A stretch of DNA of 64,000 nt. It comes from Microthrixaceae bacterium. Lineage in GTDB: Bacteria; Actinomycetota; Acidimicrobiia; Acidimicrobiales; Poriferisodalaceae. Positions 1 to 64,000 of the stretch are shown here, piece by piece. The stretch lies in assembly GCA_011523825.1 (NCBI GenBank), contig WTFX01000026.1, positions 96,834 to 160,833 of the forward strand, written 5' to 3'. Positions within the stretch are counted from its first letter, which is position 1. The number at the start of each line of letters is the position of its first letter. The translations under genes were made by a program, and so were the position numbers. The notes beneath the pieces are model-generated. The model worked only from the letters and a program-made list of their open reading frames with translations, ran no database searches and had not been told where the DNA came from.

Positions 1-10904: not shown

Positions 10905-12118
10905 TGTGGGATTGGACTGACCCGATCTTCGACGGCCTCGCCGCCGTCTTGGCGTGGTTCTACTCGTTGCTGCCTGACTACACCTTCGCCATCGGCATGC
11001 TGACCTTGGCGATCATGCTGGTGTTCACGCCGCTCACCCTGCGGGGCGCGCGGTCGATGACGAAGATGCAGGCGCTGCAGCCGGAGATGACGGCGCTGCG
11101 CAAGCGGCATGGCGGCGATCGTCAGAAGCTCAACGAAGAAATGATGAAGCTGTACCAATCCCACGGGGTGAGCCCGCTGGGCGGGTGCTTGCCGAACTTG
11201 GTGCAGATTCCGATCTTCATCGTGCTCTACCGGGTCATCCTGAATCTGCGCGTCACTCCCGACAGCCCACAACCTGATTTCCCTCGCAATCTGAACCAGG
11301 ACTCGCAGCTCTACGCAGATCTTGTCGACGCCATCGGTTCCGATGGCTTCGGCGAGATGCGATCGCTGGGCATGGACCTCGCTCAGTCGGCGCGGGAAGT
11401 AGTCCAGGCCGACTTCGTCGAAGGGTTGCCGTACCTGGGGCTCATAGCGGTGACGTTCCTGCTGGCTTGGCTTCAGCAGCGCCAGATGGCGGCGCGGCGT
11501 GGCAATGCGGCCATGCCGAACCGCCAGATGGAAATCATGATGAAGTACCTGCCGTTCATGCTGCCGGTCTTCAGCTTCTTCGTGCCGGCAGCGCTGGTGC
11601 CCTACTTCATCGTGTCCAGCATTTACCGGATGCTGCAACAGGCGTTCATTCACGCGAGGATGAAGCCGCCTGCGCCGCTCGTCGGTGCCGATTCAGATGA
11701 CGATGTCATCGAGGCCGAGGCAGTCCCGGAACCAGAGCCGCCGCGTGAGGTGCCGAATCAGCGCTCGCGCAAGGCCCTTGACGCCGAGGCGGAGCGTCGG
11801 GCGGAGCGTGAGCGTCGCCGCGCAGAGCGACGCGAGAGTTCACAGAACTCATCGGGTGAGCGCGAACCAGCACCTGCGCAGCCGGAGCCTTCTGCATCTC
11901 CCACGATCCGCCGGACTCGCTCATCGGAAGAACGAGTTGTCGATGCACGCAAGCGAGCACGTCGCAGTGCTGGCTCCTCGAATCGGGATCAGGACCGGAA
12001 TCAGACTCGTGAGCGCGGCCGGCGGCGCGGCCGTGCCGAACCAGAGCCGGAATCGAAGCCCATCCAGAGTCGTCGTACCTCAGGAGACGGCAGGACCCGC
12101 AATCGCCGCAAGCGATGA
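10904..12118 (+). CDS. yidC: Membrane protein insertase YidC (with an Arg-rich C-terminal tail)
   Basis: Contains LTLRGARSMTKMQALQPEMTALRKRHGGDRQKLNEEMMKLYQSHGVSPLGGCLPNLVQIPIF.... The junction with yidD is TGATG. Confidence 0.93.
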   Translation: MWDWTDPIFDGLAAVLAWFYSLLPDYTFAIGMLTLAIMLVFTPLTLRGARSMTKMQALQPEMTALRKRHGGDRQKLNEEMMKLYQSHGVSPLGGCLPNLVQIPIFIVLYRVILNLRVTPDSPQPDFPRNLNQDSQLYADLVDAIGSDGFGEMRSLGMDLAQSAREVVQADFVEGLPYLGLIAVTFLLAWLQQRQMAARRGNAAMPNRQMEIMMKYLPFMLPVFSFFVPAALVPYFIVSSIYRMLQQAFIHARMKPPAPLVGADSDDDVIEAEAVPEPEPPREVPNQRSRKALDAEAERRAERERRRAERRESSQNSSGEREPAPAQPEPSASPTIRRTRSSEERVVDARKRARRSAGSSNRDQDRNQTRERGRRRGRAEPEPESKPIQSRRTSGDGRTRNRRKR

Positions 12119-12172
12119 ACGCACCGGCAACTGCTGCGGAGAGTTAGGCGCTGCGTCGTGGAGTGGATCGTG

Positions 12173-12493
12173 ATGACCGGCCACACCGTTGCGGAGGCGC
12201 GTGATCGTGGCCTCGATGCGCTCTCGGTCGCGGTCGAGGATGCGGATATCGAGATCCTGGCTGAGCCGGGCCGCTCGCACTGGGGGTTTCGACGCCAACC
12301 TGCTCGCGTTCGCATGCGGGTACGGCCGACTGGACCGCCGCCGCGAGTGGGCGACCAGCGCCGAGACCGCCGCAGATCCCGCCGCCGCTCAGCCGGCGGC
12401 AATCGCAACGCACACAGGCGGCAGGATTCCGGACAAGGCCAGCGCGGCGGCGGCAAATCCTCGCGCCGCCGTTCCCGTTCCGGCCGCCGATGA
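12173..12493 (+). CDS. Jag/KhpB N-terminal domain only (5' half of a split jag)
   Basis: Reads MTGHTVAEARDRGLDALSVAVEDADIEILAEPGRSHWGFRRQPARVRMRV, which follows the Jag_N pattern, then an Arg/Gly-rich linker, and stops at TGA 12491-12493. No KH or R3H domain is present in this ORF. Alternative GTG starts lie at 12158 and 12170. Confidence 0.7.
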   Translation: MTGHTVAEARDRGLDALSVAVEDADIEILAEPGRSHWGFRRQPARVRMRVRPTGPPPRVGDQRRDRRRSRRRSAGGNRNAHRRQDSGQGQRGGGKSSRRRSRSGRR

Positions 12494-12504
12494 TTGAGAA
12501 CTGC

Positions 12505-14547
12505 TCAGCTTGTCAACGGGTGCCGCTGCTTCGCGATCTTGAGCTTCAACCGCTTGTTGGGCGACATCGAAGGAAATGGGCTGATCTTCAGCTTGTAGTT
12601 CGACGGGGAGATCTCGAACGTGAAGTAGTGCGCGAGCATCAGCAGGCTCAACAGCATCTGGAGCTCCACCATGTGCGAACCAAGACAGCTATGCGTGCCG
12701 AGGCCAAAAGGTGCGTAGCCCGGTGTCCGGTGTTCACCGCGTGAGGGCAGATAGCGATCAATGTCGAAAGTAAACGGATCCGGAAAGACCTCGCTCATGT
12801 AATGCGGTGCAGTCGTGGCGATGAACACCTTGGAGCCGACTGGCAATTCGTAGTCTTCGATGACACATGCGTTCATCACCGTGCGGATCGACATGGGCAC
12901 CGTGGGCCACAGCCGCAAACACTCCATGATAAAACGTCGAGTGACGTCGATCGCGGGCGAGTTCAAGTCTTCTGACAGCGGATCTCCGTTGCCAAACAAA
13001 GCATCTGCTTCCGCCTGAATGCGTTCGTATAGATCCGGCTGAGACACCATCGCATGCAAGATAAAGCTGAGCTCATCTCCCGCGTACATACCCGCCAGTA
13101 CCGGTGCCGAGAAGGTAAAGCTGAGATTTGACTCGGGTACGAAAATTGGATCGCTGCTGTGCAAGCTGAGAACGTCATCGGCAAGATCGCGAGGGCAGCC
13201 AACCCTCTGCGCCGCTGTATGAGACTCCAAGACGCGATCATACAGAACGTCGACGACTTGCTTTTTTCGCTTCATGCGTGGCGTATAGAGCATGAAGTTC
13301 GGCAGGACATTGACGACTTGGGTCATGAGCACGCGGGACTTGTATGCGATGAGATCGTCGATGACGTCGTCTGCTTCAATGCTGGCGAGGAAGGGCGTGA
13401 CCTGAGCGCCAGCGAAGCCACGACACATGGATACAGCGCCCAAGGTGTCGCCGACGGTCCAATTGCTCATGTACGTTCGCGCATGCTGATACACGGTCTC
13501 AAGCTGCTGTTCGAATCGTGCTCGGCCATAGCCCGCACGCAGCGCTTTACGCATGCGGAAGTGATCTGCACCGTCCAGTGCAGGCAGCAGCCCGGAGGCG
13601 TGATACGCAGTCTCGAGACCTCGGAGATAGTCGCTTGACCTGAGGTGCATGCGGCCATGACGGTGAACCCAACGATTGACGCGAGGGCCTGCCAAGAAGG
13701 TAATTTCCCGTTTGGAAAACAGGGGCTTGAGCCTGAAGACAGGACCGAACTCTTCAGTCAATTGTGCATAGACGGCAGGGATGTTTCCCCGAAGGAAGTG
13801 GCGATTGAACAGCAGCTTGTTCAGCGGCAGCTTGGGTATCGACTTCGTCAGAGCGGAGCTTCTGAGCAGCGATGCCACCAAGTTGTGCGCGACGGCATCT
13901 GCGATGGCCCTGCCGATCAGATCCATCTGGCAGATGAGCTGGACTCGCTCCTCCGCTTCGTCGTCGAGCTCAAAGATGAAGCGCAGCACATCGCAGGTGT
14001 GGGCGAGGCCGATGATGATGACATCTCTCGGGCTGGGAATCTCGCCCAGCAAGATCGATCTGCCTATGCGCGTCTTGATGAACTGGACAGCCGTGTCGTC
14101 GTCATCGCCGGCAAAGAAATCGCTGTGCCGGGCCGCTGCCGTCAAGCTCCAGAAGTCGCCATCGTGATGCTCGAGGATCCCGAGTCTGACCAGTTGCTCC
14201 AAGGCCAAGTCGACCATCATCTCGGCGCGAGGCGCGAGGCGCTCCACCCAGTACTGCGCACCGTGCTGGTTGGGCTCGCTCGCGATCTGCTGGAGTGCGA
14301 GGTCCAGGATCGGCTTGCCGGTCGGCGTGGGGTCCAGCAGGATCAGCGACTCCATGTCGGTGTCAATTCGCGCCTGCAGCGAGAGCTCGGCCAACGCGGC
14401 ACCGGCCATGGCGCAATTCAGGTGCCAACCGGGCACCTGGTGGAAGTACCCGCTCTCTTCGCTGAGCAGCACCAGGATGAGCTCCTCGGTCAGGTCGAGC
14501 GGCTGCGCAGCGGTGACCTTCGTCGATGCTGTCGATGAAACAGTCAA
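12505..14547 (-). CDS. GOLPH3/GPP34-like N-terminal domain fused to cytochrome P450
   Basis: The N-terminal ~230 aa (LDLTEELILVLLSEESGYF...CAMAGAALAELSLQARID...PTGKPILDLALQQI...) fit the GPP34 pattern. The C-terminal domain has the ExxR motif (MECLRL), FDIDRY, and the heme-Cys loop FGLGTHSCLG. The only upstream start option is TTG at 14547. GC content is visibly lower than in the flanks. Confidence 0.8.
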   Translation of the reverse strand: MTVSSTASTKVTAAQPLDLTEELILVLLSEESGYFHQVPGWHLNCAMAGAALAELSLQARIDTDMESLILLDPTPTGKPILDLALQQIASEPNQHGAQYWVERLAPRAEMMVDLALEQLVRLGILEHHDGDFWSLTAAARHSDFFAGDDDDTAVQFIKTRIGRSILLGEIPSPRDVIIIGLAHTCDVLRFIFELDDEAEERVQLICQMDLIGRAIADAVAHNLVASLLRSSALTKSIPKLPLNKLLFNRHFLRGNIPAVYAQLTEEFGPVFRLKPLFSKREITFLAGPRVNRWVHRHGRMHLRSSDYLRGLETAYHASGLLPALDGADHFRMRKALRAGYGRARFEQQLETVYQHARTYMSNWTVGDTLGAVSMCRGFAGAQVTPFLASIEADDVIDDLIAYKSRVLMTQVVNVLPNFMLYTPRMKRKKQVVDVLYDRVLESHTAAQRVGCPRDLADDVLSLHSSDPIFVPESNLSFTFSAPVLAGMYAGDELSFILHAMVSQPDLYERIQAEADALFGNGDPLSEDLNSPAIDVTRRFIMECLRLWPTVPMSIRTVMNACVIEDYELPVGSKVFIATTAPHYMSEVFPDPFTFDIDRYLPSRGEHRTPGYAPFGLGTHSCLGSHMVELQMLLSLLMLAHYFTFEISPSNYKLKISPFPSMSPNKRLKLKIAKQRHPLTS

Positions 14548-14712
14548 GTGACGCTCCTGATCACGCGGGGCGCAGTGGTCGGCCCTGCGTTTGGGAAGAT
14601 CATCTCAAGTGTACGGACAGTTACTGGTACGGGGCGCAGCACCGGCGCTTCTCGAAGGCACCGATCATCCGGTCTAGCCTGCGGCATCGCTTCGGATAGA
14701 GAGCGCGTCTCG

Positions 14713-15765
14713 ATGGCCGCTAGACCCCCGCAGGAAGCAAACGTTAGTTCGCTTCCGCCATTTCCGGAAGGCTGGTTCTTCATCGCGACGCGCGACGCCG
14801 TACAGAAGGCGGGATTGATTCAACGGACGTGGATGGGCACCGAGATCATCGTCTGGTCTGATCCGGCCGGTCAGATCTGCATCGCGAAATCGGTATGCCC
14901 CCACTTGGGCTCCGATCTGGGACCTGAGGCCGGCGCGAAAGTCGTCGGCGGGAGACTCGTCTGCCCCTTTCACGGGTTCGAGTTCGAGACCAGCGGGCAG
15001 TGCGTGGCCACGCCATCTGGCGCGCCCGCCCGTTCCGCCAAGCTGGATCTCTTCGAAGCCCGTGAGATCGAAGGTCTGATCTTCGGCTGGTGGGGCCTCG
15101 GAGGACGATCCTCGCAGTGGCAGCTGCCCGATGTTCCGCAGACCGATGACGACTGGACCGATCTCCAGATCCGCACGATTCGCTTTGCTGGTCATCCGCA
15201 GGAGACCAGCGAGAACTCTGTGGACATTGCGCACCTGAGCTGTATCCACGGCTACCACAACGTCACCAACGATGCGCCGGTGTCAATCGACGGGCCGCGA
15301 CTCGAGAGCCGGTTCAGTTTCTCGACGACCCGGAGGATTGCCAAGGTCGCCAAGCTGACCTTGGATGTCTCAGCCATTGCCCACGTGGTGGGGCTGGGCT
15401 ACTCCTTTGTCCAGTTTCAGGAGCGTTCCATCGGCCTTGATGCTCGGCTGTGGGTGTTGGCGGCGCCGGTCGACGGCACGCTGATCGATATGTCCATCGT
15501 GTCGAGGATGCGCACGCTGCACAAGCCCAAGCGACCGGTCGTCGGCTTGAGCTTCCTGCCGACGCGGATGCGGGCGCCCATCGTGAACAAGTTCATTGCG
15601 GATCTGCAGATCGGTGAGGTCAAGCAGGATGTGGTGATCTGGAGTCGCAAGCACTACGTGCCACGCCCCCGGCTCGTGAGCACCGATGGCGAGATCATGA
15701 AGTACCGGGAGTACTGCGCACAGTTCTATTCCGGCGAGCGTGAGTGCGAGGCGCCCCGACGCTGA
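14713..15765 (+). CDS. Rieske [2Fe-2S] non-heme-iron oxygenase (KshA / cholesterol-7-desaturase-like alpha subunit)
   Basis: The Rieske ligands are CPHLGSDLG...CPFHGFEF. The mononuclear iron motif is ENSVDIAHLSCIH (D-x2-H-x4-H). The start is set at ATG 14713 (MAARPPQEANVSSLPPFPEGWFFIA); the track ORF from 14548 is over-extended. Confidence 0.8.
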   Translation: MAARPPQEANVSSLPPFPEGWFFIATRDAVQKAGLIQRTWMGTEIIVWSDPAGQICIAKSVCPHLGSDLGPEAGAKVVGGRLVCPFHGFEFETSGQCVATPSGAPARSAKLDLFEAREIEGLIFGWWGLGGRSSQWQLPDVPQTDDDWTDLQIRTIRFAGHPQETSENSVDIAHLSCIHGYHNVTNDAPVSIDGPRLESRFSFSTTRRIAKVAKLTLDVSAIAHVVGLGYSFVQFQERSIGLDARLWVLAAPVDGTLIDMSIVSRMRTLHKPKRPVVGLSFLPTRMRAPIVNKFIADLQIGEVKQDVVIWSRKHYVPRPRLVSTDGEIMKYREYCAQFYSGERECEAPRR

Positions 15766-15933
15766 ACTGCCCGGTCGCTCGCAGTGAGCGTCGCGAGTCT
15801 CAGGGGTTCCGCGCCGACGGACCCGTAGGCTGCGCACTGCCCACATCGCGCGAGCAGTCCAAGAGCAGCGTGCGCGGACTGACACCGCCCGATGTGCGGC
15901 GGGCCCCTACGCATGCGTGCCCGATCAGAGGTG

Positions 15934-16458
15934 ATGAAGATGACAGGTGAGACAACGACAGCCGAACAGCAAGTCATGGTGCAGGAGTTCTTGGACGGCT
16001 TGGTACAAGCGTTCGGTATCGAGGCAACAGCGGTGCCGGTCGCAGCAGATGACGACAGCTTCGAGATCAATCTCGAGGGTGAGAACGAGGCGCTGGGGCT
16101 GTTGATCGGACCGCGCGGCCGTCACGTGGTTGCGCTCCAGGAGGTCGCAAAGACCATGCTGCAGCGCAGGCTGCCGGGTGTGCGTCGTGCGCGAGTGAGA
16201 GTGGATGTGGGCGGCTACCGGCAGCGCCGTCGCGAGGCACTCGAAGCGTACGTTCGCGAGCTCGCCGATGCCGTAGTGGAACGCGGAACGGAACGTGGAC
16301 TTGAGCCGATGAACGCGGCTGATCGCAAGGTTGTGCATGACACGGTCAACGAGATCGCCGGTGTTGACACGATCTCGGTGGGCGATGAGCCGCGCCGGCG
16401 CGTTGTGCTGGTGCCGTCCGGCTCGACCGACGCTCCCAGCCAGAGCGACGAGGCGTAG
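15934..16458 (+). CDS. Jag/KhpB KH + R3H domains (3' half of a split jag)
   Basis: The KH GxxG motif is in LLIGPRGRHVVALQEV. The R3H motif is in MNAADRKVVHDTVNEIAGVDTISVGDEPRRRVVLVP. ATG 15934 or 15940 follows AGAGGTG. The frame is closed by TGA at 15880-15882 upstream. Confidence 0.75.
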   Translation: MKMTGETTTAEQQVMVQEFLDGLVQAFGIEATAVPVAADDDSFEINLEGENEALGLLIGPRGRHVVALQEVAKTMLQRRLPGVRRARVRVDVGGYRQRRREALEAYVRELADAVVERGTERGLEPMNAADRKVVHDTVNEIAGVDTISVGDEPRRRVVLVPSGSTDAPSQSDEA

Positions 16459-16471
16459 TCTCTCCGGCTGA

Positions 16472-17092
16472 TCAGAAAAGCGGTCGCTTCCGGATCTGTT
16501 TCCAGGTCCGGGGGTATGCCGGGTCGGCCGCCGTCAGACACTCCAGTTCCGCAAACGTCGGTGTGTCTGCGGTTCTCCGCACGAATCGCATCCCGAGCTG
16601 AGCGAGAGCATCACGTGGCCAGCGCGCCTCACCGCCTTTCGGCGGCTCGCTGACCACGAGCCTGCCGCCCGCGCGCAACAGGCCGGCACTGCACTCGGCG
16701 ACCGCAGCTGGGGGACCGAACGCCCGGCTGACGACGCCGTCATAGACAGAGCGATGCTGGGGCAGGTGAGCGAGTTCGGCGGCATCACCGAGGGCGATCG
16801 TGACACGATCAGCGAGCTGGAGGTCCTGAACAGCAGTGTTGAGAAAGTCGGTCCGTCGCTGTGACCGGTCCAGCAGCACCAACTCCATATCGGGCAGCTC
16901 CAGAGCCATCACGAGTCCGGGCACTCCCCCACCGCTCCCGAGATCGCACCAGCGCTGACCGGGCAGAGGTTGAGCGGCCGCGTGGTGGGCTCGTGCGTGC
17001 ACCACATGGGCCTGGAGGTCACCGGGGCCGAGAAGTCCTTGTTGTTGGCCGCGTCTGAGCACGGCAACAAGGCGTTCTTCTGCCACGGCCAT
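16472..17092 (-). CDS. rsmG: 16S rRNA (guanine527-N7)-methyltransferase RsmG/GidB
   Basis: Contains the SAM motif WCDLGSGGGVPGLVMAL...LLDRSQRRTDFL...VVSRAFGPP...GGRLVV. It is encoded on the strand opposite to jag and parAB. Confidence 0.85.
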   Translation of the reverse strand: MAVAEERLVAVLRRGQQQGLLGPGDLQAHVVHARAHHAAAQPLPGQRWCDLGSGGGVPGLVMALELPDMELVLLDRSQRRTDFLNTAVQDLQLADRVTIALGDAAELAHLPQHRSVYDGVVSRAFGPPAAVAECSAGLLRAGGRLVVSEPPKGGEARWPRDALAQLGMRFVRRTADTPTFAELECLTAADPAYPRTWKQIRKRPLF

Positions 17093-17115
17093 GATGCGGG
17101 GAACCGTATCTCACA

Positions 17116-17131
17116 TGTTTCACGTGAAACA
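17116..17131. promoter_or_regulatory. parS centromere-like site (perfect consensus)
   Basis: TGTTTCACGTGAAACA is a perfect 16-bp palindrome in the rsmG-parA divergent spacer. Confidence 0.9.
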
Positions 17132-17184
17132 CTGCCGCCCCCGCAGCGGGTTCACGGCTGGCCTACGCTGATCCTCGGACGTCG

Positions 17185-18077
<893 letters not shown>

Positions 18078-18081
<4 letters not shown>

Positions 18082-18980
18082 ACGCCCAACGAGGACTCGG
18101 GCGAGGGCTGGGCGCGCTGATCCCCACCGGTCAATCGGCCTATCGCGAGGTGCCCGTCTCGGCAGTCGAAGTCAATCCGCTCCAACCCCGGCAGCACTTC
18201 GACACTGCAGCACTGGACACCTTGGCAGATTCGATTCGCCAGATCGGGGTCTTGCAGCCGATCGTCGTGCGTGAGACGGGCATCGTCGGCCGCTTTGAGA
18301 TCATCGCGGGCGAGCGGCGCTGGCGAGCGGCGCGCAGCATCGGCCTGGACACCATTCCGGTCGTCGTGCGCGCTGCGGACGACGAGTCCAGTCTGACCCA
18401 CGCTTTGATCGAGAACATTCATCGAGCGGATCTCAATCCTCTCGAAGAGGCGGTCGCGTACCGGCAGCTCATCGATGATTTTGGAGTCACCCACGACGAG
18501 CTCGGACGTCGCATGGGTCGCAGCCGGGCGGCGGTCACCAACTCGCTCAGGCTCTTGTCATTGCCGGTGAGCGTGCAGCGCTACCTGCTGGACGGAGAAC
18601 TCTCCGCCGGACACGCTCGAGCGCTGCTCGGTTGCGATGACCCTGTCGAGCTCGAACTGCTCGCGGAGCGCGCCGTGGATGAAGGCTGGTCAGTACGCAC
18701 GGTGGAGGAGCAAGTGCGATCCCTCGGCGCGCCATCTGAACGCGAGTCGAAGCCGGATCAGCCAATCGACGGGCCCGCTGCGCCGGCCCCGGCCGCTGAC
18801 GATCGTCCGGCAGCGGTATTGGAGGTCGAGTCCGCCCTGGCCGCCGCCCTCACGACCGCCGTTGAGGTACAACTCGGCCGCAAGGGGGGTCAGATTGTCA
18901 TCAGATTTGCTGATATGGAAGATCTCGGCCGGCTCTATGAGGCGTTGGCCGACAACCTTCGGGTAACCCTCGAAGGTTGA
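18078..18980 (+). CDS. parB: Chromosome partitioning protein ParB/Spo0J
   Basis: Contains GLGRGLGALIP, VNPLQPRQHFD, IAGERRWRAA and an HTH region. Its ATG overlaps the parA TGA (ATGA). Confidence 0.92.
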
Positions 18981-19056
18981 CTGCCGTTTACGCGCAAACT
19001 CAAGATCTGGATGACAGCGGTGCTGGTGCCACGATTTGCAGCCTCAATCTGAACTT

Positions 19057-19079
19057 GTTGTCCACTAGTTGTGGACAAC
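19057..19079. promoter_or_regulatory. Palindromic pair of DnaA boxes, or a hairpin, in the parB/cwlM convergent spacer
   Basis: GTTGTCCAC-TAGTT-GTGGACAAC has perfect 9-bp arms. The reverse strand of the right arm reads TTGTCCACA (19070-19078), the perfect box. Confidence 0.5.
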
Positions 19080-19111
19080 ATGGGGAGAAGATTTTGCCGT
19101 TGCCTGTCGAG

Positions 19112-20077
19112 TCAGGCGGCGGGCTGATCGGCGAGCAGACCACGGGTCGATTGGGCGACGATGTCGGCCACTTCCCGGTTTCGTTCAAGCAGAGCGTCGA
19201 TGCGTTCGAACCTGCACAGCACGGCGGGCATGGCACTCTCGCGCAGCATCGGGAGCCCCATGCCGTTCGTTGCAATAGGACCGAACATTAGTTCCAAACC
19301 GTCCGCGATATCGGTGGCGAGCTTCTGACCGGCGCGGCTCACGAAGTGGCGACCCTGGAAATAGCTGACCGAGGGCGCAGCCGGCTTGATCTCGAAGCCG
19401 ATGTAGACGGCGGCACCGAATCGGTTGACCTGTGCGGCTTGTGTTGACCAATCTGGATGGTGAACGGCCAGCACCTCGGCTCCGTTGCGCCCGATCTCGC
19501 GCCGCACTGACGCCGTGACGGGTTCGAGGCCGCCGGCTTGGCCCACGGCGATGCGCCGTCCGATCAACTGGCCGCCGGCGGACTCCAAACGCTGCCGTTC
19601 AGTGATGTGGGCGACGACCGATGCGTCGCCGAGCGGCCGCACCAGCTGCTGCAGCGTCTGCAGGGTCCGGCCACCGCAGACGCCATCACCGCCCAAGCTC
19701 ATGTTCGTCTGGAAATCGGCGAGTGCTGCAGCGGTCAGTGGGCCCCAGATCCCATCGATGCGCCCGACAGAAAACCCCAGCGTGCTGAGCATTCGCTGCA
19801 CCTCGGCAACGTCATCGCCCCGCAGGTGCGGGGTGCGCAGGTACAGGAAACGGTCTCCCAGCCGCTGGCCCGCCTCGATCAGCAGTCCCCACGTCTCGGG
19901 GCCGCAGATGCCGTCGACATCGATAGACCGTTGTGCTTGGAATGCCTTGACAGACTCAGCCGTCGCCAAGTCAAAGATGCCGGTGACCGGGCCGTGCCAG
20001 TGACCAGTCGCGGTCAGCCGATGCTGGAGGTCTCGAACGTGCGGACCTGCCGCGCCGACGCCGAATGGTCGGATCAG
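19112..20077 (-). CDS. cwlM: CwlM-like protein: two peptidoglycan-binding domains plus an N-acetylmuramoyl-L-alanine amidase domain
   Basis: The PG_binding_1 pattern occurs twice (…[50 protein letters not shown]… and …[34 protein letters not shown]…). The first domain begins upstream of the track start (TTG 19969). The only in-frame initiator is CTG at 20077-20075, which overlaps the trxA TGA (CTGA). Confidence 0.8.
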
Positions 20078-20397
20078 AGGAACTCGCCGATCTCAGCCAG
20101 CAGGGCGCTCTTCGGCTTGGCGCCGACGAGCCGCTTGGCCGGCTCGCCGTCCCGGAACATGATGAGCGTCGGAATGCTCATCACCTGGTAGCGCATGGCC
20201 AAGTCGGGACTCTCGTCGACATTGACCTTGGCGATGCGGATGTTGTCGTGCTCGGAGGCGATCTCCTCGAGAATAGGGGCAATCATCTTGCACGGTCCGC
20301 ACCACTCGGCCCAGAAATCCACCAGCACAGGGCTGTCAGCACTTCCGACGGTCTCGTCGAATGTGCTGTCGTCCAAGGTGGAAATGCCTTCGGCCAT
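20074..20397 (-). CDS. trxA: Thioredoxin
   Basis: Contains [18 protein letters not shown] (WCGPC active site). Length is 107 aa. Confidence 0.95.
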
Positions 20398-20542
20398 CGC
20401 TGGCTCCTCATCTCGTGTTTGCCGCGAGGCTACCGCTGCGGTCTCGTCTGACGGCGGTGGACGCCGGTTGCTTCCCGCTCTTGTTCGCTGCGCTCACGGG
20501 ACGCTCGGGCCACGTCTTCGCCTACCGGCTCAGCCTCGGGTC

Positions 20543-21574
20543 TCAGTGACCTTGGGCTTCGAGCCATCGCTCAGCGTCGATGGCGGCTTGGCAGCCCGAG
20601 CCGGCGGCTGTGACTGCTTGGCGGTAGTAGTCGTCTTGCACATCGCCGCAGGCGAAGACGCCTTCGATGTTCGTGCGCGCGCTGCCGGCCTCGGTCACGA
20701 GATAGCCGTTGGGCTTGCGTTCGAGCCAATCCGCGAACAGTTCGGTGTTCGGTCGATGCCCGATCGCGACGAACAGGCCTGAGACGTCGAGCGGTGAACG
20801 CTGTTTGGTCTGCGTGTCCTCGAGCATGACGCCCTCGAGGCGCTCGTCGCCCAGGATCTCCACCACCTGCCGGTTCCACAAGAACTCGATCCGCTCGTTG
20901 GCGAAGGCCCGATCCTGCATGATCTTCGAAGCGCGCAACTCGTCGCGTCGATGCACGATGTACACCTTTGCTGCGAATCGCGTCAGGAAGGTGGCCTCTT
21001 CGAGTGCGCTGTCGCCGCCGCCCACCACCGCGATCTCCTGACCCCGGAAGAAGAAGCCGTCACAGGTGGCGCAGGTGGACACGCCGTGACCGATGAGACG
21101 CTCCTCATTGGGCAGCTCGAGCAGCAAGCTCTGCGCTCCGGTGGACACGATCACCGTGCGGCTGCGATAGCACGTATCGCCGACCCATATTGAGAACGGT
21201 TGTTCGTCAAAATCGACCTTGGTGGCTTTGGCGGTCAGGAATTCTGCACCGAAGCGTTCTGCCTGAGCCCGGAAGCTCGCCATCAGGTCAGGTCCCAGAA
21301 CGCCATCGGGGAATCCGGGATAGTTCTCGACATCGGTGGTCAGCATGAGCTGTCCGCCCGGCTGGTCACTGGTGGAAGACGGCTCGCCCTCGATCACGAG
21401 CGGCCGCAGATTTGCCCGCGCGGTGTAGATGGCAGCAGTAAGACCGGCCGGGCCGCTCCCGACGATAATGACGTCGCGTGGAGCGGCGTCAGGAGGCCCG
21501 GCGTCGCGTGTAGCGGCGTCAGGAGGCCCGGCGTCGCGTGGAGCGGCGTCAGGAGATCCAGCGTTGCTGCTCAC
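20543..21574 (-). CDS. trxB: Thioredoxin-disulfide reductase
   Basis: Contains VIIVGSGPAGLTAAIYTARA, the redox-active CATCDG, and VVGGGDSALEEATFL. The start is set at GTG 21574 (after GAGGGA), which overlaps the upstream TGA as GTGA. The N-terminal extension carries a 10-aa tandem repeat. Confidence 0.92.
   Translation of the reverse strand: MSSNAGSPDAAPRDAGPPDAATRDAGPPDAAPRDVIIVGSGPAGLTAAIYTARANLRPLVIEGEPSSTSDQPGGQLMLTTDVENYPGFPDGVLGPDLMASFRAQAERFGAEFLTAKATKVDFDEQPFSIWVGDTCYRSRTVIVSTGAQSLLLELPNEERLIGHGVSTCATCDGFFFRGQEIAVVGGGDSALEEATFLTRFAAKVYIVHRRDELRASKIMQDRAFANERIEFLWNRQVVEILGDERLEGVMLEDTQTKQRSPLDVSGLFVAIGHRPNTELFADWLERKPNGYLVTEAGSARTNIEGVFACGDVQDDYYRQAVTAAGSGCQAAIDAERWLEAQGH
21471..21560. 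repeat. 30-bp tandem repeat (about 3 units) in the trxB 5' end
   Basis: The unit (A/G)CGTCGCGTG(G/T)AGCGGCGTCAGGAGGCCCG occurs at 21471, 21501 and 21531, and the third copy diverges at its end. It encodes PDAAPRDAGP / PDAATRDAGP / PDAAPRD. Confidence 0.85.
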
Positions 21575-21900
21575 GATTCCCTCGCCGCGCGCGGTCGCCG
21601 CTTGGACCACGCCCATGCTCCGGCACCGCCGAATACACCGCCGGCGATCAGGTGCGCGGACCACACGTCGCCCGGCACTGCGATGTCGAGTGCCCTGATC
21701 GCCGCAATGGCCAGCAGCACCACGACTCCGACCGCTGCGGTAACGATCACCAGGCCGTACACCAGTGCTCGCGCGGCCGTGATCAGCGGTCCACTCGTCC
21801 GGGCACGCACGGCGTCGACGGCATCGGTGAACCGAGCGACGGCTGCGTCGATGCTGTCGTCGGGCGTCTCGCCGGAGCCCTTCGAGCGTTTCGAGATCAT
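21571..21900 (-). CDS. Small membrane protein with two predicted TM helices, function unknown
   Basis: Reads MISKRSKGSGETPDD...LVYGLVIVTAAVGVVVLLAIAAI...HLIAGGVFGGAGAWAW. Codon bias is good, and it is translationally coupled to trxB. Confidence 0.55.
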   Translation of the reverse strand: MISKRSKGSGETPDDSIDAAVARFTDAVDAVRARTSGPLITAARALVYGLVIVTAAVGVVVLLAIAAIRALDIAVPGDVWSAHLIAGGVFGGAGAWAWSKRRPRAARES

Positions 21901-21933
21901 CGGCGGAAGCCTAGAAGCATCTTGGCTTGACCT

Positions 21934-23439
21934 CTAGGGCGTGACGGCGTCGGTGCTGGGTGGTGCTTCGACCCCGCTGATGGTGGTGGCGACTTCGATG
22001 CGGGAAACCGTGACCCGATGCCCGCCGTTGGGCAACTCGTCGCCGAGATCGGTGATCCATACGAGCAGAGCAGCGGCCTCGGCGGCGGGCACATCCAGCG
22101 TCGTGGAACCGGTGATGTCCTGCGCTGTCGCAACTGGGTTTCCCCAATCGATCAGCGTGCGATTGCGCTCGCTTGATGCGTACAGTTCGAAGGACCAGCC
22201 GACAGTGGGGGAATCGATCACCAAGCGCTCGACCGAGTGTGGCTCGTCGCCGTACAGCACGACGATCAGCCCGACGCCGTCCTTGAGCCCGCCGAAGTCC
22301 CGGGTGTTGTAGCGCGCGGTGCTCCAGCCGGTACTCGGATCGCCGTCGTTGATGAAGATGAGGCGTTCAGGATGCTCGATCCGGTCGTCGCCGGCCGGGT
22401 CGAAGTCGGTGATCGACTCCAGCAGGATCGGTACTCGGCGAACCTGGGTTGTCGTCGGTGCCGGCGGGGCTGTCGGCACCGTCTGCGGAGCGGCAGTCAC
22501 CGCGGTTGCGGTCGCAGTTGCCGACGGCACCACCGTGACGACGGGCTGGGTACCAGCGGCTGGGACCGTGGTCACCGGGGGCGGTGATGTTTCCGTGGCG
22601 GGTTCGGACGGCTGCCCGATGACCAACGCGACCCCGACAAGCGTGGCGGCTGCCGCCACCAGAATGCCGACGGGTGCAAGCCAGTGTCGTTCTGCCTGCC
22701 ATACCGACCTGCGATCAGTGCTTGCACCGTTGGTTGCCGGCAGCTCGTCGACGACTGACCGCAGTGCGAGCAGCATCGACGGGAGATCGGGCCACGGATC
22801 CGATGCGCTGATGGCCCGTGCCAGCACCGGGGCCACGACATCAGGCACAACTGGGTCGAGTTCCCAGGTGCCGTCGGGTCGCCGCTGAGGCGCCGCCCCG
22901 ACGACGAGTCGGTGCGCGAGCACGGCGATCGATGCCAGATCAGCGCGCCGTGTGGCGGGAATGGTGACGGCATCGTCGGTGGGCGGACCGTTGAGAATGA
23001 CCCAGCCCACCTCAGCGCGCCACCCGATGTACTCGGCGTCGACGCCGCCGTGGGCGAAGCCCGCGCTGTGCAGAACAGCCAGCGCCTCGGTCACCGCGAT
23101 GACTATGCGGATCGCTTCGGTCGCAGCGAGGCGCCTGGTGTCTCCATTGGGTGCCGCGAGCTCGTCGGTGAGCATTCTCGTGGGCAGTTGCTCGGTGACG
23201 ATCGCAAAATGGTCTGCTTCGTCGTAGGTGTCGAGGATGTGCAGCAAACCGTGGTGCTCCACCCGCGCCAGTGCCTTGGCCTGCAGGCGCAGACGGTGAC
23301 CTATCTCGCTGTCGGCAGTTGCCCGGCGAATCGTGACCGGTCGATTGAGCGTGCGATCCAAGCCGGACCACGTCTCGACTGCGCCCGGCTGCAGCAGCTC
23401 GTGCCGCTCGTACCGTTCGTTCGAGCCGGAGTCGGTCAC
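21934..23439 (-). CDS. Pseudokinase-TM-extracellular sugar-binding-like protein (equivalent to the C-terminal part of mycobacterial MviN)
   Basis: It has a kinase-like fold with degenerate motifs: VTIR replaces VAIK, AHGGVD replaces HRD, and there is no DFG. A Pro/Thr-rich TM segment follows, then a C-terminal discoidin/CBM-like region. The GTG start overlaps the degV TGA. Confidence 0.65.
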   Translation of the reverse strand: MTDSGSNERYERHELLQPGAVETWSGLDRTLNRPVTIRRATADSEIGHRLRLQAKALARVEHHGLLHILDTYDEADHFAIVTEQLPTRMLTDELAAPNGDTRRLAATEAIRIVIAVTEALAVLHSAGFAHGGVDAEYIGWRAEVGWVILNGPPTDDAVTIPATRRADLASIAVLAHRLVVGAAPQRRPDGTWELDPVVPDVVAPVLARAISASDPWPDLPSMLLALRSVVDELPATNGASTDRRSVWQAERHWLAPVGILVAAAATLVGVALVIGQPSEPATETSPPPVTTVPAAGTQPVVTVVPSATATATAVTAAPQTVPTAPPAPTTTQVRRVPILLESITDFDPAGDDRIEHPERLIFINDGDPSTGWSTARYNTRDFGGLKDGVGLIVVLYGDEPHSVERLVIDSPTVGWSFELYASSERNRTLIDWGNPVATAQDITGSTTLDVPAAEAAALLVWITDLGDELPNGGHRVTVSRIEVATTISGVEAPPSTDAVTP

Positions 23440-24287
23440 TCCTTCGTAACGAAGACCACGCCGATGGTGCCGACACCTGCGTGTGCTCCGACGACGGGAC
23501 CGATCAGCATCACCCTGGGCTCCGTGTCGGTGAGCGGTGCGATCCGTGCCACGAAGTCGTCGACGTCGTCACAATCGGCGTGCATCACCGCGATCTGGGA
23601 GATGTTCGGACCTTCTGCAGCCACCAGATCGACCAGGTGCGCGAGTGCGCGAGTGCGCGTTCGCTGCTTGCCCGCTGGCTCGACGCGGCCGTCGGTGACC
23701 GTGATCAAGGGCTTGATCGACAGCACCGAGCCCAGCAGCGATTGCGCAGCGCCGATGCGGCCGCCCTTGCGCAGATTCTCCAAGGTGTCCAGAGCGGCGT
23801 GAACGCGGACTCGCTGCACTGTCTCCCGTACGGCGCCGGCAATCTGCGACCCATCGGCACCGGTGGCGGCGAGTTCGGCGGCAGCGATGACCAGCAGCCC
23901 GAGACCGGCACTGACCGTTCGGCTGTCCACCACATGGCAGGTGAGTCCGCTCGGGAGTTCCGATGCCGCCTGTTGAGCGGCTTCGATCGTTGCAGAGAGA
24001 TCCCCGCTCAGCGTGATCACGACGACCTCGGCCGCGCCGGCGTCTGCGGCGCGCTGGTATGCCTGCGCGAAGGCACCGGGGGAGGGAGCGGCGGTGGACG
24101 GGAGCTCGTCGCTGGCTCGGCAGCGTTTCCAGAAGTCGGCCGTGCTGAGCTCCTCGCGATCGGTGAACGACTGCATGCCGAACCTGATCTCCAACGGAAC
24201 CACCGTGATGCCAAGGCCTGTGGCGACCTCTTCGCTGAGGTCGCAGGAACTGTCGGTGATGATGTGCACTGGGCCTTGCGCTGTCAT
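23436..24287 (-). CDS. DegV family fatty-acid-binding protein
   Basis: Reads VHIITDSSCDLSEEV...ITVVPLEIRF...PSTAAPSPGAF...VVITLSGDLSAT...SVLSIKPLITV.... Its ATG overlaps the murJ TGA (ATGA). Confidence 0.85.
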   Translation of the reverse strand: MTAQGPVHIITDSSCDLSEEVATGLGITVVPLEIRFGMQSFTDREELSTADFWKRCRASDELPSTAAPSPGAFAQAYQRAADAGAAEVVVITLSGDLSATIEAAQQAASELPSGLTCHVVDSRTVSAGLGLLVIAAAELAATGADGSQIAGAVRETVQRVRVHAALDTLENLRKGGRIGAAQSLLGSVLSIKPLITVTDGRVEPAGKQRTRTRALAHLVDLVAAEGPNISQIAVMHADCDDVDDFVARIAPLTDTEPRVMLIGPVVGAHAGVGTIGVVFVTKE

Positions 24288-26056
24288 TGCAGCAGACCTC
24301 CTTCATTGTCATTCGGGGACTGGTCAGGGTCGGCTTCGTCGGCGCCGTGCGAACGCTGCGCGCGCTCCGGCGCCATGCGGGACAGTTGCGAAGTTAGTGC
24401 TCGGGCCGCTGGCAGCCGGAGCGCTAGCCCGCATCCGAGGTGAACTCCCGCCATGGTCAAGCCGGCTATCGCGACTCGCAGCACGGACGGCACTGGTGCC
24501 AGCACGAGCGTGACCCCCAGACCGACCACGAACGTCACGACTGCAGGCACCAGGTGACGCGCAATCGCGCCCCCGAACAGTCGCCCCCCCGGCCAATCGG
24601 CCTGGGTTGGCATGCCGGCCCTGGCGGGACGGCGTTGCAGCACTGCTCGACGCAGCAAGCCCAGCTCGACCCATGCGCCCACCGCCGCACCGAGCGCCAG
24701 ACCCACCGCGCCCAGGCGAGCCGGCAGTGCCGGATCTGAACGGATCCCCGCATCCAGCAGCGACCATGTGGACTCCAGCGAGAACAGATCGATGTCGCCG
24801 AATCCGGTGAGGGCGCCCTCGATCACGAGCACCCGGTCCAGCGGCAGCATCAGTGCCGCGCCGACCGCCAGCGAGACAGCCAGCCGGATCGCTGCGATGG
24901 TGGCCGCCGTGCGAGTGTCGCGCGCGGCGAACAGGACGTTCTGGCACAGCCTCGATGCCACGAGAGGCACCAGTCCGAGCGAGTAGGCGCCGAGCACCAA
25001 GGCGATCAGGGTGATGTCGTCGTCTGCGATCGCCGTGCGCAGCCCGGCGAGATTGAACACCGAATCGGTGAGCGGGCCGCCTGCCGCGAAGTAGATCGCC
25101 ACCACGCCGGATATGCCGAAGGCAGTCGCGCACAGTCGCTCAGACGTGCGTTCGGCAATCGTGGCCGGTTCGCGGATCCGACTCAGCTCGGTCAGCTCGG
25201 CGGCGGCGATGCTGGTGCCGATCAGGCTCAGCGGCAGCAGGTAGAGCGTCTGCGCAGCGGCCATCGCTGCTGCGGCTCCCACGCTGAGCAGTGAGGCCAG
25301 CGCGAGATCCAAGAAGGCGGAGATCTGCAGTACCCCGCGACCGGCCACCGCTGGCCCGAACCGCTTGATGACCCCGGCGGCTTGCGGCTCCCGCCAACCG
25401 AAGTTCAGGGAGATCCGCGGGTCGGCTCGCCAGACGCCTCGCAACTGCACGAGCACTTGGGCCGCTGCGCCCGCAGTCACGCCCCAGGCCAATGCCGTGG
25501 CGCGGTCGGCTCCCGCCACCCCCCATGCGAGCACGCCGACCAACACGGCGATCTGGGTCGCGTTCCACACCACTGGCGCCACATAGGAGAGGAAGAAGCG
25601 CCGGTGGCTGTTGAGCACCCCGAGGCACCAGGCGCTGAGCACTGCCAACGCCGTGCCGCACACCGTGATGCGCACGAGCGTGACCGTGAGCTCGAAGCGC
25701 TCGCCCACAAACCCCCAGGCGATGAGCCGCACCAAGGGACGCGCGGCAAAAATGCTGATCAGCGCAGCGGCCGCGGTGACTGCGACCAGGAATGTGGCAA
25801 TGGCGCCGGCCAATCGTCCGGCTGCGCGCTCGTCGCGCTCAGTCAGCGAGCTGTAGGCGGGAACGAATGCTCCCGACAGCGCACCTTCGCCGAGCAGGTT
25901 CTGGAGGAAGTTCGGGATGCGCATCGCGGCGGCGAAGGCGTCGCCGATGGTGCCGATCCCGAGAACATTGGTGACGAGCGCCGTGCGAGCGAGACCTGAC
26001 AGGCGTGAGACGCCGATGCCGGCTGCTGCCGCCGCGGCGCCCTGCTGTCGGCGCAT
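24284..26056 (-). CDS. murJ: Lipid II flippase MurJ/MviN (flippase domain only)
   Basis: Contains LSGLARTALVTNVLGIGTIGDAFAAAMRIPNFLQNLLGEGALSGAFVPAYS. It is polytopic, 590 aa long, and lacks a kinase-like tail. Confidence 0.9.
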   Translation of the reverse strand: MRRQQGAAAAAAGIGVSRLSGLARTALVTNVLGIGTIGDAFAAAMRIPNFLQNLLGEGALSGAFVPAYSSLTERDERAAGRLAGAIATFLVAVTAAAALISIFAARPLVRLIAWGFVGERFELTVTLVRITVCGTALAVLSAWCLGVLNSHRRFFLSYVAPVVWNATQIAVLVGVLAWGVAGADRATALAWGVTAGAAAQVLVQLRGVWRADPRISLNFGWREPQAAGVIKRFGPAVAGRGVLQISAFLDLALASLLSVGAAAAMAAAQTLYLLPLSLIGTSIAAAELTELSRIREPATIAERTSERLCATAFGISGVVAIYFAAGGPLTDSVFNLAGLRTAIADDDITLIALVLGAYSLGLVPLVASRLCQNVLFAARDTRTAATIAAIRLAVSLAVGAALMLPLDRVLVIEGALTGFGDIDLFSLESTWSLLDAGIRSDPALPARLGAVGLALGAAVGAWVELGLLRRAVLQRRPARAGMPTQADWPGGRLFGGAIARHLVPAVVTFVVGLGVTLVLAPVPSVLRVAIAGLTMAGVHLGCGLALRLPAARALTSQLSRMAPERAQRSHGADEADPDQSPNDNEGGLLQ

Positions 26057-26079
26057 GGTCGCGCCCGATCGCTGCCCGC

Positions 26080-26562
26080 TCAGCCGGCGAGCCGCAATTC
26101 CACTTGTTGACGGGCCTCGTCCTCGGTGACGTCCATGCTGATGGACAGTTCCGAAACGAGAATCTGCCGCGACTTCTCCAGCATCGACTTCTCGCCGGCC
26201 GACAGACCCTTGGCGTTCTCGCGCAGTGCGAGGTTCCGGACCACTTCGGCGACTTGGTAGATGTCGCCGGACTTCAGCTTCTCCTGGTGATTCTTGAAGC
26301 GCCGGCTCCAGTTGGCCGGCTCGCGGACGTCCTTCTTGGCGAGCAGCTCGAAGAGATCCTCGACGTCGTCGGTGTCGATCGGCGGTCGCATGCCGACTTC
26401 GTCGACCATGTCGGCGGGCACCTTGACGGTCAGCTCACCGTGCGCCGTCTTCAGCACCAGGTACTCGCGGACCTCGCCGAATTCGTCTCGCTCCTCGCGG
26501 GCCATGATCTCCGCTGCACCGTGGTGGGGGTAGATCACGCGGTCGCCAAGCTGAAACTTCAT
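26080..26562 (-). CDS. carD: CarD/CdnL RNA-polymerase-binding transcription regulator
   Basis: Begins MKFQLGDRVIYPHHGAAEIMAREERDEFGEVREYLVLK.... The start is set at ATG 26562; the track ORF to 26907 is over-extended. Confidence 0.9.
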   Translation of the reverse strand: MKFQLGDRVIYPHHGAAEIMAREERDEFGEVREYLVLKTAHGELTVKVPADMVDEVGMRPPIDTDDVEDLFELLAKKDVREPANWSRRFKNHQEKLKSGDIYQVAEVVRNLALRENAKGLSAGEKSMLEKSRQILVSELSISMDVTEDEARQQVELRLAG

Positions 26563-26636
26563 CGTCACCTGCGGAAGGATGCCAGAAACTCTCACTGCTG
26601 CCACCGGGCGCTGCAGCCGCGGCGGCGGGCGCCTGA

Positions 26637-27041
26637 TCAGCCGGCGCCGAGCGGGTACTTCCGGATGAGGTGATTCCAGCCGCACTCCGGGCACACCTCC
26701 AGCTCGTAGGCCATGAAGCTGCCGTTGCGCCGGGCGACACGCTGGAGCTCTGCGTCCGAGAGCACGCATTTGCCTCCGCTGCCCATGCGTGGGCCGAAGA
26801 CGTAGCCGACGATGCGCAGGTCGCCGTCGGGGCACAGCGGGCAGCGTCGGCCGAGCGGCGGGGCGGCGTTGCGAGCGGCGCGCAGCAGATCGGGGTGGGC
26901 ATCGCACGCCTCGGCACGTGACACCACGCCCGCTTCCACATCTGCGAGCAAGCGTCGCCGCCTGAGCCGGTAGTCGACCGATCCGGGTACAGCCGGAGCG
27001 GGTTCGGGTGCGATGCGAGGCTGGAGCGCCACGCGGCTCAC
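26637..27041 (-). CDS. Conserved actinobacterial small Cys-rich protein (DUF5318-like)
   Basis: The C-terminal sequence is ...CDAHPDLLRAARNAAPPLGRRCPLCPDGDLRIVGYVFGP...YELEVCPECGWNHL. The GTG start is at 27041 or 27032. The rest of track ORF 26637..27635 overlaps cca out of frame. Confidence 0.6.
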   Translation of the reverse strand: MSRVALQPRIAPEPAPAVPGSVDYRLRRRRLLADVEAGVVSRAEACDAHPDLLRAARNAAPPLGRRCPLCPDGDLRIVGYVFGPRMGSGGKCVLSDAELQRVARRNGSFMAYELEVCPECGWNHLIRKYPLGAG

Positions 27042-27072
27042 GCTAGTGCGCGGGCTCAAATGCCCCCGGCCC

Positions 27073-28461
27073 CTAGTGCTCGCGGCCCTGGTTCCAGGCG
27101 GTGAGCAGTTCGCAGGCCCTTTCGGCATCCAATGGGCCGTGCTCGATCTGCTGAGTGCGCAGCCATGCCAGTGCTTCGCCGACTGCAGGACCTGAGGTCC
27201 CGAGCAGCTCCATGACGCGACGACCGTCGATCGGCAGACGTCGGAGGCTGGCACCTTCGCCGGCTCGAACCTCGGCCAGCCCTGAGGCGAACGGCTCCTG
27301 GACGGCCCGGCCCCACGCAGCCGAGCTGGCTGCTGCTGCGTCCAGCTCCGGCTCGTGATCGGCGACCAGCTGCCGTGCGAGGCGTCGGCCAGCCGCGTGG
27401 TCGGTTCCGACTGTCGCCCCCGCAGCGGCGGCAGCAGCCTCGAGTGCTCGGGCCGCGCCGAGGATCGCTGCAGCCTTCCTGCGGGTCGCGTTGTCGCAGC
27501 GCAGCGCAGACAGGCATCGGGTTGCGCCGGCTTCGTCGCACACGGGTCCGAGCAGGATGGCCCAGCGCAGGGCGACCAGGTCGCCGAGATGAGCAACGTC
27601 GTCCAGCGCGGCAGCCGGCACTGCGGCATCGGCATGCTGCCATGGCGGCAGGAGATCTCCCAGCAGGCCCGTGTGTTCCAGGAAGCGGACGCCGGCCGAG
27701 GGCTGGGGCAGTTCGAGCAGCTTCGTGAGCTCGGCCTCGATGCGCTCGCGCGACACGATGGCCAACCGTGCGCGCGAGCTGCGCACCGCCGCGACGAGTT
27801 CCGGCGTAGCGACGAGCGAGAGCTGCGCGCTGAACCGGGCCGCGCGCAGCATCCGCAGCGGGTCGTCGGCGAACAGGCCCTCCGGTGACGATGGCGTGCG
27901 CAGCACGCCGTCCGCGAGATCCCTCATGCCGTCGAACGGGTCGAGCAGCGCCCAGCCGGGGAGTTCGATCGCCATGGCGTTGACGGTGAAGTCGCGCCGG
28001 CTCAGATCCATAGCGACATCGTCGGAGAAACGCACGTGCGGCTTGCGCGAGCCGCGGTCGTAGGACTCGGCCCGATGGGTGGTGATCTCCACGGTTGTGC
28101 TGCCCCGGCGCGCGCCGATGGTGCCGAAACGCTTCCCCTGATCCCAGACGGTGTCTGCCCAGCCGGCCGCCAGCACTGCTATCTGGTCCGGCGTGGCATC
28201 AGTCGTGATGTCGATGTCGCCGGTCAGGCCGTGGCCGAGCAGCGCATCGCGAACGAGTCCACCGACGAGGAAGAACCGATGCCCCGCGCCGGCGAACGCT
28301 GCCGCCAGCGGTTCGATTCGTTCCAGGAGCGCTCGCCGGTCATCATTGCTCAGCACCTGTGTGCCCGGCTGTGGCCCCCGAGCCGGGGTCGATCCCGCAG
28401 GGTTCGATGTCACCGCGTCGAGCGTACAAATCGGTCGGCAGCCGCTGAGTCCCGGACCCAA
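27073..28461 (-). CDS. cca: CCA-adding tRNA nucleotidyltransferase (PcnA-type)
   Basis: Contains FLVGGLVRDALLGHGLTGDIDITTDATP...RFGTIG...TTHRAESY...DLSRRDFTVNAMA. The start is uncertain (TTG 28461 or GTG 28413). Confidence 0.85.
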   Translation of the reverse strand: MGPGLSGCRPICTLDAVTSNPAGSTPARGPQPGTQVLSNDDRRALLERIEPLAAAFAGAGHRFFLVGGLVRDALLGHGLTGDIDITTDATPDQIAVLAAGWADTVWDQGKRFGTIGARRGSTTVEITTHRAESYDRGSRKPHVRFSDDVAMDLSRRDFTVNAMAIELPGWALLDPFDGMRDLADGVLRTPSSPEGLFADDPLRMLRAARFSAQLSLVATPELVAAVRSSRARLAIVSRERIEAELTKLLELPQPSAGVRFLEHTGLLGDLLPPWQHADAAVPAAALDDVAHLGDLVALRWAILLGPVCDEAGATRCLSALRCDNATRRKAAAILGAARALEAAAAAAGATVGTDHAAGRRLARQLVADHEPELDAAAASSAAWGRAVQEPFASGLAEVRAGEGASLRRLPIDGRRVMELLGTSGPAVGEALAWLRTQQIEHGPLDAERACELLTAWNQGREH

Positions 28462-28507
28462 GCGGCCGGCGATTACGCGGTACCCGAATTGAAGTAGCTT
28501 GAGCCGG

Positions 28508-30148
28508 ATGCCCGCTCGCCAGCGCTGGGCTCGATGGTTCCTGTGGCTTGTGCTGGCGTTGGCGATTGCAGTGGGCGCCGGAAGCCGGCTGCTGGACAGT
28601 CTCCCCCCGCCACCGCAGCACGCATCGGTGGCGCCGAGCGTGCTCTATGACCGCTACGGGACTCCGATTGCTGAGATCGGCCCGAGCGTCCCGCATGCGT
28701 CGCTGGGCCTCGAGGACATGGCACCTGCGCTCGTCGATGCCTTGGTCGCGGTGCTGGACCCGAGCTTCCTGGAGCGAGACGGCGTTGATGCCGGGGTGTA
28801 CACCGCGGCGCTGGGCCGACTCTGGGGTGAGCCGGATCCGGCGCGCGATGGGATTATGCGCAGGTATCTCAAGACTGTCCACGATCCTCACGACGGCGCA
28901 GCGAGCGAGGCGCGCCTGCTGCTGGCAGAGCTGCGGCTGGGTCGCCAGCTCAGCCGGCCGGAGATTCTGGAGCGCTTCGCCAACATCGTGTACCTGGGTC
29001 GTGGCGCCTACGGCGTCCATGCCGCGGCCAGCGCCTGGTACGGCATCCCCGCGTCGGATCTCACCGTCACCCAAGCGGCCTACATAGCGTCGCTCGTCGA
29101 CGCTCCCTGGGGCGTCGATGCAGTGTCGGGTCCTGCCGGCGACCGGTACCGGTCATCCCGGGAGAATCGCGACCGGGTGCTGGTGACCATGTACGAGCAC
29201 GGCATGCTCACGTCCGACGAATTGGCGACGGGCCGGTCCCAGCCGGTGCCTGCCGGCGTTCGTCCCGCGGCCGCTCTCGGCGTCGGCACTGCCGGCGGGG
29301 GCACCCCCGACGGCGGAGTCCTCGACGCTGCGGCGGCCGGGTTCGTCCGGATGCTCATCACCGAGGCTGGCCTGACGGCTGCGGTGGGGCAGGCGTATGT
29401 CGAGCTCGTCGGGCGGTACGGCATTCATCGAGTGGTGACCGGCGGGCTGCACGTCACTACCAGCGTCGACGTGCCCGCCCAGCGTGCGGCAGTGCAGGCC
29501 GTTCGCGCCCAGCTCGACAGCGCAGCCGGCCCTGTGGCCGGCGCCGATGTCGCCGTGCTGGACCGCAGCGGTGATCTGCGCGTGCTCGTGAATGCCGCCG
29601 GCGCCACGGCGGCAGGCGCTGTCGACGTCGAAGCCGCGTTGCGGCCGCGACCGCTCGGCGATCTGCTCGGTCCGGCGGCAGATGTCGTGGGGGCGTGGAT
29701 CGCCGGTGACGATGAGACCTTCACCGGCGGCGTTCCGTTCGCCGGTGATGTGACGCAGGTTGCGGAGGCGTTCGGCATCGTCGCCACCGGCGGTGAGCGG
29801 CGCACCTTGCGGATCGTGCTCGAAGCAGGCGACACCCCGCCGAGCCGATCGCTGCCCGACCGCGACACGGATCGATGGCCGATGCAGCGCACACCGGTCA
29901 CCGCAGCGACGTCGATCACCGAACTGCGTGCCGGCATGGACTCGCTCACGCTGCCGTCGGGTGTGCCGGCGCTCGGCCGTGCCGGCGCCTCGGCTGGGAC
30001 CGGTGACGCCTGGTTCGCCGGGTGGACCACGCATTACACCGCCGCGGTGCGGATCACCGCGAGGCCCCCAACGGCCGAGATCGACCTTGCACCGGCGGCG
30101 GGCGAGCTGTTCGTGGCGGTGCTGGATCCTTTGCAGCATCCGCCCTAG
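28508..30148 (+). CDS. Membrane-anchored PBP-type transglycosylase (GT51)-like protein with degenerate catalytic motifs
   Basis: It has an N-terminal TM helix (WFLWLVLALAIAVG). RPEILERFANIVYLGRGAYGVHAAASAWYG matches GT51 motif 4/5. Where motif 1 (EDxxFxxHxG) is expected, the sequence reads LDPSFLERDG. No SxxK transpeptidase motif was seen. Confidence 0.5.
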   Translation: MPARQRWARWFLWLVLALAIAVGAGSRLLDSLPPPPQHASVAPSVLYDRYGTPIAEIGPSVPHASLGLEDMAPALVDALVAVLDPSFLERDGVDAGVYTAALGRLWGEPDPARDGIMRRYLKTVHDPHDGAASEARLLLAELRLGRQLSRPEILERFANIVYLGRGAYGVHAAASAWYGIPASDLTVTQAAYIASLVDAPWGVDAVSGPAGDRYRSSRENRDRVLVTMYEHGMLTSDELATGRSQPVPAGVRPAAALGVGTAGGGTPDGGVLDAAAAGFVRMLITEAGLTAAVGQAYVELVGRYGIHRVVTGGLHVTTSVDVPAQRAAVQAVRAQLDSAAGPVAGADVAVLDRSGDLRVLVNAAGATAAGAVDVEAALRPRPLGDLLGPAADVVGAWIAGDDETFTGGVPFAGDVTQVAEAFGIVATGGERRTLRIVLEAGDTPPSRSLPDRDTDRWPMQRTPVTAATSITELRAGMDSLTLPSGVPALGRAGASAGTGDAWFAGWTTHYTAAVRITARPPTAEIDLAPAAGELFVAVLDPLQHPP

Positions 30149-30376
30149 AGGCTGAGCCGGCAGGCGAAGCGTGAGTAATTCAGGGTGTGATCGGCGAGCG
30201 CCGCGCCTAGCGTTGCGAGCGCACCACGGGCATTTGCGTGCCCGTCCAGCCACAGGCGTCTGCGACGTCTGCAGCGAGCCTGCTCATTGGGGCCGGGTTC
30301 GCAGGGTGGGTGCAAGAACACATCCCTGCCCCGCAAGGGGCCCCGCCCCGGCGGGTCCACAGGAGGTCGCCCCCAA

Positions 30377-30712
30377 TTGCGCGCGTACGAGCTGATGGTC
30401 ATCTGCGATGGTGACCTGGAGAACGCTGAAGCCCGCAAGGCCATGGATGAAGTCCAAGGCCGCATTTCAGAGATCGGCGAGGTGGCCTCGTTCGACTTCT
30501 GGGGTTTACGCGACTTTGCGTACGAGATCAACCACAAGACACGCGGCTACTACTCGGTGATCGAGCTGCGGGCTGAGCCCGGAGCGATGGACCCGGTTGA
30601 GCGGTACCTGCGGATCGCGGACGACGTCGTCCGCCACAAGCTCATCCGACTCCCCGACGACGAAGTGCAGCGACGCGGATTGCTCGACGAGGGGTCGACC
30701 AACAGCCACTAA
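30377..30712 (+). CDS. rpsF: 30S ribosomal protein S6
   Basis: Begins (L)RAYELMVICDGDLE...FDFWGLRDFAYEINHKTRGYY. The TTG at 30377 lies 10 nt after AGGAGG. The track ORF from 30287 is over-extended. Confidence 0.88.
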   Translation: MRAYELMVICDGDLENAEARKAMDEVQGRISEIGEVASFDFWGLRDFAYEINHKTRGYYSVIELRAEPGAMDPVERYLRIADDVVRHKLIRLPDDEVQRRGLLDEGSTNSH

Positions 30713-30723
30713 GCGGAGGCGTC

Positions 30724-31188
30724 ATGGCTGACAACACCATCACCGTGGTGGGCAATCTCACCCGCGATCCTGAACTTCGATTCACCCAGACCGGCCGCGC
30801 CCGGGCAGTGCTCGGCGTAGCCGTGAACCGGCGGTGGATGAACCGCCAGACAAACGACTGGGAGGAGCAAGTCAGCTTCTTCAACGTCGTCTGCTGGGCC
30901 GAACTCGCCGAGAACGTCAGCGAGTCGCTGGCCAAGGGCAACCGCGTGGTCGTCACCGGGCGGCTCGAGCAGCGCAGTTGGGAGACACCAGACGGCGACC
31001 AGCGCAGCGTTGTGGAGATCGTTGCCGACGAGATTGCGCCATCGCTGCGCTGGGCCACTGCCGAGATCACCCGGATCCCGCGGGGCCCGGCCGGCGACGG
31101 TGGCGGATCCCGCGAGCGCCGCAGTGGCGGCACCTGGGAATCCGGCGACAGCGCACCACAACAGTCACCTGAGGAGGAACCGTTCTAA
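30724..31188 (+). CDS. ssb: Single-stranded DNA-binding protein
   Basis: Contains ITVVGNLTRDPELRFTQTGRA...FFNVVCWAELAENV... and the acidic tail EEEPF. Confidence 0.93.
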   Translation: MADNTITVVGNLTRDPELRFTQTGRARAVLGVAVNRRWMNRQTNDWEEQVSFFNVVCWAELAENVSESLAKGNRVVVTGRLEQRSWETPDGDQRSVVEIVADEIAPSLRWATAEITRIPRGPAGDGGGSRERRSGGTWESGDSAPQQSPEEEPF

Positions 31189-31634
31189 TGCCACCACGCA
31201 AGCGAACCGGTCGGGCCCGAGCGAAGGATCTTCGGAGCCGCCCGCGTCGGCGCAAGGTCAGCCCGCTCGCCACATCTGGGGTGTCCTACGTCGACTACAA
31301 GGACGCCGAACTGCTCAGGTCGTTTGTCTCCGAACGAGCCAAGATCCGGGCCCAGCGCGTCTCGGGGAACAATCGCCAGCAGCAGCGCGAAGTGGCCCGA
31401 GCGATCAAGACAGCCCGCGAGATGGCCTTGATCGAATATGCGCGCCGGCCGATGACGCAGCGGCGCGGCGACAAGCGACGCGGCCAGCGGCTGGGCGACG
31501 ACCGCCGACCGCCTGCTGATCGAGCAGGCGGCCCGCCGGGCGACGAGCGGGAACACAGCGATGACGTGGTCGACGAGCATCTCGACGAGGTCGTTGCTCC
31601 AGCGCCTGCTGCGGTGGCGGGGGAGGGGGCATGA
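31188..31634 (+). CDS. rpsR: 30S ribosomal protein S18 with a ~60-aa C-terminal extension
   Basis: Contains VDYKDAELLRSFVSERAKIRAQRVSGNNRQQQREVARAIKTAREMALI. The junction with ssb is TAATG, and the overlap with rplI is ATGA. Confidence 0.88.
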   Translation: MPPRKRTGRARAKDLRSRPRRRKVSPLATSGVSYVDYKDAELLRSFVSERAKIRAQRVSGNNRQQQREVARAIKTAREMALIEYARRPMTQRRGDKRRGQRLGDDRRPPADRAGGPPGDEREHSDDVVDEHLDEVVAPAPAAVAGEGA

Positions 31635-32080
31635 AGGTCGTGCTGCGCAGCGATGTCGACGGCGTCGGCACCGCCGGATCGGTGATCGACGTCGCAGACG
31701 GCTTCGCCCGGAATCACCTGATACCGCGCGGGCTGGCCCTGCGAGCGACAGAGGGCACCGTCAGCCAGGCCGCTGCGATGTCCCGGGCACGCGCTGCTCG
31801 CGATCTGCGCGAGCGCGAAACTGCCGAGCGCGTTGCCACCGAGTTGGTCGCGGACGGCGTCACGATCGCTGCACGGGCGGGTTCGGGTTCGCACCTGTAC
31901 GGATCGGTCACGACAGCGGAGATCGCTGCGGCGGTGACGGCCCGGACCGGAGCTGACGTCGATCGGCGCAAGCTGACGATCGAGGCGCCGATCCGGACCA
32001 TCGGCACGCACGAGGTCTCGGCACAGCTGCACCCTGAGGTGGCATTCACCTTCAACGTCGAGGTCGTCGCGCTGAGCTAG
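31631..32080 (+). CDS. rplI: 50S ribosomal protein L9
   Basis: Begins MKVVLRSDVDGVGTAGSVIDVADGFARNHLIPRGLA.... Confidence 0.9.
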   Translation: MKVVLRSDVDGVGTAGSVIDVADGFARNHLIPRGLALRATEGTVSQAAAMSRARAARDLRERETAERVATELVADGVTIAARAGSGSHLYGSVTTAEIAAAVTARTGADVDRRKLTIEAPIRTIGTHEVSAQLHPEVAFTFNVEVVALS

Positions 32081-32143
32081 CCGGCATTCATGTCACACCC
32101 TGTCTGTGGACTCGAGGTGTGACTACAACGCGAGTCCGGCGCA

Positions 32144-32197
32144 TGTGGACAAGGGACGTCTTGTCCACACGGGGAACCCGAGATTTCCACTGGAAAT
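32144..32197. promoter_or_regulatory. DnaA-box palindromes upstream of dnaB
   Basis: TGTGGACAAG-GGACGT-CTTGTCCACA (32144-32169) has perfect 10-bp arms, each containing the perfect box TTGTCCACA. A second palindrome, ATTTCCA-C-TGGAAAT, lies at 32183-32197. Confidence 0.5.
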
Positions 32198-32240
32198 TCT
32201 CCTATCCATCCCCATGCAGGCCGCGAGAAGGTAAGCGGCA

Positions 32241-33602
32241 ATGAGTCTCGCCGAGCTGCCGACCGATGTCGCGCGCCGAGTCGGCGGTCGGATCCCGCCG
32301 CAGAACATCGACGCCGAGGAATCGGTGCTCGGGGCCATGCTGCTCTCGAACGATGCCATCGGCGCCGCTGTCGAGCGTCTCGCCGTTGATCACTTCTATG
32401 TGCCCGCGAACGGCCTCGTGTTCGAGGCGATCGAGTCGCTCTACGTCTCTTCCGAACCTGTCGACTGCCTGACCGTCGCCGATCAGCTTGAGCGCAGCGG
32501 CAATCTCGCTGCGGCGGGCGGCGCCGAGCGCCTGCTGGCCCTCGAAGCCGCCACGCCCACGCTGGCCCACGTCGACCGTTATGCGCGCATCGTGGAAGAC
32601 ACGGCGTTGCTGCGCCGCTTGATCGCTGTCTCGTCGGAGATCTCGGAGCTGGCGCACAGCCGTCCCGATGACACGGCGGCGGCCATCGACCAGGCGGAGT
32701 CGTTGGTGTTCAGCGTGGCCGAGCGTCGCATTGTCGACTCCACCCAGTCCTTGCACGACTTGTTGGACGAGAGCCTGGACCGGCTGGAGGAGCTGTACGA
32801 ACGGGGCGATGCATTCTCCGGCTTGGCGACCGGCTTCTCCTCGCTCGACCGAATCCTGGCGGGAATCCAGCCGTCGTCGCTGGTCGTCGTGGGTGCTCGG
32901 CCCGCGATGGGCAAGACGTCGCTGGCGCTGACGATGGCCTCCAGCGTGGCCTTGGAATTGCAGCAGCCGGTGCTGCTCTTCTCGCTGGAGATGAACCATG
33001 CCGAGCTGACGGGCCGGCTGCTGGCCTCCGATGCGCGGGTCGATGCCACGCGGGTGCGAACGGGCCAGCTGCGCGCGGACGAGTGGAACCACATCACACG
33101 CAGCGTGGGTCGCTTGGGCGACGCGCCGATGTGGATCGACGACAACCCGAACGTGACCGTCACCGAGATTCGCGCCAAGGCCCGGCGGTTGCGCAGCCGG
33201 CTGGGCGGCTTGGGACTGATCGTGGTCGACTACCTGCAGCTCATGAGCGGTCGCGCGAACGCCGAGAACCGCCAGGTGGAGATCGCGGAGATCTCACGCG
33301 GCCTCAAGATCCTGGCCCGCGAGCTGGAGACGCCGATCGTGGCGCTGTCCCAGTTGAGCCGGAACCTGGAGTCGCGCAGCGACAAGCGGCCCATGCTGTC
33401 GGACCTGCGTGAATCGGGTTCGATCGAGCAGGACGCGGACATCGTGATGTTCATCTATCGCGACGAGATCTACAACGAGGACACTGCCGATCGCGGCATG
33501 GCCGAGATCATCGTCGCGAAGCACCGCAACGGGCCCACCGGCACCGCGCGCTTGGCGTTCATGCCGCAGTACACGCTCTTCGCCGACATGGCCCACGAGT
33601 AA
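32241..33602 (+). CDS. dnaB: Replicative DNA helicase DnaB (no intein)
   Basis: Contains PPQNIDAEESVLGAMLL, the Walker A in VVGARPAMGKTSLAL, IVVDYLQLM and SGSIEQDADIV. Confidence 0.95.
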   Translation: MSLAELPTDVARRVGGRIPPQNIDAEESVLGAMLLSNDAIGAAVERLAVDHFYVPANGLVFEAIESLYVSSEPVDCLTVADQLERSGNLAAAGGAERLLALEAATPTLAHVDRYARIVEDTALLRRLIAVSSEISELAHSRPDDTAAAIDQAESLVFSVAERRIVDSTQSLHDLLDESLDRLEELYERGDAFSGLATGFSSLDRILAGIQPSSLVVVGARPAMGKTSLALTMASSVALELQQPVLLFSLEMNHAELTGRLLASDARVDATRVRTGQLRADEWNHITRSVGRLGDAPMWIDDNPNVTVTEIRAKARRLRSRLGGLGLIVVDYLQLMSGRANAENRQVEIAEISRGLKILARELETPIVALSQLSRNLESRSDKRPMLSDLRESGSIEQDADIVMFIYRDEIYNEDTADRGMAEIIVAKHRNGPTGTARLAFMPQYTLFADMAHE

Positions 33603-33605
33603 CCG

Positions 33606-33869
33606 ATGGTCGAGATTCTCATTGCAGGCTCCGCTGGGATACTGGCCGCCGACGGCGGCACGATGTTCCTCGGCGACGATCTCATCCCGTACCTCGTGTT
33701 GGCAGTGGGCGGCGCGCTGCTGGTGGGCAACCTCGCGGCCATGGTGCGCCCACGGCGTGCCGCCGACGGGGGAGCGCCGGTGCGAGCGCCGGCACGACGT
33801 GCGGTGCCGCTCGCACTCGTGGGACTCGTCGCGGCGATCTGGGCGCTCGCGACGCTGCTGGCGGGGTGA
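33606..33869 (+). CDS. Small hypothetical membrane protein
   Basis: It is 87 aa with three hydrophobic stretches, GC3-rich codons, and a position immediately after dnaB. Confidence 0.4.
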   Translation: MVEILIAGSAGILAADGGTMFLGDDLIPYLVLAVGGALLVGNLAAMVRPRRAADGGAPVRAPARRAVPLALVGLVAAIWALATLLAG

Positions 33870-33873
33870 GGGG

Positions 33874-33944
33874 AGCGGGTGAGGGGAATCGAACCCCCGT
33901 TATCAGCTTGGGAAGCTGAAGTTCTGCCATTGAACTACACCCGC
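33874..33944 (-). tRNA. tRNA-Gly (anticodon CCC)
   Basis: Reverse complement: GCGGGTG TA GTTC AATGGCA GAAC T TCAGC TTCCCAA GCTGA TAAC GGGGG TTCGATT CCCCT CACCCGC T. The cloverleaf is canonical, and CCA is not encoded. Confidence 0.92.
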
Positions 33945-33984
33945 GGAATGAGGCCGGAGCCTATTCAGATGGAAGGGAGTCGAG

Positions 33985-34563
33985 GTGATCCTGTCGGACC
34001 GAAGCATCCGTGAAGCGCTCGAGAAGGGCCGCATCGTTATCGAACCCCTGGGCGATGCAGCCGTGCAGCCCTCGTCGGTGGATCTGCGGTTGGATGCCAC
34101 CTTCCGGGTCTTCCGCAACCACACCCGCCGGGTCATCGACGTCATCGAGGACCAGACCGACCTGACCGAGGAGGTCGAGGTCGCCGCGGGCGACGCGTTC
34201 ATCCTGCACCCGGGCGAGTTCGCGCTGGGCTCCACGCTCGAACGCGTGGCAGTTCCCGACGATCTTGTCGGGCGCATCGAGGGCAAGTCGTCGCTCGGAC
34301 GTCTCGGCCTGCTCATCCATACGACGGCCGGTTTCGTGGATCCCGGCTGGGACGGCTACCTGACGCTCGAGCTGTCCAACGTGGCGAACCTGCCGATCAC
34401 GCTGTACCCGAGCATGAAGATCTGCCAGATCAGCTTCATGGAGATGACCACGCCGGCCGAGCACCCCTACGGCGCGGAACTGCTGGGATCCAAGTACCGG
34501 GGTCAGCGCGGTCCCACACCCAGCCGCTACCACGAGAACTTCCGCTCCCGGCGCATGCTGTGA
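33985..34563 (+). CDS. dcd: dCTP deaminase
   Basis: Contains ILSDRSIREALEKGRIVIEP...VQPSSVDLRL...IEGKSSLGRLGL...GWDGYLTLEL. Confidence 0.92.
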   Translation: MILSDRSIREALEKGRIVIEPLGDAAVQPSSVDLRLDATFRVFRNHTRRVIDVIEDQTDLTEEVEVAAGDAFILHPGEFALGSTLERVAVPDDLVGRIEGKSSLGRLGLLIHTTAGFVDPGWDGYLTLELSNVANLPITLYPSMKICQISFMEMTTPAEHPYGAELLGSKYRGQRGPTPSRYHENFRSRRML

Positions 34564-35840
34564 AGAGCGCTGCGGCCATCGCGCGACCGCTCGGTCTGGT
34601 CGCGGCCGCCGTGCTGGCGGCAGCGTGCTCGAACGGCACCGATGCAGTGACCGATGAGTACAGATCGACCGGCCCGCTGAGCGAGGTGCGAGTGGCGGGT
34701 GATGAGGCCGTGCAGATTCGCTCGATCAGCGCGCTCGGCGGTTCGCCGGACACCGAATCGCCCGTGTATCTCGCGGTCCGCATGGCAGTGGATGACTACG
34801 GCCCGCTGCACGGGCAGTTTGACGTGGAGGTGAGCGCCGGGCTCGACGGTGAATGCTCGGATGCGGGCGGTCGGCGGGCAGCCCGCGCCGTGCTGCGAAC
34901 CGAGGCGGTGGTTGGCGTGATCGGGACACAGTGTTCAGTCGCCGCCATCGCGGCCGCGCCGCTGCTGACCGGGGCGGGCTTGGTGATGATCTCGCCGTCG
35001 AACACCGCGCCCGGGCTGACCTCCGACTTGGCCGGCAACGCAGGCGAGCATCGCCAAGTTGGCTACTACCGCACGGCTCACAACGATCTGCACGTCGGCA
35101 GAGCCGTGGCAGATTTCTTGTTCCTCGAACTGGGCCTTCGCCGGGCGGCGGCAATCCATGACGGCGACCCCTACACCGAAGGGCTTGCGACGGCGTTCGC
35201 CGATGCATTCACCGAGCTCGGTGGCACGGTCACCGCGTCGGTGAGCATTCATCGCCAGGCTGCCAGCCACGCTGCGACCTGGAATTCCGTCGCCGAGGGC
35301 GAACCCGAGGCGGTGCTCATCACGCTGTTCCCGGACGAAGCCAGCGAGGTCCTGCAGCACCGCCCCGCCGACGCCCTTGGCGAAGCTGTGGCGACGGTGA
35401 TCACCTCGGATTTCTTCGGTGATGCGTACTTGGGCGAACCGCGATCCGCTGGCCTGTACCTCGCCGGTCGCGATGCCCGTCACGGTGACGACATCAACGA
35501 GTCCACCGGTCGCGGCGTGGCCGATGTGCTGAACCGCATGACCGCCGACATCGGCGAAGTGTCCGCCGGGTCCTTCTGGCCGCAGGCGTACGACGCCGCG
35601 ACGCTGCTGCTCGATGCGATCGAGAGCACCTCACGCCTCGACGACGGGGTTCTCGTCATCGACCGGATGGCGCTACGAGACCACCTCTCGGCAATCGAGG
35701 GCTACGGCGGCCTCACCGGCATGCTCGCCTGCGACGCCTTCGGCGACTGCGGCGCCGCTCGCATCGCGGTTTACCAGCATCTCGATCCAGCCGACCCCGC
35801 CGCCGCAGCCGGCAACGTCGTCTTCGAATACAGCCGCTGA
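34560..35840 (+). CDS. ABC-type substrate-binding lipoprotein (branched-chain amino acid / LivJ-like family), orphan
   Basis: The signal peptide carries the lipobox LAAAC. It has a type-1 periplasmic binding fold pattern (VIGTQCSVAAIAAAPLL...MISPSNTAP...YYRTAHND). The GTGA overlap with dcd is present. No permease or ATPase gene is adjacent. Confidence 0.7.
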   Translation: MKSAAAIARPLGLVAAAVLAAACSNGTDAVTDEYRSTGPLSEVRVAGDEAVQIRSISALGGSPDTESPVYLAVRMAVDDYGPLHGQFDVEVSAGLDGECSDAGGRRAARAVLRTEAVVGVIGTQCSVAAIAAAPLLTGAGLVMISPSNTAPGLTSDLAGNAGEHRQVGYYRTAHNDLHVGRAVADFLFLELGLRRAAAIHDGDPYTEGLATAFADAFTELGGTVTASVSIHRQAASHAATWNSVAEGEPEAVLITLFPDEASEVLQHRPADALGEAVATVITSDFFGDAYLGEPRSAGLYLAGRDARHGDDINESTGRGVADVLNRMTADIGEVSAGSFWPQAYDAATLLLDAIESTSRLDDGVLVIDRMALRDHLSAIEGYGGLTGMLACDAFGDCGAARIAVYQHLDPADPAAAAGNVVFEYSR

Positions 35841-35876
35841 GAAGCGAACAGCTCAGACTGACTCAGGTGCCGGCGG

Positions 35877-38054
35877 TCAGTCGTCGGCGGCTTCGAGGGC
35901 GTCGATGAGGTGGATGGAGATGTCGGCGACCTTGACCTCGTCGTCCTCCACGCCGTGACCCTTCACGCCGTCGTCGATCATGATGAAGCAGAACGGGCAC
36001 GCCGTGGCAATGCGGTCGGCGCCGGTGTCGAGGAGCTCCCGAGAGCGCTCGTCGTTCACCTTTGTGCCGAGCGTCTCCTCCATCCACATGCGTGCACCGC
36101 CCGCCCCGCAGCACATGCCCTTGGTGCCGTTACGGGGAGCCTCCACGATCTCCACGCCGCCCAGGCTGCCGATCACATTGCGAGGCGCCAGGTACACGTC
36201 GTTGTGGCGGCCCAGGTAGCACGAGTCGTGGTAGACGACCCGCTCGTCCAGCCGCGCTTCTGACAGATCCAGGCGCCCGTCGGCCACGAGCTGTTCGAGG
36301 AACTGCGCGTGGTGAATGACCTCCCAGTTCCCGCCGTACTGCGGGTACTCGTTGCGCAGCGTGTTGAAGCAGTGCGGGCACTGGGTGATGATCTTGCGGA
36401 CGCCCATGCCGTTGAGCGCAGCGATGTTCTCCGCGGCGAGCATCTGGAACAGGTACTCGTTGCCCGAGCGGCGAGCACTGTCGCCCGTGCAGTTCTCGCC
36501 TGGGCCCAGGATGGCGAAGTCGACACCGGCGCGCCGCAGCAGCTTCGCCGTGGCCACCGAGACCCGGCGGTTCTTGTCGTCGAACGATCCCGCGCAGCCC
36601 ACCCAGTAGAGGTACTCGTGGTCGAACGGGTCGTCGGCGTCGACCACGTCGACGTCGAGGCCGTCGGCCCAGTCGGCCCGTTCGCCGTTGTTGAGATTCC
36701 AGGGGTTGGCGTTGTTCTCCATGCCCCGGAACGCGCCGCCCAGCTCGGCGGGAAACTCGCTCTCCATCAAGGTCAGGTAGCGGCGCATGTCGAGGATCTT
36801 GTCGAGGATCTCGATGTTGACCGGGCAATTCTCGTCGCACGCCTTGCAGGTCGTGCATGCCCAGAGTTCTTCATGAGTGATCCGCTCGAACACCGAGTCC
36901 GCCGCCACAGTGATCTCGGCGTCGGTGCCGATCGGCGGCGTCACGCCGCCGTGCTCCCCGGTTGCCGCCATGATCTCGCCGGTCTTCAGCACGATCTCGC
37001 GGGGATCGAGCGGCTTGCCCGTGGCGTGGGCCGGACACACCGCGGTGCAGCGGCCGCACATCGTGCAGGCGTCGGTGTCGAGCAGCTGCTTCCAGGTGAA
37101 CTCGTTCACCACCGACACGCCGATGGTCTCGATGTCGTCGGCCTCCATCAGGTCGGGCACCATCCGCATGGCGCCCTTGGGCCGCTCGCGGTCGCGCAGG
37201 TACATGTTGAGCGGCGAGGTGAACATGTGCCGCAGCATGGTGATGGGCAGCATCACCAGGAAGGCCATGAAGCAACCCACGTGGGCGATCCACCACACCT
37301 GGTGCCAGCCGCGGATGTTGGCAAGACCGTCGAACGCAGCCGACAGCGGGTAGCCGATGAACGACCACTGCTCGTATGCGGGCCGGCCGTCGATGACAAT
37401 GCGCATGGCCTCGGCCACGAAGCCGGTGGCGCCGAGGGCGGCGAGCACGATCAGGATCACCATGTGCTCGGGTCGCGACTTGATCCGAATGCGGTACGGG
37501 CGCGCGGCATACCGGCGCACGATTGCCCACACCGCTCCGACCAGGAAGATCGCCCCCGCCAGATCGCCGACGAAGCTGAAGCCCTGGTAGGTGGGGCCGA
37601 CGAGGAACTTCGCAGCCGTCGGCAGCTGGTGGTTGATCTCGAGCGTGGTGGTGACGGCCAGCAGCACCAGGAAGCCGTAATAGAGCAGCGCGTGCATCAC
37701 GCCTGCGGCCGGGTCGCGCAGCAGCGTCTGCATGAGCACGCCGCCGCGGTAGTCGTGCAGCCGCCGGCGGGCGTTGGAGGCCGTGGTGGAGCGCCGATCG
37801 GGCGCGCCCCGCTGCCAGTTGCGCGTGCGCTGCGCGAAGTTCCATGCCCCGTAGACGATCAGCACGCACGTCAAGGCGTAGAACGCGAACTTGACGCCGC
37901 CAGGAACATTGCCGAACACCTCGCGATGCGCGGCGTCGGTGTCTTCGTGGAAACCGAAAGCGGCCGCCGCAATGCCCGAGGCAGCGGTGATCGCCGCGAA
38001 CGCGATACCGATGCCCAGAACGAGTTGGTGCGGTCGCAGAGGCGGCTTGCTCAC
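35877..38054 (-). CDS. Membrane-anchored HdrD/GlpC/DsrMK-like iron-sulfur oxidoreductase
   Basis: The N-terminal region is polytopic. Two ferredoxin-type motifs are present (CTMCGRCTAVCP and CTTCKACDENCP), followed by two Cys-rich CCG-type domains (…CPHCFNTL…, …DSCYLGR…CCGAGG). Confidence 0.8.
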   Translation of the reverse strand: MSKPPLRPHQLVLGIGIAFAAITAASGIAAAAFGFHEDTDAAHREVFGNVPGGVKFAFYALTCVLIVYGAWNFAQRTRNWQRGAPDRRSTTASNARRRLHDYRGGVLMQTLLRDPAAGVMHALLYYGFLVLLAVTTTLEINHQLPTAAKFLVGPTYQGFSFVGDLAGAIFLVGAVWAIVRRYAARPYRIRIKSRPEHMVILIVLAALGATGFVAEAMRIVIDGRPAYEQWSFIGYPLSAAFDGLANIRGWHQVWWIAHVGCFMAFLVMLPITMLRHMFTSPLNMYLRDRERPKGAMRMVPDLMEADDIETIGVSVVNEFTWKQLLDTDACTMCGRCTAVCPAHATGKPLDPREIVLKTGEIMAATGEHGGVTPPIGTDAEITVAADSVFERITHEELWACTTCKACDENCPVNIEILDKILDMRRYLTLMESEFPAELGGAFRGMENNANPWNLNNGERADWADGLDVDVVDADDPFDHEYLYWVGCAGSFDDKNRRVSVATAKLLRRAGVDFAILGPGENCTGDSARRSGNEYLFQMLAAENIAALNGMGVRKIITQCPHCFNTLRNEYPQYGGNWEVIHHAQFLEQLVADGRLDLSEARLDERVVYHDSCYLGRHNDVYLAPRNVIGSLGGVEIVEAPRNGTKGMCCGAGGARMWMEETLGTKVNDERSRELLDTGADRIATACPFCFIMIDDGVKGHGVEDDEVKVADISIHLIDALEAADD

Positions 38055-38150
38055 GCTGGCGAAGTTAGCTGACGTCCCCGCGATGGCTGGGAGCCTCGAA
38101 CGCCAGCGGCGCCCGCAGGCTCACGATGCCGTGACGGGGCGGTGAGTGAT

Positions 38151-38582
38151 TCAGCCGTAGAGCTTGCGATTCGCCTTGCGCAGGCGACCGGCCAGCTCAG
38201 ACAGCAGCTTGTGGGCCACCGACGGGGTGCTGTCGATGATGCCTTTCAGCTCCCGCCGCGACAGCATGATCGTCTCCATGTCGGTGGCAGCCACCACCGA
38301 CGCGGTGCGCGGGCCGTCGTCGAAGAGCGCCATCTCGCCGATGGACTCGCCCGGCCCGATCTCGGCGACCTTGCGCCCGTTGCGCCGGACGACCGCTGTG
38401 CCGTGCACGATCACGAAGGCGTAGCCGGCCATCGCACCGCCGCTGCCCTCCTCCACGATGTTGTCGCCGGCCGTGAAATCGACCTGCTCGGCCTTGCGCG
38501 CGATGTGCTGGAGTTCCTTCTTGCTGCAGTCGGAGAACAGATCAACTTCACGAAGACTCTCCGCACGATTCGCTACCGACAT
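38151..38582 (-). CDS. Stand-alone cyclic-nucleotide-binding domain protein
   Basis: Contains LFSDCSKKELQHIARKAEQVDFTAGDNIVEEG...GPGESIGEMALFDDGPRTASVVA. ATG 38582 is preceded by AAGGAG. The track ORF to 38789 is over-extended. Confidence 0.8.
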   Translation of the reverse strand: MSVANRAESLREVDLFSDCSKKELQHIARKAEQVDFTAGDNIVEEGSGGAMAGYAFVIVHGTAVVRRNGRKVAEIGPGESIGEMALFDDGPRTASVVAATDMETIMLSRRELKGIIDSTPSVAHKLLSELAGRLRKANRKLYG

Positions 38583-38788
38583 ATCCCGCTCCTTGCCGCC
38601 GTGGCCTATTGCGCCGGGGCTGGCTGGCCCACAAGCGCCGGACCGTAGCATGCGCCCGGCCCCCAAGACGCGCCAGAGACTAGCGCCCGCCGCCCATTCA
38701 GCGGGCAAGTTGCGTGCAATCGGCCCGACGGCGTGCGACGCTAAGGAGGCTGAGTCGGGAGGGCGCAATGGTTGAGGCGTCAGTTGCA

Positions 38789-39121
38789 ATGGTGACAGCG
38801 GTCATCAAGCCACACCGACTCGAGATGGTGCTGGAGGCGCTGCGGGATCTCGACATCACCGGGCTGACCGCGTCGGAGGTACGGGGATTCGGCCGTCAGG
38901 GCGGCCACACCGAGACCTACCGGGGCACCGAGTACCACGTGGACTTCATTCCGAAAGTCCGCATCGAGGTGCTGGTCGCGACCGAGCTGGCTGAGCGGGT
39001 GGTGGATGCCATTGTCGAATCCACCCGTACCGAGCGCATCGGCGACGGCAAGGTGTGGGTCACCTCCGTCAACAGCGTTGTGCGCATCCGCACCGGCGAG
39101 CGCGGCATCGACGCCCTCTAG
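38789..39121 (+). CDS. glnB: Nitrogen regulatory protein P-II (orphan, no amtB or glnD adjacent)
   Basis: Begins MVTAVIKPHRLEMVLEAL...EVRGFGRQGGHTETYRGTEYHVDFIPKVRIEV...IGDGKVWV.... The T-loop Tyr is conserved. Confidence 0.88.
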   Translation: MVTAVIKPHRLEMVLEALRDLDITGLTASEVRGFGRQGGHTETYRGTEYHVDFIPKVRIEVLVATELAERVVDAIVESTRTERIGDGKVWVTSVNSVVRIRTGERGIDAL

Positions 39122-39128
39122 GCGCTGC

Positions 39129-39851
39129 TCAGCGGAGGTAGCGGTCCTCCACTGGGCACTGCGCGGCGACTCGCAAGTTGCTGTCGAGCTCGTAGACGAG
39201 CGGTATCCCGGTGGGGATGTTGAGCTCGGCGATCTCGCTGTCGCCGATGCCGTCCAGATGCTTCACGAGCGCGCGCAGGCTGTTGCCGTGAGCCGCAACC
39301 AGGACGGTGCACCCCGACTGAAGATGGGGCGCTATGCCGTCATCCCAGTAGGGCAGCAGCCTCGTCACGACGTCGGCGAGACACTCAGTGCGGGGCACGG
39401 TGCCCGCTGCGAGGTCGGCATAGCGTGGATCGCCGGCGACGTCGAACTCATGATCAGGGGGCATCGGCGGGGGCGGTACGTCATAGCTGCGACGCCAGAG
39501 ATGGACCTGGTCGGCGCCGTGCCGTTCGGCCATCTCGGCCTTGTTCAGACCGGTGAGCGCTCCGTAGTGCCGTTCGTTGAGACGCCAGTGCCGCCGTACC
39601 GGCAGCCAGCTTCGGCCCATCGCGTCAAGCGTCGTGTTGGCGGTCTGGATGGCACGCCGAAGGAGCGAGGTGTGCACGACGTCGGGTTCGATGCCCGCCG
39701 CTAGGAGGGCGTCGCCGGCGGCTTGGGCTTCCGCCTGCCCGTCTTCAGTCAGGCCGACGTCCCACCAGCCGGTGAAGCGGTTCTCGAGATTCCAGGCGCT
39801 CTGGCCGTGGCGCAGGAGCACGAGGGTGTGCGACTCGCTGGCCGGTGACAT
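39129..39851 (-). CDS. gpmA: 2,3-bisphosphoglycerate-dependent phosphoglycerate mutase
   Basis: Contains [23 protein letters not shown]...[14 protein letters not shown]...[13 protein letters not shown]. The start is set at ATG 39851. Confidence 0.9.
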
Positions 39852-40026
39852 GGGCGTGCACGGTAGCCCGCGGCGAAGGGCGGCAGGACGCTCTTTCGGC
39901 GCCGTCGCCGGTAGCATCACTTAGAGAAGTTGCTAACAATGCACTCAACTTATATGCTTATATCTACTACCAATCCGCATTCTTGGCCGGTTCGGGCTGG
40001 GATGCCCCGCAAGGAAAGGCACAGCG

Positions 40027-41844
40027 ATGCCCAAGGCTGTCGGAATTGACCTCGGAACCACGAACTCGGTGGTGGCTGCGATGGAGGGCGGCGAGCCCGC
40101 CGTCATTGCCAACGCCGAAGGCGACCGCACAACCCCGTCGGTGGTGGCCTTCGCCCGCAACGGCGAGGTGTTGACCGGCGAGGTCGCCAAGCGGCAGGCG
40201 GTCACCAATCCCGACCGGACCATTGCCTCGGTCAAGCGGCACATGGGCACCACCTGGGGCAAGTCCATCGACGACAAGAACTACACGCCGCAGGAGATTT
40301 CGGCTCGAGTGCTGCAGAAGCTGAAGCTCGACGCCGAGCAGTACCTCGGCGACACGGTGACGGAGGCGGTCATCACCGTGCCGGCGTACTTCGACGACGC
40401 ACAGCGGACTGCCACAACCGAGGCGGGCAAGATCGCCGGCCTTGAGGTGCTGCGCATCATCAACGAGCCCACGGCCGCTGCGCTGGCGTACGGCCTCGAC
40501 AAGGAAACCGAAGACCAGACGATCCTGGTGTTCGACCTCGGCGGCGGCACCTTCGACGTGTCAGTGCTCGAGATCGGCGACGGCGTCTTCGAGGTGAAGT
40601 CCACCGCCGGCGACACCCACCTCGGCGGTGACGACTGGGACGCGGCGGTCGTCGCGTGGCTGGTGGCGTCGTTCAAGGGCGACCATGGAGTCGACCTGAG
40701 CACCGATGCGATGGCCTGCCAGCGTTTGCGGGAGGCGGCCGAGCAGGCCAAAAAGGACCTGTCGTCCAAGCAGACCACCCAGATCAACCTGCCGTTCATC
40801 ACGGCAACCGACAGCGGTCCTCTCCACCTCGACTATGAGCTGAGCCGGTCCAAGTTCGAGGAGCTGACGTTCGACCTGCTGAAGCGCTGCAGGTCTCCCT
40901 TCGAACAGGCCATCAACGACGCGGGCCTGGCGAAAGTCGACATCGATCACGTGATCCTGGTGGGCGGCTCCACGCGCATGCCGGCCGTGCAGAAGCTGGT
41001 GACCGAGCTCACGGGCCGTGAGCCTCACAAGGGCGTGAATCCCGACGAGGTGGTCTCGGTGGGTGCCGCCATCCAGGCCGGCGTGCTCAAGGGCGACGTC
41101 ACCGATGTGTTGCTGCTGGACGTCACACCGCTCAGCTTGGGCATCGAGACCAAGGGCGGCGTGATGACGCGCCTCATCGATCGCAACACCACGATCCCGA
41201 CGCGCCGGTCGGAGATGTTCACCACTGCTGAGGACGGTCAGCCGTCAGTGGAGATCCACGTGCTGCAGGGCGAGCGGGAAATGGCGGCCGGCAACAAGAC
41301 GCTGGGCAAGTTCCAGCTGGTCGGCCTGCCGCCGGCGCCGCGCGGCGTCCCGCAGATCGAAGTGGCGTTCGACATCGATGCGAACGGCATCGTCCACGTG
41401 TCCGCGAAGGACAGCGCGACGAGCAAGGAGCAGTCGATCACCATCACCGGGCAATCGGCGATGTCTCCCGAGGAGATCGAGCGCATGGTGTCCGATGCTG
41501 AGGCGCACGCCGCAGAGGATGCCCGCCGGCGCGAAGAGGCCGAGATCCGCAACAACGCGGACACGCTCGTGTACCAGACCCGCAAGCTGCTCGATGAGCA
41601 GGGCGACAACGTCTCGGCCGACGACAAGGAGCCCGTGGAGTCTGCGGTGGCTGCTGCGAGCGAGGCACTCGAGAGCGACGATCTCGACGCCATCCGCTCG
41701 GCCACCGAGGCGCTTGCCGCCGCCAGCAGCGCGTTCAGCCAGAAGCTGTACGAGTCTGCGGCCGCGAACACCGCAGCGGATGCCGAGGGCGCCAGTGCTG
41801 ACGACGATGTCGTCGACGCGGAGATCGTGGACGAGGAGAAGTGA
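40027..41844 (+). CDS. dnaK: Chaperone DnaK (Hsp70)
   Basis: Contains [23 protein letters not shown] and [13 protein letters not shown]. Confidence 0.97.
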
Positions 41845-42377
41845 GCGACACCGAGACCGAGCTCGATGCAGCGGCTGCGGAAGCAGTCGGCGAGAGTCCG
41901 CCAGCTCCCGACGACCCGGCTCCCGATGATCTGGTGGAGCGGGCTGAGCTGCAGTCGCAGCTCGATGCCGTGACGGCCGAACGCGACGACTATCTGGACC
42001 AGCTGCAGCGTCAACGGGCCGAGTTCCAGAACTACCGGAAGCGAGTCGAAGCCGAGCGCCGCCAGCAGGTGTCCGCCGGCGTCAGCCGCTTGGTCGAGTC
42101 GCTGCTGCCGGTGCTTGATGGGTGCGACGCCGCCACTGCCCAGGGACACAGCGAAGTGGCCGCCGTGGGCCAGTCGCTCATGGTCGCCCTGGGCAAGGCG
42201 GGGCTCGAGCGAATCGACTCCGTCGGGGAGCCGTTCGACCCCACCCAGCACGAGGCGGTGACGATCGAGGAAGCACCCGATGACGGCCGTCAGGTCGTGA
42301 CCGCGGAGTTGCGCAGCGGATTCCGTTTCGACGGCCGTGTGCTGCGTGCTGCCATGGTCCAGGTGAGCGCGGGGTAG
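41841..42377 (+). CDS. grpE: Nucleotide exchange factor GrpE
   Basis: It follows dnaK with a GTGA overlap. Contains [17 protein letters not shown] and FDPTQHEAV. Confidence 0.9.
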
Positions 42378-42385
42378 GGGCACCG

Positions 42386-43369
42386 ATGGACCCGCGACGC
42401 GAGTGGTTCGAAACCGACTACTACGCGGCGTTGGGTGTCTCACCCGACGCGTCGGACAAGGACATCACCAAGGCGTACCGGAAGCTCGCGCGCAAGCACC
42501 ATCCGGATTCGAGCGCCGGCGATGAGGAACGTTTCAAGCAAATCTCTGCGGCGTACGACGTCATCGGCGACTCCGAAAAGCGCGCGGCGTATGACGAGGC
42601 GCGCCGCTTGGGGCCCGCCGGCTTCGGCCCGCAGACGGGCGGATTCGCGTCGGGCCCGGGCGGCTTCAGCATCCGCGTCGAGGATCTCGGCGACCTGGGC
42701 GGCATCTTCGGCAGCCTCTTCGGTGACGCCCGGGGGCGGGCCGGCCGCAGCGGGCCCATGCCGATGCGCGGCCATGATCTCGAAGCCCGGCTTGGTATCT
42801 CATTTCGCGATGCGGTCTCCGGAGCGGTCACGGAGGTGGCCGTGCCCGACGCATCGACGGGCGGGATGCGGAGGGTCAAGGTGCGCATTCCCGCCGGGGT
42901 CGACGACGGCGGGCGGATCAGGCTTGCGGGCAAGGGTTCGCCGGGATCGGGCGGAGGACCCAATGGCGATCTGTTCGTACTGGTCGACGTGGCACCGGAT
43001 GCCGATTTCGGCCGTGACGGTCGCAACCTCACCGTCAGCGTGCCGATCACCTTTCCCGAGGCCGTCTTCGGGGCCGATGTCAAGGTGCTGGACTTCGACG
43101 GGAGTTCGGTGACACTGCGCATCCCACAGGGAACCCCGTCGGGCAAGACCTTCCGGGTGCGTGGCCGCGGCGTCACCACCCGCCGCGGCACTGGCGATCT
43201 GCTGGTGAGCGTCGACATCGTTGTGCCGACGAAGCTGTCATCGGCGGAGCGGGCAGCGATCGAGGCGTTGCGCGACGTCACCGACTTCGAGGGTGGGACG
43301 GGCCGCCGCCAGCGTGAGGCCGATCCGGAACCGGCGACATTCGCCGACACCGCAGGAGCACAGCGATAG
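42386..43369 (+). CDS. dnaJ: J-domain co-chaperone without a zinc-finger domain (class B / CbpA-like)
   Basis: The J domain is [31 protein letters not shown], followed by a G/F-rich region and C-terminal substrate-binding repeats. The protein contains no cysteine, so it has no CxxCxGxG repeats. Confidence 0.88.
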
Positions 43370-43399
43370 CAATCAGGGGACGAACCGAGGAACACCGTC

Positions 43400-43831
43400 A
43401 TGAGCGAACAACCAAGGCGAACGCCATCTGCGTCCGAGCGCAACCGGGCGCTCTATGTCATCTCGGTGGCGGCCGAGCTCGCCGGCGTGCATGCTCAAAC
43501 GCTGCGGATCTATGAGCGCAAGGGCTTGCTGGCTCCCGCACGCACCTCCGGCGGCAGCCGCCGCTACAGCGACCGCGACATCGCCATGCTCAACCGCATC
43601 AGCCAGCTCACCAGCGAGGGCCTCAATCTGGCAGGCGTCAAGCGGGTGATGGAGCTGGAGGAACGCGTGGCGGCACTCGAGCGCAAGTTGGCCGACGTGC
43701 AAGCCGATGCAGCCAACCTGGTGGCTGAGACGCACCGGCAGTACCGGCGCGACTTGGTGCCGCTGCCGCAGACCGATCTCATCCGGCGTCCGGGCGCGGG
43801 GCCCGGAGCAAGGCCGAATCCGCAAGGCTGA
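43400..43831 (+). CDS. hspR: MerR-family heat-shock repressor HspR
   Basis: Contains [43 protein letters not shown]. It occupies the last position of the dnaK operon. Confidence 0.88.
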
Positions 43832-43877
43832 GCCGCCCGCCCGACTATTCTCGAATCAATAAATCTAAGTCATCTAT

Positions 43878-43903
43878 TGTCAAGTTTTCTGCTAAACTTG
43901 ACA
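43878..43903. promoter_or_regulatory. Perfect inverted repeat abutting the clpB start codon (candidate operator)
   Basis: TGTCAAGTTT-TCTGCT-AAACTTGACA has 10-bp arms and ends 2 nt before ATG 43906. It lies in an AT-rich region. Confidence 0.5.
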
Positions 43904-43905
43904 TC

Positions 43906-46542
43906 ATGAACAACGACGCAGATCCTCGCAGCCGTCCGCTGCTGTCCAGCCCACTGACCCACAAGTGCCAGGAGGCGCTGGCATCGGCGGCGTCCGCCGC
44001 GCAGAGCCAGGGTCATCCCGAGATCACCCGGGCGCACCTGCTGGCGGCGCTTGTCTCTCAGCCAGAGGGCTTGGTGCTTCCCGTGCTCACACGCGCTGGC
44101 ATCGAGCCGGCTGCCGTGCGTGCGCGCGCACTGGAGGCCCTCGGGCGGCTGCCGCGCGGCTTCAGCACGCAAACTCAGCCACAGCCCGGGCTCGCCCATG
44201 AGCTGGCCGAAGCGCTGCAGGCGGCGGACGCGGAGCGCACCCAGATGGGCGACGACTACCTGTCCACCGAGCACCTGTTGCTGGCGCTCGCTGACGACCT
44301 CGGCGCCGACCGTGACGCGCTGGCGGCTCTGGTCGGCGAGCTGCGCGGCAGCACGCGGGTCACGTCGCCGACTCCGGAGAATTCCTATGACGCACTCGAG
44401 CGATTCGGTCGCGATCTCACGGCCGAGGCTCGCGATGACCAGCTCGATCCCGTCATCGGCCGCGATGACGAGATCCGCCGGATCATCCAGGTGCTGTCAA
44501 GGCGCACCAAGAACAACCCTGTCCTGATCGGCGAGCCAGGCGTGGGGAAGACTGCGATCGTCGAAGGTCTGGCCCGCCGCATCGCCGAGGGTGATGTTCC
44601 CGACGGTCTGCGCGACAAGCGTGTCGTTGCGCTGGACCTGGCTGCCATGGTGGCAGGAGCCAAGTACCGGGGCGAGTTCGAGGAGCGGCTCGAAGCGGTA
44701 CTGGGCGAGATCGCCGAATCCGACGGCGAGATCATCACCTTCCTGGACGAGGTGCACACGCTGGTCGGTGCGGGCGCGGGCGGCGACAGCTCACTCGACG
44801 CCGCCAACATGCTCAAGCCGATGCTGGCGCGCGGGCAGCTTCGACTTGTGGGCGCGACGACGCTCGACGAGTATCGCCGGCATATCGAAGACGACGCTGC
44901 GCTCGAACGGCGTTTCGCGCCCGTCTATGTGGGCGAGCCATCGGTCACCGATGCGGTGGCCATCCTGCGCGGCCTGAAGGAGCGCTACGAGGTCCACCAC
45001 GGCGTGCGCATCACCGACGCAGCGCTGGTCGCCGCGGTCACCCTGTCGGATCGATACCTGCGAGAGCGTTTCCTGCCGGACAAGGCCATCGATCTGATGG
45101 ACGAGGCTGCCAGCCGCCTGCGGATCGAGATCGACTCGGTGCCGCTCGAGATCGATGTGTGCGAACGGCGCATCCGCCAGCTTGAGATCGAGGAGCTGGC
45201 GCTGAGCGGCGAAGAAGCGTCGAATGGATCACCGAATGGGTCCAGCAGCAGTTCCTCCGGGAGCCAGGGGCACGAACACCAGCGACGCGCCGCAATCGCG
45301 GAGGAGTTGGCGTCTGAGCGCGAGCGCGTCGGCGGGCTCAAGGCGCACTGGCAGGCGGAGAAGGCGGCGATCGATCGGATCCGGGCGCTGAAGTCTGAAG
45401 CTGAGACGCTGGCCGCCGCGGTCGAACGGGAGACGGATCTTGAGCGAGCCGCGGAGATCCGCTTCGGTCGATTGCCCGAGGTGCACCGACGGCTCGATGA
45501 GGCAGCCGCCGAGCTGGCACGGCTGCAAGCAGGCAAGCGGATCCTGCGAGAAGAGGTGGACGCACATGACATCGCCGAGGTGGTGTCGCGCTGGACGGGC
45601 ATCGCCACGAGCCGGCTGCTCGAAGGAGAAGTGCACAAGCTGGTGCACCTCGAGGAAACACTGGCGACACGGGTCGTCGGTCAGCAACATGCCGTTGCCG
45701 CTGTCGCCAATGCCATCCGGCGCAGCCGCGCCGGGCTGAGCGAGCCGGATCGGCCCATCGGGAGTTTCCTGTTCCTGGGCCCGACCGGTGTCGGCAAGAC
45801 CGAGCTGGCACGTGCGTTGGCCGAAGCGCTGTTCGACGACGAGCGAGCCATGGTTCGCATCGACATGTCGGAGTATCTGGAACGGCATTCGGTCAGCCGG
45901 CTCATCGGCGCACCTCCCGGGTACATCGGCCATGACGACGGCGGTCAGCTGACCGAGGCAGTCCGCCGCCGGCCGTACTCAGTCGTCCTGCTCGATGAGA
46001 TCGAGAAAGCACACACTGACGTGTTCAACGTGCTGCTGCAGGTGCTTGACGACGGGCGGTTGACGGACGGTCAGGGGCGCACGGTCGACTTCTCCAACGT
46101 CGTGCTCATCATGACGTCGAACCTGGCGGTGGACCCAGCGGAGTTCTTCGCACCGGAGTTCATCAACCGTGTCGACGAGATCCTGCAATTTGACGCCCTC
46201 AGCCGCAGCGACGTGGCTGCAATTGCCGAGCGGCAGCTGGAGATCTTGCGCAACCGTCTTGCCGATCGTGAGATCACGCTGGAGGTGACCTCCGGAGCAG
46301 CAGAGCTGCTCGCCAACCGCGGCTATGACCCCGCCTACGGCGCTCGACCGCTCCGGCGCCTGATCCAGCGTGAGCTGACCGATCCGCTGGCCTCCGGTCT
46401 GCTCGACGGCACGTTCGCCGATGGCGACGCCGTGACCGTGGACAACGTCGACGGTTCGTTCGGCCTCAATACGACGCCGCCGGCGGCGCGCACCGCACCC
46501 AAGCAGTCCGGCGACTTTGCGCCGCTCTCAGAAGCCTCGTGA
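43906..46542 (+). CDS. clpB: ATP-dependent chaperone ClpB
   Basis: It has two AAA+ modules ([15 protein letters not shown] and [17 protein letters not shown]) separated by a long coiled-coil middle domain. Confidence 0.96.
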
Positions 46543-46651
46543 GCGGCCTTCCGTCCGGCCGCATCACCGGAAATCCGGCGGTCCCGAAGGGGTCTCTCCC
46601 TAGACTGATTTGGTGACGACCAAGGCATCCTGCCGGCTGGCGATCAGCTGA

Positions 46652-47935
<1,284 letters not shown>

Positions 47936-47978
47936 GCTGCGAAGTTTGGGCCCAGTGCAGCGTGACACTGGAGCGTCC

Positions 47979-49250
47979 ATGAAGGTCTGTGTGGTGGGCC
48001 AGGGCGGGCGTGAGCATGCGTTTGCGAGCGCTCTCGCACGAACCGCCGATGTCGTCGTCACGCCGGGCAACCCTGGCATCGACGGCAGCACCTCCGCTGC
48101 TCCAGGCGAGATCGACGCAGACCTGTACGTCATCGGCCCGGAGGGACCGCTGGCTGACGGCCTGGCGGATCGCCTGCGGGCGAGCGGCCGGCTTGTCTTT
48201 GGGCCAGGCGCCGACGGTGCAGCGCTGGAGGGCTCCAAGGCGTGGATGAAGGAAGTCGTCAGCGCCGCCGGTGTGCCCACGGCGGCCTACGCCGCATTTG
48301 ACGGTGACCCCGCAGGCCGCCGTGCAGCGCACGCCTACCTGGAGACGCTGCCGCCGCCCTATGTCGTCAAGACCAGCGGGCTCGCTGCCGGCAAGGGCGT
48401 GCTGGTCACCGACGAGCTGGCCGAAGCTCATGCTGACGTCGACGCCAAGCTGGACGGCACCGCGTTCGGGGATGCCGGCCGCCGCATCGTGATCGAAGAG
48501 GGAATGCGCGGCCCCGAAGTGTCGCTGTTCGCGCTCTGTGATGGCCGTCGCGCTGTGCTGCTGCCCACGGCGGTGCGCGACCACAAGCGCATCGGCGACG
48601 GCGACACGGGGCCGAACACCGGCGGCATGGGCTGCGTGTCGCCGCTGGCCGATGTCGACCGGGCTGCCTGCGTCGAACTGGCCGCGCTGGCATTCGAGCC
48701 GACGCTGACCGAGTTGATCCGGCGAGGCGTCGACTACCGCGGCGTGCTGTATGCGGGTTTCATGCTGACGCCCGACGGCCCCCGCCTGCTGGAGTTCAAC
48801 GTCCGCTTCGGCGATCCCGAGGCCCAGGTCACGCTGCCGCGTGTCGAGAACGATCTCGCGCGGCTCTTGGCAGGTGCCGCAGCGGGTGAGCTGATCGACG
48901 AGGTCGTCGTCTCCGACGATGCCATGGTCTGCGTCGTCTGCGCCGCCGAGGGCTACCCGGCAGCGCCGCGCAGCGGTGACGTCATCGCGGGCCTCGAGCG
49001 TGCGCGAGAAGTTCCCGGCGTCACCGTGTTCTGCGCGGGCGTCGGGGCCGGCGACGGGCGGGAGACTCCATCCGAATCGCTGGTGACCGGGGGCGGCCGG
49101 GTGCTGAATGTGTGCGGCCGCGGGCCCGATGTCTCAGTGGCACGCGACCGCGCCTACGACGCCGTGCGGCAGCTCAGCTGGCCGGGCATGACCTACCGCA
49201 CCGACATCGCGGCGGCCGAGGCTGCAGCCGCCGCCGCGCTCCGCCGATGA
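47979..49250 (+). CDS. purD: Phosphoribosylamine-glycine ligase
   Basis: Begins MKVCVVGQGGREHAFASAL...GSKAWMKEV...KTSGLAAGKGV.... ATG 47979 follows GGAG. The first 120 codons of the track ORF overlap purA. Confidence 0.92.
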   Translation: MKVCVVGQGGREHAFASALARTADVVVTPGNPGIDGSTSAAPGEIDADLYVIGPEGPLADGLADRLRASGRLVFGPGADGAALEGSKAWMKEVVSAAGVPTAAYAAFDGDPAGRRAAHAYLETLPPPYVVKTSGLAAGKGVLVTDELAEAHADVDAKLDGTAFGDAGRRIVIEEGMRGPEVSLFALCDGRRAVLLPTAVRDHKRIGDGDTGPNTGGMGCVSPLADVDRAACVELAALAFEPTLTELIRRGVDYRGVLYAGFMLTPDGPRLLEFNVRFGDPEAQVTLPRVENDLARLLAGAAAGELIDEVVVSDDAMVCVVCAAEGYPAAPRSGDVIAGLERAREVPGVTVFCAGVGAGDGRETPSESLVTGGGRVLNVCGRGPDVSVARDRAYDAVRQLSWPGMTYRTDIAAAEAAAAAALRR

Positions 49251-49353
49251 GAGCGGCGCTGGGCGCCCGCGGGTGCTTCGGACATCGCCCCGTCACCGAC
49301 TCCGGGAGGCGAGACTCAGACGGTACGTCGATGCGTGACAGGGGAATACATCT

Positions 49354-49800
49354 ATGAAGGTCGCGATCTTGATGGGCTCGCCGAACGATGCGTCGAAGAT
49401 GGCGCCCGCCGCCGAGATGCTCGACAGGTTCGACGTCGAGCACGTGACCGAGGTGATGAGCGCCCATCGCACACCTGCAGCGGTGGCGTCGTTCGCGACC
49501 GGAGCACGCGACGCCGGATTCGCCGCGGTCATCTGCGGGGCAGGCATGGCGGCGCACCTGGCCGGCGTAGTGGCTGCGCACACCACCCTGCCGGTGATCG
49601 GCGTGCCGCTCAGCGGCGGCCTCGCCGATGGCCTCGATGCGTTGCTGTCGACGGTGCAGATGCCGAAGGGCATCCCGGTTGCCACCGTTGCCGTGAACGG
49701 CTCGGCAAATGCGGCTGTGCTCGTTGTGGAGATGCTGGCGGTGACAGATGCGGGGCTCGCTGCCCGCCTGGACGAGTTCCGCGCCGGTGGCGCCCGGTGA
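49354..49800 (+). CDS. purE: N5-carboxyaminoimidazole ribonucleotide mutase
   Basis: Contains VAILMGSPNDASKM...SAHRTP...ICGAGMAAHLAGVVAAHTTLPVIGVP. No purK gene is adjacent. Confidence 0.92.
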   Translation: MKVAILMGSPNDASKMAPAAEMLDRFDVEHVTEVMSAHRTPAAVASFATGARDAGFAAVICGAGMAAHLAGVVAAHTTLPVIGVPLSGGLADGLDALLSTVQMPKGIPVATVAVNGSANAAVLVVEMLAVTDAGLAARLDEFRAGGAR

Positions 49801-49842
49801 GGCTGCGTAACGGTGAGGCTGGGTCACGGTGAGACTGGCGTG
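49795..49842. repeat. Three imperfect tandem 16-bp units at the purE stop / purB start junction
   Basis: The three units are CGGTGAGGCTGCGTAA, CGGTGAGGCTGGGTCA and CGGTGAGACTGGCGTG. The purE TGA lies in unit 1, and candidate purB GTG starts lie in unit 2 (49813) and at the end of unit 3 (49840). Confidence 0.8.
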
Positions 49843-51270
49843 AGCCCCGAGGTCGTGCCCAACGTTCTGGCGTCGCGCTACGCGTCGGCGGAGATGGCCG
49901 AGCTGTGGTCGCCTCGCCACAAGGTCATCCTCGAGCGGCGGTTGTGGATTGCGGTGCTCGAGGCGCAGCGCGATGCGGGCGTCGACGTGCCGGAAGGAGC
50001 GCTGGAGGCGTACCGAAATGCCGTCGAGGCAGTCGACCTCGACTCGATCACCGAGCGGGAACGGATCACGCGCCACGACGTAAAGGCCCGTATCGAGGAG
50101 TTCTGCGCACTTGCCGGCTACGAGCAGATCCATCGCGCGATGACCTCGCGCGACGTCACCGAGAACGTCGAGCAGTGCCAGGTTGCCGCAGCGTTGGGCC
50201 TGGTCGCCCAACGCATGGCTGCCTTCATCGTGCGCATCGCCGCGTTGGCGAGCTCTCACCGCGACCTCGTGATGACCGCGCGCACGCACAATGTGCCTGC
50301 ACAGGCAACCACGCTGGGCAAGCGCTGGGCCACGATCGGCACCGAGGCACTCGTGTCGCTCGAGCGCATCGAAGAACTCGTGGCGCGCTACCCGATGCGA
50401 GGGATACGCGGACCAGTTGGCACCCAGCAGGACATGCTGGAGCTGTTGGGCGGCGACCCGGCGGTGGTGGATCGCCTGGAGCGGCGCCTCGCCGCCGAGC
50501 TGGGCTTCGCCCGGGTGCTCGGTTCGGCTGGGCAGATCTATCCCCGCTCACTCGATCTCGACGTCGTCGCGGTGCTGGTCGGCGCCGCGGCACCGCTCGG
50601 CAACTTGGCACTCAGCGTGCGTCTCGGCGCCGGTCAGGAACTGGTCACCGAGGGTTTCACTGCCGGCCAAGTCGGTTCGTCTGCCATGCCCCACAAGATG
50701 AACACCCGCTCGTGCGAGCGAATCACTGGCCTCGTGACCGTCCTGCGCGGACACCTCACGATGGCGTCGCAGCTCGCCGGCGACCAATGGGACGAGGGGG
50801 ATGTGAGCTGCTCAGTGGTGCGCCGCATCGTGCTCCCCGATGCTTTCTTCGCACTTGACGGAGCGCTGGAGACTGCCTTCAGCGTCCTGGACGGCTTCGC
50901 CGTCTTCCCGGCTCGGGTCGAAGCCGAACTGGCCGCGTACTTGCCGTTTCTGGCCACCACTCGCCTGCTCGCCGCCGCCGTGGCAGCGGGTGTCGGCCGC
51001 GAGGAGGCGCACGAGCGCATCGGTGCCCATGCGACCGCCGCGGTGCTGGCATTGCGCGAGGGCACCGTCGACCGCAACGACCTCGCGGCTCGCATCGTGG
51101 CCGATCCCGAGCTGCAGCTCAGTGACGACGACGTCGCGGCAGCGCTTGCGGATCCGGCGTCGTTCAGCGGCCGGGCTGCGGATCAGGTCGACGAGTTCGT
51201 GGCCGCCGCTGGCAAGGTGGCCGAGCGGTATGGCGCAGCCGTCGACTACGAGCCAGGCGAGGTGCTGTGA
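49840..51270 (+). CDS. purB: Adenylosuccinate lyase
   Basis: Begins (V)SPEVVPNVLASRYASAEMAELWSPRHKVILERRLWIAVLEAQ... and contains SSAMPHKMNTRSCE. The start is GTG 49840 or in-frame GTG 49813. Confidence 0.9.
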   Translation: MSPEVVPNVLASRYASAEMAELWSPRHKVILERRLWIAVLEAQRDAGVDVPEGALEAYRNAVEAVDLDSITERERITRHDVKARIEEFCALAGYEQIHRAMTSRDVTENVEQCQVAAALGLVAQRMAAFIVRIAALASSHRDLVMTARTHNVPAQATTLGKRWATIGTEALVSLERIEELVARYPMRGIRGPVGTQQDMLELLGGDPAVVDRLERRLAAELGFARVLGSAGQIYPRSLDLDVVAVLVGAAAPLGNLALSVRLGAGQELVTEGFTAGQVGSSAMPHKMNTRSCERITGLVTVLRGHLTMASQLAGDQWDEGDVSCSVVRRIVLPDAFFALDGALETAFSVLDGFAVFPARVEAELAAYLPFLATTRLLAAAVAAGVGREEAHERIGAHATAAVLALREGTVDRNDLAARIVADPELQLSDDDVAAALADPASFSGRAADQVDEFVAAAGKVAERYGAAVDYEPGEVL

Positions 51271-51327
51271 GCCGAGCGGCGTGTGGCGCCGAACGATGAC
51301 AGGCGAGACGATGACAAGAGAGGCAAC

Positions 51328-52233
51328 GTGAGCGAGCTTGAGCTAGTCCATCGCGGGAAGGTACGCGAGATGTACCGCGTCGACGACAGGCACCTGTTGA
51401 TGGTGGCCAGCGACCGAATCTCGGCCTTCGACGTCGTGTTCAACGAGCCGGTGCCCGACAAGGGCCGAGTGCTGACGGCCATGACGGCCTGGTGGTCGAC
51501 GTGGCTCGGCGACATCGCACCGACCCACGTGGTTTCAGCCGACCCGGCTGACTTCCCGGCTGCAGCGCGACGATCCGAATGGGCCGGTCGAGCGCTCCTC
51601 GTTCGCCGGGCGGAGATGCTGCCGATCGAGTGCATCGTGCGCGGGTACATCACCGGTTCGGCATGGAAGGAATACCGCGAGCGCGGCACTATGCACGACG
51701 AGCCGCTGCCGGCCGGCCTGCTCGAATCGCAGCAGCTCCCCGATCCGGTCTTCACGCCGTCCACCAAGGCAACCGACGGGCACGACGTGAACATCTCGTT
51801 TGCTGCGGCCGCCGAGCTGGTCGGCGCCGACGCAGCCGCAGCCGCCCGCCGAGTGTGTGTCGATGCGTACAGCACAGCGGCTGCCCATGCGGCCGAACGG
51901 GGGATCATCATCGCGGACACCAAGTTCGAGCTGGGCTATGTGGACGGCGACTTGGTCGTTGCCGATGAGTGGCTCACACCCGACTCGTCTCGCTTCTGGC
52001 CCAGGGATCACTGGCAGCCCGGCGCATCGCCGCCGTCGCTCGACAAGCAGCCGGTGCGCGACGCCACCGAGGCCACTGGCTGGAACAAGGAGCCGCCCCC
52101 GCCACCGCTCACCGATGAGGTGGTTGCCGCCACGCGTGCTCGCTACATCGAGGCGTACGAGACGCTGACCGGCGAGTCGTTCGACGATTGGCTGGCGCAC
52201 TCCGGCGTGCCGGCGGGAGCCAACGCTTCATGA
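51328..52233 (+). CDS. purC: SAICAR synthetase
   Basis: Begins (V)SELELVHRGKVREMYRVDDRHLLMVASDRISAFDVV.... GTG 51328 follows AGAGAGG. Confidence 0.9.
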   Translation: MSELELVHRGKVREMYRVDDRHLLMVASDRISAFDVVFNEPVPDKGRVLTAMTAWWSTWLGDIAPTHVVSADPADFPAAARRSEWAGRALLVRRAEMLPIECIVRGYITGSAWKEYRERGTMHDEPLPAGLLESQQLPDPVFTPSTKATDGHDVNISFAAAAELVGADAAAAARRVCVDAYSTAAAHAAERGIIIADTKFELGYVDGDLVVADEWLTPDSSRFWPRDHWQPGASPPSLDKQPVRDATEATGWNKEPPPPPLTDEVVAATRARYIEAYETLTGESFDDWLAHSGVPAGANAS

Positions 52234-52502
52234 ATCGCTGGGAGGTGCTGGTGGAAGTCTCGCCACGAGCCGAGATTGCCGACCCGGCTGGCACCACGAT
52301 CGAGCGAGCTCTCGCAGCGCTCGGATTTGCGGGCGTGAGCGGCGTCAGGGTCGGCAAGGCCATCCGCATGGAGGTCACCGCAGCCGACGTGTCTGAAGCC
52401 CGTTCGGTGACCGAGCAGATGTGCGACCGCCTGCTTGCGAACCCGGTGATCGAGGATGCTCGCATCGAGCTGCGTGCTGCGGCACAGGATCACAGCCCGT
52501 GA
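52230..52502 (+). CDS. purS: FGAM synthase subunit PurS
   Basis: Begins MNRWEVLVEVSPRAEIADPAGTTIERALAALGF.... It overlaps purC as ATGA. Confidence 0.85.
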   Translation: MNRWEVLVEVSPRAEIADPAGTTIERALAALGFAGVSGVRVGKAIRMEVTAADVSEARSVTEQMCDRLLANPVIEDARIELRAAAQDHSP

Positions 52503-52509
52503 GTGCCAC

Positions 52510-53232
52510 ATGAGTGCGGCCATGAATGTGCCAATGAATGTCTCAGTCGGCGTTGTCCAATTCCCCGGCACCAACTGTGATCTCGACACGCTCGATGCCC
52601 TGGCCGAGCTGGGAGCGCGGACAACGCTGCTGCGCAGCGACGAAAGCTCGCTGGGTGGTGTTGAGGCCGTCGTCATTCCGGGTGGATTCGCGCACGGCGA
52701 TTACCTGCGTACCGGCGCAATTGCCCGCTTCTCACCGATCATGGACGCAGTGACGTCATTCGCGGGCGCTGGAGGTCCCGTGGTCGGCATTTGCAATGGA
52801 TTCCAAGTACTGACCGAGGCTGGTCTGCTGCCCGGAGCACTGCGACCCAATGCCGGGCTTTCGTTCCTGTGCCAACCGCAGCAGTTGATCATGGCGTCGG
52901 TGGATCATGTATTGGGATACGGGCTGTCGCCTTCGGAGGAACTGAGCATTCCCATCAATCACTTTGAAGGGAACTATGTATGCGATGGCGCGACATTGCA
53001 GCGTTTGCGTGCGAACGGTCAGGTCGTGATGCGCTATGTGGACAACCCGAATGGTTCAGTGGACGACATCGCCGGGATTTGCAACGAATCCGGCAATGTG
53101 GTGGGTTTGATGCCTCATCCGGAGCGGGCTACGTCTGAGCTATTGGGTTCTACTGACGGCCGAAAGTTGCTCGAAGCACTGCTCTATGCGGCAGCAGATG
53201 CTCGCCAAGCTGCCAGTCACCACGCGGCATGA
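52510..53232 (+). CDS. purQ: FGAM synthase glutaminase subunit PurQ
   Basis: Contains VGVVQFPGTNCDLD, the nucleophile Cys in GICNGFQVL, and MPHPER. In-frame ATGs lie at 52510, 52522 and 52534. The 12-bp unit ATGAATGT(G/C)(C/T)CA is duplicated at 52522-52545. Confidence 0.9.
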   Translation: MSAAMNVPMNVSVGVVQFPGTNCDLDTLDALAELGARTTLLRSDESSLGGVEAVVIPGGFAHGDYLRTGAIARFSPIMDAVTSFAGAGGPVVGICNGFQVLTEAGLLPGALRPNAGLSFLCQPQQLIMASVDHVLGYGLSPSEELSIPINHFEGNYVCDGATLQRLRANGQVVMRYVDNPNGSVDDIAGICNESGNVVGLMPHPERATSELLGSTDGRKLLEALLYAAADARQAASHHAA

Positions 53233-53292
53233 AGAGGCGTCTGTCCGCGATGGCTCGAGTTTCGCTCGCCGAGAGCGGGGGGATCTGAAGTG

Positions 53293-53694
53293 TCAGCCGC
53301 CCCGTGTGATGCCCGCACGGGCAAGCATGTCGGCCGGAACGCCGAACTCTCGCCATGTGGCGTACTGAATTCCCTTGCGCTGCCCGTAGTTGGAAGCGTG
53401 GGCGACAAAACCCTCTTCGACAGAGGCCATATCGGGTTCGACCTGCAGCGCTTCGATAGCCGCCTCGACATCCCGGCGCTCTTGCATCAGGAGCAAGCGC
53501 TTGATCGGCTTTGCGTCGGCAATCTGGGCATCGATTGCGGCTTTCTTGGCGTTCAGCGACTCCGCACTCTGCCTGCGGCCTGGACGAGGCCGGTGGGTTT
53601 CGAGGGCCTCGAGATAATCCCGCACTGCTGCGGCCTCGATGCGACCCGCGGCAATAGCCGCTTTGTGTTCGTCGGACATTGTTCGTTCGCTCAT
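53293..53694 (-). CDS. Hypothetical protein antisense to the pur operon, between purQ and purL
   Basis: Reads MSERTMSDEHKAAIAAGRIEAAAVRDYLEALETHRPRPGRRQSAESL...KRLLLMQERRDVEAAIEAL...YATWREFGVPADMLARAGI. I did not recognise any family. It has lower GC than the surroundings. An alternative ATG lies at 53679. Confidence 0.5.
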   Translation of the reverse strand: MSERTMSDEHKAAIAAGRIEAAAVRDYLEALETHRPRPGRRQSAESLNAKKAAIDAQIADAKPIKRLLLMQERRDVEAAIEALQVEPDMASVEEGFVAHASNYGQRKGIQYATWREFGVPADMLARAGITRGG

Positions 53695-53744
53695 GACGTC
53701 TGTATAGCACGACGTTTTCCGGTAGCCAATGAACTCGGGTTGAT

Positions 53745-56090
53745 GTGACTGCAATGGTTTCCGATTCGACCAGCATTCATGCGGTACTCGGCCTGACTGA
53801 TGCCGAATACGACCGCATTTGTGAGCTCTTGGCGCGTGAGCCGAACCATCTCGAACTGGCGATGTATGCGGTGATGTGGTCCGAGCATTGCTCGTACAAG
53901 TCGTCGCGCCGTCATCTTGCTCGCTTGCCGACCGAGGCCCCCTGTGTGCTCGTCGGGCCAGGCGAGAATGCCGGTGTCGTCGACGTCGGCGACGGCATTG
54001 CCGTTGCCGTGCGCATCGAGAGCCACAACCATCCCTCAGCCATCGAGCCGTATCAAGGTGCGGCGACCGGGGTCGGCGGCATTCTGCGCGACATCTTCAC
54101 CATGGGCGCGCGACCCATAGCGCTCGCGGATCCTCTGCGCGTCGGGCCGCTGGACGAGCCGCGCAGCAACTGGATTGCCGAGGGCATCGTCAGCGGCATC
54201 TCGGGGTATGGCAACAGCGTGGGCGTTCCCACCGTTGCCGGCGAATTCGTGTCGTGCGAGACGTACCGAGACAACCCGCTGGTGAATGTGGCCGCGCTGG
54301 GGATCATGCCGACCGAACGCCTGGTGCTGGGCCGAGCGACCGAGGTGGGCAGCGCAGCCGTGCTCATGGGCGCGAGCACCGGCCGTGACGGCATCGGCGG
54401 TGTCAGCGTGCTGGCGTCAGCGGGATTCGACGAGGCCGACGACGATTCGACGAAGCGCCCGAGCGTTCAGGTCGGCGATCCCTTCGAGGAGAAGCGTCTC
54501 ATCGAGGCATGCCTGGAACTGCTGGAGGCAGGGCTCGTCAGCGGCATCCAGGATCTCGGCGGCGCAGGCTTGACGTGCGCTGCGAGCGAAACGGCCTCGC
54601 GCGGCGGCACCGGCATGGAGGTGGATGTCAGCGTCGTGCCGCTGCGCCAGCACGGCATGGAGCCGTTCGAGATCATGACGTCGGAGTCGCAGGAGCGCAT
54701 GCTGGCGATTGTCTCGTCGGCCAACGTCGATCAGGTGCTCGAGATCTGTTCACGTTGGGAGGTGAGCGCAACGGTGGTCGGACGCGTGACCGGCGACGGC
54801 ATGTTGCGCGTGCGCGATGGGGTGGACGGCGCTGTCCTGGCCGAGGTTCCTGCGAGCACGCTGCACGACGATGCGCCGTCGTACGACCGGCCGATGCGCC
54901 CTCCGGCGGATCTGGCCGTCCGCCGCAGCGTCGACCCCGCGGCCGATCTCGCTGCGGACAGCCTGCCGGTGAGCAGTCCAGGCGACTGTGCTGCCGATCT
55001 GCTGGCGATGCTTGCCGACCCGAGTTGGGTCTACCGGCAGTACGACCACCAGTTGTTCCTGAACACGGTGGTCGGCCCGGGCCGCGACGCCACGCTGCTG
55101 CGATTGCGAGACCCCCGCAACGGCACTCCCACCGGTCGCGGCCTCGCCGTGTCGGTGGACGGCAACCACCGCTGGTGCGATGCCGATCCCCGCCGGGGCA
55201 CCGCAATGGTGGTCATCGAGGCAGCGCTGAACCTCGCCTGTGTGGGCGCCGATCCGCTCGCGCTCGTCAACTGCCTCAACTTCGGCAATCCGACCCATCC
55301 CGAGGTCATGTGGCAGCTTTCCGAAGCCATCGACGGCATGGCTGAAGCCTGCGTCGCCCTCGACGTGCCCGTCGTGGGCGGCAACGTGAGCCTCTACAAC
55401 GAGACGAACGGCACCAATATCAGCCCGACACCGGTGGTGTGCCTGATCGGCGTGCATCCCGACCTCGCTCGGCGACCGATCGCTGACACGCTGCCGCCGG
55501 GCACCGCGCTCATGCTGCTGGCCCCACCCGGCTCGGCCCTTGGGGACGAGGCAGACGGTTGCGCCTCCTCGCTGGGTGCCGTGGCACTGGGCGGCAGCCG
55601 CTGGGCGTGGGAACGTCGCGGCTGCCGCGACGGGGCGCTGCCCGACCTCGACCTTGCGGCCAGCGTCGCAGCCGCCCAGTTCGTGGCTGCAGCCGTGCGC
55701 GAGGGTGCCGTCTGGTGCGCGCACGATGTCTCCGACGGCGGCATCGCCGTGGCCATCGCCGAGATGTGCTGTCACGGCGGCGCGGGCGTGCATGCGAGGA
55801 TCCCGTCGCTGGGAGGCCCGGCACCGGCGGAGCGTGCGCTGTTCGCTGAGCCGCCGGGCCGCATATTGGTCGCGGTTGAGGCTCATGATGTCGAGCGGCT
55901 CGCGCACGCGGCCTCGGCGGCCGGGCTCGCGAGCCGCCGGCTCGGGTCGTTCGGCGGATCGAGAGTGCAGATCGGGCGTCTCGCGGAACCCGGTCTCGAC
56001 ATTGACGTGGCGCTCGATGACACGCTGGCCCGGTGGAGCGGTGCCTTGCCCCAGTCGTTCGCGGGGCCCGTCGACGGGGAGGCGGCATGA
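53745..56090 (+). CDS. purL: FGAM synthase large subunit PurL
   Basis: Contains [40 protein letters not shown] and [21 protein letters not shown]. The listed start is GTG 53745; an alternative ATG lies at 53754. Confidence 0.94.
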
Positions 56091-57724
56091 GCGGCGACGC
56101 GGAGGAGGGCGTCGACCTCAACAAGCCGCGCGAAGCCTGCGGCGTTTTCGGCGTGTACCTGCCCGGCGGTCCCGTGGCCCACCTGAGCTATCTCGGGCTG
56201 TACGCGCTGCAGCACCGGGGGCAGGAATCGGCCGGCATTGCCGTGTCCGACCGCACCCACATCACGGTCGTGAAGGACATGGGCTTGGTTGCCAGCGCCT
56301 TCGACGACCGCGTGCTTGCAGGACTCGAGGGCGATCTCGCGATCGGCCACACCCGCTACTCCACCACGGGGTCGAGTTCGTGGCGTGCAGCGCAGCCGTT
56401 CTACCGGGGACTCGACGGCACGGAATTCGCGCTCGGCCACAACGGGAACCTCACCAACACGGCCGAGCTCGCGGCGTCATCGGGGATGCTCGACGGGGTG
56501 GTCACCAGCGACAGCGATCTGGTGGCCGAGCTGATCGCCCAGCGCATCAGGGCCACACCGCAGATCACCCGCACCCGCCCACGCGAGGCCGTCACCGAAG
56601 CGCTGGCAGAAGTACTGCCCACCCTTCGCGGGGGCTTCACGTTCGTAGTGGCCGACCGCGACCGCCTGATCGGGGTTCGCGATCCGCACGGCATCTGGCC
56701 GCTGTGTCTCGGCCGCCTCGATGTCGATGAGCACAGGGTCGATGAGCAAGCCGGTGACGGGAGCGGGAGCAGTCAGTCCGGCGTCGATCAACCCGGTGTC
56801 AGCCACTCCAGCGGCGGCTGGGTGCTGGCGTCGGAGAACCCTGCGCTGGAGGTCGTCGGCGCGACCTTCGAGCGCGAGATCCAGCCGGGCGAGATGGTCA
56901 TCATCGATGCAGCCGGGTGCCATTCGCTGTGGCCCTTTGCGGGCAGGCCGGCAATCGCCGACAAGGCGTCCCCGCACTTGTGCATCTTCGAGTTCGTGTA
57001 TTTCTCGCGCCCCGATACCACCCTGGCCGGCCAGAACGTGCATGCGGCCCGCCAGCGCATGGGCGCGCACTTGGCAACCAACGCGCCGGTTGATGCCGAC
57101 CTGGTGATGCCCATTCCCGAATCGGGTATTCCCGCTGCGCAGGGCTACGCACGCGCCAGCGGCATCGCGTACGGCGATGGCCTGGTCAAGAACCGCTACA
57201 TCGGCCGCACGTTCATCGCTCCGAACCAGCACGTCCGGTCGCTGGGTGTGCGGACCAAGCTCAATCCGATCAGTCCCAACATCGACGGCCGCCGGCTCGT
57301 GGTGGTCGACGATTCGATCGTGCGGGGCACCACCACCCGGTCGATTGTGGAGATGCTGCGCGGCGCTGGCGCTGCTGAGGTGCACCTGCGCATCTCCTCG
57401 CCGCCGTACCGCTGGCCGTGCTTCTACGGCATGGACACCGGCACCTCCGACGAGCTGCTGGCCGCGAATCGTGACCTTGCCGAGATCGAGGTGTACTTGG
57501 GAGTCGACTCGCTGGCCTACCTCAGCCTCGATCAGCTCGTCGAAGCCACCGGCGTGCCTGGCGGCGGGTTCTGTCATGCATGCCTGACTGGCGAGTATCC
57601 GGTGGAGATCGGCGCGGGGGCACGCGCCGAAGTGTTCGGCAGCCTCGCCGACGAGCCGAACCGCTCGCTGATCGCGACGGGCAGCGTGCAGCCGGCTGCC
57701 GTCGCGGAATCCATCGCTGGATGA
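56087..57724 (+). CDS. purF: Amidophosphoribosyltransferase
   Basis: A propeptide precedes the catalytic Cys ([10 protein letters not shown]). The PRPP loop is [12 protein letters not shown]. It overlaps purL as ATGA. Confidence 0.93.
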
Positions 57725-58788
57725 CGCCGGTGGCCGGCAATCCGAAACCGCTCACGTACGAAGCGGCGGGAGTGAGCATCGACGCGGGGGATGAGGCGGT
57801 GCGGCGTCTGGTGCCCCACGCTCGCAGCACGTACCGGCCCGAGGTGCTGAGCGACATCGGAGCATTCGGGGCGGTCACAGCCTTGCCGGAGGGCTTCACC
57901 GACCCAGTGCTGGTGAGCGCGAATGACGGTGCGGGCACCAAGCCCCTCATCGCCGCGGCGCTCGGCCGCTGGGACACGATCGGGATCGACGTGGTGGCCA
58001 TGTGTGTCGATGACATCGTCACACTCGGCGCGCAGCCGCTGCTGTTCCACGATCAGATCACTGCAGGAAGCCTCGACCCTGACGTCGTCGAGGCGATCGT
58101 GGCGGGTTTGGCCGCCGGTTGCCGCAGCGCCGGCTGCGCGCTGGTCGGAGGCGAGCTGGCCGAACACCCCGATGCGCTCGCACCCGGCGACTATGACATT
58201 GCCGGCTTTGCCGTGGGGGTGGCCGAACGAGCGCGGGTGCGAGGCCCCGTCAACGCCGAAGCTGCGACGCTTGTCGGGCTGGCGTCAGGCGGGCTTCGAT
58301 GCAACGGTTACAGCCTGGCCCGCCGTGCCCTGCTCGGTACGACGCCCGATCCGGCCGTCCTCGACTCGCCGGCTTGGCCCGGTGCCGATCACTCGCTGGG
58401 TGACGAGATGCTGCGACCGTCGATCATCTACACCCCTGCGGTGCTCGCGCTCTTCGACGAATGCGATGCCGTGGGGGCAGCGCACATCACCGGTGGGGGG
58501 CTGGTCGCGAACACGGCCCGCATGCTCGGCCCCGACGTCGATGCGTTGCTGCGGCGCGGTTCCTGGCCGGTGCCCAGGATCTTCGATTGCATCGCAGACG
58601 CCGGCCCCGTGACGCCTGAAGAGATGGAACGCGCTTTCAACCTCGGCATCGGCATGGTGGTTGCCGTGCCCCCGTCGGAGGTCGATGCGGCGCTGGGGAT
58701 TGCGCAAGGCGCTGGCCACCAGGCTTGGGTGATCGGTGAGATCCGCCCGGGCACGGGCACTGCCCACCTGGTCGAGGCCGGCAACTAG
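57721..58788 (+). CDS. purM: AIR synthetase
   Basis: Contains LTYEAAGVSIDAGDEAV, DGAGTK and ITGGGL. It overlaps purF as ATGA. Confidence 0.93.
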   Translation: MTPVAGNPKPLTYEAAGVSIDAGDEAVRRLVPHARSTYRPEVLSDIGAFGAVTALPEGFTDPVLVSANDGAGTKPLIAAALGRWDTIGIDVVAMCVDDIVTLGAQPLLFHDQITAGSLDPDVVEAIVAGLAAGCRSAGCALVGGELAEHPDALAPGDYDIAGFAVGVAERARVRGPVNAEAATLVGLASGGLRCNGYSLARRALLGTTPDPAVLDSPAWPGADHSLGDEMLRPSIIYTPAVLALFDECDAVGAAHITGGGLVANTARMLGPDVDALLRRGSWPVPRIFDCIADAGPVTPEEMERAFNLGIGMVVAVPPSEVDAALGIAQGAGHQAWVIGEIRPGTGTAHLVEAGN

Positions 58789-58864
58789 CGGCAGTTCAGC
58801 GGCCCATCCCAATACCCTGCCTGCCCATTGTCCGGACAGCGCCCCGGGCGCGCCAGGAGCACCG

Positions 58865-60280
58865 ATGACTGCCACCGCGGGGTCACGACCCACCGCTGCC
58901 TATTCCGCCACGCTCGAAGTCGAGCTGGCCCACCAGCCGGGCACGCTCGGCCGGCTGTGCACCGCGATCGGCGACGTAGGCGGCAACATCCAGAGCCTCG
59001 ACGGCTTCACGATCACCCAGGGCACGCTGCGCCAGCACATCGTGGTGGACGCGTCCAGCGAGCAGCACATCGTCCAGATCTGCGACGCCGTCAACGGGCT
59101 CGAAGGCATCACGGTCATCGCTTCGATGGATCGCACCTTCGAATTGCACGACGGCGGGAAGCTCGAGACGGTCACCCGCATCCCGCTGCGCAATGCCGAT
59201 GACCTCTCCATGGCCTATACGCCCGGCGTGGCCCGCGTCTGCCGGGCGATCGTGGACGACCCTGAGCGTGTCCACGACCTGACGATCAAGGGCAACACGG
59301 TCGCGATCGTCAGCGACGGCACGGCGGTGCTGGGTCTCGGTGACATCGGCCCGGCAGCTGCGATGCCGGTCATGGAGGGCAAGGCGCTGCTGTTCAAGGA
59401 ATTCGCAGGCGTGGACGCGTTCCCGATCTGCCTTGATGTCAACGAGCCGAGCGAGATCGTGGAGACGGTCATCCGGCTGGCACCCACCTTCGGCGGCATC
59501 AACCTGGAGGACATCGCGGCGCCAGGGGCGTTCGAGGTCGAGGAGGCGCTGCGCGCTGCGCTCGACATCCCCGTGTTCCACGACGACCAGCACGGCACTG
59601 CAGTGGTCGCCTTGGCTGCGCTCGAGAACTCTGCACGGATCGTGGGCAAGGAGCTGGCGAATCTGCGCTGCGTCATCCTGGGGGCGGGCGCGGCCGGCGT
59701 TGCGACCGCCAAGATCCTGTTGGGTGCCGGCATCGGCGACGTCATCGCCTGCGACCGCAAGGGCACGATTCACCCGGGTCGCTCCGAGCTGAACCACGCG
59801 AAGGAGTGGCTGGCGGCCAACACCAACGCCGAGCACGTGGCCGGCTCGGTGTCCGACGCCATGGCCGGCGCCGACGTGTTTCTCGGCCTCAGCGGACCCG
59901 GCCTCATCACCCGCGACGACGTGGAGACGATGGCAGAGCGACCGATCGTGTTCGCCATGGCGAATCCCGACCCGGAGATCCTGCCCGACGCCATCGGCGA
60001 CATCGCCGCCGTGGTGGCCACCGGCCGCAGCGACTACCCGAATCAGATCAACAACGTGCTGGCCTTCCCCGGCATCTTCCGCGGCGCCTTCGACGCAGGC
60101 GCCACCGACATCACCGAGAACATGAAGATCGCAGCCGCCGAGGCCATAGCGGCAGGCGTCTCGAGCGACGACCTGGCCCCGGATCTCGTGATCCCCACAG
60201 CCTTCGATCGCACGGTCGTCCCCGCAGTCGCATCAGCAGTAGCCACCGCCGCCCGCACCGACAACGTCACCCGCGGCTAA
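58865..60280 (+). CDS. NAD(P)-dependent malic enzyme with an N-terminal ACT domain
   Basis: The ACT-like N-terminus is LEVELAHQPGTLGRLCTAIGDVGGNI. It also contains LSMAYTPGVARVC, VSDGTAVLGLGDIGP..AMPVMEGKALLFK and VILGAGAAGVA. Confidence 0.88.
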   Translation: MTATAGSRPTAAYSATLEVELAHQPGTLGRLCTAIGDVGGNIQSLDGFTITQGTLRQHIVVDASSEQHIVQICDAVNGLEGITVIASMDRTFELHDGGKLETVTRIPLRNADDLSMAYTPGVARVCRAIVDDPERVHDLTIKGNTVAIVSDGTAVLGLGDIGPAAAMPVMEGKALLFKEFAGVDAFPICLDVNEPSEIVETVIRLAPTFGGINLEDIAAPGAFEVEEALRAALDIPVFHDDQHGTAVVALAALENSARIVGKELANLRCVILGAGAAGVATAKILLGAGIGDVIACDRKGTIHPGRSELNHAKEWLAANTNAEHVAGSVSDAMAGADVFLGLSGPGLITRDDVETMAERPIVFAMANPDPEILPDAIGDIAAVVATGRSDYPNQINNVLAFPGIFRGAFDAGATDITENMKIAAAEAIAAGVSSDDLAPDLVIPTAFDRTVVPAVASAVATAARTDNVTRG

Positions 60281-60359
60281 AGACCCCAAGAGACCCGCCA
60301 CCACGGCACCCCTTAAGTTTGCGGCCGAGGGGCGAAGCCCTTCGAGGCCGCTGTACTCG

Positions 60360-60432
60360 TGGTCGGGACCGGCGTCGATCCGGTGACCTCACGCTTTTCA
60401 GGCGCGCGCTCTGCCAACTGAGCTACCCGACC
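60360..60432 (-). tRNA. tRNA-Phe (anticodon GAA)
   Basis: Reverse complement: GGTCGGG TA GCTC AGTTGGCA GAGC G CGCGC CTGAAAA GCGTG AGGTC ACCGG ATCGACG CCGGT CCCGACC A. The cloverleaf is canonical except that the T loop starts with A rather than T. No CCA is encoded. Confidence 0.88.
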
Positions 60433-60433
60433 G

Positions 60434-60508
60434 CGGTCCCGACGGGATTTGAACCCGCGACCTCTGGCTTGACAGGCCAGCGTGAACTCCAGACTTCACC
60501 ACGGGACC
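60434..60508 (-). tRNA. tRNA-Asp (anticodon GTC)
   Basis: Reverse complement: GGTCCCG TG GTGAAGTCTGGAGTTCAC G CTGGC CTGTCAA GCCAG AGGTC GCGGG TTCAAAT CCCGT CGGGACC G. No CCA is encoded, and only 1 nt separates it from tRNA-Phe. Confidence 0.9.
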
Positions 60509-60588
60509 AGCTGTATTGCTCTGCGCTTGCGCCGACGTCGAGACCGGGATCTCTGCCGATGCAAGCGCAGCAACGATAGCCACCTCGA

Positions 60589-61857
60589 TCAGCAATCAGC
60601 GCTGGTGACCGTGGCGCGCAGGCGGTCGGCAAGATCGCCGCGAGACAGCACCGACACTCCCTCACCGCCGCACCACGCCGACAGCGCATGCAGTTCGGCT
60701 GCCAACGCCTCGAGAGCCTTCGTTTCTGCCGCCGCGTCGTTGGGCCACGACCCCGGCTCAGCCCACGAAGCCGGTACTTCGAGCACGTTGCGCTCCCGGT
60801 CGAAGCGCACATCGAGGCGCGCTACCAGCGCATCGTCGTGCAGGAACGGCAGCACGAAGTAGCCGTACTGCCGCTTGGCCTTGGGCGTGTAGATCTCGAT
60901 GCGGTAGTGAAATCCGAAGAGACGCTCTGCGCGGGGGCGGTGCCAGACCAGCGGGTCGAACGGGCTGAGCAGTACCGATCGGGACCGTCGGCGGGCAGCA
61001 CGCTGGCCGGCGGGGACATACCCGGGACGGTCCCAGCCCTCCACTGCCACCTCGCGGAGCTGATCGTCAGCGACGAGCTCAGCGATGCGGGCGGGAGCGA
61101 TGCGCTTCGGCAGGCGGTGGTAGTCGATGAGATCGTCGGCGGTGGCCACCCCGAGACACCGGGCGGCATCGGCCAGCAGCGCCCGGTGCGCGTCGGGCTC
61201 GTCCACAACGGCCTCGACCACCTCGGGGGGCAGCACCCGTTCGATGACGTCGTAGCGACGCACGAAACCGGCTCGGTCGGCCACGCCGACGCGACCTGCC
61301 CAGAACAGCCACGCCAGAGCCAGCTTCCCGTTGCTGCGTGTACCCCAGGGTCCGCGTACGCCCGGTCCCCAATCCATCGCGGCATCCACTTCGCCGGTGG
61401 ACGCAGGACCGTTGGCGTCGAGCCAGGCGAGCGCCGCATCGATCTTGGACTGGTTGGCCTGACCGAAGCGCGCGTAGCCGCTCCACATGTCGCCCGCAGC
61501 TCCGCGCCGCATCCGCCAGCCGAACAGCGGCCAGTCGGCCACCCGCACGAAGGACGCCTCATGGCCCCAGTACTCGGTCAGCTCCCGCTCGGCTGACCGG
61601 CGTGCGTAGGCCGCCCGCTCGAGCAGTCCGAGCACTGCGTCGTGCGTGCCGCCCATGCGGGCTCGCAGCACCAACAGGTGCGAGCGTGCCAGCACGTTGA
61701 CGGCGTCGATCTGCAGCAGGCCCATGCAGTCCATGGCCCGTCGCAGATGCCGGATGTCCAGCCGGCCGCCCGGCAGCGGCGCGGCGAGCCCCTGGGCGCC
61801 GATAGCGAGGCGTCGCGCTGCCCGCAGGCTCAGGCGAGCAGGCTGCGCCGTGGCCAT
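60589..61857 (-). CDS. Winged-helix DNA-binding protein of the YcaQ/AlkZ (DUF1006) family
   Basis: Contains LRAARRLAIGAQGL...MGLLQIDAVNVLARSHLLVL...LTEYWGHEASF...LLSPFDPLVWHRPRAERLFGFHYRIEIYTPKAKRQYGYFVLPFL. Confidence 0.75.
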   Translation of the reverse strand: MATAQPARLSLRAARRLAIGAQGLAAPLPGGRLDIRHLRRAMDCMGLLQIDAVNVLARSHLLVLRARMGGTHDAVLGLLERAAYARRSAERELTEYWGHEASFVRVADWPLFGWRMRRGAAGDMWSGYARFGQANQSKIDAALAWLDANGPASTGEVDAAMDWGPGVRGPWGTRSNGKLALAWLFWAGRVGVADRAGFVRRYDVIERVLPPEVVEAVVDEPDAHRALLADAARCLGVATADDLIDYHRLPKRIAPARIAELVADDQLREVAVEGWDRPGYVPAGQRAARRRSRSVLLSPFDPLVWHRPRAERLFGFHYRIEIYTPKAKRQYGYFVLPFLHDDALVARLDVRFDRERNVLEVPASWAEPGSWPNDAAAETKALEALAAELHALSAWCGGEGVSVLSRGDLADRLRATVTSADC

Positions 61858-61893
61858 GTCGCGTTCAGGCAGTGCCCCCGATGGCGGCGCGGC

Positions 61894-62058
61894 TCAGCGT
61901 TCTTCTTTGAAGATGACGTGTCGGCGCAGCACCGGGTCGTACTTGCGCAGCTCGATCCGGTCGCGGGTGTTCGTCTTGTTCTTGCGCGTCGTGTACGTGT
62001 AGCCCGTGCCTTCGGTGGACTTCAGCTTGATGACGGGACGCTTGTCGCTTTTGGGCAT
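61894..62058 (-). CDS. rpmG: 50S ribosomal protein L33 (no CxxC motifs)
   Basis: Hand translation gives [54 protein letters not shown]. It is below the ORF-track size cut-off. The junction with rpmB is TGATG. Confidence 0.88.
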
Positions 62059-62294
62059 CAGACTTTCTCCCCACGACGGCGCAGATCGGCCACCACCGAC
62101 TCGATGCCGCGCTTGTTGATGGTCTTGATGCCCTTGGCGCTGACGGTCAGCGTGACCCAGCGCCCCTCGTTGGGCACCCAGAACCGCTTCCGCTGGATGT
62201 TCGGCTTGAACCAGCGCTTCGTCCGCCGATGCGAGTGCGACACGTTGAAGCCCGAGTGCGGCCGGCGGCCGGTGACTTGGCAGATGTTGCTCAT
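62058..62294 (-). CDS. rpmB: 50S ribosomal protein L28
   Basis: Begins [59 protein letters not shown].... The start is set at ATG 62294. Confidence 0.9.
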
Positions 62295-62369
62295 ACCCGA
62301 CAGCTCCGGTAGGTGGGCTCGACAGCGGCGCACAAGGCTAGCGACCTGTCCCGTGCTGACCCAATCGGT

Positions 62370-63452
62370 TCAGCCTCTGAGCCGGGGGATGATCTCGCGG
62401 CCGACGCGCTCGAGCACCTCGTAGCGAGGGTCGAAGTTGGGCAGGATCATGATCTGGTCGAGCCCTCGCTCGTCGAGTGCGGTCAGCCGCTCCACAACCT
62501 GGTCGGCAGTGCCCACGATGCAGGTGGCATCGATGAGCTCGTCGGTGAGAAACCGGGCTTCCTCGGGCAGCACCCAGCAGTTGTGGCCGGCATGGATGCG
62601 CTGGTGGATGCGCTCGGGGTCGGTGTCGTCGAGCATGGCGCAGTACTCGTCCCAGACTGCCTCTAGACGAGCTCCGGGAGACCGGCCGAACTGCCGGTAC
62701 TGGTCGTAGGAGTAGTGCAGCGATGCCATCGCGAAGGCACCCGCCTCGTGGTGCACCCGCTCGCGCTGGCTTGCCAGCGTCTCGCCGTCGTCGAGGATCA
62801 CGATCGTGGTGAGCGAGCACATCAGGTAGTCGCTGCGGTCAATCGTGCGCCCCGCTTCGGCAGCCCCGGCTTCGATGTATTCCCACACGCGTGCTGTGGC
62901 GGAGCCGTCAGGCGGCACCGACAGCACGGCGCCGTCGCCGTACTGACCGGCCAGTCCCAGCGAGCGCGGCCCGAAACCCGACACATACAGCGGGATCTCG
63001 TCGTCGAAGTTGACGAACCCGGCGTCCGGCATGATGTGGCGGATCGGCTGCGCGCTGCCGCCGAAGTGATGCATGGCCTCGTCGCCGCGCAGCAGCGGGC
63101 GCAGCGCCGCGAGGTACTGGTCGAACTCGGCGATGCGCTGGGGCTTGTGCCCCATGATCCGCATGGCGGTGTTCCCGGTGCCGATGCCGAGGAACGTCCG
63201 ACCGGGCGCCAGCGCGTTGATCGTGGCGATCGATGCGGCCGTCACCGGAGCGGGCCGCGTTCCCGAGACCGAGACGCCCGTGCCGAGCTGGATGGAGCTC
63301 GTGCGCTCGGCGGCGAGCGCCAGGGTGGCGTAGCAGTCCGACCACAGCATGTGGCTGTCCGCGAACCAGGCATGCGTGTAGCCGAGCTCCTCGGCTCGGG
63401 TGACGTAGTCGAGATCGCCGATGTGCGATGCGATGCAGATGCCCAAGTCCAT
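62370..63452 (-). CDS. Luciferase-like (LLM class) flavin/F420-dependent oxidoreductase
   Basis: Begins MDLGICIASHIGDLDYVTRAEELGYTHAWFADSHMLWSDCYATLALAA...FLGIGTGN.... ATG 63452 follows AAGGAG. Confidence 0.8.
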   Translation of the reverse strand: MDLGICIASHIGDLDYVTRAEELGYTHAWFADSHMLWSDCYATLALAAERTSSIQLGTGVSVSGTRPAPVTAASIATINALAPGRTFLGIGTGNTAMRIMGHKPQRIAEFDQYLAALRPLLRGDEAMHHFGGSAQPIRHIMPDAGFVNFDDEIPLYVSGFGPRSLGLAGQYGDGAVLSVPPDGSATARVWEYIEAGAAEAGRTIDRSDYLMCSLTTIVILDDGETLASQRERVHHEAGAFAMASLHYSYDQYRQFGRSPGARLEAVWDEYCAMLDDTDPERIHQRIHAGHNCWVLPEEARFLTDELIDATCIVGTADQVVERLTALDERGLDQIMILPNFDPRYEVLERVGREIIPRLRG

Positions 63453-63562
63453 GCCGTATCTCCTTTGACGCCGCTCGACGCTTGACCCGCAAGCCGAATG
63501 GCGCAGCTTGTCCGCGCCGTCAGTGCGCGCTGCGGGCGGCGTGGACACGCTAGACACGAACC

Positions 63563-64000
63563 GTGGCGTCCGATGAGGCGAAGCCGTCGAAGAAGGGCCG
63601 CAAGAAGGCAGCCCAGGCTCCTGCCCCGCAGGTCACCACGAAGACTCGCCGCCGCCATGTTGAGCGGGGCCGCTACTCGAAGGCGCCGGTCGACCGGGCC
63701 GCCGGCGGCGTGGTGTGCCACGACGGCGCCGTGCTGGTGGTGCATCGACCGCGCTACGACGACTGGTCGTTGCCGAAAGGCCACCTCAACCGGAGCGAGT
63801 CCTGGGAGGAGGCGGCATTGCGCGAGGTCCGCGAGGAAACGGGCGTGCGATGCGCGATCACGTCTGCGCCCTACCCGGTCAGCTACCTGATCGCCAGCGG
63901 GGTGCCCAAGCTGGTGCTCTTCTATGCGATGGCCCCGACCAAGGTGCCCAAGCGGCTCACCGGCGACCCGAGCGAGGTCGACGAGGTGGCCTGGTGGGAC
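63563..64000 (+). CDS. NUDIX hydrolase (partial, runs off the right edge)
   Basis: Hand translation from GTG 63563 gives a basic N-terminus followed by ...[48 protein letters not shown]... (Nudix box GX5EX7REVXEETG). It is absent from the track because it has no stop in the window. Track ORF 63498..63890 is in another frame. Confidence 0.75.

Follow-up and report, generated by a model that had tools for sequence, protein, structure and literature searches.

The jag/khpB gene of the sponge symbiont genus Ca. Poriferisodalis (family Poriferisodalaceae, formerly TK06; Acidimicrobiia) is divided into two genes, one encoding the Jag_N domain and the other the KH and R3H domains, and a two-gene oxygenase cassette lies between them. 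We propose, with a probability of about 80%, that jag fission came first, that rsmG was then inverted, and that the cassette subsequently entered the spacer separating the jag halves. Literature searches on Jag-N and on Poriferisodalis turned up no split jag. The novelty claimed in the original prediction holds in part, since KhpB proteins with and without Jag-N (PMC11261784), the NCBI annotation of Jag_N and the GPP34-P450 family (PMC11706023) were already known.

The analysed window (the whole 64-kb stretch of Ca. Poriferisodalis DNA) contains the following features at this locus:

10904-12118, plus strand: yidC (membrane insertase), anchoring the conserved array at its upstream end (Pfam 60KD_IMP, 1.1e-45; NCBIfam YidC models)
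12158-12493, plus strand: Jag_N-only gene, 111 aa, GTG start (PF14804, 36.6 bits; Jag_EloR positions 2-56)
12505-14547, minus strand: GPP34-cytochrome P450 fusion gene (GPP34_L), 680 aa (PF05719, 4.3e-31; PF00067, 4.5e-39)
14548-14712, no strand: divergent P450/Rieske intergenic region with presumed promoters (gene calls in close relatives)
14713-15765, plus strand: gene for a KshA-like Rieske non-haem iron oxygenase, ~350 aa (PF00355, 9.4e-15; PF19298 (KshA_C), 3.2e-22)
15766-15939, plus strand: conserved non-coding leader of the KH-R3H gene (83% mean column identity, 8 species)
15940-16458, plus strand: KH+R3H-only jag/khpB gene, 172 aa (PF01424, 51.3 bits; PF13083, 29.4 bits; Jag_EloR positions 57-201)
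16472-17092, minus strand: rsmG, inverted relative to the canonical array (PF02527, 2.7e-22)

KhpB/Jag is increasingly recognised as a global RNA-binding protein, in which the role of Jag_N is only partly known; in pneumococcus, the Jag_N domain brings the protein to midcell via MltG. RNA binding by KhpB, its heterodimerisation with KhpA and its Jag-domain-dependent localisation have been described in S. pneumoniae, C. difficile and others (PMC13015501; 10.1101/2020.12.18.423453). All four ORFs named in the original prediction are present, with domain contents matched by profile searches (KH just short of its cut-off), and the two divergent oxygenase genes that it placed between the jag halves were found to be a GPP34-P450 gene (minus strand) and a KshA-like Rieske gene (plus strand). 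The locus is that of KhpB/Jag/EloR (NCBIfam NF041568; 3GKU), after yidC and before rsmG-parAB. The Jag_N gene starts 40 nt past yidC, directly downstream of it as expected for this family, and the KH-R3H gene, although displaced by 3.4 kb, still lies ahead of rsmG and parAB. Jag_N, R3H, a probable KH domain and the GXXG and R-x3-H motifs are likewise shared with KhpB/Jag/EloR, and the two ORFs jointly span the family model; unlike in that family, the domains are on two polypeptides, whose genes lie 3.4 kb apart in the window. No other copy of Jag_N or KH-R3H is present within the 64 kb. The minus-strand orientation of rsmG had not been mentioned in the original prediction.

The first ORF (12158-12493) scored 36.6 bits against Pfam Jag_N (PF14804; cut-off 25), in agreement with the domain content originally predicted for it. 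The Jag_N domain (~12158-12331) is followed by a disordered Arg/Ser/Gly-rich tail, with no KH and no R3H. In an AlphaFold2 model, residues 1-58 form a confident beta-alpha-beta-beta domain (pLDDT 80-93) and the tail is disordered; the sole significant PDB match of this model in Foldseek was the Jag structure 3GKU (58 columns, rmsd 1.2-2.3 A). The start had previously been placed at 12173 and is moved here to the GTG at 12158, which gives the conserved N-terminus MEWIV, kept across all lineages compared. Orthologues of this gene are 98-123 aa long and 76-100% identical.

The second ORF (15940-16458) scored 51.3 bits against R3H (PF01424; cut-off 26.8), and the R and H of its DRKVVHD sequence (R-x3-H motif) are invariant in the alignment. 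Its score against KH_KhpA-B (PF13083), 29.4 bits, falls just below the cut-off of 32.1; the GPRG motif is invariant and the NCBIfam alignment covers the KH region. This ORF matches positions 57-201 of the Jag_EloR model (2.7e-32), so that the two ORFs divide the model at positions 56/57 with no overlap (2-56 and 57-201); neither reaches the equivalog cut-off of 145 bits (Jag_N 25.9, KH-R3H 112.4). The R3H domain and the Shine-Dalgarno (SD) sequence of the ORF were as predicted, and the predicted KH domain is probable; the start was not as predicted, since the ATG is located at 15940, six nt past GAGGTG, rather than at 15934. A homologue (P0001) is 172 aa long, in agreement with this ATG. Orthologues are 162-172 aa long and 75-98% identical; an exact look-up of the window's own KH-R3H protein returned no record.

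The antisense gene that separates the two jag halves in the window rules out a common transcript. The Jag_N gene would be the last in the rpmH-rnpA-yidD-yidC unit, and the KH-R3H gene would be expressed from its conserved leader downstream of the Rieske gene. This leader (15766-15939) contains the SD sequence GAGGTG (15928-15933) and an invariant TAGGCT, a putative -10-like element, and its 3' part is kept in locus L029, where the cassette is lost; a promoter of the KH-R3H gene may lie within it. A sigma-70 consensus scan returned 0 promoters, including none in 14548-14712, and three terminator-like sites against 2.8 expected. Folding of 15766-15945 gave nothing beyond shuffled controls (z = 0.28), and an Rfam scan of the whole window detected just three tRNAs, far away from the locus.

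In the original prediction, jag was whole until the oxygenase genes entered its linker and thereby caused the fission. Three features of the window agree with this: only the cassette separates the halves, the stop codons of the Jag_N gene and of the convergent P450 gene are 11 nt apart, and the Jag_N protein (111 aa) has a shorter tail than in insert-free relatives (~170-230 aa). However, jag was already present as two ORFs, with their own stop codon, SD and ATG, in 24 insert-free loci (20 marine loci and L053, L054, L055 and L083), and the cassette would have entered a spacer between two genes that were separate by then. In the marine relatives, the Jag_N and KH-R3H ORFs are neighbours with no oxygenase genes, and KH-R3H is 70-76% identical to that of the window; L006/L007 and L032-L050 share a conserved end (...RRTRKIDH followed by TAG), a spacer of 34-39 nt, and the AGGAG and ATG signals. 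Splitting without a cassette is seen in the sister lineages L054/L055 as well. In deep Poriferisodalis branches (L004, L020, L028), a full-length Jag_N tail ending in RRRRL precedes the cassette, which places the insertion downstream of a pre-existing stop codon. Target duplications, terminal repeats and mobility genes are lacking: only short chance-level repeats were found, and none of the four ORFs encodes a transposase or integrase. Cutting of jag by the cassette is therefore highly improbable. The suggested search of relatives for an uninterrupted jag gave the opposite of what an insertion would predict, with a two-ORF jag in 24 insert-free loci and uninterrupted jag confined to more distant lineages and L052. 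Insert-free relatives with this arrangement are what the original prediction had named as its refutation.

It is also quite improbable that the Jag_N ORF is a dying remnant and that function rests with the KH-R3H gene alone, as in those other Actinobacteria in which jag has no Jag_N. Jag proteins of Mycobacterium and Streptomyces consist of KH-R3H only, and there are signs of erosion here: the crown-group tail is truncated and has lost a C-terminal RTRKI motif that is conserved elsewhere in the clade, the ORFs of L030 and L031 are shorter still (86 and 75 residues, counted from the tblastn-aligned start, which excludes the five MEWIV codons), and several gene callers missed the Jag_N ORF. NCBI annotation already reads 'Jag N-terminal domain-containing protein' for such ORFs. 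Against decay, dN/dS of Jag_N was 0.13 at dS ~1.1 among 20 Poriferisodalis species, on a par with yidC (0.14) and parA (0.12); the start codon and MEWIV are conserved, and the ORF is unbroken in every locus covering it. The dN/dS of KH-R3H was 0.06 in Poriferisodalis, and in the marine clade the values were 0.15 for Jag_N and 0.03 for KH-R3H. With both halves intact, subject to purifying selection and conserved in ~45 assemblies, the earlier interpretation of a domain fission, and not decay, was upheld.

Still less probable is joining of the two ORFs at translation, by programmed read-through or frameshifting, to yield a full-length Jag at least in insert-free relatives. The ORFs share a frame in L006 and L046, where one stop codon separates them, and in L033, where two stop codons do, but the spacer measures 34, 35, 36, 37 or 39 nt in close relatives, so that the frame varies while the stop codon, AGGAG and ATG are kept. 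In the window, joining is ruled out by the 3.4 kb and the antisense gene between the halves.

To order the events, neighbour-joining (NJ) trees of 4-5 proteins from tblastn matches were examined. The cassette was present in the earliest Poriferisodalis branch and in almost all others; L029, which lacks it, and L031, which has the Rieske gene only, are nested within the genus, indicating secondary losses of cassette genes. L054, L055 and all Poriferisodalis loci have rsmG on the minus strand, and every other locus has it on the plus strand. Under the preferred order, a single jag/khpB gene would have been split inside its disordered linker, or where that linker ends, in a common ancestor with the free-living marine relatives, by a stop codon or frameshift that left a Jag_N-plus-linker gene and a KH-R3H gene with its own SD and ATG. 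Inversion of rsmG would have followed in the common ancestor of Poriferisodalis, L054 and L055, and insertion of a two-gene module into the short spacer in the ancestor of Poriferisodalis; this module (GPP34-P450 and KshA-like Rieske) is found in sponge symbionts of several phyla. The Jag_N tail would have been shortened afterwards, in the crown group that includes the window.

In 32 more distantly related loci, from Microthrixaceae, Iamiaceae, Ilumatobacteraceae and other Acidimicrobiia families, jag is fused, a custom HMM placing Jag_N and KH in one ORF; outside the clade, the exceptions are L083 and the doubtful L057. The fused L052 lies inside the split clade and its sister L053 is split by a frameshift, which implies several independent fissions or one re-fusion, and a single ancient fission is not established. 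Long-read MAGs can show artefactual frameshifts in the GC-rich repetitive linker, as in L057 and L095; an apparent YidC-Jag_N fusion in L095 was rejected because that assembly is full of frameshifts. A HMMER search of 1.84 billion representatives for stand-alone Jag_N yielded 98 proteins without KH-R3H among the 150 best matches; most of these were contig-end fragments, chimeras or products of frameshifts, with some stopping inside the KH domain, and only 9 carried the RTRKI motif of the clade. Being dominated by artefacts, this search is uninformative on the spread of stand-alone Jag_N beyond the clade.

Of the 32 fused genes, 31 have a start codon, in frame and accompanied by an SD-like element, at the site homologous to the KH-R3H start, against background values of 7.9% for internal ATG/GTG codons, 10.3% for linker positions with an SD-like element and 0.4% for linker start codons. 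One stop codon or frameshift upstream of this site would suffice to split jag, and internal translation initiation may occur in the fused genes; the motif could also be a by-product of a conserved (K/Q)-E-G-x-x-M peptide and no translation signal. Such a signal might also be a relic of a gene boundary if the two genes were ancestral and the fused forms arose by fusion. The nested position of L052 fits that reversed polarity as well, and loss of the stop codon or re-fusion seems possible there. We regard the reversed polarity as unlikely, given that the sampled loci outside the clade (n=32, several families) are fused save for L083 and the doubtful L057, and that fused Jag_N-KH-R3H is the common architecture in other phyla (PMC11261784, PMC5078927).

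We tentatively suggest, as an idea with rather less than even chances, that acidimicrobial jag makes two products via its internal start. A free KH-R3H isoform would then exist beside full-length Jag, from the SD and start at the linker/KH boundary, and a pre-existing signal would explain the repeated breakage of jag (TK06 clade, L053, L083). The same signal might offer an origin route for the known KH-R3H-only KhpB group. In the symbionts, the spacer would have become the landing site of the GPP34-P450/Rieske cassette, leaving the RNA-binding half directly downstream of it and apart from the localisation half.

Gene fission at a disordered inter-domain linker is a known mode of protein evolution. 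As in linker fission elsewhere, the break here lies in low-complexity linker sequence, whole domains are kept and the products are adjacent in most genomes; unlike in the usual case, the start signal is visible in fused orthologues and is seemingly older than the split, and the gap later served as the cassette landing site. KhpB proteins fall into two groups, with and without Jag-N (PMC11261784). The 172-aa protein of the window has the architecture of the KH-R3H-only group, from which the locus differs in keeping Jag_N as a separate selected gene beside yidC, and the split jag may be an intermediate stage between the two groups. A bacterial family in which Jag_N-linker and KH-R3H are separate selected proteins amounts to a natural domain-separation experiment. 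The localisation/interaction and RNA-binding modules of KhpB would act as separate polypeptides, and Jag_N may have a function for which a covalent link to the RNA-binding half is dispensable. In fused orthologues, the conserved internal start signal points to a two-isoform model and to an easy path by which three-domain KhpB could become two-domain KhpB.

The larger cassette gene encodes a 680-aa protein with GPP34 (PF05719) at residues 19-221 and P450 (PF00067) at residues 404-670. Its homologues form >120 clusters of ~675 aa with the same architecture, and its dN/dS was 0.12. All reported GPP34-cytochrome P450 fusions (GPP34_L) come from sponge symbionts (Ferreira et al. 2025, PMC11706023), and GPP34 genes occur in 19/19 symbiotic and 0/55 free-living TK06 genomes (PMC11706023). 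The window gene shares with GPP34_L the two-domain architecture, the length (~675-680 aa), the TK06/Poriferisodalaceae host clade and the absence from free-living relatives. Named homologues belong to Ca. Poriferisodalis, Acidimicrobiaceae MAGs or a Nitrospira MAG (SB0662_bin_26). At the jag locus, the cassette was found in Ca. Poriferisodalis genomes only and is absent in ~24 relatives, in agreement with PMC11706023 and with the earlier description of a foreign redox cassette, in the sense of an acquired, lineage-specific oxygenase pair. The main text of PMC11706023 does not mention yidC, jag or sterols, and Rieske comes up there solely in a rare GPP34-Rieske fusion. Neither the placement of the insertion between the halves of jag, nor the Rieske gene as a conserved partner, nor the sterol-gene neighbours in other sponge-symbiont genomes feature in it. 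For sponge-symbiosis research, the locus provides a dated, single insertion point of the GPP34_L marker gene.

The Rieske genes at the jag locus are monophyletic relative to four Rieske genes sampled from other sponge-symbiont genomes. The P450 genes are not monophyletic, and their tree conflicts with the species tree, indicating that the cassette has been partly exchanged since insertion. A clearly lower GC content, previously ascribed to both oxygenase genes, holds for P450 (0.584) and not for Rieske (0.624, like dnaA and yidC); the 3' part of the P450 gene has the lowest 1-kb value of the window (0.558; window 0.665 +/- 0.028). GC content as a sign of recent foreign origin was rejected, as only GC1 and GC2 of P450 are low and GC3 is ordinary in both genes. 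Assignment of the P450 as CYP51 was not established, CYP51 proteins being among many weak PDB matches (~1e-17).

The Rieske gene probably starts near 14713; in gene calls of close relatives its start lies 167 nt from the P450 start. The protein has the Rieske [2Fe-2S] (PF00355, 54.7 bits) and KshA_C (PF19298, 80.1 bits) domains of KshA/SdmA-type oxygenases, and its best PDB matches were 3-ketosteroid 9alpha-hydroxylase (KshA; 1.4e-19). It scores far under the equivalog cut-offs of these enzymes (best NCBIfam match SdmA, 29 bits against 600). No reductase partner was seen in the cassette. In further sponge-symbiont genomes, a Nitrospira MAG among them, the Rieske genes adjoining GPP34_L are 51-59% identical to that of the window. 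GPP34_L keeps a conserved Rieske partner, and in such genomes (including the one Nitrospira MAG) the pair lies among sterol-modifying genes, of kinds that are absent from the 64-kb window. Orthologous Rieske genes in L089, L092 and L094 adjoin Sterol_MT_C methyltransferases, with a squalene epoxidase-oxidosqualene cyclase (SE-OSC) fusion also nearby in L089 and a Patched/sterol-sensing transporter in L094. This neighbourhood suggests a lipid/sterol role for the GPP34_L and Rieske pair, as an alternative to the proposed role in phagosome evasion.

The four ORFs between yidC and rsmG lie in the following gene order, starting from dnaA (window coordinates):

8077-9747, minus strand: dnaA
between dnaA and yidC: rpmH, rnpA and yidD
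10904-12118: yidC
12158-12493: Jag_N ORF, 111 aa
12505-14547, minus strand: 680-aa ORF, a fusion of GPP34 and P450
ending at 15765, plus strand: oxygenase ORF with Rieske and KshA_C
15940-16458: KH-R3H ORF, 172 aa
16472-17092, minus strand: rsmG
after rsmG: parA and parB

Profile searches bore out the domains originally predicted for these ORFs. The 111-aa ORF matched Pfam Jag_N above the cut-off and positions 2-56 of NCBIfam Jag_EloR, and the 172-aa ORF matched R3H and Jag_EloR positions 57-201; the KH_KhpA-B score of the latter was slightly below the cut-off, with the GPRG motif intact. In an AlphaFold2 model of the 111-aa product, residues 1-58 formed a confident beta-alpha-beta-beta fold followed by a disordered tail, and the sole significant PDB match of this model was 3GKU, the Jag structure of Clostridium symbiosum. 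Both predicted start codons were corrected by homology: that of the Jag_N gene to GTG 12158, which yields the MEWIV N-terminus common to all relatives, fused or split, and that of the KH-R3H gene to ATG 15940, with a GAGGTG element ending six bases before it. The lower GC content ascribed to both oxygenase genes held for the P450 gene only, where it stems from codon positions 1 and 2, GC3 being normal for the window.

Proteins of sponge-associated Acidimicrobiia (Candidatus Poriferisodalis) match the KH-R3H protein at 84-98% identity, and its close homologues are all 162-172 aa long; homologues of ~290 aa with a Jag_N domain appeared only at ≤58% identity. Orthologues of the Jag_N ORF (98-123 aa, 76-100% identity) are named 'Jag N-terminal domain-containing protein' by NCBI. 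A set of 88 loci from related genomes (L handles) was fetched and classified by tblastn, ORF tracing and a custom Jag_N HMM. The gene was fused, with all domains in one ORF, in 32 loci of more distant Acidimicrobiia (Microthrixaceae, Iamiaceae, Ilumatobacteraceae and others). It was split without oxygenase genes in 20 marine loci (70-76% identical), with rsmG on the plus strand, and also, with no insert, in L053, L054, L055 and L083. The split gene together with a P450/Rieske cassette of 3.3-3.85 kb was found in 23 Poriferisodalis loci and the window, the exceptions within Poriferisodalis being L029, with an 835-nt non-coding gap, and L031, with the Rieske gene alone. The Jag_N region was out of view in five short loci (L005, L008, L010, L027 and L051); L035, with a cut Jag_N ORF, and L057, with a doubtful frameshift, were kept outside the groups. 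The original prediction, that insertion of the cassette into the linker caused the fission of jag, is refuted, since insert-free relatives already have the two ORFs.

Run-on or frameshifted ORFs across rnpA-yidC-jag were seen in two long-read MAGs (L095 63-2980; L057 5520-6291), and one gene caller reported a 'YidC+Jag_N' protein. These cases resemble assembly errors, and they call for caution when jag fissions are called from single genomes.

The order of events was read from an NJ tree of yidC, KH-R3H, parA, parB and rsmG, and from a broader tree that also takes in dnaA. Every locus outside the clade is fused, apart from L083 and the doubtful L057. The next branch holds the split marine clade of free-living relatives together with L006, followed by L054 and L055, split and with rsmG inverted, and last by Poriferisodalis, split, with rsmG inverted and with the cassette present from the earliest branch onward. 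As L029 and L031 are nested in Poriferisodalis, their states represent secondary losses; L029 retains the conserved leader found 5' of the KH-R3H gene in cassette-bearing species. The rsmG inversion is common to L054 and L055 and is therefore older than the cassette. The split clade also contains the fused L052 and its sister L053, where a frameshift splits the gene and start and stop overlap in GTGA, so fission or re-fusion occurred more than once.

The co-directional jag-rsmG-parA-parB array is near-universal. Only rsmG departs from it in the window (16472-17092), in L054 and L055 and in every Poriferisodalis locus: it is inverted, faces the KH-R3H gene tail to tail across a 13-nt gap, and diverges from parA. 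In L029, the leader-retaining gap (5166-6000, 835 nt) is AT-rich, and a ~4-kb insert with a duplicated parA fragment lies between rsmG and parA (7273-11216).

In the marine clade, the Jag_N ORF ends in the peptide RRTRKI(D/N)H followed by TAG, a strongly conserved junction. The spacer between the jag ORFs is 34-39 nt long, and AGGAG lies six to seven bases upstream of the KH-R3H ATG. Programmed recoding across this junction would join the two ORFs into one product; among close marine relatives, however, the frame relation of the ORFs shifts with spacer length while the signals stay fixed, which argues for two cistrons and disfavours recoding. The disordered Jag_N tail of this clade evolves fast (dN/dS 0.42) and keeps three motifs (L032-L050, e.g. 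L041 about 5800-5962): RKRT[IL], SNxRS and the C-terminal RRTRKI[DN]H. Its conserved Thr with basic flanks is reminiscent of the phosphorylated linker Thr89 of pneumococcal Jag. The Jag_N ORF closes with a related C-terminal motif in L054 and L055 as well as in three deep Poriferisodalis branches (L004, L020 and L028); because the motif is still present in these three branches, the cassette entered 3' of an existing stop codon. The truncated tail in the window (12332-12490) is without the three marine motifs, and the 111-aa version has since lost the tail end.

Decay of the Jag_N gene after its separation was weighed using pairwise Nei-Gojobori dN/dS values from 20 Poriferisodalis species (dS about 1). 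The Jag_N domain scored 0.13 and KH-R3H 0.06, compared to 0.14 for yidC and 0.12 for parA; in the marine clade the values for Jag_N and KH-R3H were 0.15 and 0.03, respectively. These low values indicate that both genes are maintained by selection, which argues against decay.

An in-frame ATG or GTG homologous to the split KH-R3H start was found in 31 of the 32 fused jag genes scored (L052, L056, L058-L088; e.g. the site at L058 about 5980-6003), with AAGGAG, CAGGAAGG or a similar SD-like element upstream at the usual distance. Element and start together read as the peptide (K/Q)E(G/Q)xxM at the linker/KH boundary. As controls, SD-like elements preceded only 7.9% of the internal ATG/GTG codons of neighbouring genes and only 10.3% of linker codon positions, and start codons made up 0.4% of linker codons. 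This site may act as an internal translation start for a KH-R3H-only isoform, and we infer that internal initiation of this product was already possible in fused genes. Given such initiation, a single nonsense mutation or frameshift within the repetitive linker would complete the fission.

KhpB is recognised in two forms, one bearing Jag-N and one lacking it (PMC11261784), the Jag domain alone brings pneumococcal EloR to midcell via MltG (10.1101/2020.12.18.423453), and the pneumococcal linker bears a regulatory phosphothreonine (PMC5078927). The locus is a variant of the known KhpB system, not a categorically new one; no description of jag split into two retained genes was found in the literature searched. 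Worth following are the natural separation of the KhpB modules across a whole family, the signal for an internal start in fused jag, and, for a marker gene of symbiosis, its dated insertion site together with its Rieske partner.

The non-coding leader of the KH-R3H gene (15766-15939) has 83% column identity in eight species, approximately coding-level conservation, with invariant blocks, GTAGGCTG among them. Its predicted structure was no better than that of shuffled controls.

Tested against four Rieske genes sampled from the genomes of other sponge symbionts, those at the jag locus are monophyletic, consistent with a single acquisition. The P450 genes of the locus are not monophyletic, and their branching conflicts with the species tree: in L012 and L013 yidC identity is 84-87% and P450 identity 62-67%, in L016 and L017 the figures are 68-72% and 92-93%, respectively, and P450 sequences of other sponge symbionts, one of them a Nitrospira MAG, nest among the jag-locus copies. 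The pattern points to replacement or recombination of the P450 gene after insertion, while the Rieske gene stayed vertical. A search for insertion scars at the cassette found none.

The window P450 gene belongs to GPP34_L, the GPP34-P450 fusion family reported from sponge symbionts only, across many phyla; GPP34 genes occur in all symbiotic and no free-living TK06/Poriferisodalaceae genomes (PMC11706023). A homologue search with the fusion returned clusters of about 675 aa, more than 120 in number, with identities near 60%. Five contexts were sampled from other genomes; in four of them (L089 6001-14028, L092 4768-11886, L094 2195-10894 and L091 6001-9090, including a Nitrospira MAG), an orthologous KshA-like Rieske gene, 51-59% identical to that of the window, lies one to four genes away. 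Sterol methyltransferase genes (Sterol_MT_C) were present in three of the five contexts; one context has a fusion of squalene epoxidase with oxidosqualene cyclase (SE-OSC), and one has a Patched/sterol-sensing MMPL transporter. The window P450 weakly matches CYP51 and other eukaryote-type P450s, and the Rieske protein matches KshA and, weakly, SdmA; the 64-kb window holds no sterol methyltransferase or cyclase. The main text of the paper defining GPP34_L makes no mention of sterols (PMC11706023). A sterol or lipid-modifying role of the cassette is no more than a lead.

Amine-oxidase-like genes also lie near GPP34-P450/Rieske pairs in other sponge-symbiont genomes. In the comparison locus L093, where the stretch covered (1-7025) shows no Rieske gene, two GPP34-P450 genes lie on opposite strands, 4 kb apart, around an ABC/FtsX transporter pair, and adjoin CRISPR-Cas genes (Cas_GSU0053, Cas_GSU0054 and Cas3).

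Follow-up and report, generated by a model that had tools for sequence, protein, structure and literature searches.

A GPP34–cytochrome P450 fusion protein of the GPP34_L family as a possible membrane-docked sterol-tailoring oxygenase

Introduction

The combination of a GPP34 domain and a cytochrome P450 in one protein has been described under the name GPP34_L (Ferreira et al. 2025, Microbiome 13:4; PMC11706023). This family has 656 proteins and is restricted to sponge symbionts, including the family TK06 (Poriferisodalaceae), and it is transcribed in Aplysina aerophoba (PMC11706023). Rare fusions of GPP34 with a Rieske protein exist as well (PMC11706023), and hence GPP34 is attached to either member of an oxygenase pair. 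Sterols, sterol C-methyltransferases (SMTs) and the Rieske neighbor of the long form are not mentioned by Ferreira et al. 2025, and no analysis of the binding residues, of signal peptides or of sterol genes is reported there (PMC11706023).

The protein studied here is encoded in a 64,000-nucleotide stretch of DNA (the window). It is a member of GPP34_L, and its architecture was already known. An earlier note on this DNA had stated that no characterized P450 with this architecture was known to its author. The architecture is in fact published (PMC11706023), but it is correct that no member has been characterized biochemically. With the fusion already in the literature, it is the function that matters. 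The evidence from the gene neighborhood, the residues and the topology favors an intracellular, membrane-docked sterol oxygenase over the sole published proposal, a secreted, PI4P-binding effector against phagocytosis.

Results

Structure and distribution of the fusion protein

The gene and its two domains are located as follows.
12505..14547, minus strand: coding sequence of the 680-residue GPP34–P450 fusion protein, one uninterrupted open reading frame with a TTG start codon at 14547 and the stop codon at 12505-12507
13885..14493, minus strand: GPP34/GOLPH3-like domain, residues 19-221, from Pfam PF05719, the family profile and the AlphaFold2 domain model
12508..13842, minus strand: cytochrome P450 domain, residues ~236-680, from Pfam PF00067, the CYP51 profile alignment and the AlphaFold2 model with Foldseek

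Ca. Poriferisodalis genomes encode 680-residue orthologs of 94-98% identity. The closest loci, at 92-98% identity, are in Ca. Poriferisodalis MAGs, and the similarity to these MAGs suggests a sponge-associated host for the window gene as well. The homolog set contains at least 120 members (the matches listed), and more than 140 full-length relatives have the same fusion. All 120 homologs listed, at 59-94% identity, keep the two domains together, and the fused protein has 673-697 residues across these clusters. The fusion is also found at 80 genome loci in more than 10 phyla, including closed long-read chromosomes, and at 79 metagenome loci. The helix between the domains (residues 210-228) is conserved, and both domains are intact and evolving under purifying selection. 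The Pfam matches, the AlphaFold2 model and the conservation among homologs thus agree that the fusion reported in the earlier note is genuine.

The 79 metagenome loci that were kept come from 12 data sets. Their sponge origin rests on four of these 12, which are named as sponge metagenomes in the supplement of Brown et al.; the remainder include MKWU, Ga0209754 and Ga0209544. These loci are consistent with the restriction of the family to sponge-associated bacteria reported by Ferreira et al. (PMC11706023). The presence of the family in more than 10 phyla, but only in sponge-associated bacteria, points to horizontal transfer.

The GPP34 domain

The Pfam GPP34 profile (PF05719) matches residues 19-221 over its positions 1-200 of 201, with an E value of 4.3e-31 and 109 bits (cutoff 29.1). 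This near-complete coverage bears out the GPP34 pattern that had been recognized in the first ~230 residues. The family profile matches GOLPH3 with an E value of 5e-6. In a Foldseek search of the Protein Data Bank with the model of the GPP34 domain alone, GOLPH3 and Vps74 are the sole significant matches (E = 3.6e-9, TM scores of 0.66-0.69), and the next has an E value above 0.1. The domain is mostly helical, with a β-hairpin at residues 125-135 that has a conserved tip (H127-H128-D129-G130-x-F132-W133).

The PI4P pocket of GOLPH3 is reportedly formed by W81, R90, R171 and R174, and Arg90 is said to be required for PI4P binding. In the GPP34–P450 family (144 relatives), Trp81 aligns to W41, which is present in 137 of the 144 relatives. 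The column of Arg90, at position 48, has Val in 59, Ala in 48, Ile in 26 and Thr in 5 of them (138 of 144), and Arg171 and Arg174 fall on Leu and Asp columns in a stretch where the alignment has low confidence. The phosphoinositide binding of the eukaryotic domain, to which the earlier note had referred, therefore does not transfer simply from GOLPH3.

A signal peptide of the Sec/Tat type was not found in the fusion protein, and the N terminus is polar and poorly conserved. The lone 19-residue segment above a Kyte-Doolittle value of 1.6 is at residues 176-194 (1.68). In the model these residues form short helices of the GPP34 fold, not a membrane-spanning helix.

The P450 domain

The P450 profile (PF00067) matches with an E value of 4.5e-39 and 134.9 bits (cutoff 22.8). 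The AlphaFold2 model of the fusion protein (pLDDT of 82.9) shows a full P450 fold for residues ~236-680, with TM scores of 0.79-0.82 to its best PDB match (Foldseek). The connection from the GPP34 domain consists of the helix at 210-228, followed by a low-confidence stretch at 225-230. The following motifs are found in the P450 domain.
13075..13095, minus strand: I-helix motif A485-G486-M487-Y488-A489-G490-D491, from profile alignments, the model and column frequencies
12913..12924, minus strand: K-helix ExxR motif, E542-C-L-R545, with E542 and R545 each in 143 of 144 relatives (one gapped)
12679..12708, minus strand: heme loop FGLGTHSCLG, residues 614-623, with Cys621 as the predicted thiolate ligand

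The PERF-type motif FDIDRY is at residues 594-599, and its R598 is present in 143 of 144 relatives. Cys621, His619 and Gly617 are invariant (144 of 144). The C-terminal P450 is therefore complete, with ECLR (542-545), FDIDRY and the heme loop all as described in the earlier note.

The I-helix shows a different register from the one proposed there. In two independent profile alignments, with Methylococcus CYP51 and with the CYP102-type P450DA, the canonical A-G-x-(E/H)-T-(T/S) motif falls on A485-G486-M487-Y488-A489-G490. The modeled I-helix spans residues 472-502, with residue 489 in the usual place of the Thr. As a result, the Thr equivalent is Ala489 rather than Leu493 of the AGDELS segment, although the loss of the Thr was recognized correctly. 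Family members have Leu, Val, Ala or Met here (Leu in most relatives), and neither Thr nor Ser is among the four commonest residues at position 489 or at 493 in the 144 relatives. At the position of the acid, Tyr488 is invariant (144 of 144), and Asp491, two residues beyond Ala489, is near-invariant. The acid–alcohol pair of the (A/G)Gx(D/E)T(T/S) motif, which is typical of P450s but not universal, is missing from the window P450. Tyr488, Ala/Leu489 and Asp491 may indicate a non-standard delivery of protons, or a desaturation or rearrangement rather than a simple hydroxylation. For enzymology, this is an unstudied P450 family with an invariant Tyr replacing the catalytic acid.

By profile, the closest solved relative is the sterol 14-alpha-demethylase CYP51 of Methylococcus (E = 6e-26, 94 bits, aligned over residues 253-647). 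A CYP51 ortholog was ruled out by the 18-20% identity, the 94 bits and the missing His-Thr signature, which is Tyr-Ala in the aligned I-helix; no CYP51 model is among the NCBIfam matches.

The Rieske partner and the local gene order

The P450 gene is flanked by the following features.
14548..14712, no strand: 165-bp divergent intergenic region between the P450 and Rieske genes, presumed to be a shared regulatory region
14713..15765, plus strand: 350-residue Rieske [2Fe-2S] non-heme-iron oxygenase with a KshA-type catalytic domain (Pfam Rieske and KshA_C)
12158..12493, plus strand: Jag_N and Arg-rich linker reading frame, the N-terminal half of a split jag/khpB (Pfam Jag_N)
15892..16458, plus strand: KH and R3H reading frame, the C-terminal half of jag/khpB (Pfam R3H and KH; NCBIfam Jag_EloR, positions 57-201)

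The ATG at 14713 gives the Rieske protein the 350 residues typical of its family. A sigma-70-like promoter was not detected in the 165-bp region. The Pfam matches have E values of 9e-15 (Rieske) and 3e-22 (KshA_C), and the three best relatives in the PDB are all 3-ketosteroid 9-alpha-hydroxylases (KshA, E = 1e-19). The segments CPHLG...CPFHG, DIAHLSCIH and QDVVIW align with the Cys/His motifs of the cluster and the His/His/Asp motifs of the iron. An identity as SdmA (4-beta-methylsterol monooxygenase) was rejected, as the protein scores 29 bits with NCBIfam NF052579 against a cutoff of 600.

The two jag/khpB halves mark the left (12158..12493) and right (15892..16458) edges of a two-gene insert. 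The Jag_N domain (residues 1-63) of the left reading frame is 56% identical to a 229-residue reading frame that directly precedes a short jag in an insert-free relative. The true start of the KH and R3H reading frame is probably near 15940, since its orthologs have 163-172 residues.

Neighborhoods in related genomes

Outside Poriferisodalis, 146 loci were compared, 97 of them at least 15 kb long (large loci); the counts are not independent, as genome and metagenome loci come partly from the same sponges. The Rieske gene is the commonest neighbor of GPP34–P450, with an ortholog (49-62% identity) in the flanks of 74 of the 146 loci and of all 13 Poriferisodalis loci. At least one of Rieske/KshA_C, SMT, FAD oxidoreductase, MMPL transporter with a sterol-sensing domain and ERG4/24 is present in 91 of the 97 large loci, and at least two of these are present in 70. 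SMT or ERG4/24 is found in 54 of the 97. The median distance to the P450 gene is 86 bp for SMT, 279 bp for the FAD oxidoreductase and 282 bp for Rieske.

In these other lineages, the P450/Rieske pair is within a few hundred bases of SMTs, ERG4/ERG24-type sterol reductases and an FAD oxidoreductase. RND transporters with sterol-sensing domains and lipid-carrier lipoproteins are found at similar distances. The annotations include Sterol_MT_C (PF08498), Sterol-sensing (PF12349), ERG4_ERG24 (PF01222), KshA_C (PF19298), LppX_LprAFG and LolA_like. RND transporters of the sterol-sensing type also carry hopanoids and other lipids.

Contig LXNJ01000389.1 has SMT, FAD oxidoreductase, GPP34–P450, MMPL with sterol-sensing domain and Rieske genes together. 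According to Brown et al. 2023, its SMT is among ten symbiont SMTs chosen for in vitro testing; eight of this set of ten methylated desmosterol. The SMTs immediately next to the P450 gene are of a subtype whose region-I motif is atypical and whose identity to the tested SMT is only ~40%.

SMT, MMPL and FAD oxidoreductase genes were not found within the 64-kb window, where the Rieske gene alone accompanies the P450. The sterol context is therefore borrowed from orthologs of 52-61% identity. No OSC- or CYP51-like family was seen among the gene families common to at least five loci, of which a part was annotated, and a redox partner conserved in cis was not found near GPP34–P450.

Discussion

A probable membrane-docked sterol oxygenase

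On balance, the gene context makes it probable that GPP34–P450 is a sterol-tailoring oxygenase docked to the membrane. The heme-thiolate P450 would stay in the cytoplasm, attached by its N-terminal GOLPH3-like domain to the inner side of the membrane of the bacterium itself, a task that falls to a transmembrane anchor in eukaryotic sterol P450s. This docking role is conjectural. The Trp41 pocket and the aromatic tip of the hairpin (F132/W133) may sit on the membrane or hand over the lipid. Together with the adjacent KshA-like Rieske oxygenase, the P450 would oxidize a sterol, or a closely sterol-like triterpenoid, that the symbiont either synthesizes or acquires from the sponge, and a ferredoxin/reductase from another part of the genome would supply the electrons.

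The sterol-like membrane lipid suggested tentatively as substrate in the earlier note gains support from the Rieske neighbor and from the sterol genes near its relatives. Overall, the fusion and motifs observed there hold and the I-helix register does not; as to interpretation, the fusion and the sterol-like guess stand, while the unknown architecture, the Thr-to-Leu change and the phosphoinositide transfer do not.

Counting against the sterol reading, guilt by association cannot name a substrate. The likeness to CYP51 (18-20% identity, 94 bits) and the SdmA score of the Rieske protein (29 bits against 600) also weigh on that side.

A broader proposal is possible but doubtful. GPP34–P450 and Rieske might be the mobile core of an island for the tailoring and trafficking of sterols that is specific to sponge symbionts and with which more than 10 phyla remodel the sterols of the sponge or their own. 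The island would also hold SMTs, ERG4/24 reductases, the FAD oxidoreductase, RND pumps with sterol-sensing domains and lipid-carrier lipoproteins, and GPP34 would be a module for membrane or sterol hand-over, not a PI4P effector. If so, symbiont oxygenases would have a share in the unconventional sterols of demosponges, which serve as the oldest biomarkers of animals, and the GOLPH3 fold would originally have tethered lipid-modifying enzymes to membranes.

The P450 travels with SMTs of a kind that has produced 24-alkyl sterols in vitro. This bears on the sponge or bacterial origin of unusual sterols, among them 24-isopropylcholesterol, by which the first animals are dated. The family is also a starting point for the bacterial role of the GOLPH3 fold.

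Alternative explanations

The enzyme could be docked in the same way but act on another hydrophobic substrate, with the neighboring efflux systems exporting the product. Candidates are hopanoids or other triterpenoids, long-chain or brominated lipids, carotenoids, and sponge natural products under detoxification. Transporter genes are indeed recurrent (AcrB in 20, HlyD in 11, OEP in 9, MFS in 12 and ABC transporter in 14 loci), the MMPL proteins match models of the hopanoid transporter HpnN as well as BstA, and the FAD oxidoreductase is similar to the phytoene-desaturase/HpnE class. In the PDB, fatty-acid hydroxylases (CYP102, CYP184A1, CYP4B1), the carotenoid hydroxylase CYP97 and taxadiene hydroxylase are about equally close to the P450, and the window lacks a diagnostic sterol gene. 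However, the Sterol_MT_C SMT and ERG4/ERG24 are diagnostic of reactions on the side chain and rings of sterols, and they are the most tightly linked genes after Rieske, given their frequency in large loci and the short SMT gap. Moreover, the best solved relatives of the Rieske partner are all steroid hydroxylases, and SMTs from the same sponge metagenomes act on sterols in vitro, as stated by Brown et al. 2023. We regard a non-sterol substrate as somewhat unlikely.

The effector model of Ferreira et al. 2025 (PMC11706023) is improbable. It holds that GPP34 proteins are secreted, attach to phosphatidylinositol-4-phosphate (PI4P) on phagosomes of the host and keep these from maturing, which lets the symbiont escape digestion; the long form is covered too, its P450 having an accessory role. 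The family's restriction to sponge symbionts and absence from their free-living sisters, the GOLPH3 fold with conserved W41, the transcription in A. aerophoba and the use of PI4P-binding effectors by pathogens such as Legionella, as argued in PMC11706023, are in its favor. On the other hand, no Sec/Tat-type signal was found, and the same sequence organization is seen in both monoderm and diderm phyla, which have no secretion system in common. A P450, which requires heme insertion and a reductase chain, is a poor fit with export. The replacement of the Arg90 equivalent, the Leu/Asp columns at Arg171/Arg174 (in the low-confidence stretch) and the published study's lack of binding-residue, signal-peptide and sterol-gene analyses further weaken the model, and the conserved neighbors encode lipid-tailoring enzymes and transporters of lipids rather than secretion functions.

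It is more improbable still that the protein is not a monooxygenase. With the acid–alcohol pair lost, it might rearrange peroxides or epoxides, act as a peroxygenase (compare CYP74, CYP8A, CYP5A and CYP152), or be a lipid-sensing or lipid-binding module. As to substrate, this explanation overlaps with the others. Tyr488 and a hydrophobic side chain in place of the Thr, both seen in all 144 relatives, would fit, as would the lack of a dedicated redox partner conserved nearby. However, several ordinary O2-dependent P450s also lack the Thr: P450eryF has an Ala at this position, and CYP51 has a His replacing the acid. The near-invariant Asp491 could act in a proton relay, and since the Rieske partner likewise depends on a reductase, the cell must in any case have an electron chain encoded in trans.

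A frameshift or misassembly that joined two separate genes, an artefact raised in the earlier note, is excluded because the fusion recurs in the 120 listed homologs and 80 genome loci; no evidence for it was found, the uniform length, the complete chromosomes and the conserved inter-domain helix all contradict it, and we count it as already refuted.

Comparison with known systems

Compared with GPP34_L, the window protein has the same order of domains (N-terminal PF05719, then C-terminal PF00067), the same sponge-symbiont restriction and the same bacterial family. GPP34_L is monophyletic across many phyla, and there is no structural difference from the window protein. The difference lies in the published functional model, which is unsupported by the residue, signal-peptide and neighborhood tests here.

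Eukaryotic GOLPH3 and yeast Vps74 (PDB entries 3kn1, 9qpq and 2zih) share the fold of the GPP34 domain, with 20-21% identity, the conserved Trp matching W81 and a protruding β-hairpin. However, Arg90 of GOLPH3 is replaced by small or hydrophobic residues, and equivalents of Arg171 and Arg174 are not evident. GOLPH3 works unfused, as an adaptor for Golgi glycosyltransferases and COPI, whereas the window domain is joined to an enzyme in the bacterial cytoplasm.

The CYP51–ferredoxin fusion of M. capsulatus (PDB entries 6mcw, 6mi0 and 7jj1) is the best solved relative of the P450 by profile and also by fold, with a TM score of 0.79. It, too, is a P450 fused to another domain, and it belongs to a bacterial sterol pathway. 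In comparison, its partner is a C-terminal ferredoxin rather than an N-terminal GPP34 domain, its I-helix has His-Thr where the window P450 has Tyr-Ala/Leu, and the window P450 has no NCBIfam or Pfam assignment to CYP51.

In eukaryotic microsomal sterol P450s, such as the plant C22-desaturase CYP710A, a membrane-targeting element also precedes the sterol-oxidizing P450, and the resemblance is a functional analogy: that anchor is a transmembrane helix, while the window protein has a 200-residue domain of the peripheral-membrane type. The anchor of tomato C22DES is needed for activity in vivo and has been proposed to aid the uptake of sterols from the membrane (PMC7972189).

The Rieske protein has the Rieske and KshA_C domains of KshA and SdmA, and the cluster and iron ligands align with those of KshA. 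Its identity to KshA is low, its family scores 29-34 bits on the SdmA model, and it forms a 350-residue family of its own that travels with GPP34–P450. By analogy, GPP34–P450 and its KshA-like partner may mirror the P450/Rieske pairing of CYP51 and SdmA in bacterial sterol synthesis.

Structure of the fusion protein

The fusion is encoded by a single unbroken open reading frame of 680 residues with a TTG start, at 12505-14547 on the reverse strand of the window. Its domain and motif positions are given here.

Residues 19-221: GPP34/GOLPH3 domain (Pfam E = 4.3e-31, profile positions 1-200 of 201)
Residues 542-545: ExxR motif, ECLR
Residues 594-599: FDIDRY
Residues 614-623: heme loop, FGLGTHSCLG

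The Pfam match to the P450 family (E = 4.5e-39) is confined to the C-terminal half, and with a family profile residues 253-647 align with the whole of Methylococcus CYP51. The AlphaFold2 model (mean pLDDT 82.9, pTM 0.72) has a complete P450 fold, preceded by a linker helix (residues 210-228), with TM-scores of up to 0.82 against solved P450s. Residues 1-232 were also modeled on their own (pLDDT 80), and for this model the only matches in the Protein Data Bank are GOLPH3 and Vps74 (E = 3.6e-9, TM-scores 0.66-0.69), the next match having E > 0.1. The GPP34 domain that the earlier note had recognized in the N-terminal region is thus borne out by both profile and modeled fold. The three P450 motifs that it had named are also in place, and they are invariant or nearly so among 144 non-identical relatives. 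By profile and fold the fusion is a GPP34 family member that lacks one key PI4P residue; from its sequence, it is classed as a member of the P450 superfamily without the acid-alcohol pair. Orthology to CYP51 is ruled out by the low identity and the differing I-helix.

The I-helix

In the model the I-helix covers residues 472-502, so that residue 489 falls at the usual Thr position. Two profile alignments, one to CYP51 and one to the CYP102-type P450DA, both match the canonical A-G-x-(E/H)-T-(T/S) motif to A485-G486-M487-Y488-A489-G490. Across the 144 relatives residue 489 is Leu, Val, Ala or Met, while Tyr488 is found in all 144, Gly490 in 143 and Asp491 in 130. The absence of the oxygen-activation Thr, claimed in the earlier note, is therefore correct. 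The register on which it was based, AGDELS (residues 489-494), is four residues off, as the two profile alignments and the helix geometry prefer 485-490. The acid of the acid-alcohol pair is likewise missing. This unusual I-helix may alter proton delivery, or may support chemistry beyond plain hydroxylation.

Distribution of the fusion

Both PF05719 and PF00067 are present in all of the 120 listed homologues (59-94% identity, 650-717 residues). Scanning a single genome from each species gave 191 relatives, and we used the best 80, many of them on closed chromosomes. These 80 belong to Acidimicrobiia, Dehalococcoidia, Latescibacterota, Nitrospirales, Gemmatimonadota, Binatia, Thermodesulfobacteriota, Acidobacteriota, Rhodothermaceae, and Alpha- and Gammaproteobacteria, and the nearest loci among them are from Candidatus Poriferisodalis (92-98% identity). 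A frameshift or an assembly join of two genes is ruled out, since the fused form is universal among the relatives found.

The architecture has been described before. The earlier note knew of no characterized P450 of this kind, and no member of the family is known to have been characterized biochemically. Ferreira et al. 2025 (PMC11706023) named exactly this combination GPP34_L, which accounts for 656 of their 663 long GPP34 proteins, and the fusion is a member of that family. GPP34_L was reported there to be monophyletic, confined to sponge symbionts (with TK06, now Poriferisodalaceae, among the carriers) and expressed in Aplysina aerophoba. In our metagenome scan, the best 80 of 126 relatives fall in 12 data sets. 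Four of these are sponge metagenomes in the supplement of Brown et al. 2023 (LXNJ from Petrosia, LXNI from Sarcotragus, and Ga0209021 and JGIcombinedJ30088 from Aplysina), and judged on these 4 of the 12 the scan agrees with the restriction to sponges. The Petrosia contig on the list of Brown et al., LXNJ01000389, is among the metagenome loci; their Aplysina scaffolds JGIcombinedJ30088_10000835 and Ga0209021_1000146 are absent from the best 80 of 126.

Several genomes (loci L076, L077, L059, L094, L151, L055, L064 and L080) have a second or third GPP34-P450 gene in tandem or close by, with three copies in L077 (Thermodesulfobacteriota). Certain second copies are just 41-55% identical. These multiple copies point to paralogue diversification, as in families of tailoring enzymes.

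The Rieske partner and the insertion site

The P450 gene is located about 3 kb from dnaA, within origin-proximal housekeeping DNA. Across the window, gyrA, gyrB, recF, dnaN, dnaA, yidC, parA, parB, dnaB, dnaK, clpB and pur genes were recognized, among others. The following features are discussed here.

12158-12493 (+): Jag_N and Arg-rich linker, one half of the RNA-binding regulator Jag/KhpB
14713-15765, divergent from the P450 gene: Rieske partner, 350 residues, KshA-type catalytic domain
15892-16458 (+): KH and R3H domains, the other half of Jag/KhpB
16472-17092 (-): rsmG (gidB)
21934-23439 (-): 501-residue open reading frame between a thioredoxin-reductase-like gene and degV, with no Pfam match at E <= 1e-5

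The Rieske gene is the sole non-housekeeping companion of the P450 gene at this locus. The three best solved relatives of its product are 3-ketosteroid 9-alpha-hydroxylases, with the motifs of the Rieske cluster and the His/His/Asp iron site aligned. Judged by sequence, it is KshA-like and not an SdmA equivalog. No further sterol genes, P450s or redox partners were found in the 64-kb window, where the annotated reading frames are origin-proximal housekeeping genes.

The P450/Rieske pair lies exactly between the Jag_N and KH-R3H reading frames in all 13 Poriferisodalis loci. In a relative without the pair (L160:4275-5492), the two jag halves are already separate, adjoining reading frames with a gap of 37 bp. 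This rules out that the insert split jag; the pair was instead inserted between pre-existing halves. More distant Acidimicrobiales have a single protein with Jag_N, KH and R3H domains (285-329 residues). In the window and all Poriferisodalis loci rsmG is on the strand opposite to jagC, parA and parB, whereas in L160 (5684-6154, +) it runs in the same direction as these genes, which suggests a small inversion beside the insertion site.

No convincing mobile-element scars or terminal repeats flank the two-gene insert, and no promoter calls or meaningful terminator calls were obtained around it. The GC content of the P450 gene is 58% compared to 67% for the window (0.56 for the P450 half and 0.63 for the GPP34 half), while the gene as a whole has an ordinary GC3 of 0.74. 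The gap therefore lies in the first and second codon positions, making it unusable as a signal of transfer. With normal GC3 and no shift at the insert, low GC was rejected as a sign of recent transfer.

Gene neighborhoods of the orthologues

All reading frames of the 159 fusion loci were clustered and the recurrent families annotated.

Recurrent families in the 146 non-Poriferisodalis loci (number of loci)
Rieske/KshA_C orthologue: 74
345-residue methyltransferase with Sterol_MT_C domain: 61
460-residue FAD amine-oxidase-type oxidoreductase: 50
MMPL/HAE3 RND transporter with sterol-sensing domain (two subfamilies): 44 and 19
AcrB-type RND pump: 20
LolA-like lipoprotein: 15
ERG4/ERG24 reductase: 12
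LppX/LprAFG-like lipoprotein: 10

When only the 97 loci spanning 15 kb or more are counted, 91 contain one or more core-set genes, 70 contain two or more, and 54 contain a sterol C-methyltransferase (SMT) or ERG4/ERG24. On median, the P450 gene is separated from the SMT by 86 bp, from the FAD oxidoreductase by 279 bp and from the Rieske gene by 282 bp. Across the 159 loci no conserved small ferredoxin adjoins the P450 gene, which also has no conserved cis-encoded ferredoxin or reductase.

The Petrosia ficiformis contig LXNJ01000389.1 (L132) has the order SMT, FAD oxidoreductase, GPP34-P450, MMPL transporter with sterol-sensing domain, Rieske, MFS, LppX-like. According to Brown et al. 2023, its SMT is among ten symbiont SMTs assayed in vitro, eight of which methylated desmosterol. 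Horizontally transferred steroid-gene clusters were reported independently for the same phyla of sponge symbionts (Kelly et al. 2022).

The SMT-like gene directly beside the P450 (for example L043:10090-11127 (-) and L019:10060-11097 (-)) is about 40% identical to the SMT at L132:5131-6171 (+), and its region-I motif is MIFGWGESLHF rather than the canonical YEYGWGxSFHF. This enzyme may differ in substrate or product from the SMTs assayed so far. The FAD oxidoreductase, which is also phytoene-desaturase-like (for example L035:10121-11500 (+) and L132:8436-9839 (+)), has weak matches only, to protoporphyrinogen oxidase and HpnE. It is a candidate for a further sterol or triterpenoid tailoring enzyme.

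Function of the fusion

The fusion is probably, though by no means certainly, a cytoplasmic, membrane-docked oxygenase that, with its Rieske partner, acts on a sterol or a sterol-like triterpenoid. We infer the class of substrate and the regiochemistry, and likewise the role in docking and the source of electrons. Only orthologues with 52-61% identity have the diagnostic sterol genes beside them, and the window locus has the Rieske gene alone. The same membrane-docked design with a non-sterol lipid as the substrate is a tentative alternative, and we regard it as rather unlikely.

The published proposal is that GPP34_L is a secreted PI4P-binding effector (Ferreira et al. 2025). The GPP34-domain profile aligns to GOLPH3 (E = 5e-6), and in favor of the proposal Trp81 of GOLPH3 is equivalent to Trp41, conserved in 137 of 144 relatives. 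We take Trp81, Arg90, Arg171 and Arg174 to be the PI4P-pocket residues of GOLPH3. However, the position of Arg90 (residue 48) is Val in 59, Ala in 48, Ile in 26 and Thr in 5 of the 144 relatives, and Arg171 and Arg174 align to Leu/Asp columns, in a less reliable stretch of the alignment. Moreover, the polar N-terminus contains neither a signal-peptide-like nor a transmembrane segment, the P450 requires heme and an electron chain, and the protein occurs in both monoderm and diderm phyla. What is conserved nearby are genes for lipid enzymes and lipid transporters rather than for secretion. These observations weaken the effector model, which we consider improbable. A non-monooxygenase role of the heme domain, or an artefact, is less probable still, even taken jointly.

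For the membrane-docked sterol oxygenase, the rare GPP34+Rieske fusions on record (Ferreira et al. 2025, PMC11706023) fit a GPP34 domain that serves as the targeting module of a P450/Rieske oxygenase pair. GPP34-P450 proteins are mentioned neither by Kelly et al. 2022 nor by Brown et al. 2023. The searchable literature yielded no link between GPP34 and sterols, and nothing pertinent on Poriferisodalis. As far as that literature shows, three of our observations are new: the association with sterol clusters, the loss of Arg90 and the invariance of Tyr488. Through them an unexplained marker of symbiosis becomes a testable enzymological hypothesis, one that bears on the debate over sponge biomarkers.

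The sterol C22-desaturases CYP710 and CYP61 probably have Ala at the Thr position of the I-helix, which would be a parallel to the GPP34-P450 family that we do not count as evidence. The oxygenase would dock through the pocket of the conserved Trp41 and the aromatic tip of a hairpin (H127-H128-D-G-x-F132-W133), and the GPP34 domain would thereby take the place that a membrane anchor has in eukaryotic sterol P450s.
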